This document shows, piece after piece, positions 1-64,000 of a stretch of 64,000 nucleotides of DNA (the stretch's first letter is position 1; every line of letters starts with the position of its first letter). The notes under the pieces were generated by a model. That model was not told the origin of the DNA. It did not search any database and worked only from the letters and a program-made list of their open reading frames with translations. Origin of the DNA: a virus; the IMG/VR virus record IMGVR_UViG_3300038760_000071, positions 1 to 64,000 of that record, one strand, 5' to 3'. Both the position numbers and the translations under genes were made by a program.

Positions 1-1670
1 GGTAGGTGTTATTGAAGGCGTAACTGTAACTGAAGGTGTAACTGTAACTGAAGGTGTTATCGACGGGGTAGGTGTTATCGACGGTGTAACTGTAACTGAT
101 GGTGTAACAGTAACTGATGGTGTAACTGTAACTGAAGGTGTTATCGACGGGGTAGCTGATGGCGTCCGGGTTACTGAAGGCGTTACTGATACAGAAGGAG
201 CAACATAACAACCTAGATATATATCTAAACCACTTTCGGTGTTGAATTCAACACCAGCCTCACCTAAGAGAATGAAATTGCATGTAGCTGACGGTGTAGG
301 TGTTATAGATGGTGTAACTGTAACTGATGGTGTAACAGTAACTGATGGTGTTATCGACGGGGTAGGTGTTATAGATGGTGTAACTGTAACTGAAGGTGTA
401 ACTGAAGGTGGTGGTGAAGGTAGTGGTGTAACTGAAGGTGTAACTGTAACTGATGGTGTAACAGTAACTGATGGTGTTATCGACGGGGTAGGTGTTATAG
501 ATGGTGTAACTGTAACTGAAGGTGTAACTGAAGGTGGTGGTGAAGGTAGTGGTGTAACTGAAGGTGTAACTGTAACTGATGGTGTAACAGTAACTGATGG
601 TGTAGGTGTTATCGACGGTGTAACTGTAACTGATGGTGTAACTGTAATTGAAGGTGTTATCGACGGGGTAGGTGTTATAGATGGTGTAGGTGTTATCGAC
701 GGTGTAACTGTAACTGAAGGTGTTATCGACGGGGTAGGTGTTATAGATGGTGTAACTGTAGCTGATGGTGTTATCGACGGTGTAACAGTAACTGAAGGTG
801 TAACTGTAACTGAAGGTGTTATCGACGGGGTAGGTGTTATAGATGGTGTAACAGTAACTGATGGTGTAACAGTAACTGATGGTGTTATAGATGGTGTGGG
901 TGTTATAGATGGTGTAACAGTAACTGATGGTGTTATCGACGGGGTAGGTGTTATCGATGGTGTAACAGTAACTGAAGGTGTAACAGTAACTGAAGGTGTT
1001 ATCGACGGGGTAGGTGTTATAGATGGTGTAACAGTAACTGATGGTGTAACAGTAACTGATGGTGTAACTGTAACTGATGGTGTAACTGTGACTGATGGTG
1101 TTATAGATGGTGTAACTGATGATGTAACTGTAACTGATGGTGTTATAGATGGTGTAACTGATGATGTAACAGTAACTGATGGTGTTATAGATGGTGTTGG
1201 TGGGATATGTCCTTGAGATGGTGTAACTGAAGGTGTAACTGAAGGTGTAACAGTAACTGATGGTGTAACTGTAACTGAAGGTGTTATCGACGGGGTAGGT
1301 GTTATAGATGGTGTAACAGTAACTGATGGTGTAACAGTAACTGAAGGTGTAACTGTAACTGAAGGTGTTATAGATGGTGTAACTGTAACTGAAGGTGTAA
1401 CTGTAACTGATGGTGTTATAGATGGTGTAACTGTAATCGAAGGTGTCACTGTAACTGAAGGTGTTATCGACGGTGTAACTGTAACTGAAGGTGTTATCGA
1501 TGGTGTAACTGTAATCGAAGGTGTCACTGTAACTGAAGGTGTTATAGATGGTGTAACAGTAACTGATGGTGTAACTGTAACTGATGGTGTAACTGTAACT
1601 GATGGTGTAACAGTAACTGAAGGTGTTATCGACGGTGTAACTGTAATCGAAGGTGTTACTGATGGTGATA
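1..1670. repeat. Degenerate 12/18-bp tandem repeats encoding [12 protein letters not shown], with a 126-bp higher-order duplication
   Basis: Units such as ggtgtaactgtaactgat and ggtgttatcgacggggta. The gaaggtagtggt marker recurs 126 nt apart (about 421 and 547). Confidence 0.95.
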
Positions 1671-2061
1671 GGGGAATAGGGCAATTAAACTTATATCTCC
1701 AATCCGGCCCAAGGGGTGAATACACCCGCACTATAGCAGTATTAGTGGGGTGGTTTTTTAAAATAGATACAGTACTTAGAGCGCTAGTAAAAACGAAAGG
1801 AAACCCATCCGGTGCGATAGGTAGATTGCCCAACTCTGGTATAGGTCCCTTCGCTGTTAACCCACCAACAAAAACATTTCTATGACTGCCACCATAGTTA
1901 TAAACATAACTACCAATATAATAGGTATCTAAAACTATATTGGAGCTAAACTCAACTATATATCTCTCTGGTTTATTACCCGGGTCATAATGAAATAGAC
2001 ACTGAGACGGTACAGTCGAGGTCGGTGTCGGTGTAGGGGCCATACCACAACTCAGTAACAC
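1..2061 (-). CDS. Mucin-like Pro/Thr/Ser-repeat virion protein, 3' end beyond window edge
   Basis: Missing from the ORF track because it runs off the window edge. Manual translation from GTG 2061 (or ATG 2043) gives [32 protein letters not shown]...APDGFPFV...[18 protein letters not shown] followed by ([12 protein letters not shown])n. The frame is consistent at position 1 and no stop was seen. Confidence 0.85.
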
Positions 2062-2414
2062 TAAGTTTGATAGACCGGGCATCCCATAGTAAATTCCCAA
2101 TTGGGTTCAGCAAGGGGAGAGTATACACGGACAATTGCTTCGTCTATTAAAATGTCGTTGTTAAAGGTTAGCGTTCCTGTAGTGGGTGTAAAAACATAAG
2201 GTAGACCATCAGGAGCAATTGGTAAATTATACAGCTCCGGAATAGTATTTGATGTAAAGCTATTAACAAAATCACCTCGTAGATAACCACCAAAATCATA
2301 TGCACTGCTACCTACGTAGAATGTGTCAATAACAATAGCAGAATTATACTCTACAATATACCTCTCCGGCTTTTCACCTGTACTGAAGTTAAATGATGTG
2401 GTTAAGGTTGACAT
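2061..2414 (-). CDS. Stand-alone copy of a ~110-aa domain shared with both neighbouring mucin-like proteins
   Basis: [36 protein letters not shown]...CP motifs recur in the flanking ORFs. Confidence 0.8.
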
Positions 2415-5368
2415 TATGGTATTGGTGTTACTGGTGGTGTTTTCGAGGGTGTAACTGAAGGTGGTTCTGGAACACCAGATGGTAGTGGTATAGTTGGTGT
2501 TATAGATGGTGTAGCAGTAACTGATGGTGTTGGTGATACTGATGGAGAAGCTGCTGGGGTAGCTGGTGGTGTAGCTGATGGTGTAGGTGCCGGTGGAGAT
2601 GGTGGTACGTATCCTTCTGATGGTGTAGGAGATGGTGTTACAGGTGGAGTATATGGTATAAATCCAAGTGAAGTTGATGGGGTTATAGATGGTGTTATCG
2701 AAGGTGTAACAGTAACAGATGGTGTAGGTGATATAGCTACTGGGGATGTGCTCGGAGTAGGTGTTACTGAAGGTGACACTGGTGGTGTTGGATTAATAAG
2801 TGTTATTATTTGCTCAGCTGGGTAATATTTATTTACACCACACTCAAAGGTAACTGTTTCACCACATGTAATTTTTCTATATGGGCAGCCAATATAAACC
2901 TCCCAATCTTTACCAGATAGAGGGTCATACACATGGGTTGCAATTCTATTTTTATCGGTATCCTTATAGAATGTTGATAAAGCATATGCTACTGTGGAAT
3001 CAATATAAGGATATCCGTCTGGTGCTACACTTAAGCCTGTAAATTGGGTATAACCACTATCAGTAAGACCTGCAATAAATGTCTGTCGGTCACCTCCTGT
3101 ATAATTATAGGAATCATTACCTACGTAGCCTGTATCAACTACATCAACGCCATCATAATTAAATATAAACCTAGTTGGGTATGATGTTGCATTCCATTCA
3201 ATATCAACAGTACCTATTGTACCAGAAATGTCATACAATACAGTCGGTATTAAGTTACTATCCGAATTACTATATGTGGCAGATAAGCCACATAATAGGT
3301 TAGGATACCCAATCGCTGGCTCCATTCCTAGGAATGGTAGTATACCAATATCTTCTTTTTCTGGAACAGGTTCTGCCGGATTTCCCAATATAGTATTGTC
3401 AATACTAAAAGAAGATAGTTGAGTAAAGCTGTTGGTAGTCGTCTCCGGAGCTTCGGCTTTGCCTTCAACATGAAAATTATCAATTATAACATTTAGATCA
3501 GTGCTGCCTTTAGAGATGTTCTTAACAAATGATACTCCAGGTCTGAACTTAGTTGAGGTAGTAAAATTAAGCTCTATATTTTGTTCAAAGATATTAATGT
3601 AGTCATAATCTTCCAGTCTCTTATAGTCAACATAAATGGTTCTACCATAATTACCAAGTCTAGCTCTAAGTGTTTTGACACCATCACTAAGCAGATCAAA
3701 AGCTGAAATGGCTACATTACCTGCTAGATACTGATAACTTGATGCTTGATCCCCTCGTAGAGAGATGCTATTTGGCTTGCGTTCATTATACTGGTAACCA
3801 GAACGTATAGTATTATCAGCCAATTTTGCTTGTGCACCATAAACACCTAGATTATCCATACCAACACCAATAACACCTCCCTGGAGCCCTATTGATTTTT
3901 CATACGATCCGGCAGTATATTGTATTCCGGAATAACCTAAATTAATACCACGTCCACCATAATCGAGATCTACACTCGCATCTTGTAAAAATAAACATAG
4001 GCCAAAGCTATCATTTTCATCCCACGCGGTTAATTCATAGTTAAATGACCATGTAATGTCATATAGCGGTGATACCCCCTTTTCATATACTGTAACTGGT
4101 GACCCAGCTGATGGTATAGAGGCAGCCGGTGAAGGTGTTATAGAGGGTGTTACCGTTGGTGTTATTGAAGGTGTTACAGATGGTGTATGTGTAACAGATG
4201 GTGTAACAGATGGTGTTGGTGGTATATAACCTTGAGATGGTGTAACTGAAGGTGTTACTGATGGTGTCGGTGTTACTGATGGTGTTGATGTTACTGATGG
4301 TGTAACTGATGGTGTAACAGTAGGTGTAGGGGTTACTGAAGATGTTGGTGTTACTGTTGGTGTAACTGATTGTGTAACAGAAGGGGTGGGGGTTACTGAA
4401 GATGTTGGTGTTACTGTTGGTGTTTTAGATGGTGTTGGTGGTATATAACCTTGAGATGGTGTAACTGAAGGTGTTACTGATGGTGTCAGTGTTACTGATG
4501 GTGTTGGTGTGACAGATGGAGACGCTGTTGAGGTTGGTGATGGGTCTGGTGGTATATAATCTTTTGTTGTTGAGGGTGTTATTGAAGGTGTAGGTGTTAT
4601 TGAAGGTGTAGGTGTTATTGAAGGTGTTGGTGTTATTGATGGTGTAGCAGTAACAGATGGTGTTGGTGTTATTGAAGGTGTCGGTGTTATTGATGGTGTT
4701 GGTGTTATTGAAGGTGTTGGTGTTATTGAAGGTGTTGGTGTTATTGAAGGTGTTGGTGGTATATAATCTTTAGATGGTGTTATTGAAGGTGTAGGTGTTA
4801 TTGAAGGTGTAGGTGTTATTGAAGGTGTAGGTGTTATTGAAGGTGTAGGTGTTATTGAAGGCGTAGGTGTTATTGAAGGTGTTATTGAAGGTGTAGGTGT
4901 TATTGAAGGTGTAGGTGTTATTGAAGGTGTTACTGTTGGTGTGTGAGATGGGGATAGATCTGGTGGTATATAATCTTTTGTTGTTGAGGGTGTTATTGAA
5001 GGTGTAGGTGTTATTGAAGGTGTTGGTGTTACTGTTGGTGTTTTAGATGGTGTTGGAGGTATATAATCTTTAGATGGTGTTATTGAAGGTGTAGGTGTTA
5101 TTGAAGGTGTAGGTGTTATTGAAGGTGTTATTGATGGTGTCGGTGTTACTGTTGGTGTGTGAGATGGGGATGGATCTGGTGGTATATAATCTTTTGTTGT
5201 TGAGGGTGTTATTGAAGGTGTTGGTGTTATTGAAGGTGTTGGTGTTATTGAAGGTGTTGGTGTTATTGAAGGTGTTGGTGTTATTGAAGGTGTTGGTGTT
5301 ATTGAAGGTGTTGGTGTAACAGACGGGGTCGGTGTTATTGAAGAGGTGGGTGTAACAGACGGAGACAT
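2414..5368 (-). CDS. Mucin-like PTS-repeat protein with L-type (ConA-like) lectin domain; putative fibre/adhesin
   Basis: ~415 aa of SITPTP repeats, then [28 protein letters not shown] (lectin-like), the shared APDG domain and a PTS-rich tail. Confidence 0.75.
4130..5365. repeat. 18-bp tandem repeats (SITPTP) punctuated by KDYIPP/QGYIPP units
   Basis: Repeated ggtgttattgaaggtgta/ggtgtt units with recurring ggtatataatc/ggtatataacc spacers. Confidence 0.95.
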
Positions 5369-5377
5369 TTACAAATA

Positions 5378-5593
5378 TTATTTAATCTGGTACACGAAGA
5401 CTAGGGTAAAAGACTTACCATCTTTTATTGATGTTTTATGAACAAGTTTATAACCTATCTTTTTAAACTCGGTATAAACAACTCTAAAATGATCCGCATT
5501 AATGTTTACAATAATACTGCCCCGCTGTTTATCTTCTAATAAGAAGTCGGTAAACTCCTCCGCCAAGTAAAATGCTCGCTCTTTTAAATCCAC
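5378..5593 (-). CDS. Hypothetical protein
   Basis: 71-aa ORF in operon context; TAAATA 5 nt upstream of the GTG start. Confidence 0.7.
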   Translation of the reverse strand: MDLKERAFYLAEEFTDFLLEDKQRGSIIVNINADHFRVVYTEFKKIGYKLVHKTSIKDGKSFTLVFVYQIK

Positions 5594-5601
5594 ATATATA
5601 T

Positions 5602-5766
5602 TTATGGTGTGGATAACGCTTTAACAATTTCATCAACCTTTGTTGATAATTTTACCAACTGTACCCAGTCAATATCACTAGATATTGATATATTATAGGT
5701 AGTAATTAGCTTTTGCAGCAGTAAAAAATCCGGCGGCGTCAGTCCTTCAACGATTAGTTCATTCAT
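5602..5766 (-). CDS. Small hypothetical protein (54 aa)
   Basis: Manual translation MNELIVEGLTPPDFLLLQKL...KALSTP* fills the gap between co-oriented genes. Confidence 0.6.
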   Translation of the reverse strand: MNELIVEGLTPPDFLLLQKLITTYNISISSDIDWVQLVKLSTKVDEIVKALSTP

Positions 5767-5783
5767 GCCATAATTTATGCCTC

Positions 5784-7352
5784 CTAAATTATATAGCCAA
5801 TAGCATTAAGAGAAATCTGTTGACCCGTGTAGCTTTTATATTTAAATGCACCAACTAGTTGATTTGTCGATGCATTTGCACTTAGAGGTAGCATCACTTG
5901 GCTTGCTACTCGGGTATCGTAATTTTTTGGAATTCCATATGACGACATAATTCTATAATGCTTAGTAGAATCTAGCAACTTAGTCTCATTTTTTGCATAG
6001 ACTAGCTCTGTGTTTTGGAATTTTTGAGTTGCATCATCAAAAACATACGCGTTAATAATTATAGCCGATGCTATACTAGGTACACTTACACCTGTATCTG
6101 TATATGTTGTACCATCATATGAAAATAAAGTAGGTGAAAAGACCATGTTAAATGAATAATCAGCAACACCACCTAAAGCTGTCTGATTAAAAATTTCTAC
6201 GGGGTCATCAAACCAGAATGTTGAGCTAGTAGAATCCCCACTTCCCCCGGCATTCGTATCTTTAGATGAATTGCTCCTAGGGTCTATACCTATAACCATA
6301 TCCCCAGTAAGCGGGTTTATAGCTGTCCCGGTTACCTCAACACCACCTACTACTGCGGATAACCCTGATTGTATAGTAACTGTTGATGATGCAATAGAAT
6401 CAGCTACCGATTTAATAATAAACAACGTGCCTTGTGCACTAAGTGAGCTGTTTAGTCCGGAAGCAACACTAAACGTGGTTGAGCTAGCTGGTGCACTACC
6501 GACTCCATATAGACTTGAATTTATATAATCCGGTAATTTAAATGACACACCGATGTTTGTACTACCAAATGTTTCGCCTATAACAGCGGATAATTGTGGG
6601 TAAGATACACCCGCGACTTCCTGACCATTACATAGTAGCCAACCCTCAGGAGCTCCACTAGCTTCAACATAGGGCATAATTGTACCGACTGGTATTGGTC
6701 CTCCGGAGGAGTTAAAAAAGAATGTTGAGCTCTGAGTTTGCGGTGACCATGTTAAATTACCAAGAACATCCGTTCTAAGATATGTATTATTGCTGAGACC
6801 ACCAATAGGGAAGGTGTACTCAACACTATTAATATCAAGCTTCTGTGGTAAATTTAAATATTCAGTAGAATTTGGTCTAATACTATCTGTTGAGATTCTA
6901 GAACCACTGAGTGATATTCTAGAATTCTCGTCTAACATAATGGAATTACCAAGCATATCAGTGCTAATATTAGCAGCAGATAGAGTACCAACAGATATAG
7001 TACCAGCAGCATCATCTACAACTATAGTACCATCCCCCGCAACTAACACTCTCCCGGCAGCAATCCACGAAGAGGTGGTTTTAATATATAGTGTGTTGTT
7101 AGTTGTATTTACTACATAATCACCTTCTACAGCATCTAATACTGTTGTATGATCTGCTACAGCATTTTTATATTTATTACCAACTACTATGCCTCCAGAT
7201 GTTGATGCATCGCCGATAAATAATCGTTTACTATCTGTGGTGTATCCTAACTCACCTTCTGATAACAAGATTTGTTGTCTATCATTATCACTACCTCTCC
7301 TAACGAGTAGTTTAAGTAATGTGTTTTCTAAAATTTCTATCTTTTTAGCCAT
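5784..7352 (-). CDS. Tail fibre protein with Mtd-like N-terminal domain and tail-collar domain
   Basis: VRRG...EGELGYTTDSKRLFIGD at the N-terminus; PVGTIMPY..PEGWLLCNGQ..YPQLSAVIG..FKLPD collar motif. Confidence 0.8.
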   Translation of the reverse strand: MAKKIEILENTLLKLLVRRGSDNDRQQILLSEGELGYTTDSKRLFIGDASTSGGIVVGNKYKNAVADHTTVLDAVEGDYVVNTTNNTLYIKTTSSWIAAGRVLVAGDGTIVVDDAAGTISVGTLSAANISTDMLGNSIMLDENSRISLSGSRISTDSIRPNSTEYLNLPQKLDINSVEYTFPIGGLSNNTYLRTDVLGNLTWSPQTQSSTFFFNSSGGPIPVGTIMPYVEASGAPEGWLLCNGQEVAGVSYPQLSAVIGETFGSTNIGVSFKLPDYINSSLYGVGSAPASSTTFSVASGLNSSLSAQGTLFIIKSVADSIASSTVTIQSGLSAVVGGVEVTGTAINPLTGDMVIGIDPRSNSSKDTNAGGSGDSTSSTFWFDDPVEIFNQTALGGVADYSFNMVFSPTLFSYDGTTYTDTGVSVPSIASAIIINAYVFDDATQKFQNTELVYAKNETKLLDSTKHYRIMSSYGIPKNYDTRVASQVMLPLSANASTNQLVGAFKYKSYTGQQISLNAIGYII

Positions 7353-7354
7353 AA

Positions 7355-8380
7355 TTAGTATCTAAAAATTGGGATTGCGAACCTGTCTATAGGTTCCTCA
7401 CTATCAGAAGGTTGTACACCATCTATTGTTATAAAACCTGCTGATGATAGGGGGATGGTTGTCGAAGCTGATCGATCGTAGTTTGCAGAAATACACTCGA
7501 TAATTGTTGAAGGAACAGTGGTATTGTTAATATAATCTACATTACCATATCCGTTAAATGTAGTGGTGGTTGAATCATTTGCTGTAAGTGCATTATAAAT
7601 TGCAGTGTCCAACGAGCTAACAAACCCATTCGCGTCAGTAGATATAGTTGCTAGGGTTGCTGAGCCTGACGCATATTTTGGTGTTAGAGCTAATTTACTT
7701 GCCCCTACAGTAAAATCATCTGTATCGATAGTATTTGTTAATGCGCTTGCCGGTACGGCAGATAACTCTAATTGACCACTAATAAATTTGAAATTTGCAG
7801 TAGCATCTACCCCGATAGTATCACCACTACCACCACTTATACCATTACCAAATGCTGAGCTATTAATTTGATCTACACCAACCTGTATTACTGACAATGT
7901 ATTACTAGTTGTAATTCCGATTGTTGTATTATCTACATTTGCTGAAAGTCCGGATGAGTTAACGGATAAGGCACCATCAGCATAAACTACACTCGAATCT
8001 AAATTACTTGCGCTTATAGAGTTTCCTAATAACGTTAGTTTATTATTAACATTATATTCAAAATAAGTTGGATCAATCTTGGTACCTATAAATGCCCAAT
8101 CTACTACCTGCGAATAATCATTACCAGATAGTTGATATAATAAATTATTATCATACACTATATCACCTAAGACCGCATCTGTAAGTAATATTCTAGAACC
8201 TATAGTTAGCGGGGCATGTATTATATTACCTACAATCTGCCCACCACTAGTAAATCCATCACCCACCCACACACGCTTTGTATCTGTAGTATATCCTAAC
8301 TCACCTTGCTCGAGAATAACGGCCCGTCGTTGACTATCTGTACCTCTACGAATTTTTAACTTTACTATTTCTATATCCAT
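7355..8380 (-). CDS. Tail fibre-like protein with Mtd-like N-terminal domain
   Basis: KIRRGTDSQR...QGELGYTTDTKRVWVGDG; N-terminus paralogous to the downstream gene. Confidence 0.75.
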   Translation of the reverse strand: MDIEIVKLKIRRGTDSQRRAVILEQGELGYTTDTKRVWVGDGFTSGGQIVGNIIHAPLTIGSRILLTDAVLGDIVYDNNLLYQLSGNDYSQVVDWAFIGTKIDPTYFEYNVNNKLTLLGNSISASNLDSSVVYADGALSVNSSGLSANVDNTTIGITTSNTLSVIQVGVDQINSSAFGNGISGGSGDTIGVDATANFKFISGQLELSAVPASALTNTIDTDDFTVGASKLALTPKYASGSATLATISTDANGFVSSLDTAIYNALTANDSTTTTFNGYGNVDYINNTTVPSTIIECISANYDRSASTTIPLSSAGFITIDGVQPSDSEEPIDRFAIPIFRY

Positions 8381-8400
8381 TACTATTTACCGTTGAGTGG

Positions 8401-9006
8401 TTAAGCTGTTCTCTTCCAGATATACACCCCATAACCGGGAGGTGTGTTGTTATGTGCAATACCGAGCCCAGTGGTATCGGTATTTGTAGATGATGCCATG
8501 CTGCGCTCATCCGGTCTTCCGCCGTTATCTGTATAACCACCAATTGCTTGTTGAGCTGTAAATGCATGGCTGTGCTTTGGCATCTCATTAATATTTAATA
8601 TATGATCATATCTACCATCATTAGTATCACCAACAGTAAACGCTTTATTGCCGTAACCATCATTTCCAGTACCAGTACCTACAATAAATTTACCTTGTGA
8701 AGTCTGCTCCCATGTACCGCCAAATCTAACTTGCGGGTTAATATTATCAACGCTCATGAAAACAGAGCCAACAGGAAAAATCCTATCTACTATATATTGA
8801 AAGAATTTATCATCTAGGGAGTTTCCTGATAAAGCACCACTTACAGCAATACCATTACCGTCTCTACCGATTGCAAGAGAGCTCTTGTTACCAAACCCGT
8901 CATATACCCATTCTAGCCCGGAGGCTGGTATTGGTGCACCTTTAGCGTGTAAAACACCAACATAAGTATCATTAATGTTGGTGTTAGTTAGAGAAGTTGT
9001 CGCCAT
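8401..9006 (-). CDS. Baseplate/tail-fibre protein with gp10 C-terminal-like domain
   Basis: IFPVGSVFMS..NP...GGTWEQ..G..HNNTPPGYGVYIWKRTA motif; ATG at 9006 preferred as start. Confidence 0.75.
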   Translation of the reverse strand: MATTSLTNTNINDTYVGVLHAKGAPIPASGLEWVYDGFGNKSSLAIGRDGNGIAVSGALSGNSLDDKFFQYIVDRIFPVGSVFMSVDNINPQVRFGGTWEQTSQGKFIVGTGTGNDGYGNKAFTVGDTNDGRYDHILNINEMPKHSHAFTAQQAIGGYTDNGGRPDERSMASSTNTDTTGLGIAHNNTPPGYGVYIWKRTA

Positions 9007-9044
9007 ATACAATTATATTTATTTATATGGCATGCAATATACAA

Positions 9045-11003
9045 TTAAATCTGAATAATACTGTTTAAATTATATTGGGGCTGTATTCTAGGAGCCGCGT
9101 CGACAGCTATCAGGTTTAAAATATTCAGCTGCATACTATATAATTCTCTAAAACATCTATTAACGGTATCTACCAATGCTTCTTCATTACTATGAATCAT
9201 GAGATTTTTTAAATCTGTTTCTATAAATTTAGAGAAATCTAGATTATAGCCATACTTATCTAAAACTAATACATTATCTCTATATCTACCTTTAAATTTA
9301 CCAACAATATTGTTTTTAATGATCAATATATCTTCTAATAATTTATAAATTTCCTTATTTATTGAAGATATTTGAATATATTCTTCCGGGCTTAAGGAGA
9401 ATCCATTTATACCAAAATTATTATAGTTAGTTCGTTTTATAACACGTTGATATGCCTCAATAGTTGGTTCATTAAAGAAGTAGAACCTACTATTACTCGA
9501 CAGTATAATCTTATCATTACCATCCGGCCCCTCAAATACATTAAAACCATTAATATTATTGTTTGTTATACCAACAGACCCTTCTTCCACGTTATCTGTT
9601 CCAAATAAATTCCATGCAAAGTTTGAATTCTTCCACTCTACCTCTTGATAATTCCACCGATTATTAAAAGATTTATCTTCTACCTGATAATCAAGCAGAA
9701 ACATTCGGTTTGGTCCAAACTTACCTATGACTTCTGCGGGTCTAGTTTTAAATTTTTTGTATACACTCCACTGCGTTACAAAATACCAGTAATTACTCGC
9801 AGCTCTCGAAAATGATATTTCCTTAACCACCTCCCCATTTTGAAGATAATCATCTAATTGCACCCTCTCAATATTTCTAGTATCATCACTACTAAATCTA
9901 TAGAGGTAAGCTGTATTTAAGCCTGTTAAATCATCTATAGCATATGTTACCACATAAAGGACCCTAAAATCCGGATCAAACTCCATAGCTCCAAAAGTCT
10001 CTTTGTTTAAATCTATAGACGAAATCTTATTAATAAAATTAAAATACACATCAAATATTTTAATTACCTTATTCCCAGAGTCATATACCGCTACTTCACT
10101 ATCAGTACAAGCCAATTTAGTTGGTTGGTTAAACTTTGTCTGTCTTGTTGTCCCACCGTATCCTCCTACTTGATCAATATAATTTCTTCTATTACCTAGT
10201 AAAATATCTGTACTAAGACTTTTTGCTACACTCTCATTTGTAAACCCACGAATATCATATTTTATAACAACATTATTCTGCTTATCCGATAAAAATGCAT
10301 ATCTTTTATTTGATGCTATACCCGCCAATTCTCGGTAAGATAGTTCGTTTTCCTCATCTGTTTCATATCCTGTAGATTGCTCAATAATTTGTAATGTATC
10401 ATTACTACCGGTCATTGAGATAAATTTACTATCTGTTATAGCAAAGAGCGCGAAGTTATCTGCCGTGTTTTGAGCTACCTGTGATGAAACTTCTATAATA
10501 TTACCAATTGAGCTTAAGCTATTTGATTCAGAGAATGGTATAGTATTAACAAATTCACTACTCTGAATACTATCAGACTTAAATATGGTGAAATTATCAT
10601 CGCTAATACCAGATAACCCTGCAAATGTAATTGTATTTGTATACGGTAAATTATTTGCAGCAATAGAGAGCCTAGAGAAGGTGTAAGTATTGTTTTCACG
10701 AAGGTTATCTAATTTAAATTTTAGCAGATCGTAATTAAAATTATCGTTTATACTGAATATACACTCATCCAATGTTTTTGGTAGCTGTAGATCTAGATCA
10801 CCAACAACCCTATCCTTAAAAAAGGCAGACATTATTAGATCTGTATTATATGTATTTTTAGCTGTTAGTAGGCTGCCAGTTACCACATCCCTCGCTTCAC
10901 CTATATTAACATCAACTGTAAAATACCCAACGAAATCAGCTCCAGTTAGAGTAAACATATCACCGGAGGTGTACGTTCTTTTATATGCGGTATAGTCAAT
11001 CAT
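9045..11003 (-). CDS. Virion structural protein with NHL/beta-propeller-like repeats
   Basis: GGYGG..KFNQPTKLAC..VAVYDSGNKVIKIFD motif; lies in the structural operon. Confidence 0.6.
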   Translation of the reverse strand: MIDYTAYKRTYTSGDMFTLTGADFVGYFTVDVNIGEARDVVTGSLLTAKNTYNTDLIMSAFFKDRVVGDLDLQLPKTLDECIFSINDNFNYDLLKFKLDNLRENNTYTFSRLSIAANNLPYTNTITFAGLSGISDDNFTIFKSDSIQSSEFVNTIPFSESNSLSSIGNIIEVSSQVAQNTADNFALFAITDSKFISMTGSNDTLQIIEQSTGYETDEENELSYRELAGIASNKRYAFLSDKQNNVVIKYDIRGFTNESVAKSLSTDILLGNRRNYIDQVGGYGGTTRQTKFNQPTKLACTDSEVAVYDSGNKVIKIFDVYFNFINKISSIDLNKETFGAMEFDPDFRVLYVVTYAIDDLTGLNTAYLYRFSSDDTRNIERVQLDDYLQNGEVVKEISFSRAASNYWYFVTQWSVYKKFKTRPAEVIGKFGPNRMFLLDYQVEDKSFNNRWNYQEVEWKNSNFAWNLFGTDNVEEGSVGITNNNINGFNVFEGPDGNDKIILSSNSRFYFFNEPTIEAYQRVIKRTNYNNFGINGFSLSPEEYIQISSINKEIYKLLEDILIIKNNIVGKFKGRYRDNVLVLDKYGYNLDFSKFIETDLKNLMIHSNEEALVDTVNRCFRELYSMQLNILNLIAVDAAPRIQPQYNLNSIIQI

Positions 11004-14000
11004 GAGTAGTCCTTAAATTGAATTTCATTTATCTTAATGCCAACAGGTAGTATATCCTTAGATTCATTTAAGATATTTGCCTTTATTTGCGATCTTATCA
11101 CCTCATCAGTTATATTTAGGTTTTTAACCACTATATCGATATTTTGACTAGAGTTATATCTACCAAGTTTAAAGAATCTCTCTATTTGTATCTTATTATT
11201 TCTTTGACTGCTGGGTATAGAAAGTACGAGATCATCTATCTGCTTATTTTGTAAGTATAGAGCATGAATGGTGTTAGTATCAACAGCTTTATCAAACACT
11301 GTAATATTTTTTAGTTCTAAATCCTTTATATAGTAATAACCAGGCTGTCTTATATATGTTGAAAGATCCAAACCATTTTGAAATCCTGTAGAACCTATAT
11401 ATAATTCATCAGTGAATATATCTTGTATTTGATACTTACCTGCAGGTAAGGTCATATTTTCATACAATCTACCATTAATATACAGTGTTGAGTTACCTTG
11501 CAAACTATCAAACCTATATGTGAATGTATGATATCCAGCGTCAATTGTAGTAGTATCAAATGATATTGTTTGAGTTAAACTATCTTCTCGATCTAGGTAA
11601 TTCTGTAATGTGAGTTTGAAATCAATTGACATACTATCATACAATCGATTAATATTGTTATAATTCGTTAGTGGTATATTATAGGTGTTTTTAGTCTTAA
11701 CTGCCGCCGTGTCTAGTCTAGTAGCTACTTTACCTCTAGTGAGATATAGCTGATTATTAATACCTGCGCATAAATACACAGGATATTGCACTTTTGATCC
11801 ATTAATATATTCATTGACAAAATCAATTGAAATTATACTACCACCAGAAAGTGGTAAAAGTAGCTCATCCCCCTCTACTGTATCAAAATTAGCTGAGAGC
11901 TGAAACACTCCATTGGTGTTATACTCATACATTGTATTTTCTGTCGCGATGTATATAATATTATCCTTAACATTAATATCTGTAATTGGTGTGGCTGATT
12001 TAAGAAATGCCTGAGGTTGAGACCTCAAATCATGTTTAACAACATAGTTACTAACTGTATAAAATATAGTTTCATTGTTTTCCCACCTTAAATTGGTACC
12101 AGGTAATTTAAAAAGCGTATCATTTACCTCTACAATATTTTCATAGATTGAAAACTCATTTTTATAAACATCAAACTCAGCAGCAGTCAAGGGTGTAGAT
12201 TCTAAATTATTGACGTTGAGTTTATTAACCTCACCAGTAGATGATATAAAGCTAATACTATCTGTCTCTTGATAGCTGCCGAGATAATCAGTAATCCTAG
12301 AATTACACTCTAATCTAACCTTATTACCCTGTGGGGTAACTTTATAGAATAAATTACCGCTAGTTGCTATAGTGTAATCTTCCAGTGCACCCCGTTTGTA
12401 TATATCTTTAATGTTTGTCTTGAAGTTAACTTTATTAAGAAGTACAAATTTGGAATTGTATATATACAGCACATTACCACTAACGACATGTATAAATGGT
12501 GTGACTGTTTGATCCTGAAAAACACCAAACCCTTGGTTAGTGTTGTTACCTAAAATCTGAAACCCATATTGTTTATTTGGATCTAGATAAGTATCAAAAG
12601 AAATAGTAAATGATTTGCTATTATTAATTTTTTCATACACACTCAGCTTAGAAAATATTGTACCATTATAATACAGACTATTTGAATTATACGGAATGCA
12701 TGTATTTTCAGTCTCTCCTCGTAAGATACGTGAAGAGAAATAATCTGTAAAGGAAGATACGATAGGAGATTGAGTGCTTATTATATCTTTGATACTATCA
12801 AGTCCTACCCTCTCATATCGTAGCGAAATGTTTGGCACTATAGCAAGATCACTTTTTTTATCAAAGAATTTTCCTCTAACCAGTTTAGTATTTGGTATAG
12901 CAATTGCGGTCGCGTCCACACTATCATAAAATGATGGTGTGTATCTTGGTATACTTGATAATGCTTGTATTTTAGTAAGTTTATCAGGGTAATAATATCT
13001 ATCAACCCACACTCCATCACTATTAATATTATCAGCTGATAGCCAGGTGCATAAGTACCTACCATTCTGATATATACCACTAGTAGTTCTTTTAGTGTAT
13101 ACTTTATCCGCTAGCAGTGGTGATGGTCCTGCAAAACTGCCGTTTTGTGAAAAGGTAGTATCATTAATATTCAACCTGCTATATGGGTATATAGCAGAAG
13201 GTGCGTTAAAGTAAGTATCTGAACCATTTTTAATAAACACATCTTTATCATAAAATGTATAGTTGAGATTTATTTTTTCAGAACCCCTCTCTTGCTCAGC
13301 GCCAGTGTAGAATGTATTATATGTCCTATAATCATAGCTACCAATACCGCCTGGGGTTTTGAGCATATTACTACCTCGTTTAATAAAATTGAATTCTGAT
13401 CTATAGGTATCTGTAGTAAAGTAATTTAGTGGAAAGCTAGCTGAGGATATTGTGTTATAATTTGTCTGAAACACATACTGGCCTACATCATCAAATGAGC
13501 TATTAAGTGTATCAATTTTAAGGCTGTTGAGTTTTTCTGATTTATAGCTTACAAAACTGTTATTGAGAGATAGTTTAGATTTTTCTAATGAGTAATCTAT
13601 ATGAATTAAATTATTCAGTGACCTGTTGAGCCCACCCGTTTGCATCTCTGTAAATACAACAGTGTTACCACTTAATGTTAGTATATTAAGACTATTGTTT
13701 ACAAATTTATATATCTGTAAATAACCATCACTATCAATAGAGTACCTAAATACATCATTGTTTTCTGCTGTAACATCGTCTACATCACTTATATAGTTGT
13801 AGAAAATAACACCGTTTGTGTCTGGATTATAATTTAAAAAATAATCCCGCTTACCACTATTATGCTTAATTCGAGCATACTTATTATTAAGCATCTCTAA
13901 CTCAAAATAGAAGTTGTTTATATGACCGTTTAAGTCGTTAAAGGTCTTAAGACCTACCTGCTTCTGCTCATCAGTGGCAGATAGGCTGTTTGATGAGAAT

Positions 14001-14308
14001 ATGTATAGATAGGCAGGGTTTAGACCAGTTCCCCGTTTAAAGTATAATTTAGAAGTTAAGGTTGTAGCTGGAAGTTGAGATAAGGTGGATAATTGTATGA
14101 AGTTTGTTAAGTTATCCTTATTTGTTAGATATAAATTTGAATAATTATTTATCCTTACATCCCTAGCACCAGAAAGTGCAGTGATATTATTAATATAAAA
14201 TTCTTGCTCGAGTGGAGATCTTTGTTGATTTATCTGAACAAACTTATCAGCAAAATTCGCAGTAGGGAATGCAACTGAGCTTACTGATCTGTTATATGTA
14301 CTTGACAC
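11000..14308 (-). CDS. Large virion structural protein, LamG/ConA-like segment
   Basis: 1102 aa, beta-rich; GYHTFTYRFD..STLYING..LYIG motif. Confidence 0.55.
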   Translation of the reverse strand: MSSTYNRSVSSVAFPTANFADKFVQINQQRSPLEQEFYINNITALSGARDVRINNYSNLYLTNKDNLTNFIQLSTLSQLPATTLTSKLYFKRGTGLNPAYLYIFSSNSLSATDEQKQVGLKTFNDLNGHINNFYFELEMLNNKYARIKHNSGKRDYFLNYNPDTNGVIFYNYISDVDDVTAENNDVFRYSIDSDGYLQIYKFVNNSLNILTLSGNTVVFTEMQTGGLNRSLNNLIHIDYSLEKSKLSLNNSFVSYKSEKLNSLKIDTLNSSFDDVGQYVFQTNYNTISSASFPLNYFTTDTYRSEFNFIKRGSNMLKTPGGIGSYDYRTYNTFYTGAEQERGSEKINLNYTFYDKDVFIKNGSDTYFNAPSAIYPYSRLNINDTTFSQNGSFAGPSPLLADKVYTKRTTSGIYQNGRYLCTWLSADNINSDGVWVDRYYYPDKLTKIQALSSIPRYTPSFYDSVDATAIAIPNTKLVRGKFFDKKSDLAIVPNISLRYERVGLDSIKDIISTQSPIVSSFTDYFSSRILRGETENTCIPYNSNSLYYNGTIFSKLSVYEKINNSKSFTISFDTYLDPNKQYGFQILGNNTNQGFGVFQDQTVTPFIHVVSGNVLYIYNSKFVLLNKVNFKTNIKDIYKRGALEDYTIATSGNLFYKVTPQGNKVRLECNSRITDYLGSYQETDSISFISSTGEVNKLNVNNLESTPLTAAEFDVYKNEFSIYENIVEVNDTLFKLPGTNLRWENNETIFYTVSNYVVKHDLRSQPQAFLKSATPITDINVKDNIIYIATENTMYEYNTNGVFQLSANFDTVEGDELLLPLSGGSIISIDFVNEYINGSKVQYPVYLCAGINNQLYLTRGKVATRLDTAAVKTKNTYNIPLTNYNNINRLYDSMSIDFKLTLQNYLDREDSLTQTISFDTTTIDAGYHTFTYRFDSLQGNSTLYINGRLYENMTLPAGKYQIQDIFTDELYIGSTGFQNGLDLSTYIRQPGYYYIKDLELKNITVFDKAVDTNTIHALYLQNKQIDDLVLSIPSSQRNNKIQIERFFKLGRYNSSQNIDIVVKNLNITDEVIRSQIKANILNESKDILPVGIKINEIQFKDYS

Positions 14309-14342
14309 TACCTTTATTTAATTGCAAACTTGGAGTTAAAAC

Positions 14343-14864
14343 TTAATTTCTCTCCAATAGTGTAATGTATGTTTGCTTATTATACTTACTTTGAAAGTTA
14401 GCAACAGTATTTGATGTTAAGTGATGAACCTGTGTATTTATAATTGATAGTTGCTTAATATTATCATAATATGACTCATGTACCAATTTAATGGGTTGAT
14501 AGACATGTGCAGAATATCCATTACTAAAAAATATTAAGAATTGAGCTGTGAGATTTGTAAAAAATGAGCTACTATTTGGGGTATATGTATGGTTACGTGT
14601 AGAGAGTATTGTACCACCCAGCTTCCCATATAACATTTCTGTAAATATGGAATTCTCTTTATAATCATATACCAACTCTTTAGAGTAATACTCTGTTTTT
14701 GAACCATCGCCCCAGTCTAAATCTAGATCTAAAGCTGATACTACAGTCTCCTGAATACCAGTAAGTATAAATTGAATGGTGTATGTGCCCTTAGCTATAA
14801 TTTCATCAAGCACTAGTGATGTATCTTCAGTTATAGATGTTAAACTTGTGTAAGATGTTATCAT
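14343..14864 (-). CDS. Virion protein, PKD/Ig-like
   Basis: LDWGDGS...HTY motif. Confidence 0.55.
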   Translation of the reverse strand: MITSYTSLTSITEDTSLVLDEIIAKGTYTIQFILTGIQETVVSALDLDLDWGDGSKTEYYSKELVYDYKENSIFTEMLYGKLGGTILSTRNHTYTPNSSSFFTNLTAQFLIFFSNGYSAHVYQPIKLVHESYYDNIKQLSIINTQVHHLTSNTVANFQSKYNKQTYITLLERN

Positions 14865-17809
14865 ATAGTTAAGTTAAAATTAGTATTATCAATTGTATAT
14901 GAACTATATCTAGATGACACTGTTGCAAATTGTGTTGATTGTCCAAATGTTGTAGATCTAACACAACTTTCTAATGTGTTATACTTATACATACTCTTAA
15001 GAGCCATTCCACAATTATTTAGCTCAAACTCAGCATCATATATATGAGTTAGTTCGTTTAAATCGTTAACAATATAGGTAAGCTTAAACACATTATTTAA
15101 TTTATTGTATGTTAAAAATGGTGTCTGTATTTTTTCAGCCGCAAAATTATTATTTATAGTACCAGATAAGCTAGTTCGGAATGAGCTCAATGTTTGTTCT
15201 GTAGATTGTAGTGGAAATAATTTGCTATAGTTACATGTATGTGTGTTATAAACATATATATTTGGGACAATATACCAGTAATTTTTTGCAACTGCTGATG
15301 CAGAAGTAAACGATGTTGAAATCGTCTCAAATATAGTAAAATATATACTATCTGTACCTTCTATATAAAATCTATTTGAAAACTGATTTGTTTTAACAGC
15401 ACTATTAATAGAAAACAGTGTATTTTTAGTATTGGGTATCTCAAATACTCCATTGGTGTATGCTATTTTATCAATAGCTAAATTATTTGGTGTTTGCAAC
15501 ACTATACAATCATTAATAACATCAAAATCAACAGTGTTATTGTATATATCATTCTGTACCGCGGTACTATACTTAGATAGTATGTTTGAAAGAGCGGCTG
15601 AGATAGGTAGAGATTGTGAATATCTCTGATTTTTGATATATATCTTACCTGTCAATCTCTTTTTATCTTCATTGGTTAACACTACACTCTCTGAGGTGAG
15701 CGAAGATAAGACAGTTAGTGAATCATCACTAACATCATCAAGATATATGTAATCATCTGCATAGTTAAAGGAATTCTTTAATGATATATCATCAGTAAAA
15801 TACCCACCATTATAATACTTGTATTGATCACCAGCTGATAGGTAATATTTAATATCTGTTGCGAAATTAAATTCATAATTATTACCACCAAGCTCGAACA
15901 GATCATCCTCGGTAGCAATATTTGAGAGTGGGGATTGCTCTGTTCCAATCGAGTCTAAGATTGGAAATGTCCCTTCAGCTAGAATAGTATAATAATAGTT
16001 GAGGGGGCCAGGCCAATTTGGATCAAACCCAGATAAGGGTTCCGGTAGTAACGTGTTATCTAAAAAGGCAAATGCCCCACCATCCCTCCATATAGGGTTA
16101 ATGCTTCTAGTTCTTTGAATTAATTCTTGATATGGTGTAAACTCCCTAAAATACATGTAGAGATCAGGATCTACAGTGGTAAAGCCATCTGTGTAAGATG
16201 ATAGTCCTGATCTTATAGAACCATTTAATGAACCTGTGAGTGAGTAGTTAAAATTGTGTCCTTCGATATCATCAAAAAACTCATAACCATCTAATAACAG
16301 GTTTAGTACAGTATTATTTGTTTTCTCCTCTAAAGGTTTTAGAGGTTGGGCTTTAAATAATGCATACTCATTACCATATGGATCAAACTGGTATTTGTCT
16401 ATTATACCCTCTTCATACAAATCTGTAAAATTTAAATTGTAACTTAGCTCATTTAAAATTGATAACTCATCAGAGTCCCGCTCTTTAGTGTTATATGGCT
16501 CAAATGTTGTTGTTTTGTGAGTAATATAGGGGTCACCTGATGCTATACCACTAGATGCATTTCGAATATTCTTTCTATTATCAATCTTAAATGTAACTGG
16601 ATAAGCACTTTGCGGATTAACCGTAACATTACCATACAATTCCGGGTCTGGAAAAATATAAACTTTATTATTTTCTAGATCCTCTACATTAATTGTATAT
16701 GTATAATTATCTGCATTTAGCTTGAAGAGCCCTATATTATCAGGTTCGAAAAATATACCAACATCTCGCAATAAGCGTATTTCATTACTTTCTACAGTTG
16801 CTGTATCTGCAGTTTGTAGGTTTAATAGGTTATTTGTAGGTGTATCTGCTTGTATTAGTAATCCAGAGGTAGGTGGGAATGATGTGGTATCTATATAATA
16901 GATGTCAGTACCGATATATTTCTCTAGTAACCTTCTCTTAAGAGCATATATTTTTGATTGACTGCACCCATCTATAGTGTTGTTGTTAATGAGTGTATTA
17001 AGTGGATTCTCCGGATTACATATTGGGTCAAATGTATTAATTGTTAGTTTGGGCGGGTTAATACTAAATGATCTTATACTTTCTAGAAAGCTAGTAGATG
17101 TTAAAGCATCTATTGCATCCGGGTCTAAAAAATATTTTGATTCAATATCATTAATATTACTATCATATATCTCTTCGCGAAGACCATCATCTGTTGTTGT
17201 TCTCGGTAAATCAAAATAGTTGCTATATACATCAATATATTCTTCTATATCTATATTAAAATTTGCAGCAATTGTATCTACATCATATGTCTTAGAATGT
17301 AATGTATCTTCCGCGGTAATTACAAAGTTATATATGTTGTCAAAAATTGCTTTCTCTACACCAGTTTTACTACCTTTAATTTTATTACGCTCAATTACAT
17401 ATTTGCTTTCATCCCGCTTCTTTTTATAAAACAGAGCTATATCTTTTAGTTTGTTTGCAAAAAAAGGAATCGCGATGTCTAAATCAGCAGGGTCGTTAAA
17501 GTTAATTTTCTGTAAGAATCGTTTTTCGCTCTCAGTAGTATAATTAACTACTATTTCTTGAATAAACTCCTTATAATAGTTTTTAAATTGCGTGAGTTGC
17601 TCTGCCTTAGATCCGCCCTGTTTTGAATACCAGAGTTTTAAATATTTGTTATAGAAGGAGCTATATTCCTCTGGAGTATAGTCAACACGTGTATATGTAA
17701 TGAAATCGAGAAATGATAGTGGTGCAATACTATCTCGAATATCATCTTGAGGTGTTGAGTTAATAATAGAAAACCCAACCTCAACCGTTTTATAATTTTC
17801 ACCTGCCAT
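14861..17809 (-). CDS. Large virion (baseplate-region) structural protein
   Basis: 982-aa ORF in the baseplate operon; no specific motif recognised. Confidence 0.55.
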   Translation of the reverse strand: MAGENYKTVEVGFSIINSTPQDDIRDSIAPLSFLDFITYTRVDYTPEEYSSFYNKYLKLWYSKQGGSKAEQLTQFKNYYKEFIQEIVVNYTTESEKRFLQKINFNDPADLDIAIPFFANKLKDIALFYKKKRDESKYVIERNKIKGSKTGVEKAIFDNIYNFVITAEDTLHSKTYDVDTIAANFNIDIEEYIDVYSNYFDLPRTTTDDGLREEIYDSNINDIESKYFLDPDAIDALTSTSFLESIRSFSINPPKLTINTFDPICNPENPLNTLINNNTIDGCSQSKIYALKRRLLEKYIGTDIYYIDTTSFPPTSGLLIQADTPTNNLLNLQTADTATVESNEIRLLRDVGIFFEPDNIGLFKLNADNYTYTINVEDLENNKVYIFPDPELYGNVTVNPQSAYPVTFKIDNRKNIRNASSGIASGDPYITHKTTTFEPYNTKERDSDELSILNELSYNLNFTDLYEEGIIDKYQFDPYGNEYALFKAQPLKPLEEKTNNTVLNLLLDGYEFFDDIEGHNFNYSLTGSLNGSIRSGLSSYTDGFTTVDPDLYMYFREFTPYQELIQRTRSINPIWRDGGAFAFLDNTLLPEPLSGFDPNWPGPLNYYYTILAEGTFPILDSIGTEQSPLSNIATEDDLFELGGNNYEFNFATDIKYYLSAGDQYKYYNGGYFTDDISLKNSFNYADDYIYLDDVSDDSLTVLSSLTSESVVLTNEDKKRLTGKIYIKNQRYSQSLPISAALSNILSKYSTAVQNDIYNNTVDFDVINDCIVLQTPNNLAIDKIAYTNGVFEIPNTKNTLFSINSAVKTNQFSNRFYIEGTDSIYFTIFETISTSFTSASAVAKNYWYIVPNIYVYNTHTCNYSKLFPLQSTEQTLSSFRTSLSGTINNNFAAEKIQTPFLTYNKLNNVFKLTYIVNDLNELTHIYDAEFELNNCGMALKSMYKYNTLESCVRSTTFGQSTQFATVSSRYSSYTIDNTNFNLTI

Positions 17810-17822
17810 TGTTATTATTTAT

Positions 17823-19901
17823 TTAAAATAATTCTAACCCATCATATAAAGCATTAGCTAATATGTTTGATACAATACCGTTGTCTTTTGACCAATCATT
17901 GTAAGAAGTTAAATTACGTGTTAGTGTGTTGTTAGGATCATTAAAGTTGATAACAGAATCTACTACCAAACGATCACTAGAAGCCATTTCATAAAAATTA
18001 TATATATCAAATATGTCTTTACCACCACCAGATAGTAATGGCCAGCCCCAAGTTTCATTATAATCACTTAGTATATAGTAGTCTGTGCTAAGGTCAGTTC
18101 TAATGGTTGGAGGATTTGAAGCACTAAGGGGCAAATATGTGTTAATCTGAATATACTTACCGCTATATTTTTCGAACGCTACTATATTGTTGCCTGGTAC
18201 AGCACTAGAATTGAGAGTTAGTGTACTACCCAAATTTGTACCGTAGTATTCATTATTTGCATATCCAAATGTTAAATAATTTTCTTGATTTATATTATAC
18301 TCACCAAACAAGCGAGATTTACTAATTGAGAGTAGATCAATTAACCTAGACAGTTTTGATGGTATAGAGAATTTATTTAAAGATGCTACATCTAGACTTT
18401 TTAAGATTGCTGATAGTTGATCAATATTAGCATAGTCAATTATTGTATTATTATTTTGAAAGTTTTTAATCTTCTCATATGTGCTCTTACCAATACTATC
18501 TTGAGCAGAACTCAAATCACCAAATATTGAACCAATAAAATCATTCATTAATATAGTGGTATCAGTAAAGAGTGGTTGTATAGCAACATCTTTAAAAACA
18601 TCTGTAAAATCAATATCTTCCCCTTGCTTGGCTATAATATAATAGCTACTAGGATATACTGTAAATGTGTTACTAGTACCGGTGATCATGTTACTATCAT
18701 ATAAATAGTTTGCTGACAAATACACATTTTCAAGGGTTGCTGTATTTGTTGTTGTGAATGTACCTTTATAAAATCCTCCTATGTCTAGATCGGCTAGATC
18801 TAAAAAATTGGATGTGAAAACGGTATTATAATTTGTGGTACCATCTGTTAGCACAATATTTAGCGGTGAGCTAGGAACTGCACTTAGAAGCGGCATGTTT
18901 TTCTGAGTAAAATACTCACTATCTTTAACTCTCACCACAAATGCAATTTTAGTGTTTGCAAATTTGGTATCATTTATATTAAAGATGTTAAGTTGTGATC
19001 CTTCACCATCTACACCATTAGATGAGAATACCAAGCTATCATATGATGTATTTTCTACAATATTTGCAGATATACCATAGGTAGTGGTGTTAGCAGATTC
19101 AAATATACTACTCTCTTCAAAACCAAATAATAGATTATATTGTCCAGTTACATCACTCTTAAAATATGTGGTTGCCAAGCCTGATATTCCGGCAAAAACA
19201 GCACCTGAGGCAGTTGCAGAGGTGTGAACTAATTCTTTTGAATCTGTTAATTTAACATATATATCTGTATCTACGGTCGTGATAGTATCCACTTGTATAG
19301 GCTCAATAATACCATTTGTTGTTAAGTATTGGAAAAAAGTAAAGTTGGGGTATACGTGCCCGTATGTCTTACCCGCTAACCCCTGGGCAAAGTAACCGTA
19401 GTTGTAATCATTACCACTAGATATATAGGGAGTAATGGTGGGCGATGTACCTGTTGATGTAGTTCTCGCCGAGTTATATCGCTCAATAGTTATTGGGTTC
19501 TTGAGTTGACCTGTTTTATGATTTATATCTGCATTTGATGAAATTTGAAGCTTATCTTCCACGTAATCAAATATATCAATATTGGTAGAAAATATATTAT
19601 GATAACTAATACCATCACCATCATATAGATAACATGTTACTTTGTATTGACCTGGTTTAGAGTACGCATGTGTAGCTGAGATTTGCTTTGATATGGTACC
19701 ATCTCCAAAATCCCACCTCAGAGTTTTATTTGAAATAAACTTCTCAATACCATCATTTAAGACAGGTTTAAAATAGAGTGGTGTGATAGGTAACGCGTAG
19801 CTGCTATAGGCTTGCGTGCCAGTATAATTCTCTACATAGAAAAAGTTATATAATAAACTAAAATCACCAGAGTTATCTAATTGTATAGCATTGAGTGCCA
19901 T
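17823..19901 (-). CDS. PKD-domain baseplate-region protein
   Basis: WDFGDGT..ATHAYSKPGQYKVT is a canonical PKD motif; directly follows gp6. Confidence 0.7.
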   Translation of the reverse strand: MALNAIQLDNSGDFSLLYNFFYVENYTGTQAYSSYALPITPLYFKPVLNDGIEKFISNKTLRWDFGDGTISKQISATHAYSKPGQYKVTCYLYDGDGISYHNIFSTNIDIFDYVEDKLQISSNADINHKTGQLKNPITIERYNSARTTSTGTSPTITPYISSGNDYNYGYFAQGLAGKTYGHVYPNFTFFQYLTTNGIIEPIQVDTITTVDTDIYVKLTDSKELVHTSATASGAVFAGISGLATTYFKSDVTGQYNLLFGFEESSIFESANTTTYGISANIVENTSYDSLVFSSNGVDGEGSQLNIFNINDTKFANTKIAFVVRVKDSEYFTQKNMPLLSAVPSSPLNIVLTDGTTNYNTVFTSNFLDLADLDIGGFYKGTFTTTNTATLENVYLSANYLYDSNMITGTSNTFTVYPSSYYIIAKQGEDIDFTDVFKDVAIQPLFTDTTILMNDFIGSIFGDLSSAQDSIGKSTYEKIKNFQNNNTIIDYANIDQLSAILKSLDVASLNKFSIPSKLSRLIDLLSISKSRLFGEYNINQENYLTFGYANNEYYGTNLGSTLTLNSSAVPGNNIVAFEKYSGKYIQINTYLPLSASNPPTIRTDLSTDYYILSDYNETWGWPLLSGGGKDIFDIYNFYEMASSDRLVVDSVINFNDPNNTLTRNLTSYNDWSKDNGIVSNILANALYDGLELF

Positions 19902-19917
19902 ATATTAATATTTAATA

Positions 19918-21744
19918 TTACAATCTCTGAATGGTAATTTTATTGGCTATATTTGTAATCTCGTAGAAATAAGCAAACTCAAAATCATTTAATTTGTAGT
20001 TTCTATTAACAACTATATTATCTTCGCGCCGATAGCTAGGATTCCACACGACAAAGCTTAAATTCGATACTGACACATTTCCATTGACTGTCTCTATACC
20101 TGTAATGCCATCAATCGCAAAAATATCTTGTGCGATACTAGATGTATCAACAACATCACCTAGCTCCACATTTGCAAAATATTTTTTAAATATATTCGAT
20201 ATAGATGTTTTAATAGTATAATCATTACTAGCAGTATTAGTATCGATAATTATCTTAAGATACGAGTTATTAATAATATTATCAACATTATCAGCTGCTA
20301 ATGAACTAGTAACACCAAAACTAAAAGCCTTAAATATTGGGTCCGACATCACAACATTATGTGTAATATCCTTCTTATCATGACAAAAATCCGCTATCAG
20401 TTGTTTTTGCGACGGGTTTAAAAAGTTCGGTAATTGACCATTAATAATGGGTTGATTTGCTGGTAATGTGTATACATACACATTATTAAAATTAGTTGAT
20501 GTTGAAAAATCAACCTGACTAGTTAATATCCTACCATTATCATTTGGTGTCTGTAACCCTATCCGCTTATAGTATGATAGGACCTTGCTAGTATAATCAT
20601 CATTTGATATAACCTTTACTTTTTTTGTTATATTATTAAAATGTCTATTAATTTGAGCTGTATAGTCATTAATGGTTACTAACCGATTTTGAGTAGAGAA
20701 TATCTTAGGCGCATTTAGTCTAATATTATCAACAGTCTCAGCTTTTTTAATCGGAGTCGATCCAAAGTTGTTATCAACTAATAAATCACTAAGCTGTTCT
20801 GGACCTACCAACCTGGTATTGCTATCATATATATAATTTTTTATCGCGTTAAATACTGGTGAGGTATAAAGGTTGAACTTCTGGTCTCTAAGTATATTTT
20901 TACCAACAACACCCAACTGATTATCAGATACCATATAAAAAATAACTATATTTTGGCCGGTTGCTAATTGTTTACCGTTATTACCATTACCAAATTTAAA
21001 CTCGTAATTACCACTTGAGTTAAACTGCTTTTCGTAATAATTGCATCCTGTATCTACGAGAAATAGTGATGTTGTCTCGATCCATTCTTCCCATGCCCCT
21101 GTATCAGCATGTTGTGTATATATACGAAATGCATTATCTGATATAAATTTACGATCATCAATATTGCTAACACTCTCAACAACTTGTTGTGAGGTATATC
21201 GATCAATGAGGGTTAATATCTCATATGGTTCACCGCTAGCAGTAAATGTTGCTTCTTTAAGTGTGCCTTCAAACAAAATATCAGTATCAATTGATACTGC
21301 TTCAGTAGTGGCTACCGTCTTTTGAAAAATAATATCGTCTAAAACATAGTAGTTGACACCTGCCACCGGAACATATGAAAACCTAGGTAGGGTGTATAGC
21401 TCTTGCGATAAGTTTGCTGCAGATAGGCTAAAGTTAATTATTGACGTTTGATCACCTAGAGGCTTGTAACCAATATTTGACACAAGCTTGTTCATATTTT
21501 CATACAATGTAGCGGTGGTAAATGTTGATTCGTTTGAGGTGGTGTTTAGATAAAACAGCAAAACATGATACATGTACGCAACTACATCAATAAAGGCACT
21601 AAAATTAGATCCCTCGAAGTTTTGATCTGTAAATGTACCGTTTTCATTTAATCTTTCGATTATCAGGCTTTTGAGCGACTCCGCATCAAAGCTAAGATAG
21701 GCATTTTTCGGTAATTTATAATCTGTTAAATTTTCTAAACTCAT
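19918..21744 (-). CDS. gp6: Baseplate wedge subunit (T4 gp6-like)
   Basis: FTDQNFEGSNFSAFIDVVAY, ESTFTTA, IGYKP, FGNG..G, QNRLVT..DY motifs. Confidence 0.88.
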   Translation of the reverse strand: MSLENLTDYKLPKNAYLSFDAESLKSLIIERLNENGTFTDQNFEGSNFSAFIDVVAYMYHVLLFYLNTTSNESTFTTATLYENMNKLVSNIGYKPLGDQTSIINFSLSAANLSQELYTLPRFSYVPVAGVNYYVLDDIIFQKTVATTEAVSIDTDILFEGTLKEATFTASGEPYEILTLIDRYTSQQVVESVSNIDDRKFISDNAFRIYTQHADTGAWEEWIETTSLFLVDTGCNYYEKQFNSSGNYEFKFGNGNNGKQLATGQNIVIFYMVSDNQLGVVGKNILRDQKFNLYTSPVFNAIKNYIYDSNTRLVGPEQLSDLLVDNNFGSTPIKKAETVDNIRLNAPKIFSTQNRLVTINDYTAQINRHFNNITKKVKVISNDDYTSKVLSYYKRIGLQTPNDNGRILTSQVDFSTSTNFNNVYVYTLPANQPIINGQLPNFLNPSQKQLIADFCHDKKDITHNVVMSDPIFKAFSFGVTSSLAADNVDNIINNSYLKIIIDTNTASNDYTIKTSISNIFKKYFANVELGDVVDTSSIAQDIFAIDGITGIETVNGNVSVSNLSFVVWNPSYRREDNIVVNRNYKLNDFEFAYFYEITNIANKITIQRL

Positions 21745-21833
21745 AGTGAACCTGCTATCTATATTTATGCCGGAAGTTACTGATTGCCGATAAGGATAGT
21801 CTAAAGCATAACCATCTTTATATTAGCTCCTAG

Positions 21834-22319
21834 CTAAACAACAACATACCCTTCTTTATTTAGCGTGGCGTTGAACGATAAATTGTAAATATCTAGTGTT
21901 GGTATAGAATACTCTATTTCTATTATATACGTATTATCGTCAGGACTACCTTCAATTAAAACTGATTTTAGTGTTATTCTAGGCTCCTGCTTTCCTAAAT
22001 TTTCATATATAGCAACAGCGATAAAATATGCCGTTGTTTGTGTTATCGACTCAAATAAATAGCTTCGAAGATCTAGCCCAAATAGGGGATTTAATAGTTT
22101 TTGTCCGGGAGTGGTTGTTAAAATATTTTTAACAGAGTTAATTACCGCACGACCATCTTGTAACTCGTTTAAATCTCTAGGCTCTTGTGTTGAATATAGT
22201 TCAGGTCTATTAAATTTAGATAAGTTTAAATCAAATTTAATATCCTTATATAGATATCCCTGCTCTAGAGTTTTTTTCTCTAAAGTGTTTTGCTCGATAT
22301 TGTCTAATCTTATTGCCAT
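21834..22319 (-). CDS. gp25: Baseplate wedge subunit (T4 gp25-like)
   Basis: SVKNILTTTPGQKLLNPLFGLDLRSYLFE...EPRI motif. Confidence 0.9.
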   Translation of the reverse strand: MAIRLDNIEQNTLEKKTLEQGYLYKDIKFDLNLSKFNRPELYSTQEPRDLNELQDGRAVINSVKNILTTTPGQKLLNPLFGLDLRSYLFESITQTTAYFIAVAIYENLGKQEPRITLKSVLIEGSPDDNTYIIEIEYSIPTLDIYNLSFNATLNKEGYVVV

Positions 22320-22366
22320 TAACTTTGTACCCTTCCATAGTAGTTTTTATAACGTGTATGTGGCAT
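22319..22366 (-). CDS. Putative 15-aa leader mini-ORF coupled to gp25
   Basis: TAAATA-tacat-ATG gives MPHTRYKNYYGRVQS; its stop overlaps the gp25 start (TAATG). Confidence 0.4.
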   Translation of the reverse strand: MPHTRYKNYYGRVQS

Positions 22367-22394
22367 ATGTATATTTAGTCTGTATACTATATGA

Positions 22395-22658
22395 ATGGAA
22401 ATAAAAGCGCATAGAACGGAAGAGGTGATGGTCACAGTTAAGCCGACAAATGTAATTAAATCCCTACAAATAGAATTCTTTAAAGCGATCAATATCTCAT
22501 CAGATTCTACTATTGTGGATGGTAGTTGGGTTGTAGAAGAGAGTATCCACCCATCTGGAAATTGGACACGTGATGTTACAAGTCGTGATGCTACTTCAAA
22601 TGAGCAGAATATATACAAAAGTTTAAAACAGTTAGAACAAAATTGGTTGAAGCTGTAA
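22395..22658 (+). CDS. Hypothetical protein
   Basis: 87-aa ORF; TATACT 6 nt upstream of ATG. Confidence 0.65.
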   Translation: MEIKAHRTEEVMVTVKPTNVIKSLQIEFFKAINISSDSTIVDGSWVVEESIHPSGNWTRDVTSRDATSNEQNIYKSLKQLEQNWLKL

Positions 22659-22707
22659 AATATGTAATAAATGCTATATAATTTTTTATTATTGTATAAA
22701 TAATTGT

Positions 22708-23286
22708 ATGGCTAAAAAGAAAAGATTTTTACCTCTACTCGAATCCTACATGCGTAGATACGAACGTGGAGGTTTTTTAGTAGGTGATATTTTTAAATTT
22801 AATGGAAACTTTAAATCGAGTGATGATTATAAGCAGTTAGGTCAAAATGTTAAGGATCTAATTGATCAAATAAATGACTCAGGATTACATATACATGTAG
22901 TTAATATTAGGGATGAGAATCCACAACGCTACCCAGCTGGTGATGACGGTGCGTTACTACCGATATTAGATATTGCGTTAAGCACTAGTGGTGGGCGTAC
23001 ATCTCACCATGTATCAATCCCCTGTAGCTTAGGTACACCTATTAGCTATGCTCCTAACCTACCCCCTATCCCCGACTCTCTAAGACGTAAAGATAAAGTT
23101 AATATCAAGCCTGAGGAGTTAGAGCAGGATGAAGAGAATTTAGCAAATAAGACAGATAAGGGTGATGGTGTATTGTCTCAGTCGAGAATATCTTTACCTA
23201 CTACAAACAGTAGTATACCGTCTGATCCAGCTACACCATCAGCTGATGTACATTCGTACACTAAGGACTATTTGACTGGTCTATAG
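22708..23286 (+). CDS. Hypothetical late protein
   Basis: 192-aa ORF; TATAAATA 5 nt upstream of ATG. Confidence 0.75.
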   Translation: MAKKKRFLPLLESYMRRYERGGFLVGDIFKFNGNFKSSDDYKQLGQNVKDLIDQINDSGLHIHVVNIRDENPQRYPAGDDGALLPILDIALSTSGGRTSHHVSIPCSLGTPISYAPNLPPIPDSLRRKDKVNIKPEELEQDEENLANKTDKGDGVLSQSRISLPTTNSSIPSDPATPSADVHSYTKDYLTGL

Positions 23287-24216
23287 AGCTTTCTCTAGAT
23301 TAATCCAACAGGCAAAGGCGTTAATTTCTTTGTCTAAGACATGCGCAGACTTATATAAATGGTCCGCGATGATCGCGATCATCTCCTTCTTCTTAAGATC
23401 AGCTATATCTTGTATATAAATGTGATTTAGGAAGTGAGTTAACAGCGTGTCGTAATCACCTTGAAACCTACCTTCATTTTCAATTAAGTGTTTTCTAAGA
23501 CTAAGTGTATCGGTTAACTTAGATAGAATTGTGTCAAGTAGTTCAGTATCTGCTGAACAGGTATCGATACATAACTCACCATCAATTACACTTTTCTGTA
23601 ATTCGTTTATAGTTTTTCTAAGATCGGGGAAATATACCTTAACTAACTGAACAAATTTCTTCTTCTGCTCATCACTAATAATGACATTCTCTTGCTGAAG
23701 TATGTTATAGCATCGCTTAACAGCGTTTTCAATAGCCGGTTTAAGTTCTAGAGATTGACATCTAGATTGAAGAGCTGGAATTATTTTATGCTTGTAATTT
23801 GCGGTTAATATAAACCTACAATACTTAGCAAATGATTCCATAGTGTTCCGTAGCGCTTGCTGGGCTTGTGAGGTTAGACCATCTGCTTCATCTAAAATAA
23901 TTACTTTAACCTTACCATCAAATGATTTGGTCTGCGCAAAATTTGTTATTTTATAACGAATAGTATCGATACCAGATTCATCAGATGCATTAAGATACAT
24001 GTAATTGCATTTGAGAATATCATTTACGATAACTCGAGCAGTAGTTGTCTTACCTGTACCGGGCGCCCCGGTAAACAATAAGTTAGGAATCTCGCCTTTT
24101 ATATTACGCAATACCCTAGACGACTGATCATCTAAAACTAATTCATCTAGATTTGTCGGGCGGTAAGCTTCACACCAAATCCCCTTAAAGTCTAATTTAT
24201 TAATTTTATTATCCAT
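23281..24216 (-). CDS. gp44: Clamp loader ATPase subunit (T4 gp44 / RFC small subunit family)
   Basis: W.EAYRP, GAPGTGKTT, NASDE, DEADGL, AQQALR, SRC motifs. Confidence 0.95.
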   Translation of the reverse strand: MDNKINKLDFKGIWCEAYRPTNLDELVLDDQSSRVLRNIKGEIPNLLFTGAPGTGKTTTARVIVNDILKCNYMYLNASDESGIDTIRYKITNFAQTKSFDGKVKVIILDEADGLTSQAQQALRNTMESFAKYCRFILTANYKHKIIPALQSRCQSLELKPAIENAVKRCYNILQQENVIISDEQKKKFVQLVKVYFPDLRKTINELQKSVIDGELCIDTCSADTELLDTILSKLTDTLSLRKHLIENEGRFQGDYDTLLTHFLNHIYIQDIADLKKKEMIAIIADHLYKSAHVLDKEINAFACWINLEKAL

Positions 24217-24260
24217 TGTATATTATATCGAAATTATCGTTTATGTTCCTTTAAATTTAA

Positions 24261-24683
24261 TTAGTTACCTGAAGAACCAAACCCCTTATCGCCCCTCTCA
24301 CTATCGCTGATATCACCCTCAATGCAGATCACCGGGTGATTCTGATAAACCACGAACTGCGCAATTCGATCTCCAGCTGTTATTTGATAATCCGTGTCTG
24401 TTAAATTGTATAACTTTACACCTGCATCAGAACGATAACCTTCATCGATAATACCTGGGTGTGGTAAAATACCATGTTTAAAGCCAAGCCCCGAACGGCC
24501 TTCAATCTTAACCCAAAAGCCGGGTTCGATATATGCAAATTTTAGCCCAACATCAACTACAGCTGATCCTCGAGCAGGAATTGTAATATCAACGACTGAT
24601 GTTACATCCAACCCTGTATCATTACTATGGTTTTTTGTTGGAATTACAGCTTTATCGGTTGTCTTTTTAAATTTAATTACCAT
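24261..24683 (-). CDS. dut: Trimeric dUTPase
   Basis: TGLD, GRSGLG, GIIDEGYR, GDRIAQ, RGDKGFGSSG motifs. Confidence 0.96.
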   Translation of the reverse strand: MVIKFKKTTDKAVIPTKNHSNDTGLDVTSVVDITIPARGSAVVDVGLKFAYIEPGFWVKIEGRSGLGFKHGILPHPGIIDEGYRSDAGVKLYNLTDTDYQITAGDRIAQFVVYQNHPVICIEGDISDSERGDKGFGSSGN

Positions 24684-24738
24684 ATGCTATATTATATGAT
24701 ATATTGCCAAAAAATCAATAATAAGATTAAATATATGT

Positions 24739-25185
24739 ATGGCTAGTGAAATTGATACTGCGGTAAATGATATTATCACACAAATCAAGGATCATAAGAA
24801 CGCTGCGAATACATCAACAACAGTAGATTCTATACCAGATATTAATAACTTGGAAGAATTTATTATACAAAAGACTAGCACGCTTATTAATAGATCAGTT
24901 GATATGGTAGAAGATGTTAAAGATTATATATCCTCAGCGCCAGAAAATAGGGATGTTGCATCGTTGGCCGAGCTTATAAGAGCTTCATCATCAGCTATTG
25001 ACACACTATCAAAAATTCATACTTCAAGAGAACAAAATAAAAATAGAATAGAGGTTAAGGAAATTGATATTAAATCAAAAGAAAGGCTTAATGTTATTGA
25101 TAATCAAACTAAGGTTCTTTTATCTAGGGATGATGTGTTGCAGGTACTTATGGGTAATGATGGTAATATAATTGATATTGATTAA
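24739..25185 (+). CDS. Probable terminase small subunit (T4 gp16-like)
   Basis: Helical 148-aa protein with AP..RDVASLAELI..AIDTLSKIH pattern resembling gp16; late-type promoter. Confidence 0.5.
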   Translation: MASEIDTAVNDIITQIKDHKNAANTSTTVDSIPDINNLEEFIIQKTSTLINRSVDMVEDVKDYISSAPENRDVASLAELIRASSSAIDTLSKIHTSREQNKNRIEVKEIDIKSKERLNVIDNQTKVLLSRDDVLQVLMGNDGNIIDID

Positions 25186-27089
25186 TCACTTACACCTACC
25201 GGAGTCCGCGGATCCGCCGTCCCTACCGTCCCCGACTCGGCAGTTACACTGTTTAACTGATTCTTTATCTGGTTTATATCACCAATACATATTTTAATCT
25301 CAATATTACGCTTATCATGAATGGGTACAAGCGCTTCCCACCCAGCGTCCGCAAATATTTTATCTTGAGCTTTTATTAGTTCAGTCTCCTTGATTTCCGT
25401 TTCTCTATCTCTTGCGAAACTTGTCCTTTGTTTCCCACTTATACTACCAAATAAATGTTTGTGTGCCGCAGGTGTGAAATCAACATTATTTTTTCTTTGT
25501 TCGTTGCGATCAACCATTTTAAATAATTTCCAGGCTGCATTATTGTTACCCACTATTCGTGCCGCTACAAAACTTTTATTTTTTTTACCTAACTCTTTAA
25601 AACTACCTCCTATAAATCCAGGGCCTGTTAAACTATCCCACAACCTTCTACTGACCGCTACCCCGTCATTAAAGATTTTATCTTGTTGTATTTGCTCAAA
25701 CGCCTCAGAGCTTAGCTCATGATGATAACCATTTTTAAATTTATTTACAATATATTGAACATCTGGAAGCGGTGCACCAGTGTTGTCTAGCGCAGCCGCT
25801 AGTCCATTTAACTGATCAGCACTGCTAATAATATCTGATGGACACATTTTAATACTATCACCAAAACAACCGGTGCCAGACATTGTTAAATCATCCCCCT
25901 CCTTCCCGGTTCTGTCTGTAGTAAGGTTATCAACATAAAATGTCTTTGCTTCTGTATCAATGAACCCTGCAAATACTGAATAATTGCCGGCTCCCGTGTT
26001 AGATGTAGGTAGAGATAAGGATTCAGATATGAATGTATCGCCTTCTGCTATAATTTTAGGGTTACTAGGCCTCTGAGAAATGGCATCTTTAAGCCTCTCT
26101 TCCCCAGTGGTTGTATTCTCAAATACACCAACAGGATCAGTTTCATACTGTATACCATTATACTGGTGGGTTTGAACAGTCATTGGAGAACTCAAATTAT
26201 CCTCATATGGATTATATCTATAAGAGTGTTGAAACTTATCAAAGCATCCACCCATCTTACCCTTAATTTGTGTTAATATAGCGCTACCAGCTGCTGAATA
26301 ATCATAATAGGATTTTATATCTGGAGTATACCTATACATCTTGCTAGTATCTCTCATTGAACTACCATTTTGAGCGAGTTTAATAAGTTCTTTAATATCC
26401 TTTTTACCTGCTAGTATAGCTTGTGTATTGCCTATTGCTTTTTGAGTTACCTGTGTAATATCTGTTAATGCGTTTTGAAATACTGCTGGTATCTTATTGT
26501 AAACAGCTTGATCTAACCCATTAATAATATTTGTAAATGTTCCAGATAGTGTACCAACGCCGAAGGTGTTTCTATCTGTTTTAGTTGACGCCGGTTGTGA
26601 TAATCTACCTATACTATCAGAGGTTGCTGAGAAAATATTACAAGGAGAGTTTAAACAATCTGCTAACGCGGTATTTAGCTTATTTTGGAACGAATCTCTA
26701 AACCCCGATCTACCTGCCACACCAACTGCAATACCCCCTACCGTGTCATCTGCATTACTTGAAGCATAGTTAGCGGGATTTGCAAACCTATCATGTAATT
26801 CCCCTATTACACTACTAAATATAACAGGGATGTTTACCATTTTGTCCACATAAAAATTAGTAGTGCTCCAATCTATAAACCCACTACTCAGTGTTAATAA
26901 TTCAGTTACATCATACGCAGCTTGGAGATTACCATTAATTGCTTTATTAAAATTGATAGCTATATCTAAATCTACCTGTAGGTCCGGATCCTCCACAAAT
27001 TCACAGAATGGTGTGTTATGCTTTAGATAGTCTTTGCTAATAGCAATACCAAAAAGCTTTTCATGTAAATTGTTGCCATATATGACCAT
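25182..27089 (-). CDS. Baseplate hub-region protein, possible C-terminal double-psi beta-barrel (RlpA-like) domain
   Basis: GVAVS...KMVDR...VDFTPAAHKHL pattern; follows the hub gene. Confidence 0.45.
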   Translation of the reverse strand: MVIYGNNLHEKLFGIAISKDYLKHNTPFCEFVEDPDLQVDLDIAINFNKAINGNLQAAYDVTELLTLSSGFIDWSTTNFYVDKMVNIPVIFSSVIGELHDRFANPANYASSNADDTVGGIAVGVAGRSGFRDSFQNKLNTALADCLNSPCNIFSATSDSIGRLSQPASTKTDRNTFGVGTLSGTFTNIINGLDQAVYNKIPAVFQNALTDITQVTQKAIGNTQAILAGKKDIKELIKLAQNGSSMRDTSKMYRYTPDIKSYYDYSAAGSAILTQIKGKMGGCFDKFQHSYRYNPYEDNLSSPMTVQTHQYNGIQYETDPVGVFENTTTGEERLKDAISQRPSNPKIIAEGDTFISESLSLPTSNTGAGNYSVFAGFIDTEAKTFYVDNLTTDRTGKEGDDLTMSGTGCFGDSIKMCPSDIISSADQLNGLAAALDNTGAPLPDVQYIVNKFKNGYHHELSSEAFEQIQQDKIFNDGVAVSRRLWDSLTGPGFIGGSFKELGKKNKSFVAARIVGNNNAAWKLFKMVDRNEQRKNNVDFTPAAHKHLFGSISGKQRTSFARDRETEIKETELIKAQDKIFADAGWEALVPIHDKRNIEIKICIGDINQIKNQLNSVTAESGTVGTADPRTPVGVSD

Positions 27090-27097
27090 ATTATTAT

Positions 27098-28723
27098 TTA
27101 TGGGTTATTATTACCGCCTAGTAAAATTGATGATGGTCCACCATCATCAGATGCATCTTGTACCGGCAAGCCGGCATCATTAGTAGAGGGGGGTAGGGGG
27201 GGTAGATCCATTTTAGTCTGGGTTTCCGATTGCTGGGGACCTCGTGTGGCTCCATTACTAGGCGTAGTGGCTGGAGCTACGTCGTTCCTAGAAGCTGCCA
27301 CCGGCAAAGCCGGGACAGTGCTTACACTACTTGGCTGTACCTCTCCGCGACCAATTAAGCGGACAGCTGTTATTTCATTTGTATAATTCCCCCCGGTAAA
27401 TATATGTTTAACCTCTATTATATACCATATATCACTCAATCGATCTTTTGAACTACCAAAAGCCTCTCCACCTTTAATTGTTATAAACTTACCAGCTTTT
27501 CTATAAATTTTACCTTCCACATTTAATACTATTGTTTCATTTAAGAGGATAAAGCTTTTGAGCACTTTATTTAGCGCTCGACACTCCATAGTTTTTCGAT
27601 TACCTGGTTCTGACCCCTCAAATAATTGAACAAACGCTTTTTGCTCTGCTTTAGGTATTTGAGGTATATTACTAGCAAATCCACCTAGCACGTGCTTACT
27701 AAAGTTATCTACATAATATGAATGATATGTAAAATTATGTAGATAACTCGTTAAGTCAGCTGCCTCATCTCCCACTGTTTTACCGGTAAAGCTATACTTA
27801 CCCCAAATATTTTGGCGAATTGTTTTATAATCTGGTTTAATTAAATTATACTGCTCTACCTTATTATACAAACTACTATTACCACCAGAGTCATCAGCAT
27901 CAGTAATTATAAATTCTTCTTGATATATGTCTGCATGGTCTTTATCAACATTATTATTATAATCCTCAATAAACTCTCGAGCAGCATCATCAATAATAGG
28001 TGTTAATGTGAGACGTCTCTCATTGTCTTCATTATTATGGAATTTTAATAGCGGGGGGATCGGCGCGTTTACACCACCAAATACGAAACTATTATACAAT
28101 TTATAAATAACATCGTATATACTATCCTCTATCTGCCATATGTTCGATATTTCTAGTGTATTCGAATTGGACAAAATAAATTTATCAGGGTCGTTATTAA
28201 TAAAATATGCAATGTTCTTCTTCCTAGCCCAAACATTTACAAGAGTTGCTATTAAGAGTGGAGCTTGTTCTATCTTGTTAATACCTTCTAGTATATCTAC
28301 AGCGGATGACTTCTTAAGTAGAGCAGGTATAGCCTCTTCAAATTTATAAATACTGCTTTTATTTGCAACATTTGTTGACATGTCCGCATTTGTCTCGAGC
28401 AGGCTTAAAAAACTAATATTACTAACTACCTTGTCATTAACAATATCTTCTAACTGTGAATCAGTAATATCAATTGATAGGTACATCGTTTTATCTGCAT
28501 ACTTAGTAATGCCAATTTTATCGAGTATCTGATGATAGTTGTTATATGTCACAACACCTACTAGCCCCATATTGATTAACGAATCGGTAATTTCTAGATA
28601 TCTAATACTATTAAGTTCTAGAGGGAATGGATCACCAACTTCATTACCGCCCTCGTCAGTAGATACAGCTATAAGATTAATGTCAAAATCTAAAGTTGTA
28701 CCTTGATTATCAGTCCTGTTCAT
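27098..28723 (-). CDS. Baseplate hub protein (gp27-like)
   Basis: LEITDSL..G.V at the N-terminus; VEG...RKAGKFI..WYIIEVKHIF..YTNEI at the C-terminus. Confidence 0.65.
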   Translation of the reverse strand: MNRTDNQGTTLDFDINLIAVSTDEGGNEVGDPFPLELNSIRYLEITDSLINMGLVGVVTYNNYHQILDKIGITKYADKTMYLSIDITDSQLEDIVNDKVVSNISFLSLLETNADMSTNVANKSSIYKFEEAIPALLKKSSAVDILEGINKIEQAPLLIATLVNVWARKKNIAYFINNDPDKFILSNSNTLEISNIWQIEDSIYDVIYKLYNSFVFGGVNAPIPPLLKFHNNEDNERRLTLTPIIDDAAREFIEDYNNNVDKDHADIYQEEFIITDADDSGGNSSLYNKVEQYNLIKPDYKTIRQNIWGKYSFTGKTVGDEAADLTSYLHNFTYHSYYVDNFSKHVLGGFASNIPQIPKAEQKAFVQLFEGSEPGNRKTMECRALNKVLKSFILLNETIVLNVEGKIYRKAGKFITIKGGEAFGSSKDRLSDIWYIIEVKHIFTGGNYTNEITAVRLIGRGEVQPSSVSTVPALPVAASRNDVAPATTPSNGATRGPQQSETQTKMDLPPLPPSTNDAGLPVQDASDDGGPSSILLGGNNNP

Positions 28724-29093
28724 TATTATTTAACTTTGATAAAATATTTGATATATACTCAGGTTTAATAAATTTGTATGATTTACCAGCTTTAGCTTTA
28801 AAGATATATTCTGGGTCATTTAATAAAAATATAATCCACCAAAGACTTATAGTTTTATAAAATCTGTGAGAGAGAGTAGTCCATGGTATATCCACTGCTA
28901 ATGTCTGTACATCAAATACCTCCTTATTAATATACTCCGGAAAGATAATTTTGTCTAGAGTGTTATAAAAATAAAAGGATTTATCTTTATTTTCAATTAA
29001 ATTGACATTAAAAATACTTTCATACAGCTCAGCGCTAAGTTTATTTAACTGCTCTATGTTATTCTGCTTTTTACCTGTAATTATTGTACTCAT
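28710..29093 (-). CDS. Baseplate wedge protein (gp53-like, LysM-like)
   Basis: WTTLSHRFYKTISLWWIIFLLN motif. Confidence 0.75.
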   Translation of the reverse strand: MSTIITGKKQNNIEQLNKLSAELYESIFNVNLIENKDKSFYFYNTLDKIIFPEYINKEVFDVQTLAVDIPWTTLSHRFYKTISLWWIIFLLNDPEYIFKAKAGKSYKFIKPEYISNILSKLNNNEQD

Positions 29094-29094
29094 A

Positions 29095-30192
29095 TTACGA
29101 CCCTAATCTTACACCATTGTTTATCCATTCTGCTGTAAAGTAGTCACTTACCATTAGGTTAGCATAGTCAGCAAGTAGTGAATTAAATGTTAACGAAACT
29201 GTATAAGCATCCGGTATGGGCACTCTAACAGACTTAGCACTAACATCCTCCCCTTTCAAATGTGGGAGAAAAACATTTTTGTATCGAACAGTGCCTTTAA
29301 AATCTACAGTCATATTACTTATATAAGAATAGGGGAAGGCGCAAATACCAGGTAAATTTATTGAATATATTTTAGGTGGAGCAGTTCTAGCGAAACTAGT
29401 TTTATATGGCTTGTTTTGAAACGCTAATAACCATAACAGCTCATAGTTAAGTTGATATGATTTTAGTGTGCCCCTATCAACAGTATTAAAGAGTGGGAAG
29501 TTAATAGTAATGCTTTTACCGGAATCCTCAAATTCATAATACTGTGGCTTCTGTATATATACACCTGGCTGAGCTATAAATGCAACATTTGCAATGTCTT
29601 CTACCACCTCCATACCTTTACTAATAACACTCTGTAGTCCTGAGTTACTACCTCCTGTACTCCAAGTATTTGTAAGACTCGGCATATTATCAAAATGAGG
29701 GAAGGCGTATTGAAACCCTGTTTTTTCGGTAAGATATATACCAATTAATGATTTAAGATTTGAGTTTGATAAAATACTACCATCTGAACTAGCTTTTATA
29801 TCCTTAAGAAGACTCTTAACCTTGCTTACCGAATTTTCTATAACATCCAAATTAATACTTTTCAACAGACTTGTTACGGTTGGTGATACGGTATCAACAG
29901 TCCTACTAATAGTAGATATATAGTATATAGCTCCAGATATAATTGAACTGTATTGCTGCTCTCGCTCAATTATACAGGCTTTAGGAACCCGTTGAAGCGC
30001 GCCTGATGTAGCTTTAGCACCAGAATACCAAGCAAAATTATCCACGACATTTATAATCTTTTTAGGCTTCAAGCGAAGCTGTGGATCTGTATTATGTGTT
30101 GTACTGGCTAAGGTTTCATCTCCACCAAAAGAGGCTAAAGCATCATTTGTCTTAACGTTTGATTTGGTAATATCTATTAACAAGGTACTCAT
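29095..30192 (-). CDS. Baseplate-tail tube initiator (gp48/gp54-like)
   Basis: SITINFPLFNT..PPKIY..YISNMTVDF..P..VSLTF tube-fold pattern; gene position. Confidence 0.55.
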   Translation of the reverse strand: MSTLLIDITKSNVKTNDALASFGGDETLASTTHNTDPQLRLKPKKIINVVDNFAWYSGAKATSGALQRVPKACIIEREQQYSSIISGAIYYISTISRTVDTVSPTVTSLLKSINLDVIENSVSKVKSLLKDIKASSDGSILSNSNLKSLIGIYLTEKTGFQYAFPHFDNMPSLTNTWSTGGSNSGLQSVISKGMEVVEDIANVAFIAQPGVYIQKPQYYEFEDSGKSITINFPLFNTVDRGTLKSYQLNYELLWLLAFQNKPYKTSFARTAPPKIYSINLPGICAFPYSYISNMTVDFKGTVRYKNVFLPHLKGEDVSAKSVRVPIPDAYTVSLTFNSLLADYANLMVSDYFTAEWINNGVRLGS

Positions 30193-30193
30193 A

Positions 30194-32026
30194 TTATGAT
30201 GATGGGGCTAGACTATATGCATTAGTAAAATCGTCTCTAATATCCAAATTACGTACTATCGGTGCTGTATTATCCTTAATTTTTGTAGGGCTATTTGAAC
30301 TATTCTTTAATTCACGTGATGGTTTATTATTAAGATTTGCCTTCCCTATCTCAACCAGTCTAATTATGTTAGTTGATATAATATTAAGTGTATTAAGCTG
30401 TTGTTGATTAATTTCCTTTACTAAATTATTTACCTGCAAATTATCTGTTACTACCGGCTGTTTCGTGTTCGCAGACGCCTGGTCTTGACGTATTTTGGCT
30501 TGCTTCTGCCTCTCTGATGCATCTTTCTTCCGGAGGAACTCATTCCGCTGAGTCAGACCGTCAGGTGAGAGAATATCATCAGCACCACCATCTAAAAATG
30601 GAATAAACTTAGTAACACTATTAATCGCCCAATCTCGTATTTCTTTGATCTTCTTAGGTACAATTTCTCTAACTCGTTTCCATACTTTATTAAGAATGTC
30701 GCTCCAGCTATCACCAGACCCACCGGTGATGTAATCGCGAACTTTTTCCGCTTTATTACTTAACAAGCTTGTTAGTAAGTTAATGCCACCTCCTACAAGG
30801 TCACTTAACCCCTTACCACCCACAAATGCCAAAATTGAAGAGCCAAACATCTTCAACCCACCAGACAGGTCGCCATTATAAAATAATTTTAATGCCTTGC
30901 CCACCTGTATAAGACCCCCAATCACAGGGATATATTCTAATTTTGGGCCCAACGTTGTACTAATAGCAGATGCTATATAACTAAGAAAGCCTTGTTTCGG
31001 CTGCCCAGTGCCAGCCTTCTTTTCCTCCTTTGCTTTATACATATCATACAACAGTAATCCACCATCTATAAGGGATGATGCAACCCACCCGGCAGCTGGT
31101 ATAAAATCTAGTATTGCAGATATTAGCTCAAAAGTTGCAGGTATATAATCTTTATCCTTAAACCTTTTATAAGCAAATCCTAAACCTATCAACCCACCTA
31201 TATACGGTACAAATTTTAATTTCTTGAGTAGTGGTCCACCTATACCCCTTAAAGCGCCTTTCAATACATCGAACAGCCCCGAACCTGCTGCCTTCGCTCC
31301 CGTTAATAAACTACCCCCCTTCTTTGCAACCCCTTCCAGTCCCTCTACAAAAGATTTTACCAATTTATTTCCGTTTAAAAAGGTACGTATGCCGGCAAAC
31401 GCGTCTGCAATTGCAGACGTTATCGAGGGTATTATTTTACCTATAGTACGTAACATTACATCTATAGCGGTAAATGCGTTTGTGAACAGGGTTTTAACTG
31501 TTTTTAACATGTCACCTAATTTAGGCACCATCTTAGCTATAAACCTACCGACAGGGCCTAGAGCCTCAAACATTGCCCCAGCAACGGCAACGATGCCGAG
31601 TGCACCTAGTGCTAGTGCTAATAGCTTTGGACAAGATGAATTATCAGCTTCCTTAGACTGAACTTGATTTAATTTACCTACCTCTGCAACTTTACCTACG
31701 TTAGATGCTTTGAGGCTATCAGCCTCCGGTCCTTTAGGCATTATAACATCTTTTAAAATAGTAAATATTGATCTATACCTCTTCCTATCACTATCTGATA
31801 ACACTGAGTTGGTATCACCCATAGTTTGTAGCTTATCAGATATCTTATCAAGGGTCACCTGTTGCCCGGTTAGTAGCGCTATTAGTTGTGTCTCATCACT
31901 CCTACCACCATCCGGAATTACACCTTTTGCGGAGTCGTTTACATTGCCACGCTTTTCACCCAGACACTCTAGAAAGTTACCTACATATGATTTCTTTGGT
32001 GATTTTGATGTACTATCTACGGCCAC
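30194..32026 (-). CDS. Tape-measure-like / hub protein (gp29-like)
   Basis: Gly/Ala/Leu-rich helical protein with repeated KFVPYIGGLI / EYIPVIGGLI segments; position after gp26-like genes. Confidence 0.6.
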   Translation of the reverse strand: MAVDSTSKSPKKSYVGNFLECLGEKRGNVNDSAKGVIPDGGRSDETQLIALLTGQQVTLDKISDKLQTMGDTNSVLSDSDRKRYRSIFTILKDVIMPKGPEADSLKASNVGKVAEVGKLNQVQSKEADNSSCPKLLALALGALGIVAVAGAMFEALGPVGRFIAKMVPKLGDMLKTVKTLFTNAFTAIDVMLRTIGKIIPSITSAIADAFAGIRTFLNGNKLVKSFVEGLEGVAKKGGSLLTGAKAAGSGLFDVLKGALRGIGGPLLKKLKFVPYIGGLIGLGFAYKRFKDKDYIPATFELISAILDFIPAAGWVASSLIDGGLLLYDMYKAKEEKKAGTGQPKQGFLSYIASAISTTLGPKLEYIPVIGGLIQVGKALKLFYNGDLSGGLKMFGSSILAFVGGKGLSDLVGGGINLLTSLLSNKAEKVRDYITGGSGDSWSDILNKVWKRVREIVPKKIKEIRDWAINSVTKFIPFLDGGADDILSPDGLTQRNEFLRKKDASERQKQAKIRQDQASANTKQPVVTDNLQVNNLVKEINQQQLNTLNIISTNIIRLVEIGKANLNNKPSRELKNSSNSPTKIKDNTAPIVRNLDIRDDFTNAYSLAPSS

Positions 32027-32034
32027 ATAAATAT

Positions 32035-32766
32035 TTAGTCACTAGATAAGAGACTAACATCTATTTCTACTAGAGCACCATCTTCAAATGTTAGATAATC
32101 ATTACATTTTGTCTTAACATCAACAATAAAATCAAGTATAATATTATTAAGCTTTAATGGTAACCTCTCTATAACTGATTTTTTTTCATAAACACTGATA
32201 TCATTAAAATCTAGCGTTATTTCTCCTATTTCGACAGATTGAACATATTTCATAATCTCATATGTTAGCAATAGACTTACCGTATCTGTCTTTTTTTGAT
32301 CATCAGACAACTTATTTAATTCCGCCACCAATCTTTTGCATATAGAAGTATCTGTTGTGAGGGTAGGTATTCGTAAATTGCATGTAATATTATCGCTTGT
32401 TACAGATTGAGTTTCAGTAAATGAATTGTAATCGATATCTTTCAATTCATTTAAATCATACTGTTTGTCTTTAATTGTAATGTGATCTTTAAGAGATAAC
32501 TTTCTCAAATTAATAATAATAACCGGCTTATCAACGATATTAAATTCAATAGATTCCTTACAATTATTAACTATAAATTCATTATAAAGAATATTACTAT
32601 TAATAATACCAGTAACACCTTCAAACGCTGTTCTAAGTAATTGCTTTTGCTGATTAACGTTAAACAGATCAAATTCTATACTCTTATTAATAGATGGTAC
32701 ATGTACTACCGCAACTGTGTTATCACCAGTCTTTTCGAGCTCAGTTAGAAATTCTTTAATATCCAC
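32035..32766 (-). CDS. Baseplate hub assembly protein (gp26-like)
   Basis: VPS..K..F..FNV.QQK.LL, D...I.INLRK.S pattern. Confidence 0.65.
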   Translation of the reverse strand: MDIKEFLTELEKTGDNTVAVVHVPSINKSIEFDLFNVNQQKQLLRTAFEGVTGIINSNILYNEFIVNNCKESIEFNIVDKPVIIINLRKLSLKDHITIKDKQYDLNELKDIDYNSFTETQSVTSDNITCNLRIPTLTTDTSICKRLVAELNKLSDDQKKTDTVSLLLTYEIMKYVQSVEIGEITLDFNDISVYEKKSVIERLPLKLNNIILDFIVDVKTKCNDYLTFEDGALVEIDVSLLSSD

Positions 32767-32787
32767 ATTATGTATTTATTAATACAT

Positions 32788-33588
32788 CTAGTTTTTCAAC
32801 TCTTTATTTTCATTGTGAATCGTCTTATTATGTATGTTTAAAAATATCTTAGACTCTATAGGTGATAAATTGTAGAATGTATTTGTACCTGGTAATATTT
32901 TCTGGAAGAACATGTATATTAATTCATAATAGGATTTTATATCTACCCTATATATGTTTGAGATAAATTGCATAACACCATTACCTACTATATCAACCTT
33001 TATCTCCTCAATACCAAATTGATCATTTTGCTGTATAATTGTAATATTAAGCAGCTCGTTAGATATATTATCTAAAAATTTATTAATTATAGTGAATACA
33101 TTAGCTGGTAGTTTACTCATAACCTGATTTTGTTCAGACACAGTTAAGTCTTTAAATTCTACTCGCTTATTATTAATAGTAATAAATTTAATAACCGATG
33201 TTAATAGATCGTCAATATCCTCGAAGAATGAGCAATTTGGTATACCTAAGCCTATTGTAAGATTGTCTACCACTATCTCCGTATCTAAATCTTTAAAGTT
33301 AGATTCCAGCTTCTCTAAAACTGTATCTAAGCTAATATCCACATTCTTACCATCTTTTGTTGTGAACGATAATGTCTCGCCAACAAACAACATCCTCACA
33401 TATATCAACATATAAAATCTATCATAAATATCAAGATCTTTATCTAAATATAACTCCTCAAATAATTCATTTAACCCAACTAAATCATTATTTTCACAAA
33501 ACTTTATAATATTTATATATTCCTTATTCTTAAGTTCGCGAACTCGCCGCTTTTTATTACTTGGGAGAGTTATTTCTGCTGTAAACAT
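32788..33588 (-). CDS. Baseplate hub assembly protein (gp26-like paralog)
   Basis: ITLPS.KK..VRELK.KE, DRFYMLIYVR..VGE pattern. Confidence 0.6.
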   Translation of the reverse strand: MFTAEITLPSNKKRRVRELKNKEYINIIKFCENNDLVGLNELFEELYLDKDLDIYDRFYMLIYVRMLFVGETLSFTTKDGKNVDISLDTVLEKLESNFKDLDTEIVVDNLTIGLGIPNCSFFEDIDDLLTSVIKFITINNKRVEFKDLTVSEQNQVMSKLPANVFTIINKFLDNISNELLNITIIQQNDQFGIEEIKVDIVGNGVMQFISNIYRVDIKSYYELIYMFFQKILPGTNTFYNLSPIESKIFLNIHNKTIHNENKELKN

Positions 33589-34337
33589 TATGAGGTGCGG
33601 CTAACCCCTTCAACTGTTACAGCACCTCTACTAATATCCTTTATTGTGTAATGTGAGAAGATAAATGATACGGTCTTAACTAGTTCATCGAAGCTTAAAT
33701 CATTATAACTAATCTTATCAGCCTCAATATTTGTAGGAGCGCAATCTTTAAACGTTAGTTGCTTGCGAGCTTTATATTCTACTTGTGGTCTAGTTAGTTT
33801 TTGCGACGACGCCACCTTATTTTTATAAGATCCCTGTGCGCGTGAGTATAAGGTAGCTACTATATTACATTTAATAGGTGCCTCATCATCTTCAATAAGC
33901 CCTTTATACGAGCATGCAACTACCCACGGTCGTATAAAGAAATCAATTATATCTCTATTTGTCTCTAGGAACGATATATCAATCTTATTACTCGAGCCAT
34001 AATCAGATCGCCTATCACCAACATACCCGGAACCGAATCCACCTGACCCTGGAACTGGCGCAGTAGTTACACTAAATTCTTCAGCGGGGAAGGATATAGC
34101 TTGAGCTAACAAATACCCAACACCGGTTTGATTATCTGTTTGATTATCTATTAACTTACTATCAACAGTCCAGACTTGTGGCTCATATAGGTTTACCCAA
34201 TATGAAATATTGGAACCAAGCTTCGTCATACTAGTACCATCCGTGGTACTAAAGTCTAATGTCCATAAAAATTTTAGCGGGATGTCATTATCCCAATCCT
34301 GGAATAACTTTAGTCTAGATAGAACTGGCTGTGGCAC
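33588..34337 (-). CDS. Tail tube-like protein
   Basis: LAQAISFP, IDISFLET, FIRPW, FKDCAPTNI tube-family pattern. Confidence 0.65.
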   Translation of the reverse strand: MPQPVLSRLKLFQDWDNDIPLKFLWTLDFSTTDGTSMTKLGSNISYWVNLYEPQVWTVDSKLIDNQTDNQTGVGYLLAQAISFPAEEFSVTTAPVPGSGGFGSGYVGDRRSDYGSSNKIDISFLETNRDIIDFFIRPWVVACSYKGLIEDDEAPIKCNIVATLYSRAQGSYKNKVASSQKLTRPQVEYKARKQLTFKDCAPTNIEADKISYNDLSFDELVKTVSFIFSHYTIKDISRGAVTVEGVSRTS

Positions 34338-34349
34338 TTAATTATTTAA

Positions 34350-34886
34350 TCACCTAACCTTGTTATAAAAGTGATAAGCTACTGTAGCTTTAACTTCAAC
34401 AGTTTCACCGGTACCACCAGATATGTTATATTCTATACCTTCAATGTTACGTAGAGAGGCTCCAACCAGTTTATATTCAGCAATAGGCTCTAGATCTTTA
34501 TCAAGTTGCGCTAGGTGGATAAAGAAATCATCATCTGGGGTACCAAACTCCCCTGTAGATGTAGTGTCATCAAATAGAGCTCTAGATGCATCCTCAAAGT
34601 AATTTCTGAGTTCACTTTTTGCATCTAAGAAGAATGTTAAATTATAACCTTCTGAACCTGGATACTTAACACTACCTGGTATATTAAAGTCGAGTCCCAT
34701 ATAAGGAGCTGCAACATTTGTAATAGTTCTACCTGGTAATGCTGCAGTCTTAACATATACCAACTCATTCTCTGTTAAAGCAGGAACACCCTGTAGTTGC
34801 AGCTGCGTTAACCTGAAGAGAAAATCACGACTAAAGTCACGATCTGCGGCAACGCGATAAAAGTTTTGAATCGATTGATTGACCAT
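34350..34886 (-). CDS. gp19: Tail tube protein (T4 gp19-like)
   Basis: VKTAALPG..V..PYMG..PG; immediately downstream of the sheath gene. Confidence 0.8.
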   Translation of the reverse strand: MVNQSIQNFYRVAADRDFSRDFLFRLTQLQLQGVPALTENELVYVKTAALPGRTITNVAAPYMGLDFNIPGSVKYPGSEGYNLTFFLDAKSELRNYFEDASRALFDDTTSTGEFGTPDDDFFIHLAQLDKDLEPIAEYKLVGASLRNIEGIEYNISGGTGETVEVKATVAYHFYNKVR

Positions 34887-34970
34887 AATAATATTTATGT
34901 CCTTCAGCTAAATTTACTGAGATGATGATTACATTTTAGTAAAATATTTTAGTATGAAGGTCATTACAAT

Positions 34971-35001
34971 AAAAAGCCGTGGCCTTTTAAGGCCACGGCT
35001 T
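34971..35001 (-). terminator. Rho-independent terminator after tail sheath gene
   Basis: AAGCCGTGGCC/GGCCACGGCTT inverted repeat followed by a U-tract on the minus strand. Confidence 0.85.
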
Positions 35002-35044
35002 GGAGGGAAGAAATTATACACCAATAATAATTTCTTCCGAGGGA

Positions 35045-37396
35045 TTACCCACCGATGATCTCCTCAAAGTTTGCATCCGTAGAGGTGGCGTAGAAATTCA
35101 CCAATATAAATTCTGCTGTACGTACCGGTTTTAGATATATATCTACAACCAACTCATTCTGGTCAATAACAGTAGGTGTATTGTTACGTTCATCACAAAC
35201 AATAATATAATCATATAGACCATCATCCGCTTTAACTCTCTCAAAGAATGGAGTTAATGTATTAACAACACGTGTTCTTGTGAATAGTGTATTATTCTCA
35301 AACAAGAAATACTGCATTGTGCGCTTTGTAATCTTTTCCAAGTAGATGAATGTTCTTCGAACATTGATTCTATCAAACGCACTAGGCTTTCTAAGAAGGG
35401 TCTTTTGTCCAAAGAATACATTACCTTGATCTGCGAGAGTTGTAATAGGGTTTAAATTTGATGTATATAAATCATCTCGCTGTCTCTGGTTTGGTGAGAG
35501 TGCAATATCACTAGCATCTGTTATAATACCTCTATTTAAACCAGCCGGCGCACCCCATGGGCCGATCTGAGCATCTGTACTAGCCATTTTAGCGGAAGCG
35601 AAGCCAGACGGTGGTACATACACATATAAACCGGAGTAGTTGTCATACACCTTCATATAGTTCGCGTAGACAGTTGCATATGAAGTGTTTGCTAGCTCAA
35701 ACTGATGTCTTAATGCCCAATATGCATGAACATAAAAGTTTTTAGTTTTATCATCTTGAATTTTGTTATCCTTACCAGTTACTACGATCTGTCTAATCGG
35801 GTCTGCAATATATAGAATATCACCTCTACCACCATCTTTAACAGGTCCACAGAAAGTAGCAAACTTATTAAAGATTGTAGTATATGCTGTCCTAGCTTTT
35901 GTACCTGTAGCATTTAGATCATTTGATGTTCTTAGAGCTTCGATAGATGTAGTTGTACGAGTATCATCATAACCATACCCGGAGAGCGAAGCACTTGCTG
36001 TTTGGTTATATGTCCATATGGAACCAATACCACCCTCAGCAATAATATCAATATTAAATTTCCTATCATTCCTGATTCGATCAAGCGCGCGATCCAGTTT
36101 CTGTGGAATGTTGCCGGCTACCTTTGTCTCTAAGTTTGTTTCACCATAAGCACCTAACGCATATATTGAATCAGCCGTCCCAATGGCATTAATCGCGTCG
36201 GTCATAAAGGATCCGTCGGCGTATCCAGCACCAACAATCGATGATAAAATATTGCCATTTGTAAAATTATCAGATAAGGATTGAGTTAAAACTCTCAATT
36301 TCGTTCTAGGGGTACCATCAGAATTAAGCTTAACACCACTTATCTGATCAGACAAAAACGGGTTAACAATAATATCAATATTTCTAGAGTCATTCTCAAC
36401 ATTTTCTAAGAAGTAGTTAATTGGTGCACCACCATTATCGGAATTACGTTGTCTATAATAACCGATTGACCCATTATAACCTTCCTCTAATAGATAATCT
36501 AGTCTGTTTGCCTCTTTAGAGAAAACAGATTGTCTAAGCTTAAAGACTCCAATATTGAGAGCGTCATCAAATTCTCTAGTGGAAATGTCATAACCAGTGA
36601 TTCGATCCTCCATCACTTGTGAGATGGAGTTTGTCGCCGGGTTATCGCCAAACTCTGGTGTAGCTGATAGAGCAAATTCCAACCTACTGGTTGGCACTGT
36701 TGTATATGAATCAATACCAGATACACTAGCAGACTGTGTTACTGTCTCAACACTTAGGATAGACTCAAAAGCACGTGCTGGGTTAATATTAGTATTATCT
36801 GCAATACCTAAATAATATCCATTAAACTGACCATCAATAACAGTCTGAGATTTGTTAACTACAATTAAAGCTGCACCTGATAAGGCTGTAAGCGTTTTCC
36901 AACTGGTAGGGGCGGTGGCTGCTGAACCCCAACCGACAGGAAATAGCTCACCACTTTTAAGTTGTAAGTATTCCTGCTCTGTAATATTATATTGTTTAGG
37001 TGCACCTAAGAAATAAGAGCCTGCGCTTACAGTAAAGTTTTGTGTAGCTACTTCTGCAGTTCTATCATAACCCTTGGCGGGGTATGCTAAAACACTGTAA
37101 TAAGAACCAAACCCGTCACCACCGGCCTCACCATATGGTAATCGATTAACTAGCAAACTACCTGTAGAGTTTAGTGCTGCTCTAGCAGTATGATAAAAGT
37201 ATCTCTCAGCCGGTGTTCTCGGTGATCCGTAAATTTGCTCAAATTCAGTAATATTGCTCACCCCAACTACTTCATCTGTTGGACCTTGGTTCGCAAACCC
37301 GGTAATGTAGGTAGTTGTACCCTGTGAAACAGTTCTTAGGGAGAGATCACTTTCTCGGATCTCAACCCCTGGCGATTGTATTGTGCGCTTGGACAT
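35045..37396 (-). CDS. gp18: Tail sheath protein (T4 gp18-like)
   Basis: SPGVEIRESDLS, PWGAPAGLNRG, GQKTL..SAFDRINVRR, ERNNTP.VID.NEL motifs. Confidence 0.96.
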   Translation of the reverse strand: MSKRTIQSPGVEIRESDLSLRTVSQGTTTYITGFANQGPTDEVVGVSNITEFEQIYGSPRTPAERYFYHTARAALNSTGSLLVNRLPYGEAGGDGFGSYYSVLAYPAKGYDRTAEVATQNFTVSAGSYFLGAPKQYNITEQEYLQLKSGELFPVGWGSAATAPTSWKTLTALSGAALIVVNKSQTVIDGQFNGYYLGIADNTNINPARAFESILSVETVTQSASVSGIDSYTTVPTSRLEFALSATPEFGDNPATNSISQVMEDRITGYDISTREFDDALNIGVFKLRQSVFSKEANRLDYLLEEGYNGSIGYYRQRNSDNGGAPINYFLENVENDSRNIDIIVNPFLSDQISGVKLNSDGTPRTKLRVLTQSLSDNFTNGNILSSIVGAGYADGSFMTDAINAIGTADSIYALGAYGETNLETKVAGNIPQKLDRALDRIRNDRKFNIDIIAEGGIGSIWTYNQTASASLSGYGYDDTRTTTSIEALRTSNDLNATGTKARTAYTTIFNKFATFCGPVKDGGRGDILYIADPIRQIVVTGKDNKIQDDKTKNFYVHAYWALRHQFELANTSYATVYANYMKVYDNYSGLYVYVPPSGFASAKMASTDAQIGPWGAPAGLNRGIITDASDIALSPNQRQRDDLYTSNLNPITTLADQGNVFFGQKTLLRKPSAFDRINVRRTFIYLEKITKRTMQYFLFENNTLFTRTRVVNTLTPFFERVKADDGLYDYIIVCDERNNTPTVIDQNELVVDIYLKPVRTAEFILVNFYATSTDANFEEIIGG

Positions 37397-37447
37397 AAAA
37401 TTATTTATGGTATTTTACACAATAATTGCTAGTTTCTAAAACCTTAT

Positions 37448-38023
37448 TTATAAATTAAGCAATTTAGTATGTAACTGAGAATAAACAAAAGTCATAGAAG
37501 TGTTTATTTCGGCTGCGTCTCTGTAATTATACGCAATATTACCCAAAACTGTAGGAAATGCTTTAGTGTATGTAAACTGTATTCGTTTGTTTTCATACTC
37601 ATCAACACCATATATTGTCATATCAGTCTGATAGTTACTATATTCACTACTAACAAGATTATCAGCATCATACAGACCCGTTTTATCATCATGCATTAAA
37701 TCTAACCATTTATATATTACCCAATAGTTATTAAACTCGTTATCAACTGTAAAGTCGATAGTAACCGGTGGGTAAGCATCTCTAGCATGTGACGATTGAT
37801 AGAGGGTATTCCCCGCGTAAGGTATTTTCATAGCAGGTACAACTAGCTCTGGAACAACAGTACCATAAATTGAAAATTGGAATGAATCTTCAGAAACATT
37901 AAATGATGCCCGAGTATCTCTTTTCTGAACTTTACGTAATGCTAGTGGTAGCTGGAAAACCATTATAAATTTGTCTATCCGGCCCTTATTGAGTAGGGAT
38001 TGTTTATTTACATTTGTAGGCAT
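37448..38023 (-). CDS. Tail tube terminator / tail completion protein (T4 gp3-like)
   Basis: FTVDNEFNNYWVIYKWL, AFPT.LG motifs. Confidence 0.7.
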   Translation of the reverse strand: MPTNVNKQSLLNKGRIDKFIMVFQLPLALRKVQKRDTRASFNVSEDSFQFSIYGTVVPELVVPAMKIPYAGNTLYQSSHARDAYPPVTIDFTVDNEFNNYWVIYKWLDLMHDDKTGLYDADNLVSSEYSNYQTDMTIYGVDEYENKRIQFTYTKAFPTVLGNIAYNYRDAAEINTSMTFVYSQLHTKLLNL

Positions 38024-38031
38024 AATAATAT

Positions 38032-39525
38032 TTATGCTAAAGGCTCATATCCAAACATTGATAGCTCATTCATATCATCTTGAGCTTGATCAGCACCCAT
38101 ACCGAAAACTATAGGCGGTAAGCAAGAATTATTATCACCCACTATTTCATTATCTAAATATAAAGATGTTGCATCTTCAAAATATTGAATACCGAAATCC
38201 ATTTGTTCAATAGTAGCAGGTTTACCTCGCTCATCTAGTTCCACAATTTCAAAAAATCTTTCTGTTATTTCTTTCTCTAGAATGAACAGAGCGTATAGCA
38301 ATGACATCACTCTATCATCATGATGACTTCTCCTAGCCTTCCATGTACCGTTTGGCCATCGAACAAAATTCTTAAGCTCAGTTAAAGTTTCTATATCATT
38401 AATCTGAACTGCTCGTACATCATTAATAAAATATCGCATGTTTAATACACCCTGATATTTTGTATTAGTATGAGCAATCATACCTAGCATTATATTTTTC
38501 CTATGAGCCGCTTTATTACCATATGATACAATTTTCTCATATCCCATATCATTCGCTAACCTATCTACAACTTGTGCACCACAATTATTACGCTCAATTA
38601 ATGCCAACGGCATGCCGTAGTTACGGAGAACAGAATATACCTTAGTTGCAAATTCAAGAGGAGGTATTTTATTGCTAGTATAACAAGCAACCTGCCGTAT
38701 ATCTTTAATATCTGTTATATCTAATATTTGTATACATGATGAGTCGGCACCAACACCCTCCGCTGTATCAACACCAGCAACATAAACACGTGATGGGTCT
38801 GCCTCTTCCCATATCTTATAATGACCATCATCTAAAATAATTTTTGGATCTCGAGTCTTAGAAACCATCTCCTCAAATAAATCATCATCAATTGATGATT
38901 CACCTGTTGATAAAAATTCGCAATTAAATTCTTGTCTCCACGCATCATTTGATCCAATTGCCTGTCTAGTAGATTTAACCCAATCATCATCTCTATCCGG
39001 CACTTCATGCCACATAATTTTATCATGCGCCCAGCCATTTTCACCATCCACTGCACCCTTATATAATGTATGAAATAGATTATCATTACCATTTGCGGTA
39101 CTACATACAAATACCTTGGATTTCTTCGACGATGTAATTACTGGAAAAACTGACTTCCAAAACTCCTCAATTAGGTGAGTGTTATGGGAGAGAATACCGT
39201 TAGTATAATACTTATGCGTCCTCTCAACCTCAACAAAATCATAAACCTTCTCTTCACGACCAATATCAATAATATCAACAACCTCACATAGACCATCTAC
39301 AGTTTTAATTCTATGACCTATTGAATCACATGCAAGAATAACATCCCCAGCTGCATCAATAAACCCATGGTTTTTAGATACGTGTATATAATCACCGTTA
39401 TCTAAAACAACTTGAAATAGCTTCTTCTTTGAATATTCAGCAATACCCTTAAAGTCTCTCCAACCCTCATCTGTTTCTATTTCCCATTCATCATTAGGAA
39501 TGAATCTTTCTATATCTTCTCGCAT
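38032..39525 (-). CDS. terL: Terminase large subunit fragment 3: split-intein C-half (aa 1-115) plus C-terminal ATPase part and nuclease domain (382 aa)
   Basis: ..YYTNGILSHN|THLIEEFW..STANG..QEFNCEF..GVDTAEGVGADSS..HDDRVM. Confidence 0.93.
   Translation of the reverse strand: MREDIERFIPNDEWEIETDEGWRDFKGIAEYSKKKLFQVVLDNGDYIHVSKNHGFIDAAGDVILACDSIGHRIKTVDGLCEVVDIIDIGREEKVYDFVEVERTHKYYTNGILSHNTHLIEEFWKSVFPVITSSKKSKVFVCSTANGNDNLFHTLYKGAVDGENGWAHDKIMWHEVPDRDDDWVKSTRQAIGSNDAWRQEFNCEFLSTGESSIDDDLFEEMVSKTRDPKIILDDGHYKIWEEADPSRVYVAGVDTAEGVGADSSCIQILDITDIKDIRQVACYTSNKIPPLEFATKVYSVLRNYGMPLALIERNNCGAQVVDRLANDMGYEKIVSYGNKAAHRKNIMLGMIAHTNTKYQGVLNMRYFINDVRAVQINDIETLTELKNFVRWPNGTWKARRSHHDDRVMSLLYALFILEKEITERFFEIVELDERGKPATIEQMDFGIQYFEDATSLYLDNEIVGDNNSCLPPIVFGMGADQAQDDMNELSMFGYEPLA
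39181..39525 (-). other. Split intein B, C-fragment (115 aa)
   Basis: Block B-like SKNH, block F KVYD, terminal HN followed by Thr. Confidence 0.9.
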
Positions 39526-40685
39526 AAGTCTTCTTTTGTTATTATCTTAAAAGCATAATCATTCTCTCTACACCACAATCGAGCTGCTTCAAACTTCGAC
39601 TGATTCAAAGGTTGATTTACAAACTCACGTGGCTTTACCTCGTATAATACTTTATTTACCTGATCACAAAAATCGACAATGTAAACTCGTTCCTTATTAT
39701 CATATGTGTAAGGAATTCGAATTAATTCATAATCTAAATGAGGATTATTTTCATGAAACATTACCTCCCAACTACTACGATAATTATTAAGTCCAGTTAA
39801 CTCTGAATATAACTTTTTATTGGAATATCTGTTGTTTGTATTTGGTGTAAATTCTCCGGTTAAAATCTTATTCCTCATAACATCGCTCATCTTTTTATAT
39901 ATTCCCCTAGCTCTATTTTTTTTTGTGAGTTTATCTCTCTTATCTTTTGTCCACGTCTTCTTATTTGACGTAGATATCTTGCTTTTTGTTGTTTCGCTAT
40001 GATGGTATCCCCTACGAGATTTCACTCTCCGCTCTTTAACATCACCAGATTGCAAATAAGACAAATCACGATCCTTCCCAATAGTACTCAAAACATCACT
40101 AATACATCGCTTCTTACTACACGTTTTATTCAAGAAGAATGTATTCCTATTTTTAAAGCTGCAATAATCACCACATATACAGTATATTGAATCATTACAC
40201 ATACTTGCAAATTTATATTTAATATCCTCAATACCTTCTGTATGTTTAGATATATTGTGAATTAAGTCCTTATCATTTAGCAATGATGTATAGGCTGCTC
40301 GTTGAACATAGTCAGATAATCGTAGCATCGTCTCATCCGGAGGCATTGATATACCATCTTCAAAGATACCATCTTTTAATCTATCAATAAAGGATGCAAT
40401 TGACTTTCCACTAAACGACACACCACCTTTAACATAGCCACGTTTATAGCTAATAAACTTCAAGTCTGGTAGGTAGTCGACATCATTAACTATATGATAT
40501 AACTTTTGACCGAGTGGTAGCTCATCTAACGTAGGTGTATCTCTATAATACTCATTTATAAAATTATAAACCTTCTCACCATCTTCGTATTTATCATACC
40601 ATGCTCTATAATATGAGTTTTTATTAAGCTTCTTATCCTCAAAGAAATCAACTATACATGACTGCATATAACGTTTATCGATCAT
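39510..40685 (-). CDS. Free-standing putative homing endonuclease (NUMOD3-like plus TnsA-like PD-(D/E)XK nuclease)
   Basis: GYHHSETTKSKIS; YRSSWE..RIPY..YIVDF..EVKP..KFEAA; sits between the two halves of intein B. Confidence 0.75.
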   Translation of the reverse strand: MIDKRYMQSCIVDFFEDKKLNKNSYYRAWYDKYEDGEKVYNFINEYYRDTPTLDELPLGQKLYHIVNDVDYLPDLKFISYKRGYVKGGVSFSGKSIASFIDRLKDGIFEDGISMPPDETMLRLSDYVQRAAYTSLLNDKDLIHNISKHTEGIEDIKYKFASMCNDSIYCICGDYCSFKNRNTFFLNKTCSKKRCISDVLSTIGKDRDLSYLQSGDVKERRVKSRRGYHHSETTKSKISTSNKKTWTKDKRDKLTKKNRARGIYKKMSDVMRNKILTGEFTPNTNNRYSNKKLYSELTGLNNYRSSWEVMFHENNPHLDYELIRIPYTYDNKERVYIVDFCDQVNKVLYEVKPREFVNQPLNQSKFEAARLWCRENDYAFKIITKEDLCEKI

Positions 40686-40693
40686 ATATTTAT

Positions 40694-41161
40694 TTATGTC
40701 TTTTGGATAATATTCTCAATACTTCTTGTGACTATCTCCCCTGTATTTTTATTACGTAGCCTTACTGTAGTATCTTTAGACACACACTCAATGAAAGCCA
40801 TCTCATCAATCACTAAGCATTGATGACTTAATACACCGTTAGCGTAATATGTATGAGTTTTCTCAACTTCTAGCAGCTCGTATACTTTACTATCATCAGT
40901 GTAAGTGGCAATATCGGTAATTTCAATACCACCATATAATTTATTTTTAATTAAAAGATCTTTTGCATAAACGATCTCCTCGTTTTCTGCTAACAGTTTA
41001 TGTAGAGGTGTACATATTAACTCTTTATCACTAGAGAGTGTGAGTTTAATTTTTGAAGGGTTACTACCGATTATAAGCCCTTTAAAGTCTCTGAAACCGT
41101 CGTTTGTTAGTACTTGATATTTGCTATTTTTAAAGCATTTATATTTTGTTAAGTCTGCCAT
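40694..41161 (-). CDS. terL: Terminase large subunit fragment 2: IntC-A (114 aa) + Walker B extein CLVIDEMAFIE + IntN-B (30 aa)
   Basis: ..YYANGVLSHQ|CLVIDEMAFIE|CVSKDTTVRLR..; junction codons checked in the DNA. Confidence 0.9.
   Translation of the reverse strand: MADLTKYKCFKNSKYQVLTNDGFRDFKGLIIGSNPSKIKLTLSSDKELICTPLHKLLAENEEIVYAKDLLIKNKLYGGIEITDIATYTDDSKVYELLEVEKTHTYYANGVLSHQCLVIDEMAFIECVSKDTTVRLRNKNTGEIVTRSIENIIQKT
40697..40786 (-). other. Split intein B, N-fragment (30 aa)
   Basis: Block A CVSKDTTV, then stop after 30 aa. Confidence 0.85.
40820..41161 (-). other. Split intein A, C-fragment (114 aa, ends His-Gln)
   Basis: Block B CTPLH, block F KVYE, terminal HQ followed by Cys. Confidence 0.88.
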
Positions 41162-41165
41162 CTTA

Positions 41166-41990
41166 CTATTTTATTTTTGTTTCGAGATTTGTACCTCTTT
41201 TTGGGAAGCATTTAGGACAAGCGGGTCTATGACCAATAGATAAATCATGATAAAATCTAGCGTCACACTCTTGACATACCCATTTATATTTTTTATACAG
41301 TGCAACTCCGTTATACGTCTCATCCAACTTAACGTTATAATCTGTCTCAATTTTAGAGATTAATTTAACTTGCTTTGTAAAAATGGCGCGCTGCGTAATA
41401 GCCTCAGATTGCATTGGGTTATCTACACCATATTTTTCATTCAATGTCTTTCGAGCTTTATTTTTATAATCTTCAGTCTGAAAAAAGTGATCAACACCGT
41501 ATTTTAAGTTATTATGTTTAACTCGTGTTGTCTTAAGCTTAGATATATCGCTACACGTTTTATTACTCCATGTATTAATCACTTTACTTTTAAAATCCTC
41601 GCTCTGCTGGTATATCTCGCTCCCGTATTTCTCCTGGTTGGTTGCCTTACTATGTGATTGACCGGCTTTTGATTGCAACCAAGACGTTGCACCATATTTC
41701 TCTATATTAGTTAATTTAATCTCCTCAACATTATATTTATTACTACATTTACGACAACAAAACTTACCATACCCGGATTTAAAATCCCGGTATTTGAGAA
41801 TACTATTACACTGCATGCATGTTGGTGTCTCTGATATATTATGACACACATTATACGCATTACGAGCAAATGTTAACTCAGAGTCATATAGTTCATGTTG
41901 CTTTATAAATGTCACTTCATCACCGTGGAGATATTTCGGAAAAACCTTAGGTATATTTGTAAGCGTTAATAGTACACTATTCACATCCAT
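41166..41990 (-). CDS. Homing-endonuclease-type DNA-binding protein, apparently lacking its C-terminal nuclease domain
   Basis: CxxC pairs and four (E/L)KYG repeats; ends CPKCFPKRGTNLETKIK*. Start moved to ATG 41990 (TAAATA-5nt-ATG). Confidence 0.65.
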   Translation of the reverse strand: MDVNSVLLTLTNIPKVFPKYLHGDEVTFIKQHELYDSELTFARNAYNVCHNISETPTCMQCNSILKYRDFKSGYGKFCCRKCSNKYNVEEIKLTNIEKYGATSWLQSKAGQSHSKATNQEKYGSEIYQQSEDFKSKVINTWSNKTCSDISKLKTTRVKHNNLKYGVDHFFQTEDYKNKARKTLNEKYGVDNPMQSEAITQRAIFTKQVKLISKIETDYNVKLDETYNGVALYKKYKWVCQECDARFYHDLSIGHRPACPKCFPKRGTNLETKIK

Positions 41991-42042
41991 AATAGTATTT
42001 ATTACCCAATTGGGTAAAGCCACCGGTAAAGGTATTATATTT

Positions 42043-43737
42043 TTAATTGTCCAGGAATATAGGAAGTAACTCCCCACCTTCAAATTCAGCTGCTAACTCC
42101 TCCATGGAGCAATCAAATGTTAACCCAGTTTCTTTATCTTTCAACGTTATTATTGTCTCCCCGTCGACACAGTTGACGGATTGGCCACGGGCTGCTGACC
42201 CGGTCGTAGTAGTAATACCTATACGAGAGCCATTCTCAAGGGTCATGGACGTTTTGGCATATTCTTTAACAGGCGGCTTAAGCCAGTTAGGTAGTTCCTC
42301 ATATGCCATCCGAACTCTTTGAAATATTTCAATCGCAGTAGCTTCTTTGTTAGCTACTAGCAATATTCGCTGATCTGCATTAAAGCATGCTTGCCAGAGG
42401 ATATAAATTGTCATCATTGTCGAGTTGTGAGTAGGTATATACTGATTACCTGCGAGAAATTGCGAATCTTCACTATCAACAGTTATACACCTAACAGGAA
42501 CCGATTCAACAAGCTCTATATTCTTTATAAAGTGATACTGCCCCCTTATTTTAAAGTTATGCTTCTTCTCTTGATGCTTTATTCTTTTCTGCTTAAACGA
42601 TAATAGAGCTACATCTTCAATTGGTTTAAATGTTATAGATGAGCATGGCTTACATTCCACACCATTAAGTGTCGGTATATAGTCTTTTAATGTAACCTTA
42701 TACCCTAGACTTTCAGTTAACTGCTTTACCTGTCTAGTGAGATTCTTATTTGTGTTATAAAACTGACATGTACCTGCTTTATTTATATAGCCATCACTAT
42801 CAACTAAACCTTGCAGTAACTGTAATCGTTGCTCTCTACTCGCTAACATATAATCAACGGGTATATGTTTATTATTGAGTAAGTTATTATGTCTTAATAA
42901 CGAACTAAGACTCTTTGTTTGTATATCAGACTCAACAGTAGGGCGAATAAAATAATTTTTCGAATTGTAGTTTTTAATAATAAGCTTATCAAATTGCTCT
43001 ATCTTATCAAATATTTTAATCTGTTCGTCTATATCTCTATGACCAACTGTTATTGTACCGGTAGCAGATGTACCATCACCTAACCACAAGCCTAGGACAT
43101 AGGGATGTATAGGTAATTCTTTCTCTATACCCCCAACACCATTAATACATGTTGGTATTCTGTGATTAGGCTCAGGTCTCTTCTTACCACTATATAGTGT
43201 GTCTAAAATATCTCTTGTTGTCTTAACTGACCCACTACACTCCTTTCTACGATCACCCCTCGTCTGAGTAAACCATAAATGATCACCATCTGCAACTATC
43301 TCCTCCCCGTTATCAAATGTTACTTTATAACAGTCACGATCATATAATACATCATGCGCTTTTAAAACACTACACTGATCACCCTTATTATCGTATATAA
43401 CATCACCAGATTTAATAGACCCCATATCCATCCACCCGGTTGGTGTTGGTATTGGTGTATCTAATGCTAGTGCCTTACCTATCTGTCTACTTGCTAGCTG
43501 TATAAAGAATCGATTATCTCTCATCTTACGGATGGCTCGCTTTTGAGCAGGATATAGCTTAATAGTCTCACGCCCACGATCAAGATTAATAATATAGAAA
43601 TAATTTTCAGCAAAATAGAGTATATTCTGACTCGCTTTCTTAAGCGCGTTCACTTGCGATGTAGTATATTCACCTTTCCAGTTAACATTTGGTAGGTTTT
43701 TGTTACCCATGTAGAACATATTACTTTGCTGAGCCAT
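42043..43737 (-). CDS. terL: Terminase large subunit fragment 1: N-terminal ATPase with cis intein in Walker A and C-terminal IntN-A
   Basis: YFAENY..LYPAQ..SRQIGK|intein|STMM..LPNWL..ENGS..AARGQSVN|CVDGET. Confidence 0.95.
   Translation of the reverse strand: MAQQSNMFYMGNKNLPNVNWKGEYTTSQVNALKKASQNILYFAENYFYIINLDRGRETIKLYPAQKRAIRKMRDNRFFIQLASRQIGKALALDTPIPTPTGWMDMGSIKSGDVIYDNKGDQCSVLKAHDVLYDRDCYKVTFDNGEEIVADGDHLWFTQTRGDRRKECSGSVKTTRDILDTLYSGKKRPEPNHRIPTCINGVGGIEKELPIHPYVLGLWLGDGTSATGTITVGHRDIDEQIKIFDKIEQFDKLIIKNYNSKNYFIRPTVESDIQTKSLSSLLRHNNLLNNKHIPVDYMLASREQRLQLLQGLVDSDGYINKAGTCQFYNTNKNLTRQVKQLTESLGYKVTLKDYIPTLNGVECKPCSSITFKPIEDVALLSFKQKRIKHQEKKHNFKIRGQYHFIKNIELVESVPVRCITVDSEDSQFLAGNQYIPTHNSTMMTIYILWQACFNADQRILLVANKEATAIEIFQRVRMAYEELPNWLKPPVKEYAKTSMTLENGSRIGITTTTGSAARGQSVNCVDGETIITLKDKETGLTFDCSMEELAAEFEGGELLPIFLDN
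42046..42171 (-). other. Split intein A, N-fragment (42 aa)
   Basis: Block A CVDGETII, then stop after 42 aa. Confidence 0.88.
42424..43473 (-). mobile_element. Class 3 intein (350 aa) with LAGLIDADG homing endonuclease
   Basis: Starts ALALDTPI (Ala1); WCT triplet (DHLW, VRCITV, PTHN); LGLWLGDG and LQGLVDSDG motifs; +1 Ser. Confidence 0.93.
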
Positions 43738-43743
43738 TGAAAA

Positions 43744-43765
43744 TATTTATACCTAGACATAAATA
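43744..43765. promoter_or_regulatory. Back-to-back T4-type late promoter boxes for terL and the divergent gene
   Basis: TATAAATA on the minus strand 6 nt before the terL ATG; TAAATA on the plus strand 5 nt before ATG 43771. Confidence 0.7.
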
Positions 43766-43770
43766 AATAT

Positions 43771-44772
43771 ATGTCTACAAAAGATTTAATGAATTTAGGT
43801 CAGGTATACGGTACAATATTTAACGACTTTAAAAAAACTATTGTCAAAGAAAGTACCGTGCCTAAAGGTGAAATTGGAAACGCGGATCTCGAGCAGAAAG
43901 GTGGTCCTGAAGAGACTGCCGGTTATAGCAGCGATAGAGTTGATATAGAAGATGAAGATCAAAAAAGTAATGATTATAACATTAAAGGTCTTTCATACGG
44001 TAAGGGTAATAATCCAGGCAATACACAAAGCCCTCAACCAACTACAGGTGATGCTGCTCTATTAGGTATTGTAGGTGACGGAGACGAGGATGAGGAAGAT
44101 ACTAAAAATGATGAATATCCATATGAATGTGACTGTGGTGAAACGTGGAAGACAAAGGACGCTGCATCGCAATGTAGTACTTGCCAGGGGCACAGTAATA
44201 TACACGATGAGGATGAAGAAATTTTACATGAAACAGAGAAAATTGCGAGGAATGGACTAAATAATTTTATGAAGCGAAAATCAGTCTTTGATAAACTTTA
44301 CGATAAGGTCATGGTTAGTGAAAACTTTGGTGAATTAGAACCCAGTGATCTTGACTCCCTCGGGTTAGATGACGCTGTACCAGATAGTGAACTAGGTGAT
44401 GAAGGTGAAGATGGTGATGAAATCACCGTTACCCTTGATCGTTCAACAGCCCAAGCTTTATGTGATGTATTGCAAGCAGCTATCGGGCATAGTGAAGATG
44501 GTGACGAAGATTTTGGTGCCGGTGATAGTGATGATGGGTTTGATGGGTTCGATGGTGAAGAGGATGAAGAGGGCGCACCAACCGCACTAAACACATCTTA
44601 TAATGATGGAAAGTCCAATAAAGTTGGATCACTTAAAGCAAAAGGTGGGGCGACATTTAAAGGTACTAACATAAAGGTAGATACAGGCTCCACCCACTCC
44701 GGCAGCTATAATGATGGTAAAAATAACAAGGTTGGTAACCTCAAAACCAATCAATCAGCTTTCGAGCAGTAA
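43771..44772 (+). CDS. Acidic, low-complexity late protein (possible head core/scaffold)
   Basis: D/E-rich; CDC..CSTC motif; duplicated SYNDGK.NKVG.LK at the C-terminus. Confidence 0.65.
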   Translation: MSTKDLMNLGQVYGTIFNDFKKTIVKESTVPKGEIGNADLEQKGGPEETAGYSSDRVDIEDEDQKSNDYNIKGLSYGKGNNPGNTQSPQPTTGDAALLGIVGDGDEDEEDTKNDEYPYECDCGETWKTKDAASQCSTCQGHSNIHDEDEEILHETEKIARNGLNNFMKRKSVFDKLYDKVMVSENFGELEPSDLDSLGLDDAVPDSELGDEGEDGDEITVTLDRSTAQALCDVLQAAIGHSEDGDEDFGAGDSDDGFDGFDGEEDEEGAPTALNTSYNDGKSNKVGSLKAKGGATFKGTNIKVDTGSTHSGSYNDGKNNKVGNLKTNQSAFEQ

Positions 44773-44795
44773 TACTAACATATAACACATAATAA

Positions 44796-44829
44796 AAAAG
44801 GCCCGCTGGTGTGAATCAGCGGGCCTTTT
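44796..44829 (+). terminator. Rho-independent terminator (potentially bidirectional)
   Basis: AAAAGGCCCGCTG/CAGCGGGCCTTTT inverted repeat. Confidence 0.85.
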
Positions 44830-44844
44830 GTATTAAATATATAC

Positions 44845-45171
44845 ATGATTACCTTCCTAGAATATTTTAAAGGTGATAAATATATGAACCCTATGCAGAG
44901 ATCTGGTAAGAATCTCTACGGTGGTGTAGATAGAAAGCACCAAAATAATGTAAAGAAGGAATATAATTCAAAATGCCCCCATGTTAACAACTTACTAAAT
45001 GGTGGAGCAGCTCAAATAAAACTGATGGGTGCACCTCTTATGCAGACATTATCTTCATATAATATGGACTATCAACCAGGTACAGTAAAGGTGCTAGGCA
45101 ACTCCGGAGTTGAGGTTAAGATGTACGAAGACGGAGAAAGTAATCAATGTGGAATCTTGACTAGACGATAA
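44845..45171 (+). CDS. Hypothetical late protein
   Basis: 108-aa ORF; TAAATA-5nt-ATG. Confidence 0.7.
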   Translation: MITFLEYFKGDKYMNPMQRSGKNLYGGVDRKHQNNVKKEYNSKCPHVNNLLNGGAAQIKLMGAPLMQTLSSYNMDYQPGTVKVLGNSGVEVKMYEDGESNQCGILTRR

Positions 45172-45227
45172 CATGGTATGCCTTGAATCTAGACTTATAA
45201 AGCAAGCCTGTAGCCATAAATAAATGT

Positions 45228-46004
45228 ATGCCTTGCAACTCTGCTCGAATTAATTGCACGCCAGCTGAGATTTTTGCAGCTACTGCAATACCAGCATGTG
45301 GTAAGCTTGTCAATCCTGAGAATTTACAAGCAGAGCAGCTCATATATGATCAATCATATAATGACTTAATTAATAATTTTGGCATTGGGGTACAATATTA
45401 TATTAACCCATTCAACCTATCAGCAGCTAACCTACTATATGGTGAGGAACCAACAAAGGTATTTAGGGGTCCGATTGATATCCAAATGTATATAGAGTTA
45501 GATGAAAACTCTATTAATCTAAGTAAATTTGGTTTTGATGCTGCTGATGACTTTACAGGTTACGTACATATTGATACATTCACTACAGCGGCGTCTGCTA
45601 TTTTTGACTATTCAAGTGTTGGTCAAGATATAGAGCCAAAATCAGGTGACCTTATTGTTATGCAGTCGCTTAGCTGTGATAGACCAAACGGCCGAGGACC
45701 AAAAATATATGAGATTACTGAGCGAAGAGATGATGATATATCTTCAATTAATCCCATGCTTGGTCATTATGTGTATAGGTTAAGAGCTAAGCGATATGAA
45801 TATTCGTTCGAACCTAACGCGCCAAAAGAGCCAGTAAACGATCAGATATATGAAAATGCATTTTCTGGTGTACTCTCTACTAACATACCAGGAGATAGTG
45901 TATCTGAAAATAAAACATACACATGGGATATAAACGATGAATCTCAAGTTAACATATATAACATGGATAACAACGATACAGACATATATGGATCTTACTA
46001 CTAG
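45228..46004 (+). CDS. gp14: Neck / head-closure protein (T4 gp14-like)
   Basis: LYGEEP, SKFG, EPKSGDLI, IYEIT, YVYRL...YEYS motifs. Confidence 0.8.
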   Translation: MPCNSARINCTPAEIFAATAIPACGKLVNPENLQAEQLIYDQSYNDLINNFGIGVQYYINPFNLSAANLLYGEEPTKVFRGPIDIQMYIELDENSINLSKFGFDAADDFTGYVHIDTFTTAASAIFDYSSVGQDIEPKSGDLIVMQSLSCDRPNGRGPKIYEITERRDDDISSINPMLGHYVYRLRAKRYEYSFEPNAPKEPVNDQIYENAFSGVLSTNIPGDSVSENKTYTWDINDESQVNIYNMDNNDTDIYGSYY

Positions 46005-46047
46005 CCTGTGTTTGAAAGAGGTATTATATTCTTAGGTTGAGCTAGCT

Positions 46048-46536
46048 TTAGTAATACTCATGATCTTGTGACTTCTTCTGTGCATCTGCTGCTGGTTGTG
46101 GAGATGCTGTTGACTGTTTTAAAGGTGTTTTACCCTCTTTAGCCGGTTTTGTAGACATTTCTATCTGACCAGCATCATTCTTTTTGAATATAACGGGGGA
46201 TTTAAATTCGACACCATCAGTATCTGTAACGTATACTGACCAGGTACCCGAGCCTGTTTGGGTGATATCGCCTGGTGATAATCCCCGTTTATCTAAAATA
46301 TCTACAATTTTACGCTTCTCCGGTGTATTATACTCTTCTATGGAATGTGGGGCTCTAAGATCGTTCCTAATATTATCAACTATACTTGCAGCTGTAGGCA
46401 TTGCTGCTCTAGCTAATCTACTAGTAGCTCCTACACCTACTCTAGTAACTCCTTTAGCAACTCCTTTAGCAACTCCTTTTAAAGTTGCAGCAAACCCCTC
46501 AGACGTCAACCGTAATAGTTCTTTTTGTGTTAACAT
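46048..46536 (-). CDS. Hypothetical late protein
   Basis: 162-aa ORF with a KGVA repeat; TAAATA-6nt-ATG. Confidence 0.7.
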   Translation of the reverse strand: MLTQKELLRLTSEGFAATLKGVAKGVAKGVTRVGVGATSRLARAAMPTAASIVDNIRNDLRAPHSIEEYNTPEKRKIVDILDKRGLSPGDITQTGSGTWSVYVTDTDGVEFKSPVIFKKNDAGQIEMSTKPAKEGKTPLKQSTASPQPAADAQKKSQDHEYY

Positions 46537-46545
46537 ATAGCTTAT

Positions 46546-47454
46546 TTAATCAACCAACGTATTTAAAATTGTAGCTGCATCATGTATTTCTGCAGATGTA
46601 CTATACATACATTCATGAGGTAAGCCATTAAAGCTGTAATCATACAAATATGAATCAACTGTACCTTCCGGATATTGCTTAGTTGGTACAATATTTGTAT
46701 GAATATCATACCCAAACACAGCTGGCTGTGTTGCAACCCATGCAACAGTTGAAGGTAAGTTGAGCGCTGCAGCTGCATGTTGGAGTGAGGAATCGATTAA
46801 TAATCTCTTGGTCGAAAACAATAATAAGCTGATTAAAATTTTCTTTGGTATAAGCTTATCAACTCGCTGTACATGTTGCAGCTGAGGGTGAGCATCATGA
46901 CATATATGTACTATATGATAATCTTTATGCAATTCATTTACAACCTGCTGAATAACAGTCGGGTGAATATCTCTCATCCAAGAATATGCATATTGTTGGC
47001 TACTCGCGGATGGTGCCGGGCCTCCGAATGGTTGTATAATAAGTATTGGTTTTCCAGCTGGGTTATTAATAAGCTTTAAAGCATCTTCTTGTTCTCTAAA
47101 ATTGCATGTAATATCGGTAGTAGCTTCTTCACTCGATACATTAACTAAATTACACCATGTATTAATTAAATGATCATGCTTACATATATGTGATGTTTCT
47201 TTATACGGCTCATGCGCAAATATTTTAATATCTTTATTATAAATATAATCTTTATAAAAGTGAGGTACATTACCAATTTTAAATATTTTATAAACATCAG
47301 GGTTATTTAAGAAAATCTCTGGCCAAGCGCATACAATAATTATATCTCTGTCTTTATTCTCATGCTTGTAAGCTTTAACTACAGCTGTAGACATTATATG
47401 CTTACCGACGCCACCCTCTATATGAAATAGAGTGTATTTTTTATTTTCCATCAT
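46546..47454 (-). CDS. Glycosyltransferase, GT9 (heptosyltransferase)-like
   Basis: GGVGKHIM at the N-terminus; IDSSLQHAAAALNLPSTVAW motif. Confidence 0.8.
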   Translation of the reverse strand: MMENKKYTLFHIEGGVGKHIMSTAVVKAYKHENKDRDIIIVCAWPEIFLNNPDVYKIFKIGNVPHFYKDYIYNKDIKIFAHEPYKETSHICKHDHLINTWCNLVNVSSEEATTDITCNFREQEDALKLINNPAGKPILIIQPFGGPAPSASSQQYAYSWMRDIHPTVIQQVVNELHKDYHIVHICHDAHPQLQHVQRVDKLIPKKILISLLLFSTKRLLIDSSLQHAAAALNLPSTVAWVATQPAVFGYDIHTNIVPTKQYPEGTVDSYLYDYSFNGLPHECMYSTSAEIHDAATILNTLVD

Positions 47455-47485
47455 ATATATATATGATTAAATAATATATGGCAAC

Positions 47486-48790
47486 TTAGAGTGAAATTTT
47501 TAATGTGCCACCATCATTCCAAACAACTCCTTGTACACCTGGATCCGCCGTCGAGAGTGCTGCAGCACTTAACCACAATTTATTTGTATGTAACATGTCA
47601 GAGTCTGCTGAAGTAATTGTATTACCTATAATAAACGCGCAAGTATGCCATGGATTCACAAGGTTATTGCTCCCCGTAACATAAGCTCCAATACCCTGAG
47701 CAACGTTGCTACACCCGCCTCCTATAGTAGAATGACTGCCAGTGATTATATTGTTCTCACCACCACCAATAAAAGAATAGCACCCACTGGCAATGTTATT
47801 ATATCCCCCTACTATAGTACTATAAGTATTTGGTGCGTTATTACTAGCTCCTCCACCTACATAAGAAAACATCCCGGCAGCGCAATTGCACTCACCACCA
47901 CCAACTGAACTCTGATCAGCACTCGCCACGTTACAATAGCCCCCAGCGACTGTTGAGTAATTCCCATGTGATTGGTTCTTATAGCCTCCACCAATAGACG
48001 AATAATAATCCGTAGAGCAGTTTTGATGTCCACCTGCTACAGTAGATCTAAAGCAGGAAGATACATTATTGTATCCACCACCAACGACGGCACATGCGCC
48101 TGTAGCTTGATTAGTACTACCACCACCTACAAATGACTGCTCCCCGCTAGACGTATTGTTCAATCCACCTGCAATTGTACTGTGCGCACTTAGAGCGGTA
48201 TTGCAATGACCACCTACAATACTACTAAACTCACCGGCAGCTCTATTATCACAACCCCCTCCAATAAATACATGCGCATTACAACTGTCATTACAAGTAC
48301 CTCCTAATATACCCGAAAAATTACCACATTGTATACAATTATCACACCCACCCCCAATAATTGAGCAACCACCGGTAAGGTCATTATTATAACCACCACC
48401 AACAAATGATGCGTTACCGTTTATATCATTATAATAACCTGCGATTACAGATGAATAAGTACCAGCATTGGAATTTGAATACCCTCCCTGTATACACGTT
48501 ACTTGAAGTTCACCTTGAATGGTCTGCAACCCGGTAAATGTATTTGAAACATTTGTTGAAGCATAGGTTGCAGACCCAGCTGCAAAATTAGTATATGTAT
48601 TCTCCCAATTACCTGATAAAGCTTCAAGCTCAGACGCTAAAACAAATGAACAACTACCGCTTGATAAAAAACTTGTGATTGAATTTAATGGAGCTCGTTT
48701 GGTTACACCTGATTGAACTACAGCAACTTGCTCACTACCTACAAGAGGTGATGTATACTGTGGTAAATCAGATATTTTAACTGTGGCCAT
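47486..48790 (-). CDS. Fibre/spike protein with 14-residue Gly/Cys-rich beta-roll repeats
   Basis: Start MATVKISDLP at 48790 (TAAATA-5nt-ATG); repeats S.(I/V).GG..N.A; C-terminal DPGVQGVVWNDGGTLKIS. Confidence 0.75.
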   Translation of the reverse strand: MATVKISDLPQYTSPLVGSEQVAVVQSGVTKRAPLNSITSFLSSGSCSFVLASELEALSGNWENTYTNFAAGSATYASTNVSNTFTGLQTIQGELQVTCIQGGYSNSNAGTYSSVIAGYYNDINGNASFVGGGYNNDLTGGCSIIGGGCDNCIQCGNFSGILGGTCNDSCNAHVFIGGGCDNRAAGEFSSIVGGHCNTALSAHSTIAGGLNNTSSGEQSFVGGGSTNQATGACAVVGGGYNNVSSCFRSTVAGGHQNCSTDYYSSIGGGYKNQSHGNYSTVAGGYCNVASADQSSVGGGECNCAAGMFSYVGGGASNNAPNTYSTIVGGYNNIASGCYSFIGGGENNIITGSHSTIGGGCSNVAQGIGAYVTGSNNLVNPWHTCAFIIGNTITSADSDMLHTNKLWLSAAALSTADPGVQGVVWNDGGTLKISL

Positions 48791-48837
48791 ATAAATATTT
48801 AGTTGCAATGTTGCAATTTTTGTATATAATATAATGT

Positions 48838-49554
48838 ATGTTAAAAGAAACAGATGTCCATTTTGATGAAGCCTCTCATACCTACACGCACAAGACAGTA
48901 GGTAAGTTAACATCGGCAACAACGGTGTTAGGAAAATTTAAAAAACCATTTGATAGATATTACCATGCTAGTAGAATTGCACAGAGAGAATGTGTTGCAG
49001 TTGAGTATGTTTTAGAGACATGGGAACATGAAAAGAATAAAGCTTGTGATCGGGGCACACATATACATAAGCTACTTGAGGATTATATACGCTCCGGTGA
49101 AACAGAAGATCATTATAATTGGTTATATAAAGCATATAACAACGTTGTAGAGAGCTCTATTGGTTCAATTGATAAAGTGTTATGTGAGAATATCGTACAT
49201 AGTACTGAATTTAAGGTTGCAGGTATGGCAGATTTGATCTATAATATTAAAGGTGATAAGTTTATTGTCGGTGATTTCAAGACAAATAAAAAGTTTAATT
49301 TTAACTCACTATATGGTGAACACTTATTAGCCCCTGTAGATCATTTACAGAATTGTGAATTTAATATTTATGGTCTACAGTTATCTTTATATGCATACAT
49401 GTATGAAAAAATGACCGGGAAGAGATGCTCCAAATGTGTTATATTTTATCTTAAGGATAATAATTTTATACCATACCATGTTAATTATATGAAAGCCGAA
49501 GTTGAATTGTTACTATCTAAATTTAACCAGCAGTATAATAACTCAGTAGCTTAA
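48838..49554 (+). CDS. PD-(D/E)XK (RecB/Cas4-like) exonuclease
   Basis: HTY, SATT, RGTHIH, AGMADL, DFKTNK, YGLQLSLYA motifs. Confidence 0.85.
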   Translation: MLKETDVHFDEASHTYTHKTVGKLTSATTVLGKFKKPFDRYYHASRIAQRECVAVEYVLETWEHEKNKACDRGTHIHKLLEDYIRSGETEDHYNWLYKAYNNVVESSIGSIDKVLCENIVHSTEFKVAGMADLIYNIKGDKFIVGDFKTNKKFNFNSLYGEHLLAPVDHLQNCEFNIYGLQLSLYAYMYEKMTGKRCSKCVIFYLKDNNFIPYHVNYMKAEVELLLSKFNQQYNNSVA

Positions 49555-49563
49555 GTAAATCAA

Positions 49564-49767
49564 ATGAAAATACTTAACAAATATAATGATTCAATTGAAA
49601 ACCTATACACTGCCTTAGACAAAGTTAGAGATGTACTAGACGGATTAGAGGATGAAGAGCTAGACTCTCTAACTGATAGGTTTATTGAACAGGTTGAAGA
49701 TTGTATCAATGACGGTGAGGTAACATGTCATGAGCTCAAGGATTTTTTAGAAAATTATGAAGCATAA
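49564..49767 (+). CDS. Small acidic hypothetical protein
   Basis: 67-aa ORF in operon. Confidence 0.65.
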   Translation: MKILNKYNDSIENLYTALDKVRDVLDGLEDEELDSLTDRFIEQVEDCINDGEVTCHELKDFLENYEA

Positions 49768-50602
49768 CGTACTAATATTAGGAGGCGGGTATATTGGCAC
49801 CCATTTATATAAAGTGTTAAATGTATCTAATACTGTTACAATATTAACTAAAAAGGATATAAATTATAATAATAATTACTTCTTTAAAAAATACCTATCT
49901 AATAATAGTTATGACTATGTTATCAACTGTAGTGGATTTTGTGGTAAACCAAATGTAGATCAGGCTGAGGTTGAGAAGGAGAAGTGTTGGGAGCTTAATG
50001 TAACGGGACCAACATCCGTTAATAGTATATGTCGTGAACTAAGCATACCGTATATCCATGTATCCTCAGGATGTATATACACGGGGTATGATAAGCTGTG
50101 GACAGAGAAAGACGCACCCAACTTTGGTGTTTTTAATAATATATCTTCGTTTTACTCTAAATCTAAGCACGCATATGAGCTATCAAATAGTGATTATGGG
50201 CTAACTATTCGAATCCGGATGCCGTTTGATAATGATGTTACATGTAACAGATCTATTTTATATAAGCTACTAAAATATAATAATATTATTGATTTTAGAA
50301 ACTCAAAAACATATATACCTGATCTTTGTAGTTTCATTCAATCCTATATACTCCAAAAAAATAATAATACTGATATAATTAATTTTGTTAATCCGGATGC
50401 ATTGTTTACTACAGAGGTGGTTGATTTACTAACTGAAGCCGGTAAGATTAATTATAAGTGGAAATATGTTAGTATGAGTGATCTAGATATTACAGCAGAT
50501 AGGTCAAATTGTGTATTATCAACTACGAAATTAAAAGAGACATATAATTACACCCCGCTAACTGAAACAGCAGCTATTAGAAAATCTTTAAATTTACACT
50601 AA
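49757..50602 (+). CDS. NDP-4-keto-6-deoxyglucose epimerase/reductase (RmlD-like SDR)
   Basis: GGGYIG, GKPNVDQAE, SSGCIY, YSKSK, RIRMP motifs. Confidence 0.85.
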   Translation: MKHNVLILGGGYIGTHLYKVLNVSNTVTILTKKDINYNNNYFFKKYLSNNSYDYVINCSGFCGKPNVDQAEVEKEKCWELNVTGPTSVNSICRELSIPYIHVSSGCIYTGYDKLWTEKDAPNFGVFNNISSFYSKSKHAYELSNSDYGLTIRIRMPFDNDVTCNRSILYKLLKYNNIIDFRNSKTYIPDLCSFIQSYILQKNNNTDIINFVNPDALFTTEVVDLLTEAGKINYKWKYVSMSDLDITADRSNCVLSTTKLKETYNYTPLTETAAIRKSLNLH

Positions 50603-50650
50603 AACTAACAAAGTGCTGGCAATCAACAAAAAGTTAATTATATTAATATA

Positions 50651-51187
50651 ATGTATGACCATGACCACAGTCTATATTACAGGCAACTTAAAGAGAAGGA
50701 TCCAGACAAAACTATAGTTGCGTTCACGGGTGGAAACTTTGATTACATTCACTATGGCTATGTTGTGACCTTCGAAGAAGCAAAGAGACATTGTGATAAG
50801 TTCATTGTTTTCTTGCAGAAAGACCCATCATCAACAAGATATACTAAGTATAAGCCTATTGTACCATATTATGAGAGGTACAAAACATTAATGTCAATTA
50901 AGCATATTGATGAAGTATATATGTATCAAACTGAGAGTGAGCTGTATGATTTAATTAAATTGTTTAAACCTGATATTAGAATACTCGGCGAAGATTATCT
51001 CGGTAAATCATTTACTGGAGATGATTTGCCACCTAAAGTAATTTATACCACTAGATCTCATGAATGGTCTACAACAAAAATTAAAAATAGGATTGCTGCT
51101 ATGACGTATGCACAAAATCCAGATATGTTTAAAGGTATAAATATTGATCAAATTAAAAATAATAACTTCTCGAGTATAGAACAATAG
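50651..51187 (+). CDS. Cytidylyltransferase (TagD-like)
   Basis: GNFDYIHYGY, LGEDY, RSHEWSTTKIK motifs. Confidence 0.85.
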   Translation: MYDHDHSLYYRQLKEKDPDKTIVAFTGGNFDYIHYGYVVTFEEAKRHCDKFIVFLQKDPSSTRYTKYKPIVPYYERYKTLMSIKHIDEVYMYQTESELYDLIKLFKPDIRILGEDYLGKSFTGDDLPPKVIYTTRSHEWSTTKIKNRIAAMTYAQNPDMFKGINIDQIKNNNFSSIEQ

Positions 51188-51190
51188 AGT

Positions 51191-52159
51191 ATGAAAAGAT
51201 ATCTAGTAACAGGTGGCTGCGGTTTCATTGGCTCATACGTGGTGGAAAAATTATTAAAAGATGAAAATAATTTTATCACCGTTATCGATAAAATGGGTAT
51301 AGGTTCATCACCAGATAATATTATAAATGGGCATCCAAGAGTAAATTATATCTTTAGAGATATTGCAACTGGGGATATTGCAGCTGCAATACCATCAGGC
51401 AAGATGGATTATGTGATACATCTAGCAGCAGAGTCACATGTTGATCGATCAATTGAAGAGTCCTCACCGTTTGTGCAAAGTAACGTAGCCGGTACAGTTA
51501 ATATATTGAATTATGTTAAAGACGTTGGTTCTAGAATGGTTCATGTTTCTACTGACGAGGTGTATGGTCATCTAAATCTTACTTCACCACCTTTTAGAGA
51601 GAGTGACTCCCTCCAGCCAAGATCACCATATGCAGCATCTAAAGCATCCTCTGATTTGTTTGTTCAATCATACTTTAAAACATATAATATTGATGTATCC
51701 ATTACAAGGTGTTGTAATAATTATGGTCCACGACAGCATCATGAGAAGCTGATACCTACTATTATTAGATCAATTATATCTGGTAAAAAGGTTCCTATAT
51801 ATGGGAATGGTATGAATATACGAGAATGGATCCATGCAAAAGATCATGCTGCAGCAATAATAGAGGTACTATATATGAATGCTCCTGGCACAGTTTTTAA
51901 TATACCAGGATCAAAACACCTAACCAATATTGATATTACTAAAAAAATTATTGAAATAGTAGAGAAACAATTACCGTCTATAAAGAGAGACGGGGACGAT
52001 TATATTGAATTTGTAGTAGATAGGCTCGGGCATGATTTTAGATATGCAGTCGCGACACAATATAATCTACAAGCAGTTGAATATCAGCAAGAGTTTTGTC
52101 TTGAAGATACGGTTGCACATTATCTTAAAAAATATAGTGAATTAAAACAAATACTTTAA
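51191..52159 (+). CDS. rmlB: dTDP-glucose 4,6-dehydratase
   Basis: VTGGCGFIG, AAESHVDRS, STDEVYG, YAASKA, NNYGP, EKLIP, DRLGHDFRY motifs. Confidence 0.95.
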   Translation: MKRYLVTGGCGFIGSYVVEKLLKDENNFITVIDKMGIGSSPDNIINGHPRVNYIFRDIATGDIAAAIPSGKMDYVIHLAAESHVDRSIEESSPFVQSNVAGTVNILNYVKDVGSRMVHVSTDEVYGHLNLTSPPFRESDSLQPRSPYAASKASSDLFVQSYFKTYNIDVSITRCCNNYGPRQHHEKLIPTIIRSIISGKKVPIYGNGMNIREWIHAKDHAAAIIEVLYMNAPGTVFNIPGSKHLTNIDITKKIIEIVEKQLPSIKRDGDDYIEFVVDRLGHDFRYAVATQYNLQAVEYQQEFCLEDTVAHYLKKYSELKQIL

Positions 52160-52636
52160 GATAAGATCGTCATCAGTTGGCGGGCTATCGCTATCATCTA
52201 CCTCATCATCACCAACCTCTTGGTCATCTTGATACTCCTCGTAATATGAGTATATATCATTCTCACTCCCCTCATCAAATATAGTCGTCGTGTCATCTGA
52301 TGAGGGTTGATGCACTACATATTTGTCCTTAATGTCTGCAACTATAATTTTCTTAAGGAGTTTAGATTCGGTATTTTTTTTAGCTCTTGCAAGAAAATCC
52401 TTTACCTCGTTACTAGTAAATTTACCTTTAAGCTCAACAACAGGGTCCGTATAAGTTCCCCAAATATGAGTCGTTATATACTTTTTAGTAAGTGTGGCAC
52501 AATCTCTAATAACAAAGTATGCCGCTTTCTTTTTAATTTCTACACCAATGTCTGGCTTTTCACTAGCCCTACACGCGGGGCTATATATTTTAGCAATAGG
52601 GTCTGAGCTATTTTCTAGAATTACCTCTTCGAACAT
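52142..52636 (-). CDS. Hypothetical late protein with acidic tail
   Basis: 164-aa ORF; TAAATA-5nt-ATG. Confidence 0.7.
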   Translation of the reverse strand: MFEEVILENSSDPIAKIYSPACRASEKPDIGVEIKKKAAYFVIRDCATLTKKYITTHIWGTYTDPVVELKGKFTSNEVKDFLARAKKNTESKLLKKIIVADIKDKYVVHQPSSDDTTTIFDEGSENDIYSYYEEYQDDQEVGDDEVDDSDSPPTDDDLILKYLF

Positions 52637-52658
52637 GAGTATATTTAGTGTCTAAGGA

Positions 52659-52739
52659 AAGGAACTCTGATATAATAGGTAATAGGTGTTGAACTAGCGT
52701 GTATGCCCCTTAAACTACGATAAGGAACTCTTATATAAT
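52659..52739 (+). promoter_or_regulatory. Two tandem AAGGAACT-N4-TATAAT promoter motifs
   Basis: AAGGAACTCTGATATAAT at 52659 and AAGGAACTCTTATATAAT at 52722. Confidence 0.75.
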
Positions 52740-52743
52740 TAAC

Positions 52744-52929
52744 ATGAAGAAAAAATTTCCACGGAAACCGTTTGAGTATGGGAAGTATCTAGTTGAGTAT
52801 AGCGAGGATACTGAGGATATTCTCAGATTTCTAAAGGAAAAGTTGGATACTATAGAGGAAGCAAGATCGGCAAGGGACAAGCTTGTCGTTGAAGGATATT
52901 ACAAACCAAAAATTAAAAAAGTCGGATGA
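52744..52929 (+). CDS. Hypothetical protein
   Basis: 61-aa ORF directly after the promoter motif. Confidence 0.7.
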   Translation: MKKKFPRKPFEYGKYLVEYSEDTEDILRFLKEKLDTIEEARSARDKLVVEGYYKPKIKKVG

Positions 52930-53411
52930 TTATACTAACACCATCACTAGCAATTCAGAAAGTAACAGGCATTGATTTCGATACTCTAAGTAATATAATT
53001 ACTTTAGTACTGGAGAAAAATTTCGATAGAGCATTTTACTATCGTGTGAATATTCACAAATCACGTGACGTAGAACTCTCATCTGTAATTTTACATATTA
53101 ATCAGCATTACCAGAGAGATTTTAAGATGTTACTATCACCTTATGATCATTTAAAGTATAATGAGAATCTGAAGCATAACATTGGTACAATTCTCCATGA
53201 GATTAGACATATCATACAGCACACCCTCTTCCGGTACAAGGTAACTGCAACATTTGAGACAAACGCGGAATACCACAATTCTACAGAGGAGGTTGATGCT
53301 AGAAATTTTGAAAAGCTTACAACTGTTATAACGAATTCATATAAACTCCTAGCGGAGAATGCGCGACAAATATTCGAGAAAAACAACTTAGGAACTCTGA
53401 TACAATTATAG
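52926..53411 (+). CDS. HExxH zincin-like metallopeptidase domain protein
   Basis: ILHEIRHIIQ...EEVDAR. Confidence 0.65.
   Translation: MIILTPSLAIQKVTGIDFDTLSNIITLVLEKNFDRAFYYRVNIHKSRDVELSSVILHINQHYQRDFKMLLSPYDHLKYNENLKHNIGTILHEIRHIIQHTLFRYKVTATFETNAEYHNSTEEVDARNFEKLTTVITNSYKLLAENARQIFEKNNLGTLIQL
53389..53406 (+). promoter_or_regulatory. GGAACT-N4-TACAAT promoter motif
   Basis: TAGGAACTCTGATACAAT. Confidence 0.65.
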
Positions 53412-53461
53412 AGTAGATTAGATAAACATAAACAATACAACTATAAACACAAATATATATC

Positions 53462-54289
53462 ATGGGATTTTTTAACCAAATTACATCATTAGACGATATT
53501 CCGCAATTCAATGTCAAGAAGGTCAGCTTGTTCGATTCTATGCAAAGAAAAATTCCTGACACTTACTCCTTGCAGAGAACAGATGATCACACACATCTAG
53601 GAATCGTTAAGGATAAGTACGTGCCTATTCAGCTTGAAGAGATGGTTGACATTATCGGTCGCGCTTCAGATAAAGTAGGGGATATCAACCACATCGGTTA
53701 CACTGTTTCACGAGGTGGTAGGAAAGTGTTAATTCAGTCTGAGTTGAAGGAAACCATTAACGTTGATGATGATTTGATCAAACCACTCTTTTATACTGTT
53801 ATTGATAATACCGGGGGTGGTGCAAACAAGACAATCCCATCAACTATTCGTATTGCTTGTGATAACGCGTTTCATCTAATCAAGCAGAGTGGGGATAATA
53901 GTAATAGAGCTTTTCACAACCATTTATTCACCGGGCGAGTTGATCTAATGGCAGATAATATCATTAGTTCAATTAAAACCGCGAGAAATTTTACTTCTAT
54001 TATAGAAAATTTAAAGGGAGTTAAGTTCTCACGTGATGAGATGGTTAAACTCACACAACGATTGATACCAGTCCAGGAAAATGAATCAGTAAAACGAATG
54101 CACAAACGTGAGAAACTAGTTTCTCTATACGAGAGTGGTCGTGGAAATGTTGGTGAAACAAAGTGGGATGCATTGAATGCAATCACGGAATTTGAAACTC
54201 ATACAGGTAGGAAATCTCCTGAAAAGCTCATTCGGAATTTAACTATGCCAACTCTTTCGAAAACCGGTATTGGTATGCTATTGGCATAG
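53462..54289 (+). CDS. DUF932/DUF945-family protein
   Basis: RTD...LGIV...Y.PIQ, GGRKV, RIACDN, TKWDALNAITE motifs. Confidence 0.8.
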   Translation: MGFFNQITSLDDIPQFNVKKVSLFDSMQRKIPDTYSLQRTDDHTHLGIVKDKYVPIQLEEMVDIIGRASDKVGDINHIGYTVSRGGRKVLIQSELKETINVDDDLIKPLFYTVIDNTGGGANKTIPSTIRIACDNAFHLIKQSGDNSNRAFHNHLFTGRVDLMADNIISSIKTARNFTSIIENLKGVKFSRDEMVKLTQRLIPVQENESVKRMHKREKLVSLYESGRGNVGETKWDALNAITEFETHTGRKSPEKLIRNLTMPTLSKTGIGMLLA

Positions 54290-54290
54290 A

Positions 54291-54527
54291 ATGAATAAAC
54301 ATAGAATGTTATTAGCCGACCCAGAAATTCCAGGAGAGGGAGCATGTATAGATATAACATGGTATTCAAAAAAACGTGATATAGTAGTTGAAAAAATAGA
54401 TATATATTTTATAATTAATTATATATTCGGTAATAGTGTAATTGATAATATAGATAATGTAAGTTACACAATGTTTCTGAATGCAGCACTTAACGAACTT
54501 GAAGAAAATAAAAATAAATTAACTTAA
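54291..54527 (+). CDS. Hypothetical protein
   Basis: ATG 1 nt after the previous stop codon. Confidence 0.55.
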   Translation: MNKHRMLLADPEIPGEGACIDITWYSKKRDIVVEKIDIYFIINYIFGNSVIDNIDNVSYTMFLNAALNELEENKNKLT

Positions 54528-54536
54528 ATAAAAATA

Positions 54537-54716
54537 ATGTACACAGGAAAAATTGGCGATCTAGAATTCATTCTAGAAAAAGATAATAAATGTAGAATTT
54601 GTGTCTATAATAAAGGTAGTGTTGATCCAATAGCATATATCGAGGTTAGCTCAGCTATCACTGAAAAATCTTTTCATTATGAGATTATGGATTTTGTAGC
54701 GAAACATACTAGCTGA
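54537..54716 (+). CDS. Small hypothetical protein (59 aa)
   Basis: Manual translation MYTGKIGDLEF...VAKHTS*; TAAATA-6nt-ATG. Confidence 0.6.
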   Translation: MYTGKIGDLEFILEKDNKCRICVYNKGSVDPIAYIEVSSAITEKSFHYEIMDFVAKHTS

Positions 54717-54725
54717 TACCCGGGT

Positions 54726-55808
54726 ATGAAAATAGTAACTTGGATATCTAACAAAATTAGGAAGGCTGCCCGCTGGCTCCATGGATTCTTTACGAGCCTG
54801 TATATCACACCGGTACTCCAGGGATTCTTTACGAGCCTGTATATCACACCAGTCCTAGGATCAGGTTCTGGATATCATACGAGTTCTCGGTATAATGATA
54901 TTAAATTAATTCGTCATAACAATATTATTGGCAACGGCATGCACCGTACAGGTTGGCCTTGGGTACATGATAATCTCAAAACAATACACTCGAGTGAAGG
55001 TATTTTGTTTGACGATTTCTTTGAGCAGAATTTTTGCTATAAAGATAAACCAGACACATATACCGAGCCATGGTCCACAATTATTCATCACCCAGCAAAT
55101 ATACCGTCGTTCGGGAACCATAGAGAGCGTCTCGACATCGCGTTTGAATCTAAGGCCTTTAAAGATAGTGAACCATATTTAAAACTCGTCTTCGCGCTGT
55201 CTGACAGTCTTGCAGATTGGCTTAGAACTAAACTATCTTGTAAGGTCATATCCTTAAAACATCCACAATTTTTAGATGTTAAGTCTACCTGGTTACCGGG
55301 TGAGGACAAGGAGGTATACCAGCTAGGATTTTATTTGAGAAACACAGCTTTATGTGATCAGATAAAACTCCCGGATGGGGTTACAGTTAAAAAGTTATGG
55401 AATAGTCTACCATGGCTGGAACCATACCATAATAAGGTCCAATCATATTGGGAAGCGAAGGGTAGAAAAACGCGACGTAATACAGAGTGTGTAAGTTTTG
55501 CAACACCGTCCAAGTATGATCAGATATTAAACACAAAAATTATTATTGCTGAATATTTTGAGGCGTCGGCATCAAATGTGGTGCTGGAATGTATATCTCA
55601 TCACACCCCCCTTATTGTAAACAGGCTACCAGCATTTGAGCAGTATCTAGGAAAGGAATACCCACTATTTTACGATAACATTAATGAAATCCCGAGACTA
55701 ATTGAACAAGCAGCTGAAGGCCACTTTTATCTAAAAACACTATCAACACGAGATCTGCAGATAGATTATTTTCTAAATAAGATTAAAGAAGAAATTTACA
55801 ATATTTAA
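54726..55808 (+). CDS. Glycosyltransferase-like protein (GT-B C-terminal signature)
   Basis: ASNVVLECISHHTPLIVNRLPAFEQYLG motif. Confidence 0.6.
   Translation: MKIVTWISNKIRKAARWLHGFFTSLYITPVLQGFFTSLYITPVLGSGSGYHTSSRYNDIKLIRHNNIIGNGMHRTGWPWVHDNLKTIHSSEGILFDDFFEQNFCYKDKPDTYTEPWSTIIHHPANIPSFGNHRERLDIAFESKAFKDSEPYLKLVFALSDSLADWLRTKLSCKVISLKHPQFLDVKSTWLPGEDKEVYQLGFYLRNTALCDQIKLPDGVTVKKLWNSLPWLEPYHNKVQSYWEAKGRKTRRNTECVSFATPSKYDQILNTKIIIAEYFEASASNVVLECISHHTPLIVNRLPAFEQYLGKEYPLFYDNINEIPRLIEQAAEGHFYLKTLSTRDLQIDYFLNKIKEEIYNI
54777..54854 (+). repeat. 39-bp in-frame tandem duplication
   Basis: Encodes LHGFFTSLYITPV / LQGFFTSLYITPV. Confidence 0.9.
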
Positions 55809-55817
55809 TAAACTACT

Positions 55818-56486
55818 ATGAAATCTAAATATGCTATAGTGTGTGGAAGTAGATCAGGTTCTTCATATTTATGTGACCTGTTAAAATCAACAAACAGAGC
55901 TGGTGATCCAAAAGAATACTTTAACACTGATATAACCTTTGATCATTTAAGAAACGGCAAAGGTTATATCGATAGCATTGTTAATGGTACTAAAACAGAG
56001 AATGATGTTTTTGGAGTTAAGATCGTTGGTAAAAAACAATTGGCAGCATACGCAGAAAGCTCGTTAGATATTACCCACTGTGTTCTTTTAACACGACACG
56101 ATACTATTGATCAAGCGATTTCCCGATATAAAGCGTGGAAGACAAATATCTGGCATTTTAAGGATGGTATGACATCCATTCCAAATATTGAATACTCTTA
56201 TGGAGATATCAAATGGTGTTTAGATGAGGTTATTGACGAGAATAAATTTTACAAAACTTTATTAAAGGGCACAAATTACCTAGAAATTGTATATGAAGAT
56301 GATTTATTAGAAAATCCCTCTCAAACAATTGTTTGTATTTTAGAACACCTAGGAATCTCTATAGAGGAACTTCCTGAACTAGTGTCAACTCAAATTATTT
56401 TTCGAAATGAGCAATCTAAACAGTGGAAGACAAAATTCATTCAAGAACTAAAATATAAAAAAACAGCTATAGATAATTATAGGTAG
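55818..56486 (+). CDS. Stf0/LpsS-family sulfotransferase
   Basis: RSGSSYLCDLL..G.PKEYF, FGVK, R.DTIDQAIS, YED motifs. Confidence 0.85.
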   Translation: MKSKYAIVCGSRSGSSYLCDLLKSTNRAGDPKEYFNTDITFDHLRNGKGYIDSIVNGTKTENDVFGVKIVGKKQLAAYAESSLDITHCVLLTRHDTIDQAISRYKAWKTNIWHFKDGMTSIPNIEYSYGDIKWCLDEVIDENKFYKTLLKGTNYLEIVYEDDLLENPSQTIVCILEHLGISIEELPELVSTQIIFRNEQSKQWKTKFIQELKYKKTAIDNYR

Positions 56487-56502
56487 ATAATAAATAGACT
56501 AC

Positions 56503-56838
56503 ATGAGTGAAGAATATCAACAACGACGAGCGTATGTTTCTAAAATTAAAAACAATAAAGCTCGAACATCAGCATCTAAAGAATACTTTCAATTGATCGT
56601 CGAAGATGGTGAGGCATATTTTTTCACCACAGTAGATTTTGACAGAGCTAAGAAGCGAGCAAATAAAAATTTAGAAGATATTATCGCGGTTGATTTTAAT
56701 ACTCAGAAACCAACTATTATTGAGAAGATTGTTAGAGTGACAGTAGCTGAAAAAAGTGTTGAGGTTGAGAAAGCTGTGAAGGCACGCCGGGATCGGAGAA
56801 GATTAACTCTACAGAAATCTTATAAATTAATTAAATAA
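56503..56838 (+). CDS. Hypothetical protein
   Basis: 111-aa ORF; TAAATA-6nt-ATG. Confidence 0.65.
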   Translation: MSEEYQQRRAYVSKIKNNKARTSASKEYFQLIVEDGEAYFFTTVDFDRAKKRANKNLEDIIAVDFNTQKPTIIEKIVRVTVAEKSVEVEKAVKARRDRRRLTLQKSYKLIK

Positions 56839-56845
56839 CTTTAAC

Positions 56846-56920
56846 GCGGGTGTAGCTCAGTGGTAGAGCCTCACGTTGCCAACGTGACTGTCATCGGTTC
56901 AAATCCGGTCACCCGCTCCA
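56846..56920 (+). tRNA. tRNA-Gly (GCC) with encoded CCA
   Basis: GCGGGTG/CACCCGC acceptor stem, TAGCTCAGTGGTAGAGC D-arm, TCACG-TTGCCAA-CGTGA anticodon arm, GTTCAAATC T-loop. Confidence 0.96.
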
Positions 56921-57120
56921 TTTAAAATGATATTAAAATATTTAAGAATTGGTTATATTAAATGTAGTATTAAAATTTTTATACTTAAATTAAGAATTAA
57001 GCTTAAATTCAGTCAACTAACAACATATCAAAAAAAACTAATTAAAGACTGTATAACTCAATATAACAACCTTTTTTAGTTGTAATCTAATTAATTGATG
57101 TTATATTATAAATATAACAT

Positions 57121-57894
57121 ATGACAAAACATATTATACTAACATTGTTGGCCGCTATAGCTACTGCTGCAGCGGGTGTAACTACCGGAAATCAACTATC
57201 TGTTGATACCGGTTATATTGAAAATAGTCTTACAGCGCCGAGCATCTCACTAGATGCAGCATTCACATCTCAAGAACTATGGCGAGGTGTGACTAGGGGG
57301 GATGATAGTACTCAAGTCTCCGCGTTTAGTAATATTACCTTTTCAAATAATATTAACACATACGCAGGTGTAACACTACGAAATACAGATGATACAGATT
57401 CTGAGTATATATTTACCGGTGGGGTAAGTAAAGACTTTAGTGCTCTAGGGCTTACTGGCACCAGTTTAGGAGTAGTTTTTAACTATTACACAGAAGGTAC
57501 AAGTGTTGTGGGTGATATTACTAGCGAAGTTGGTGTAATACTATCTCAACGATTTGATTGCTTTCTATTGGATAAAGCAGCTATTACGCAATACTTTACC
57601 ATGGAAGGTGAAGGTCAGGGGTATGGTGAGCTGCAGCTAGTAAAGACTGTCAATATTTTAGGTTTAGATGTTGATCTCACTGGGGTTGTTGGTTATCTCG
57701 CTGATGAGAGTGAGCTTACTCATTCTCAATTAACAATTAGTACTGACTGTAAAACAGGTGTTAATGATTTAGTCGTTACACCGTTTGTAACTACTCTGTT
57801 CTCTTTAACAGATGACTCAAATGGTGCGCGTGGAATCTATTCAGGCGCAGAGGATGAGGTTGCAGTCGGATTCCAGATTGGTTATAAGTTTTAA
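57121..57894 (+). CDS. Outer-membrane beta-barrel protein (TorF/Gcw_chp-like putative porin)
   Basis: Signal peptide, SQELWRGV, amphipathic beta strands, terminal GFQIGYKF. Confidence 0.75.
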   Translation: MTKHIILTLLAAIATAAAGVTTGNQLSVDTGYIENSLTAPSISLDAAFTSQELWRGVTRGDDSTQVSAFSNITFSNNINTYAGVTLRNTDDTDSEYIFTGGVSKDFSALGLTGTSLGVVFNYYTEGTSVVGDITSEVGVILSQRFDCFLLDKAAITQYFTMEGEGQGYGELQLVKTVNILGLDVDLTGVVGYLADESELTHSQLTISTDCKTGVNDLVVTPFVTTLFSLTDDSNGARGIYSGAEDEVAVGFQIGYKF

Positions 57895-57913
57895 TTAAAT
57901 ATAAACCTTAATT

Positions 57914-57950
57914 ACCCCCCGTGTTTATATTATATAAACACGGGGGGTTT
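57914..57950 (+). terminator. 16-bp perfect hairpin, probable terminator
   Basis: ACCCCCCGTGTTTATA-TTA-TATAAACACGGGGGGT followed by TT. Confidence 0.8.
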
Positions 57951-58015
57951 AGTTATTGGCTATTACATTGCATAATGTAATACTATATTATTTGGAACTT
58001 CAATATAATAGTAGT

Positions 58016-58417
58016 ATGGCTATTAACTTTAAGCGATTGGAGAAGATAACGAGAAGTCTTAAACCAATTTGCCAATCTGGCAAATCCTTTCACGCAACGT
58101 TTGTCTATAGAAAAAACAAGCTTGTATGTACCGCGTATAATAATTATAAAAAGCAACACCCATATTATAAATTTGGTACTTACAAATCCACAAAACGGGG
58201 TAGTGTAAATTATATACCAGGTATACACTCAGAGGTAGCTGCATTACTAAAAATGGGTAGAGTAGACTGCTCAAATTTAACATTTATAAATGTTCGGATT
58301 GATAATTCGAATAATGTAGCGATCTCAAAGCCGTGTCCTAACTGTCAAAGACTGTTAGATAGTATAGGTTATAAAAAAATATGGTATTATACTGGTAATA
58401 AATATATTTGCTGTTAA
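58016..58417 (+). CDS. Zn-dependent cytidine/dCMP deaminase-fold protein
   Basis: IHSEVAAL and KPCPNC motifs; start at ATG 58016 (TATAAT-6nt-ATG). Confidence 0.8.
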   Translation: MAINFKRLEKITRSLKPICQSGKSFHATFVYRKNKLVCTAYNNYKKQHPYYKFGTYKSTKRGSVNYIPGIHSEVAALLKMGRVDCSNLTFINVRIDNSNNVAISKPCPNCQRLLDSIGYKKIWYYTGNKYICC

Positions 58418-58425
58418 ATATAGGT

Positions 58426-58890
58426 ATGGGTACAAATAATAGATTATCATGGTGGCGCCGCATCCAACGTTTCTTTAACTGGTATAGGTCACCATCACCG
58501 CCGCGATATATATCACCATCACTTACGTCATCATCGACGCAGGTTATATCACCATCATCGACACCATCATTGACACCATCATTGACACCACCATCATCGA
58601 CCCCGGTTATATCACCATCATCGACCCCGGTTATATCACCATCATTGACACCACCATCATCGACCCCGGTTATATCACCATCAATGGCACACCCAATAGC
58701 ACCACCATCGACGCCGGTACCGGCGATATCTACACCCATCTCACCAGTATTAGGTGCGTGTATTAATGAGATTACAAGTAGAACTACGGTAGGTGCATGT
58801 GCACATGAATCTGCTAGAGTATCTGTGCTAGGAGTTAATATACATAATTTGTCTAAGCAAAATACAGCTGGTTATAGTGACTGGTACTAA
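58426..58890 (+). CDS. Small Pro/Ser/Thr-repeat protein
   Basis: SSTPVISP / SLTP repeats; TAAATA-5nt-ATG. Confidence 0.6.
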   Translation: MGTNNRLSWWRRIQRFFNWYRSPSPPRYISPSLTSSSTQVISPSSTPSLTPSLTPPSSTPVISPSSTPVISPSLTPPSSTPVISPSMAHPIAPPSTPVPAISTPISPVLGACINEITSRTTVGACAHESARVSVLGVNIHNLSKQNTAGYSDWY

Positions 58891-58909
58891 CACTTTAATT
58901 ATAAAATAG

Positions 58910-58938
58910 TTGATTTAAACATGGTTAAATGTTATAAT
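58910..58938 (+). promoter_or_regulatory. Sigma70-like promoter
   Basis: TTGATT-17nt-TATAAT, 6 nt before ATG 58945. Confidence 0.7.
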
Positions 58939-58944
58939 TTAACA

Positions 58945-59373
58945 ATGACTAAATTATTATATTTTACATTAATTGTAGTAATACTATATACAAACACAGG
59001 TTGTGTTGATACAGTATATGCTGCACCACCTGCATCTAACACGCGTGTAGTAAATGCTAGAATTACATATTACTGTGGCCGTGATAAGTGGGGATCCCGT
59101 GTAGCGTGTCCAAAGACGATAAGAGCAAATCGAGGGTTAACTGTAGCGGCACATCCCGATTTTAAATTTGGACAGAAAATTTATATCCCAAAGCTCAAGA
59201 ACATTATTGGGGATGGTTATTTCAATGTACAGGATAGGGGAAGCGCTGTTACGTCCCGGCTCGCATCAAAAGGTAAGGCATATGTGTTTGATGTATATGT
59301 TAGCTCGTATAATGAGCTAAAGCGGAATTCTCGTAAGCTGCCAATGTATATGGACGTGCACATCTCTCGATAA
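58945..59373 (+). CDS. 3D-domain (MltA-like) cell-wall protein with N-terminal hydrophobic anchor
   Basis: ITYY, VAAHP..FGQKIYIP, VQDRGSAV, FDVYV motifs. Confidence 0.75.
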   Translation: MTKLLYFTLIVVILYTNTGCVDTVYAAPPASNTRVVNARITYYCGRDKWGSRVACPKTIRANRGLTVAAHPDFKFGQKIYIPKLKNIIGDGYFNVQDRGSAVTSRLASKGKAYVFDVYVSSYNELKRNSRKLPMYMDVHISR

Positions 59374-59390
59374 AGGAACTCTTATATAAT
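59373..59390 (+). promoter_or_regulatory. AAGGAACT-N4-TATAAT promoter motif
   Basis: AAGGAACTCTTATATAAT, 6 nt before ATG. Confidence 0.75.
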
Positions 59391-59396
59391 AATAAT

Positions 59397-59642
59397 ATGA
59401 CTTGTAAATGTGGTAGAAAAATTGAACAACCAAGGGTAGAATTTAGTTTGAAGAACTGTGCTGCATGCGCTCATGCGCAGCCTGATGTTCCCAAGCTTAA
59501 AGGTGTTTTAAGATATGCTCATAAGACAGGGGCCGAGATTCAAATTATGTCTGAAGAATGTTTTAACTCGCAAAAAATATATTGGACCCCTCAGGGAGCT
59601 AGGAGCGCAGTTAAAAACTTCTCTAAGAATATTAGTTGCTAA
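59397..59642 (+). CDS. C4 zinc-finger protein (DksA/TraR-type finger)
   Basis: CKCGRKIEQPR......CAACA. Confidence 0.6.
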   Translation: MTCKCGRKIEQPRVEFSLKNCAACAHAQPDVPKLKGVLRYAHKTGAEIQIMSEECFNSQKIYWTPQGARSAVKNFSKNISC

Positions 59643-59670
59643 ATTAATACTATACCATTATAATAGATAT

Positions 59671-59853
59671 ATGAGCGAAATTATTAAATCAATGCCATCA
59701 AATAAAGCATGGTTAAGTAACTACGATAGAGCGTTTCTTAAATTGACTCCTAAAGATTGGGCGAAGTTGGAAGATGTAGAGTGTACAAGTTCATTAACCC
59801 GTAAAATGTCTTTTAAAGAGTTTCAAAATCTTATACTAGGGGGTGTTGTATAG
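59671..59853 (+). CDS. Hypothetical protein (60 aa)
   Basis: TTGCTA-17nt-TATAAT-6nt-ATG defines the start. Confidence 0.6.
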   Translation: MSEIIKSMPSNKAWLSNYDRAFLKLTPKDWAKLEDVECTSSLTRKMSFKEFQNLILGGVV

Positions 59854-59864
59854 ATAATTACAAT

Positions 59865-60500
59865 ATGGGAATACAAAATAATACAGTCGAACTATTAGGT
59901 TATTATGGAAGCGATGAAATTATCGCTTGTAGCGCTTGGACATCAACATCAAGAAAACTTACCAATGAAAAGAGAGAACGGATTCCTAAACTCATCGATA
60001 TGCTCTGGCGAGAAGGGCACCACACGCCCTTTGAAAAAGCTACATGTCACTTTCTTGTTAATTGTGATATTGCTAGTCATATTCATCTACTCAAGCATCG
60101 CGTTGCTTCTATTAATGCTGAATCAGCTAGATATAAAGAGTTAAAGGAGGACAAATATTACATTCCAACTGACTGGAGCAATAAATGGAGAGAGAAATTA
60201 GAACAGTTTAACAAGGATGCAAACAACCTCTACCATGAATGCTTAGAAGAGCTTGAACCAGAGATTGGTAGGAAAAGATCTAAAGAATCGGCTAGATTTT
60301 TTAAACCATATGCATCACAAATACAGGCAGATATTATGTTTAACTTTAGATCGTTTGCAAACTTTTTAAAGTTACGTAATAATGAACACTCACAACTTGA
60401 GATTAGAGAAATTGCTCAACAGATGATAACCCTAGTTGAAAATATTGAAGGTAATCCATTTAAACATACAATTACATCATGGAAACAACATTTAAATTAA
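59865..60500 (+). CDS. thyX: FAD-dependent thymidylate synthase
   Basis: GHHTPFE, LKHRVASINAESARY, ESARF, LR..HSQLEIRE motifs. Confidence 0.93.
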   Translation: MGIQNNTVELLGYYGSDEIIACSAWTSTSRKLTNEKRERIPKLIDMLWREGHHTPFEKATCHFLVNCDIASHIHLLKHRVASINAESARYKELKEDKYYIPTDWSNKWREKLEQFNKDANNLYHECLEELEPEIGRKRSKESARFFKPYASQIQADIMFNFRSFANFLKLRNNEHSQLEIREIAQQMITLVENIEGNPFKHTITSWKQHLN

Positions 60501-60715
60501 AAGGTTATTGTAGGGTAGTATCTGCAGATGATACAGAGAGAAAAAATTGGTTAGATGTTCCACGTGCACCTGAGTTTGAAACGTATGCAGGTGCACAGCG
60601 ATATTATATAGAAACTACTGCTAGCGGCGTCGATACTAGACGCTGGGATATGTTTGAACAGGTTGCTATATTTGAAGAGAGTGAATCAAGCAAATTTATG
60701 GCAACTATATCCTAG
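60479..60715 (+). CDS. Hypothetical protein
   Basis: 78-aa ORF overlapping the end of thyX. Confidence 0.55.
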   Translation: METTFKLKGYCRVVSADDTERKNWLDVPRAPEFETYAGAQRYYIETTASGVDTRRWDMFEQVAIFEESESSKFMATIS

Positions 60716-60767
60716 TACTGACATAAAATAGTTTTACATTCAAAATAATTTTTAATATAATAATATT

Positions 60768-61286
60768 ATGCAAGTATATTTTATTGCTGACCCTCATCTG
60801 GGTCATACAAATATTAATAAATTTAGATGGATAAATGAGCCCTTCACTAACGATGATCTTATTCTCCGTCACTGGCGCATGCTGCCTAAAAAGAGTCTAA
60901 TATATGTTCTCGGGGATGTGGCGTTTAATGATAAATCTCTTTTACAGTTAGTCGACATGCCCGGTAGAAAAATTCTAATATCAGGCAACCATGATGATAT
61001 GACATCACAGGGAGCGCAAAGAGAGGTTTTTGAGTCTGTATACGGGTTCTTAAGATATAAGGGAATGTGGGTGTCTCATGCCCCTGTTCATCCAGATACA
61101 ATCCTACAGTCGCGATGCTTTGTAAATATTCATGGACATACTCATAAAGATGAGCCGAGTTCTGATCTCTATTTCTCTGTGGATCCTGAGGTTCTAATGA
61201 GCAAAGGATTGAAACCGTTTGTGACTCTTGAGAAAATGCAGGAGCATATAAAGGGGTATATACCAAATACACAAAAGGAACTTTGA
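60768..61286 (+). CDS. Calcineurin-like metallophosphoesterase
   Basis: ADPHLGH, LGDVA, GNHD, SHAP, HGHTH motifs. Confidence 0.92.
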   Translation: MQVYFIADPHLGHTNINKFRWINEPFTNDDLILRHWRMLPKKSLIYVLGDVAFNDKSLLQLVDMPGRKILISGNHDDMTSQGAQREVFESVYGFLRYKGMWVSHAPVHPDTILQSRCFVNIHGHTHKDEPSSDLYFSVDPEVLMSKGLKPFVTLEKMQEHIKGYIPNTQKEL

Positions 61287-61292
61287 TATAAT
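61275..61292 (+). promoter_or_regulatory. AAGGAACT-N4-TATAAT promoter motif
   Basis: AAGGAACTTTGATATAAT. Confidence 0.75.
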
Positions 61293-61299
61293 ATAGGAG

Positions 61300-61482
61300 A
61301 TGAGAGTACAACTAACTAAAGAAGAAAAGGATTATGCAATCCGTAACAATATCTCGTTTGCAGATATGAGTGATTTCGTCTCAGATAAAGTTATGGAAGA
61401 TGAAGTTATGAGATCTTGGGAAATTATTAAAAATCGAGATGCATTCGATTATAGCTATACACAATTCTTCCCACGCAAGTAA
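61300..61482 (+). CDS. Hypothetical protein
   Basis: 60-aa ORF directly after the promoter motif. Confidence 0.65.
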   Translation: MRVQLTKEEKDYAIRNNISFADMSDFVSDKVMEDEVMRSWEIIKNRDAFDYSYTQFFPRK

Positions 61483-61491
61483 CATCGTAGG

Positions 61492-61526
61492 AAGGAACTC
61501 TGTTATAATAAAGAGTAGAAAGAAAC
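61492..61526 (+). promoter_or_regulatory. Promoter motif plus conserved AGAGTAGAAAGAAAC leader
   Basis: AAGGAACTCTGTTATAAT..AGAGTAGAAAGAAAC. Confidence 0.7.
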
Positions 61527-61594
61527 CTTAACACATATAACCTGTGAATATTCTTCATATTATTCTAATTACTAGCTCTACCACACTTACTGTA

Positions 61595-61906
61595 ATGGGT
61601 CGACCCCCTAAAAAGGCGTTTAAGCAACCAACCTTGCCTCAGGGAGAGAGATATATCTCCAGTGCACTGCTTGGTGTTGCATCCGGTGACCCCGGCTTGA
61701 TAGTAGTTACCGTGTCTCCCACGGAGACGACACGTAGTGCACGTACTAGCACAGCTGTAGTATTACCGACCCAAACAGCGCTCGCGAGCAGACGCGCACG
61801 TGCTAAGGCGAGGTTAGAGCGAGCGTCTAAAATCAATCGAAAAATCATATCTGAGGTAGGCTGGTCACCAGAAGCAGAATTCCAAAAACTTGATGATGCG
61901 CGATGA
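61595..61906 (+). CDS. Basic hypothetical protein (start uncertain, 61544 or 61595)
   Basis: MGRPPKK...; Arg-rich C-terminal half. Confidence 0.5.
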   Translation: MGRPPKKAFKQPTLPQGERYISSALLGVASGDPGLIVVTVSPTETTRSARTSTAVVLPTQTALASRRARAKARLERASKINRKIISEVGWSPEAEFQKLDDAR

Positions 61907-61921
61907 GCGAGTGAATCTCAA

Positions 61922-61957
61922 AAGGAAATCTGATATAATAATAGAGTAGAAAGAAAC
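61922..61957 (+). promoter_or_regulatory. Promoter motif plus conserved AGAGTAGAAAGAAAC leader
   Basis: AAGGAAATCTGATATAAT...AGAGTAGAAAGAAAC. Confidence 0.7.
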
Positions 61958-61974
61958 ATTAACAACCTTATAGA

Positions 61975-62880
61975 ATGAACTTAATTGAAGAAAGCACAGC
62001 GTTTACTAAAGTTTCAGATATTAACATCCCGTCGACGTTTTATAACCGAATGAAGACCGGTATTGCGGAATTTGACATGATCTTCGGTGAAGGTATTTTA
62101 CCTGGATCCTCAGCTACTATGACAGCTCAACCCGGGAGTGGTAAGACTACACTACTACTTCAATTATTGGAGACTTTAACTAGTCAAGGATACGCTACAG
62201 GATACGCTTCCGGAGAAGAAAATATGTATCAGTTAGCTTATACTTGTAAACGATTACATGTTGAGAATGTTCAAATTGCAAACGAAACTAATATTGATAC
62301 CTTAGCAAATGCTATGGAGAACCTCGATATTTTGGTTGTGGATTCATTCCAAGCTCTAACAACTACAACAAAGAAGAATTCTCGTGAGCTTGAGAGGTAC
62401 GCGGTATCAACTCTATGTAAAAGAGCTAAAGAAACAGAGTGTACCTTAATTTTTGTACTACACCTTACACAGGCTGGTAAGCTTAAGGGATCAACACTCA
62501 TTCCTCATTCCGTTGATGTTAATATTCAGATTACACACGACACGGAATCAGAAGATGAGAACACGAGAATTATTTCTACTTACAAAAATCGATTTGGAGC
62601 TACAGTTGATATTGAGGCGACGATTGGTAGTGGTGGATTTACTCTATCCGGGAAGAAAAAGGTTGAGAAAGGTAAGTCGAAAAAATCTCGTAAGGCTGAA
62701 CTGCTCGATAATATTCTTAAGCTTGATCCACCGATCATTACTAAGGCTAGTATTATGAAACTATTTTCCCTTACTGGGTCACAAGCCTACTTAGCTCTTA
62801 AAGAGCTTACTGATAGTGGTAAGTTAATTAAGTATGGTCGCGGTAGTGTCACAACATTTAAAAAAACATTGATAAGTTAA
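61975..62880 (+). CDS. RadA/Sms-like RecA-family ATPase with probable C-terminal winged helix
   Basis: TGIAEFD..G.GI, QPGSGKTT, SGEE, VVDSFQ, H.VD, KNRFG motifs. Confidence 0.85.
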   Translation: MNLIEESTAFTKVSDINIPSTFYNRMKTGIAEFDMIFGEGILPGSSATMTAQPGSGKTTLLLQLLETLTSQGYATGYASGEENMYQLAYTCKRLHVENVQIANETNIDTLANAMENLDILVVDSFQALTTTTKKNSRELERYAVSTLCKRAKETECTLIFVLHLTQAGKLKGSTLIPHSVDVNIQITHDTESEDENTRIISTYKNRFGATVDIEATIGSGGFTLSGKKKVEKGKSKKSRKAELLDNILKLDPPIITKASIMKLFSLTGSQAYLALKELTDSGKLIKYGRGSVTTFKKTLIS

Positions 62881-62915
62881 TCAATAACCTATAGTAACTC
62901 CTATATAATAATATT

Positions 62916-63029
62916 ATGAACAACCGAGATCGTTTACTATTTTTAGTTGAATTTCTAATTACTTGTACTATTATATATGGTGTTATATATATTATGTATG
63001 GTGTTATAGCAACCGGCTTGAAGCCTTAA
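62916..63029 (+). CDS. Small membrane peptide (37 aa)
   Basis: TATAAT-6nt-ATG; MNNRDRLLFLVEFLITCTIIYGVIYIMYGVIATGLKP*. Confidence 0.5.
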   Translation: MNNRDRLLFLVEFLITCTIIYGVIYIMYGVIATGLKP

Positions 63030-63041
63030 TATAATAATAGA

Positions 63042-63206
63042 ATGAAGAAGCCACTTAAGGTTAAGAGAGTTAAGCGCAACACAATGGAGGTCCGTAATTT
63101 GACTAGACATACGGTAACACCACCTACATTTTCATTTAAAGATAAGAAAAAAGCTGCTAACAGAAAGGCATGCAGAAAGCGAAATTATGAGAGAGACAGA
63201 GATTAG
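63042..63206 (+). CDS. Small highly basic protein (54 aa)
   Basis: TATAAT-6nt-ATG; MKKPLKVKRVK...PPTFSFKDKKKAANRKACRK. Confidence 0.55.
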   Translation: MKKPLKVKRVKRNTMEVRNLTRHTVTPPTFSFKDKKKAANRKACRKRNYERDRD

Positions 63207-63462
63207 TCGGGAGTTATTAGAAACAAATCCTTTGCTGTGGATTAAAGAGAAGGATAAAATATACTTAAAAGGTACAAATGTACAGGATTTAAATTCAGAT
63301 GGAGTCGTGCAGAGTATTGTTAGTGAAGATGGTAGCTGGTTTGTTAATGTTGAAACAGAAGCAGGAGAATCAATTCATGTTAATTTAAGTGATGTTATTA
63401 GTGTTAAGATATTTAAAGATACACCTGACGCAAATAGTACAACCGGCACTTTATCTGTCTAA
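63187..63462 (+). CDS. Hypothetical protein
   Basis: 91-aa ORF. Confidence 0.6.
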   Translation: MRETEISRELLETNPLLWIKEKDKIYLKGTNVQDLNSDGVVQSIVSEDGSWFVNVETEAGESIHVNLSDVISVKIFKDTPDANSTTGTLSV

Positions 63463-63501
63463 TTACCTGAACGCATATTAACCACTAACAAATAAAATAA
63501 A

Positions 63502-64000
63502 ATGAAACCCGAAACTATTTCAAATATGTCAATTAAAATTGCTGGTCATGTCCTATTATGGTACAGTGTTTGTGTTGTAGTATACTGCTCATGGGCATAT
63601 ATTACAAAAGGTGAACGTGAGGTAAGAGGCAAACAATGGGAGTTAAGACAACTACCAATAGCACCAGCTGTATCTCAATCTAGGAGGGATGAGGATGTAG
63701 GTGATAATGCATTTAATACAAGCCTGCTCGGGTATAATGAAAATGAGTATTTAGATAGTCGCCCATTACAGGAAGGGTATAAGCAGGTCGATCTAGAGTG
63801 GGGTTGTTCTGAAGATGAACTTAAAGAGCTGTTCCGCGTTATTAAGAAAAATATACCCGACCGCAAAACTCAAGCATGGTGCGCGGCAGTAACATATGTG
63901 GAATCTCGAGGTCGACCACATCTTATTGGTGATAAGTCGTCTAGCGGATCATATGGTGGGTGGCAGATTAATAAGAAATATCACCCTGAAATTATTAATG
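63502..64000 (+). CDS. Lytic transglycosylase (SLT-like) with N-terminal membrane anchor, truncated by window end
   Basis: Manual translation: hydrophobic N-terminus, AVTYVESRG (catalytic ES), SYGGWQIN. Confidence 0.75.
   Translation, partial: MKPETISNMSIKIAGHVLLWYSVCVVVYCSWAYITKGEREVRGKQWELRQLPIAPAVSQSRRDEDVGDNAFNTSLLGYNENEYLDSRPLQEGYKQVDLEWGCSEDELKELFRVIKKNIPDRKTQAWCAAVTYVESRGRPHLIGDKSSSGSYGGWQINKKYHPEIIN

Follow-up and report, generated by a model that had tools for sequence, protein, structure and literature searches.

Charge polarity and partner choice in two tandem, atypically split inteins of a phage terminase gene

How two homologous split inteins can share one gene and still find the right partners is the question raised by terL of an uncultured T4-like phage. 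This locus lies in the window analyzed here (the whole 64,000-nucleotide stretch, positions 1 to 64,000 of IMG/VR record IMGVR_UViG_3300038760_000071) and appears to be a fractured gene in which two atypically split inteins, A and B, flank the Walker B peptide. The original prediction was that the two inteins carry opposite charges in mirror image, that they co-evolved as an orthogonal pair, and that wrong pairings are thereby disfavored. The question also has a practical side: three-fragment protein ligation requires orthogonal split inteins, and the kinds with a short, synthesizable IntN are the scarcest and the most cross-reactive.

A terL gene in three pieces

In the ORF list, terL occupies three ORFs on the minus strand with a split intein at each of the two breaks (Table 1). 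Removal of the intein elements restores an intact TerL, as expected of class 1 inteins, and the splice junctions are exact: the conceptual splice product of 565 aa is 77% identical, with 0-1 gaps, to TerL from related viral contigs where it is uninterrupted. Both IntN begin with the Cys nucleophile of class 1 inteins (after QSVN in A and AFIE in B), and the catalytic motifs are complete, with TPLH and SHQ/C in A and SKNH (Ser for Thr) and SHN/T in B, where the slash marks the splice junction. Because terL is divided among three proteins by two split inteins, tandem trans-splicing must join them, and we infer from the sequence that the three TerL proteins are in fact trans-spliced. Piece 1 also carries a contiguous intein within Walker A, which lies outside the charge question.

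A free-standing gene, putatively of the endonuclease type, lies between the halves of each split intein. Both intervening genes are co-oriented with the terL pieces; orfY has a predicted TnsA-like nuclease domain and orfX only DUF7487 and a zinc ribbon. The latter is shorter than its 572-aa homolog in L003. In L001, L002, and L009, orfY and intein B are conserved together. The order N-extein-IntN, endonuclease-type gene, IntC-C-extein on one strand is that of the fractured genes described by Dassa et al. 2009 (PMC2677866), where it had already been pointed out that local charges complement each other, with either polarity occurring naturally, and that one terminase is split at an unusual position. 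In contrast to those genes, two such cassettes and a contiguous intein are found here in one gene, and what lies in between is DUF7487 and TnsA-like rather than GIY-YIG or Vsr-like. The middle protein has the IntC-peptide-IntN order of SICLOPPS cyclization constructs, with an 11-aa insert, but its halves are non-cognate and the required product is a linear TerL, not a ring.

Table 1. Features of the terL region in positions of the window
Feature	Position	Strand	Description	Basis or remark
terL piece 1	42043..43737	-	N-extein, contiguous LAGLIDADG intein, and IntN-A at the end	ORF list; Pfam LAGLIDADG_3, Hom_end; splice-product alignment
Contiguous intein	42424..43473	-	350 aa, inside Walker A (QIGK/...THN/S)	First residue Ala; LAGLIDADG endonuclease
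IntN-A	42046..42171	-	42 aa, net -9	After ...QSVN; stop codon at end
IntN-A residues 9-14 (TLKDKE)	42130..42147	-	Covarying strand/hairpin positions	Covariation
orfX	41166..42083	-	Gene separating the intein A halves; DUF7487 and zinc ribbon	Pfam
terL piece 2	40694-41161	-		ORF list
IntC-A	40820..41161	-	114 aa, SHQ end, then Cys+1	Head up to FKG motif, net +3
IntC-A residues 14-18 (KYQVL)	41108..41122	-	First strand	Covarying partner of IntN 9-14
Middle extein CLVIDEMAFIE	40787..40819	-	11 aa, Walker B	Junctions from splice-product alignment
IntN-B	40697..40786	-	30 aa, net +3	Scripted count
IntN-B residues 9-14 (RLRNKN)	40745..40762	-		Covariation
orfY	39510..40685	-	Gene separating the intein B halves; TnsA-like endonuclease C-terminus	Pfam
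terL piece 3	38032-39525	-		ORF list
IntC-B	39181..39525	-	115 aa, SHN end, then Thr+1	Head net -6
IntC-B residues 13-17 (EWEIE)	39475..39489	-		Covariation
C-extein	38032..39180	-	Remaining ATPase domain and nuclease domain of TerL	Pfam Terminase_6C, Terminase_6N

Identity of the two split inteins

The homology of A and B is real, with IntC-A and IntC-B sharing 29% identity over 114 aa (alignment A1). Both give weak Pfam Intein_splicing matches under the curated cut-off, and a phmmer comparison relates IntC-A to CatC of the consensus atypical intein (PDB 6DSL, chain 6DSL_B) with an E-value of 7e-5. An AF2 model of the natural single chain IntC-A-extein-IntN-B has the HINT fold with pLDDT 85-93 over IntC-A, while for intein B this fold is assigned by profile similarity. 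All Foldseek matches to the model are inteins, with Cat (6DSL) at the top (TM 0.83). IntN-B is modeled as a hairpin and a helix (E132-137, E143-147, H148-153), the form of an atypical split, and the model strands cover IntN 6-11 and IntC 15-19. The same model places IntN-B on IntC-A at pLDDT about 80; AF2 is insensitive to such charge mismatches, so what the model shows is that cis docking of these two non-cognate halves is sterically possible, and no more.

Both inteins are split after the first helix (IntN/IntC of 42/114 aa in A and 30/115 aa in B), as are AceL-TerL, GOS-TerL, and Cat, which have IntN of ~25-42 aa and IntC of ~105-115 aa and likewise reside in TerL. They differ from these in standing two in tandem in one gene, in the terminal Gln of A, and in the Thr+1 of B, which groups with P-loop inteins. 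Their sites directly before and after Walker B also set them apart from the Cat-like intein C of their relatives, which follows RQEFxS and seems to be the nearest equivalent to Cat. Lineage-specific appendages are present as well: a 12-aa tail with LLPIF on IntN-A and a DIERFI head on IntC-B. We found no description of a natural tandem of atypical split inteins in the literature searched, which is not proof of absence.

Charges of cognate and non-cognate halves

The hand counts behind the original prediction were reproduced exactly by script. IntN-A has 11 D/E and 2 K/R, and the first 40 aa of IntC-A have 8 K/R and 3 D/E; IntN-B has 6 K/R and 3 D/E, and the first 30 aa of IntC-B have 11 D/E and 4 K/R. 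The polarity of A is -9 for IntN and +3 for the IntC head up to the FKG motif, and that of B is +3 and -6. Cognate halves are complementary, whereas by net count either wrong A/B pairing would bring like charges together. Compared with segments from the long ORFs of the window itself, the acidic sides are unusual (1.8% tail for IntN-A, 3.2% for the IntC-B head) and the basic sides mild (11-12% tails).

This complementarity extends to the family. Few relatives emerged when loci were searched with the single sequences of IntC-B and IntC-C, and a profile search was used instead, from which 80 of ~216 relatives in IMG/VR were retained; partner halves for P0006 and P0009 came from a metagenome scan (L178). 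Among 101 unique natural cognate pairs of atypically split inteins, IntN charge and IntC-head charge are anticorrelated (Spearman -0.64), as they are after clustering (-0.58 for 67 clusters, -0.51 for 23) and within site A (-0.74, n=18). The correlation of IntN charge with the remainder of IntC is only -0.27.

Six column pairs stand out by raw correlation, N11-C15 (-0.76), N12-C13 (-0.75), N13-C15 (-0.62), N14-C13 (-0.61), N13-C24 (-0.60), and N9-C17 (-0.56), all below the lowest value among 200 shuffles (-0.55). The covariation holds in both clades of the family taken separately, and several switches occurred independently within clades. That charges covary so strongly at particular columns, and switched there several times independently, indicates selection on those contacts. 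N9-C17 and N11-C15 share the register i+j=26, which is of the antiparallel-strand type, and the covariation suggests that the IntN hairpin 9-14 most likely runs antiparallel to the first IntC strand at 13-17, with complementary charges. In intein A, D12 and E14 would meet K14 of IntC-A (alignment column 13), and in intein B, R9, R11, and K13 would meet E17, E15, and E13, respectively. Wrong pairings would instead bring D12/E14 to face E13, or N12/R9 to face K and L, combinations that are almost absent from natural cognate pairs. Since these mismatches are so rarely seen, strand-pair electrostatics probably helps each half to reject its neighbor, including IntC-A and IntN-B, which are part of one polypeptide. 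We infer an effect of these contacts on specificity.

A score over the six contacts, calculated with the own cluster left out on columns picked from the same data, was positive for all cognate combinations at 9 loci and negative for all co-resident non-cognate ones. Co-resident inteins are more contact-mismatched (-3.77) than random family pairs (-1.78 +/- 0.96), a weak enrichment, with 2.3% of 5000 draws as low and only 6, partly related, co-resident sets. For IntN-C with IntC-A, which lie in cis in relatives carrying A and C, the score falls just mildly below zero (-0.8 to -3.3) and the halves attract each other by net charge, so further determinants must exist.

Polarity is inherited by clade

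In a quick tree, with support of 83 for the deep split and 95-96 for the site-A, site-C, and P-loop clades, intein A belongs to a Cys+1 clade and intein B to a Thr/Ser+1 P-loop clade, and polarity is phylogenetically clustered. Members of the Cys+1 clade commonly combine an acidic IntN with an IntC head that is neutral to basic. In the Thr/Ser+1 clade, found mostly in P-loops, a neutral-to-basic IntN together with an acidic IntC head is seen more often. The deep split also led us to reject a recent intragenic duplication as the origin of A and B.

Intein A retains its polarity without B (-6/+2 in L004, -11/+3 in L177) and likewise in relatives with A and C. These two inteins have the same polarity and are co-resident in at least three lineages (L003, L091, L173), and the layout is repeated in proteins P0003-5, P0007, and P0010, whose single chain carries both the acidic IntN-C and the basic head of IntC-A. 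The polarity of B appears slightly stronger alongside A (+1 to +4 for IntN, -4 to -6 for the IntC head) than without it (0/-1 and +1/-4). Relatives with three inteins (L001, L002) alternate, A(-/+), B(+/-), C(-/+), with like-charged halves on both middle proteins. One of the wrong pairings in L178 joins opposite charges (+1 versus -1). Net-charge mismatch among co-resident inteins was not significantly enriched (8% of random draws), and alternation of net charge along the gene was rejected as a general rule, the 15 middle proteins comprising 8 like-charged, 4 unlike, and 3 neutral (permutation 8%).

What keeps the inteins apart

Our preferred reading, to which we assign a probability of about 0.6, is that two clades contributed their own polarities and that strand-pair electrostatics aids partner choice, rather than local net-charge co-adaptation. 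The competing view that a mirror image of net charge co-evolved in terL as the main device for orthogonality draws on the like-charged wrong A/B pairings, the alternation in the three-intein relatives, and the slightly stronger polarity of B next to A. The separate deep clades, the unchanged polarity of A without B, the coexistence of A and C with the same polarity, the exception in L178, and the lack of significant enrichment make it improbable. The original claim of a naturally co-evolved A/B pair is therefore not supported, and of the proposed mirror-charge orthogonality what stands is cognate complementarity, the family-wide anticorrelation, and the covarying contact columns. The mirror image itself would be a by-product of two clades combined in one gene; inteins can coexist without it, and its presence is not enough for them to do so. 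Inherited polarity together with contact covariation indicates that the charges probably act through a residue-level strand code and not a co-evolved net-charge mirror.

The charges might instead serve only the solubility and association rate of each pair, with orthogonality arising from hydrophobic and shape divergence at ~29% identity, as in most unrelated split inteins. That electrostatics drives association, as the original prediction assumed, is established for canonical split inteins, but a review reports that atypical, Cat-class fragments associate by way of hydrophobic residues in clusters (PMC11766414). Moreover, in a test of 16 split inteins, 15 showed mutual orthogonality that had not been designed (PMC7090010), A and B differ in their appendages, and A and C coexist with compatible net charges. 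The cross-reactivity in that survey was mostly among atypically split fragments, however, which makes short IntN peptides the risky case, and neither column-specific covariation with independent switches nor the contact mismatch of co-resident inteins is in line with this explanation. Charge-based orthogonality by engineering is already published (bioRxiv 10.1101/546465), using charge reversal or mismatch on paired strands against cross-reaction for three-fragment ligation, with mixed results: a charge network in NpuDnaB produced orthogonality, but a charge swap in NpuDnaE did not, as the swapped IntN still spliced with wild-type IntC. Those inteins were designed and canonically split, whereas the present ones are natural, atypically split, inherited in two clades, and probably paired through other strands. 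On balance we regard an explanation by hydrophobicity and shape alone as rather unlikely. Far less credible is a decaying or non-orthogonal arrangement, in which cross-products (a skipped Walker B, a cyclized peptide) are tolerated or the gene is dead. It could appeal to the apparent loss of the nuclease part of orfX, to the record being a 38%-complete fragment, and to the cis docking permitted in the AF2 model. Every catalytic motif is intact, however, the alignment of the splice product with intact TerL has no gaps, the three-piece layout is kept in independent contigs at 52-83% identity (L001, L002, L170, L171, L178), and no second, intein-free terL-like copy was seen in this record.

Implications

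Strand-pair electrostatics as a partial aid to partner choice gives a concrete hypothesis of specificity residues that is testable by a few mutations. As a tentative extension, a transferable residue-level charge code, with IntN 9, 11, 12, 13, and 14 against IntC 13, 15, 17, and 24, may set partner specificity throughout the family, with mismatch selected when inteins share a gene. If so, orthogonal intein sets with a synthesizable IntN of <=30 aa would be readable from, or programmable by, a few residues. An attractive rule is thereby shown to be too simple: from the polarity of net charge alone one can neither explain nor predict which inteins are able to share a gene. Phages have solved the coexistence of multiple inteins repeatedly, and the window and its relatives provide natural sets of two and three.

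A terminase gene in three pieces

The large-terminase gene (terL) of the window consists of three minus-strand ORFs that carry a contiguous intein and two split inteins, A and B, each comprising an N-terminal (IntN) and a C-terminal (IntC) half. Conceptual removal of all three inteins gives a TerL of 565 aa, which aligned at 77% identity with the uninterrupted TerL of related viral contigs. This alignment contained only 0-1 gaps, so the junctions QIGK/S, QSVN/C, and AFIE/T are exact. The source record is an 80 kb IMG/VR virus, ~38% complete, and no isolated phage has a TerL more than 34% identical to its own.

Features of the split terL gene and of related loci
Feature	Position	Strand	Source
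Piece 1: N-terminal ATPase part, ending in IntN-A	42043-43737	-	ORF list
Contiguous LAGLIDADG intein (350 aa) interrupting Walker A of piece 1	42424-43473	-	
IntN-A (42 aa), C-terminal end of piece 1	42046-42171	-	
Conserved GG-E-LLPIF tail past the helix, IntN-A residues 31-42	42046-42081		
DUF7487/zinc-ribbon gene (305 aa), between halves of intein A	41166-42083	-	Pfam
Piece 2: IntC-A (114 aa), 11-aa CLVIDEMAFIE (Walker B), IntN-B (30 aa)	40694-41161	-	
SHQ end of IntC-A	40820-40828	-	
Gene with TnsA-like nuclease domain, between halves of intein B	39510-40685	-	Pfam
Piece 3: IntC-B (115 aa), then remaining TerL	38032-39525	-	Pfam Terminase_6N, 6C
Conserved (E/D)-R-(K)-F-I head of IntC-B	39490-39525		
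DUF7487 gene (572 aa) between intein A halves, relative L003	L003:1961-3676		
DUF7487 gene between intein A halves, relative L090	L090:5523-6770		
GIY-YIG/SegE-like endonuclease between intein A halves, relative L004 (also in L001, L007)	L004:3923-4723		

Three- and four-piece terminases were found repeatedly, in many uncultured phages. Three tandem split inteins produce a four-piece TerL in the loci L113, L110, L145/L148, L001, and L002, and the L090 terminase combines a site-A split intein with a P-loop split intein whose IntC is broken across frames. Searches of the available literature found no paper describing atypically split inteins in natural tandem.

Inteins A and B are of this atypically split kind. 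They are homologous, as originally observed (29% identity between IntC-A and IntC-B), and among solved structures the consensus Cat intein (6DSL) is nearest to them in both sequence and fold. IntC-A ends in Gln in place of Asn, and since this is common to the whole site-A clade (~20 lineages) it is a stable trait rather than a lesion. Split-site appendages are lineage-specific; the IntN-A tail and the IntC-B head, the latter shared with P-loop inteins, are candidate non-electrostatic specificity elements.

Neighboring inteins, intervening genes, and insertion sites

The contiguous Walker A intein is also present in L003 and L078 and absent from most relatives. It carries a LAGLIDADG endonuclease. 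It begins with Ala rather than Cys, has a Cys in block F (RCITVD), and ends in THN before Ser+1, a pattern reminiscent of class 3 (WCT) inteins. The genes between the halves of intein A differ among relatives, and the window DUF7487 copy looks truncated given the length of its L003 counterpart. Among intein-free TerL alleles (L013, L018, L047 versus L062, L078), the site-A +1 residue is Cys in some (QSVNCLVIDE) and Leu in others, and at site B it is Ser or Pro, not Thr. Such residues may have been left behind when an intein was lost, or may be homing sites that stand ready. In other phages (L142, L150, L162, L117, L146, L121, and others), AAA/ClpX-like ATPase genes are split at their P-loops (GxxGxGK/C...) by close relatives of intein B, with two such inteins in one gene of L150; this family switches host genes at P-loops.

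Charge complementarity and a probable contact code

The original prediction was that mirror-image charges of A and B may keep the pairs orthogonal, which would make them naturally co-evolved. Its four charge counts were all exact by scripted count. Against the window's own proteins both acidic elements are unusual: IntN-A (net -9) falls within the 1.8% tail, and the head of IntC-B (net -6; heads run from the start to the FKG motif) within the 3.2% tail. The basic character of the other two elements is only mild (11-12% tails).

To place these values in the family, ~250 loci were gathered from IMG/VR and JGI metagenomes, and IntN tails and IntC starts were extracted with two small profiles. IntN net charge correlated inversely with IntC-head charge across 101 unique cognate pairs (Spearman -0.64), across clusters at 70% (-0.58, 67 clusters) and 50% identity (-0.51, 23 clusters), and within the site-A lineage alone (-0.74, n=18), but at only -0.27 with the remainder of IntC. 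Thirty-three of the 101 pairs combine an acidic IntN with a basic head, 29 are the reverse, and only 2 are basic/basic; both polarities were already noted in canonical split inteins by Dassa et al. (PMC2677866).

Charge covariation between alignment columns singled out six IntN/IntC column pairs: 11/15 (r -0.76), 12/13 (-0.75), 13/15 (-0.62), 14/13 (-0.61), 13/24 (-0.60), and 9/17 (-0.56), compared with a lowest value of -0.55 in 200 shuffles of the pairing. The covariation holds within each of the two major clades and includes several independent charge switches, such as RDK with K/R versus RNK with D/E. Pairs 9-17 and 11-15 share the register i+j=26, as an antiparallel strand pair gives, and the AF2 model has strands at the covarying positions, which suggests that these residues touch each other.

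In intein A, IntN TLKDKE would lie opposite IntC KYQVL, with D12/E14 facing K14 (alignment column 13); in intein B, RLRNKN would lie opposite EWEIE, with R9, R11, and K13 facing E17, E15, and E13. Pairing IntN-A with IntC-B would set D12/E14 against E13, and among the 67 cognate clusters a single one has acid-acid at columns N12-C13. The other wrong pairing would set N12 against K and R9 against Leu (2/67 clusters each). The six contacts were combined in a log-odds score, with the clusters under evaluation left out of its training. This score was positive for all cognate and negative for all co-resident non-cognate combinations at nine loci, including A versus C, a third split intein of relatives.

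The need for orthogonality arises in the middle protein, whose order, IntC-peptide-IntN, is that of a cyclisation construct. AF2 modeled it with pTM 0.71, IntC-A at pLDDT 85-93, IntN-B as a hairpin plus helix (~80), and a loose loop for the 11-aa extein (pLDDT under 50). Cis docking appears sterically allowed in this model, so discrimination would have to come from side chains, which AF2 cannot judge.

Origin of the mirror image

In a quick IQ-TREE phylogeny of 85 IntC representatives, the Cys+1 half contains one clade of site-A inteins (support 96) and another of site-C inteins (95), while in the Thr/Ser+1 half the site-B inteins (90) adjoin a large P-loop clade (95). Polarity clustered on this tree (0/500 shuffles as low). 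With A and B in separate halves, the mirror image is the meeting of two old lineages. Intein A keeps its polarity (IntN/IntC-head net charge) in relatives without B: -6/+2 in L004, -11/+3 in L177, and -8/+3 in L091. Intein C is Cat-like and has the polarity of A, and the two reside together without B in L003, L091, L173, and proteins P0003-5, P0007, and P0010, placing a basic IntC-A head and an acidic IntN-C on one polypeptide. In L178, a divergent relative with both A and B, the charges are not alike in one of the wrong pairings. These observations argue against co-evolution of A and B and against net charge as the device that keeps them apart.

For six sets of co-resident inteins, permutation gave no significant enrichment in net-charge product (8%). 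Contact-level mismatch in the six sets was weakly enriched (-3.77 versus -1.78 +/- 0.96; 2.3%), which is only suggestive given the small number of sets and the kinship between some of them. The mirror image of net charge was inherited and did not co-evolve; coexistence does not require it, nor is it enough to allow coexistence. The observation behind the prediction holds, and its interpretation holds in part: charges matter, most likely as a contact-level code contributing to partner choice.

Relation to known split inteins

That electrostatics drive association, as the prediction assumed, is established for the capture step of canonical split inteins, but Cat is reported in a review to associate via clustered hydrophobic residues (PMC11766414). 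Close homologs at one site do cross-react, since GOS-TerL accepts the AceL-TerL IntN, and in a 16-intein matrix atypically split fragments accounted for most of the leftover cross-talk (PMC7090010). Orthogonality by charge is already familiar as a design idea, and experiments support it unevenly: engineered charge networks conferred it in NpuDnaB and not in NpuDnaE (bioRxiv 10.1101/546465); here that idea is met in a natural tandem.

Follow-up and report, generated by a model that had tools for sequence, protein, structure and literature searches.

Organisation of the terminase locus

The stretch of DNA analysed in the present study, referred to below as the window, comprises 64,000 nt (positions 1 to 64,000) of the IMG/VR record IMGVR_UViG_3300038760_000071, the full length of which is 80 kb. 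The source of the window is a T4-like marine phage; the sequencing runs containing this stretch are seawater and marine metagenomes (DNA), with no RNA runs listed. A megablast search of the locus against deposited phages gave no match, and the closest deposited large terminase subunit (TerL) is 34% identical to the TerL of the window. The TerL locus extends from position 43737 to position 38032 on the minus strand and consists of five consecutive ORFs, which encode three TerL-containing proteins and two free-standing endonuclease-like proteins.

The first gene (42043..43737, minus strand, 564 aa) encodes fragment 1, the N-terminal region of a large terminase of the T4 gp17 type. Its first extein (aa 1–88, 43737–43474) carries the Walker A motif SRQIGK, directly followed by a contiguous 350-aa LAGLIDADG intein (43473–42424); the second extein (aa 439–522, 42423–42172) ends with ARGQSVN and is followed by the Cys-initiated 42-aa N-terminal portion of a split intein, IntN-A (42171–42046), and a stop codon. 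The sequence TATAAATA lies 6 nt upstream of the ATG of fragment 1; the counts in the promoter scan equal those of shuffles. In the 350-aa intein (42424–43473, minus strand) the first residue is Ala, not Cys or Ser, block B contains H-L-W, block F contains Cys (VRCITV), and the end is IPTHN|S, at the classic P-loop site. The Trp-Cys-Thr combination is the signature of class 3 inteins, combined here with a LAGLIDADG endonuclease.

The third of the five ORFs, the middle gene (40694..41161, minus strand), encodes a protein of 155 aa with three parts. The C-terminal part of intein A, IntC-A (114 aa, residues 1–114, 40820..41161), starts with MADL, has the block B sequence CTPLHK and ends with SHQ; the extein CLVIDEMAFIE (residues 115–125, 40787..40819) contains Walker B, the catalytic Glu and five further residues; and IntN-B (30 aa, residues 126–155, 40694..40786 including the stop codon) begins with Cys1. 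The initial annotation had taken the 11-mer at 40819–40787 to be the sole extein of this ORF, and its coordinates proved to be exact, with IntC-A and IntN-B on either side. The last ORF (38032..39525, minus strand) encodes fragment 3 (497 aa), in which IntC-B (115 aa, 39525–39181, ending with SHN) forms the N-terminal part and is followed by the extein THLIEEFWKSV... (39180–38035), including the RNaseH-like nuclease domain.

The remaining two ORFs are located between the intein halves. The gene between IntN-B and IntC-B (39510..40685, minus strand) encodes a free-standing homing endonuclease of 391 aa with a TnsA-like PD-(D/E)XK nuclease at the C-terminus, and this position is kept in the related loci L006, L007 and L013, which are described below. 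The gene between IntN-A and IntC-A (41166..42083, minus strand) encodes a free-standing homing-endonuclease-like protein of 305 aa with a Zn-ribbon and a Pfam DUF7487 domain. Since it covers only positions 45–259 of a 536-position homing-endonuclease PHROG profile, this protein is probably a remnant that has lost its nuclease domain. No nuclease domain is recognisable in this ORF; its equivalent in L006 is a GIY-YIG-type gene, and L007 and L013 have nothing there. The differing or absent genes at the position of 41166–42083 in the relatives suggest endonuclease turnover at a fixed split.

Reconstructed TerL and the identity of the 11-residue extein

The extein parts, joined by script, compose a TerL of 565 aa (172 + 11 + 382). 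Acidovorax phage ACP17 has an uninterrupted TerL, with which the joined protein is colinear over the full length (37% identity); all three junctions are gap-free in the alignment. Searches found Pfam Terminase_6N and 6C in the TerL fragments, with the Terminase_6C nuclease domain in fragment 3; once the inteins are removed, the protein is colinear and has Walker A, Walker B including the catalytic Glu and a C-terminal RNaseH-like nuclease, as do large terminases of the T4 gp17 type.

The stretch MIYIDECAFIP of T4 gp17 is one which we take, as established, to be the Walker B strand plus the catalytic Glu. In the alignments, CLVIDEMAFIE is placed opposite IVYMDEFAHIE of the ACP17 TerL, which in turn is placed opposite MIYIDECAFIP of T4 gp17 (PDB code 3ezk). 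The earlier suggestion that the 11-mer holds the DE pair of Walker B was confirmed by this route, and the TerL content of the middle protein amounts to 11 of 155 residues, which are the Walker B centre.

Intein class and catalytic residues

IntC-A is recognised by the Pfam family Intein_splicing (PF14890), and its top PDB match in a phmmer search is 6dsl_B (Cat IntC; E = 7e-5), with further matches to gp41-1 and VidaL. The AlphaFold 2 model of the middle protein is moderately confident (pLDDT 63; below 50 for residues 100–130), and a Foldseek search with this model also gave 6dsl_B as the best match (TMt 0.67), with an identity of about 24% in that alignment. Both inteins are split near the N-terminus, intein A into 42 + 114 aa and intein B into 30 + 115 aa, and the parts are separated by stop codons and have separate ATG starts. 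Taking an IntN of about 25–40 aa, an IntC of at least 100 aa and separate genes as the marks of atypical split inteins, we assign inteins A and B, as judged from sequence, to this class with a short IntN and a long IntC.

The residues of intein A are Cys1, the block B sequence CTPLHK, a terminal Gln and, as the +1 nucleophile, the Cys of the 11-mer; those of intein B are Cys1, the block B sequence SKNH, a terminal Asn and +1 Thr. Both inteins therefore have Cys or Ser at position 1, T/SxxH, a C-terminal Asn or Gln and Cys, Ser or Thr at +1. The terminal Gln is common to most members of family A, which end with SHQ, NKQ, SRQ or SKQ. Among the family A IntCs of loci L017–L059, most end with Gln and many have no penultimate His (NKQ, NRQ, SRQ, SKQ, SEQ, SQQ, TKN); such a block G is unusual for a presumably active intein family.

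Conservation of the middle gene in related loci

A search of 5.8 billion proteins revealed mini-genes of the same architecture at 79%, 52% and 50% identity (P0002, P0006 and P0009, respectively). Together with the loci found in viral contigs, a mini-gene of 155–162 aa is present in P0002, P0006/L013, P0009, L006 and L007, at 50–80% identity. The first four residues, M1-A2-D3-L4, are invariant in all 11 homologues, which points to a conserved independent translation start of the mini-gene.

Intein A was present in 79 loci of the scanned viral contigs, and these loci form three groups. Most of them are two-piece, with IntC-A plus about 390–417 aa of TerL; the 11-aa mini-gene occurs in L006, L007 and L013; in L008 and L014 the middle extein is roughly 95 aa long and ends in a different IntN at a QEF|C site. 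In L006 (366–6246) and L007 (1–4250), TerL is spread over four genes and interrupted by three split inteins, one each at sites A, B and C (QEF|C). This third site, QEF|C with +1 CEFL, may be the AceL-TerL site. In L007 and L013 the gap between fragment 1 and the mini-gene is only about 8–60 nt long, including the stop codon, and contains no endonuclease gene; in L007, two of the three gaps have no endonuclease gene.

The position of the endonuclease ORFs, exactly between the intein halves, brings to mind self-splicing introns. If these ORFs resided in such introns, RNA splicing would restore contiguous inteins and the middle gene would never yield a separate protein; there is a precedent in the TerL of Campylobacter phage IBB_35, which was read as an intein plus an intron, the latter annotated by the authors at an analogous place (PMC3322345). 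A search with Rfam families, group I and II introns included, gave no match in 37900–43900 even at E ≤ 1. The endonuclease-free gaps of L007 and L013, the invariant MADL start and the tails of the IntNs, which beyond the conserved part are lineage-specific and terminate in stop codons, are also at odds with RNA splicing, and we consider this explanation extremely unlikely.

All three parts of the middle gene are under purifying selection (dN/dS about 0.04–0.19). Pairwise dN/dS values for the window versus L006 and L007 are 0.13–0.17 for IntC-A and 0.16–0.19 for IntN-B; the value for the 11-aa extein is 0.04 versus L006, and versus L007 dS is not computable over 11 codons. The recurrence of the layout in independent assemblies and divergent relatives puts it far beyond chance. 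It is scarcely credible, in the light of these values, that the fractured TerL is decaying or non-functional, or that the contig belongs to a defective phage or satellite in which the mini-gene is a relic. The truncated appearance of the ORF between IntN-A and IntC-A would fit such decay, as would the estimated completeness of the record of only 38%; set against them are dN/dS values of 0.1–0.2 over all parts, the intact state of all catalytic intein residues and TerL motifs, the same layout in many independent assemblies, and the presence of a single copy of the TerL nuclease domain in the 80-kb record, given its 38% completeness.

More distant relatives of the mini-gene were found with an exhaustive phmmer search of 1.84 billion representatives. 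In these lineages the exteins of the mini-genes are 6–8 aa long: P0067 has the structure IntC-CVFIDE-IntN, P0159 the structure IntC-CIFIDE-IntN and P0167 the structure IntC-CSMVYIDE-IntN. The same end is found on longer fragments in P0061, P0077, P0079 and P0124, and in P0113 the IntN is fused in frame to an endonuclease. A separate case is P0068 (375 aa, metagenomic): its contiguous site-A intein ends with ...SHN, and the very next residues, CITGDNTV..., already open another IntN, as though the extein had zero length or two inteins stood back to back, with Walker B absent between them.

Evolutionary origin of the split sites

The region search with IntC-B as the query gave two informative relatives, P0016 and P0014. 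In P0016, a single ORF of 844 aa, mini-inteins A and B are both contiguous and have CLIIDEMSFVE between them; in P0014, intein A is split, and the 11-mer after it leads into a contiguous intein B, further extein and finally IntN-C. Considered together with the window, they indicate that all combinations exist: neither intein split, only A split, and both split. The 11-residue distance between inteins A and B is older than the splits, which coincide with free-standing endonuclease genes about 30–42 residues into the intein; the fractured locus probably originated by insertion of homing endonuclease genes into two mini-inteins that were already 11 residues apart. At site B, the residue is P, S, T, N or K in alleles free of the intein, and the +1 residue is T or S where intein B is present.

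Relationship between inteins A and B

IntC-A and IntC-B are 31–32% identical, and IntN-A and IntN-B share 9 of 30 residues (30%). A maximum-likelihood phylogeny of 65 IntC sequences, of which only the deep split was used since the alignment has few columns, groups the B-site IntCs with the P-loop-site IntCs (SH-aLRT 96), apart from the sequences of the A, C and DE|C sites. Inteins A and B can accordingly be described, from their sequences, as separate, anciently diverged lineages.

The two pairs differ in charge as well. IntN-A has a net charge of −9 and the first 40 aa of IntC-A one of +5, and for intein B the signs are reversed, with +3 for IntN-B and −11 for IntC-B; both non-cognate pairs are therefore like-charged. 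This reversed charge complementarity recurs in L006 and L007, and in L013 the first 40 aa of IntC-A have a net charge of −1; IntN-B has a net charge of +1 to +4 in L013/P0006 and P0009. An interpretation of the charge pattern as an adaptation to co-residence was considered and rejected, because IntN-A is acidic throughout family A, also where intein B is absent, which makes the pattern an inherited lineage trait. Basic IntN-B was seen only in split forms, the two contiguous forms having net charges of 0 and −1 (a small sample).

At the same time, the block A pattern and the motif T-x-[KR]-[DN]-K-x-TG are common to IntN-A and IntN-B, and across lineages IntN-A is 23–40% identical to IntN-B or to the DE|C-site IntN (the mis-registered row for L013 IntN-B was disregarded). 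Cross-reaction of the short IntNs of engineered atypical split inteins has been reported at 40–50% identity (PMC3443213), and the IntNs of GOS-TerL and AceL-TerL are interchangeable, GOS-TerL accepting the AceL-TerL IntN (PMC11766414). Since an identity of 23–40% is just below this cross-reacting range, strict orthogonality is beyond proof from sequence. Purifying selection, wide conservation, three co-resident split inteins in the relatives and like-charged non-cognate pairs nevertheless favour orthogonal A/B pairs, as far as such features can predict them, rather than alternative splicing.

Tandem protein trans-splicing as the proposed mechanism

Very probably, this TerL is assembled by natural tandem protein trans-splicing, in which the 155-aa protein serves as the middle fragment. 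The three fragments would be translated separately, probably from one late transcript; there are no terminator-like sites on the minus strand inside the locus, and the counts in the terminator scan equal those of shuffles. IntN-A at the end of fragment 1 would pair with IntC-A of the middle protein, IntN-B of the middle protein would pair with IntC-B at the start of fragment 3, and the P-loop intein would remove itself by cis-splicing. Two trans reactions and one cis reaction would in this way produce a single 565-aa TerL with an intact ATPase centre. Functional orthogonality of A and B is to be expected in such a system, helped by the reversed charge complementarity. Gln cyclises more slowly than Asn. 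As intein B ends with Asn and intein A with the slower Gln, intein B may splice before intein A, and this order would take IntN-B off the middle protein before any cis cross-reaction.

The closest parallel is an engineered one. When three segments are ligated by means of two orthogonal split inteins, the central fragment is built as IntC(1)-segment-IntN(2) (PMC12707363), as is the middle protein, and two orthogonal pairs are likewise required. The system of the window differs in being natural, phage-encoded and part of an essential enzyme, in having a middle segment of 11 aa (6–8 aa in some relatives) and in using two atypical split inteins.

The initial annotation had instead compared the layout to SICLOPPS. 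The gene order IntC-peptide-IntN within one polypeptide is indeed that of SICLOPPS and this part of the comparison holds, but SICLOPPS uses the two halves of one intein and requires them to be cognate (PMC11656719), and the halves in the middle protein are non-cognate: they are 30–32% identical to their counterparts, belong to different clades and have their partners in the flanking genes. Because they come from two different intein lineages, the true analogue is the middle fragment of tandem trans-splicing, and cyclisation of the 11-mer would need a cross-reaction.

Such a reaction would have two routes. IntN-B could fold back on IntC-A within the middle protein, giving cyclo-CLVIDEMAFIE or concatemers, and IntN-A could react with IntC-B, giving a Walker-B-less TerL with the junction SVN|THL; the by-products might then modulate packaging. 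These cross-products are logically consistent with the layout, whose order, IntC-peptide-IntN, is in formal terms the SICLOPPS one (PMC11656719). With a tether of 11 aa the local concentration would be high, the IntNs share block A and the turn motif at 30% identity, and cross-reaction is documented for atypical split inteins with short IntNs (PMC3443213), including GOS-TerL/AceL-TerL (PMC11766414). The separate and anciently diverged lineages of A and B and the like charges of both non-cognate pairs argue against it. Products that are wasteful or dominant-negative should be counter-selected in an essential protein such as TerL; moreover, the layout is kept under purifying selection across relatives of 50% identity and is kept with three co-resident split inteins, which would be hard to sustain without orthogonality, and the cyclic peptide has no known target or function. 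A meaningful A/B cross-reaction thus appears very unlikely, and cyclisation or gating of packaging by by-products found no support in the analysis.

We regard as very unlikely the specific version of incomplete orthogonality in which part of the middle protein self-cyclises to a Walker B cyclopeptide, or fragments 1 and 3 join to an ATPase-dead TerL, tuning or timing packaging. Fragment stoichiometry, or the slowness of intein A with its terminal Gln, would then decide the ratio of products; if true, this would be a natural case of alternative protein splicing. With orthogonal tandem trans-splicing as the preferred reading, the locus makes natural orthogonality versus alternative protein splicing directly testable.

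Comparison with other fractured terminase genes

The locus resembles the fractured genes described by Dassa et al. in 2009 (PMC2677866), phage housekeeping genes whose parts each form an in-frame fusion with an intein half, IntN or IntC, and enclose a free-standing homing endonuclease gene of the same strand; its IntCs are also unusually long, like that of the GOS terminase locus (122 aa; PMC2677866). Each described locus has one split intein plus an endonuclease gene and is split in two, whereas two split inteins and three genes are present in the window, and three and four, respectively, in each of L006 and L007. The split inteins of the window are, in addition, 11 residues apart, which leaves a mini-gene with Walker B as the only host-protein content, and the endonuclease gene may be absent, as in the gap between fragment 1 and the mini-gene of L007 and L013.

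With GOS-TerL, AceL-TerL and the consensus Cat intein (PDB code 6dsl) the window inteins share a short IntN (25–37 aa), a long IntC (104–122 aa) and phage TerL as the host protein; they differ in that the identity to Cat IntC is only about 24%, that the sites flank Walker B and that IntC-A ends with Gln, not Asn. The clustering of TerL inteins at ATPase motifs, Walker B included, is known from mycobacteriophages (PMC5050341).

Similar to the window in part are Campylobacter phages IBB_35 and CP21 (loci L001 and L002), where the ORF at L001:4980–6371 consists of an IntC, CNIIVVDE and the start of the next intein. Unlike in the window, the second intein occupies a DE|C site, and an in-frame fusion joins its N-part to an HNH/MobE-like endonuclease. 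As to the whole loci, L001:2538–7784 (IBB_35) and L002 (CP21), TerL is treated in the deposited annotation as an intein plus an intron; the ORFs themselves can be read as a P-loop mini-intein, then a split intein with a GIY-YIG gene, the ORF with the IntC-CNIIVVDE-intein/HNH fusion and a C-terminal fragment in which no IntC is obvious, although the sequences may contain errors.

In the literature searched there is no account of a natural protein that two or three split inteins assemble out of three or four pieces translated separately, and none of a gene in which a catalytic motif of 6–11 residues is all the host-protein content; tandem trans-splicing appears there only as an engineered method. 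What is new with respect to known systems is the presence of two or three split inteins in one gene and of a mini-gene with only 6–11 host residues; new as well is that the co-resident atypical pairs, if the tandem reading is correct, must be naturally orthogonal. The locus shows the extent to which an essential gene can be fragmented at its ATPase motifs by intein and homing-endonuclease invasion. Such phages would supply pairs, and even triplets, of atypical short-IntN split inteins whose compatibility is forced within one cell and 11 residues; these are candidate tools for one-pot multi-fragment ligation and for the insertion of short synthetic peptides into proteins.

Long IntC fragments similar to IntC-B were also found at the head of fragments of DnaB-type helicases and Clp/AAA+ ATPases (P0021, P0022, P0025, P0028 and P0032), and the atypical split-intein family therefore extends beyond TerL.
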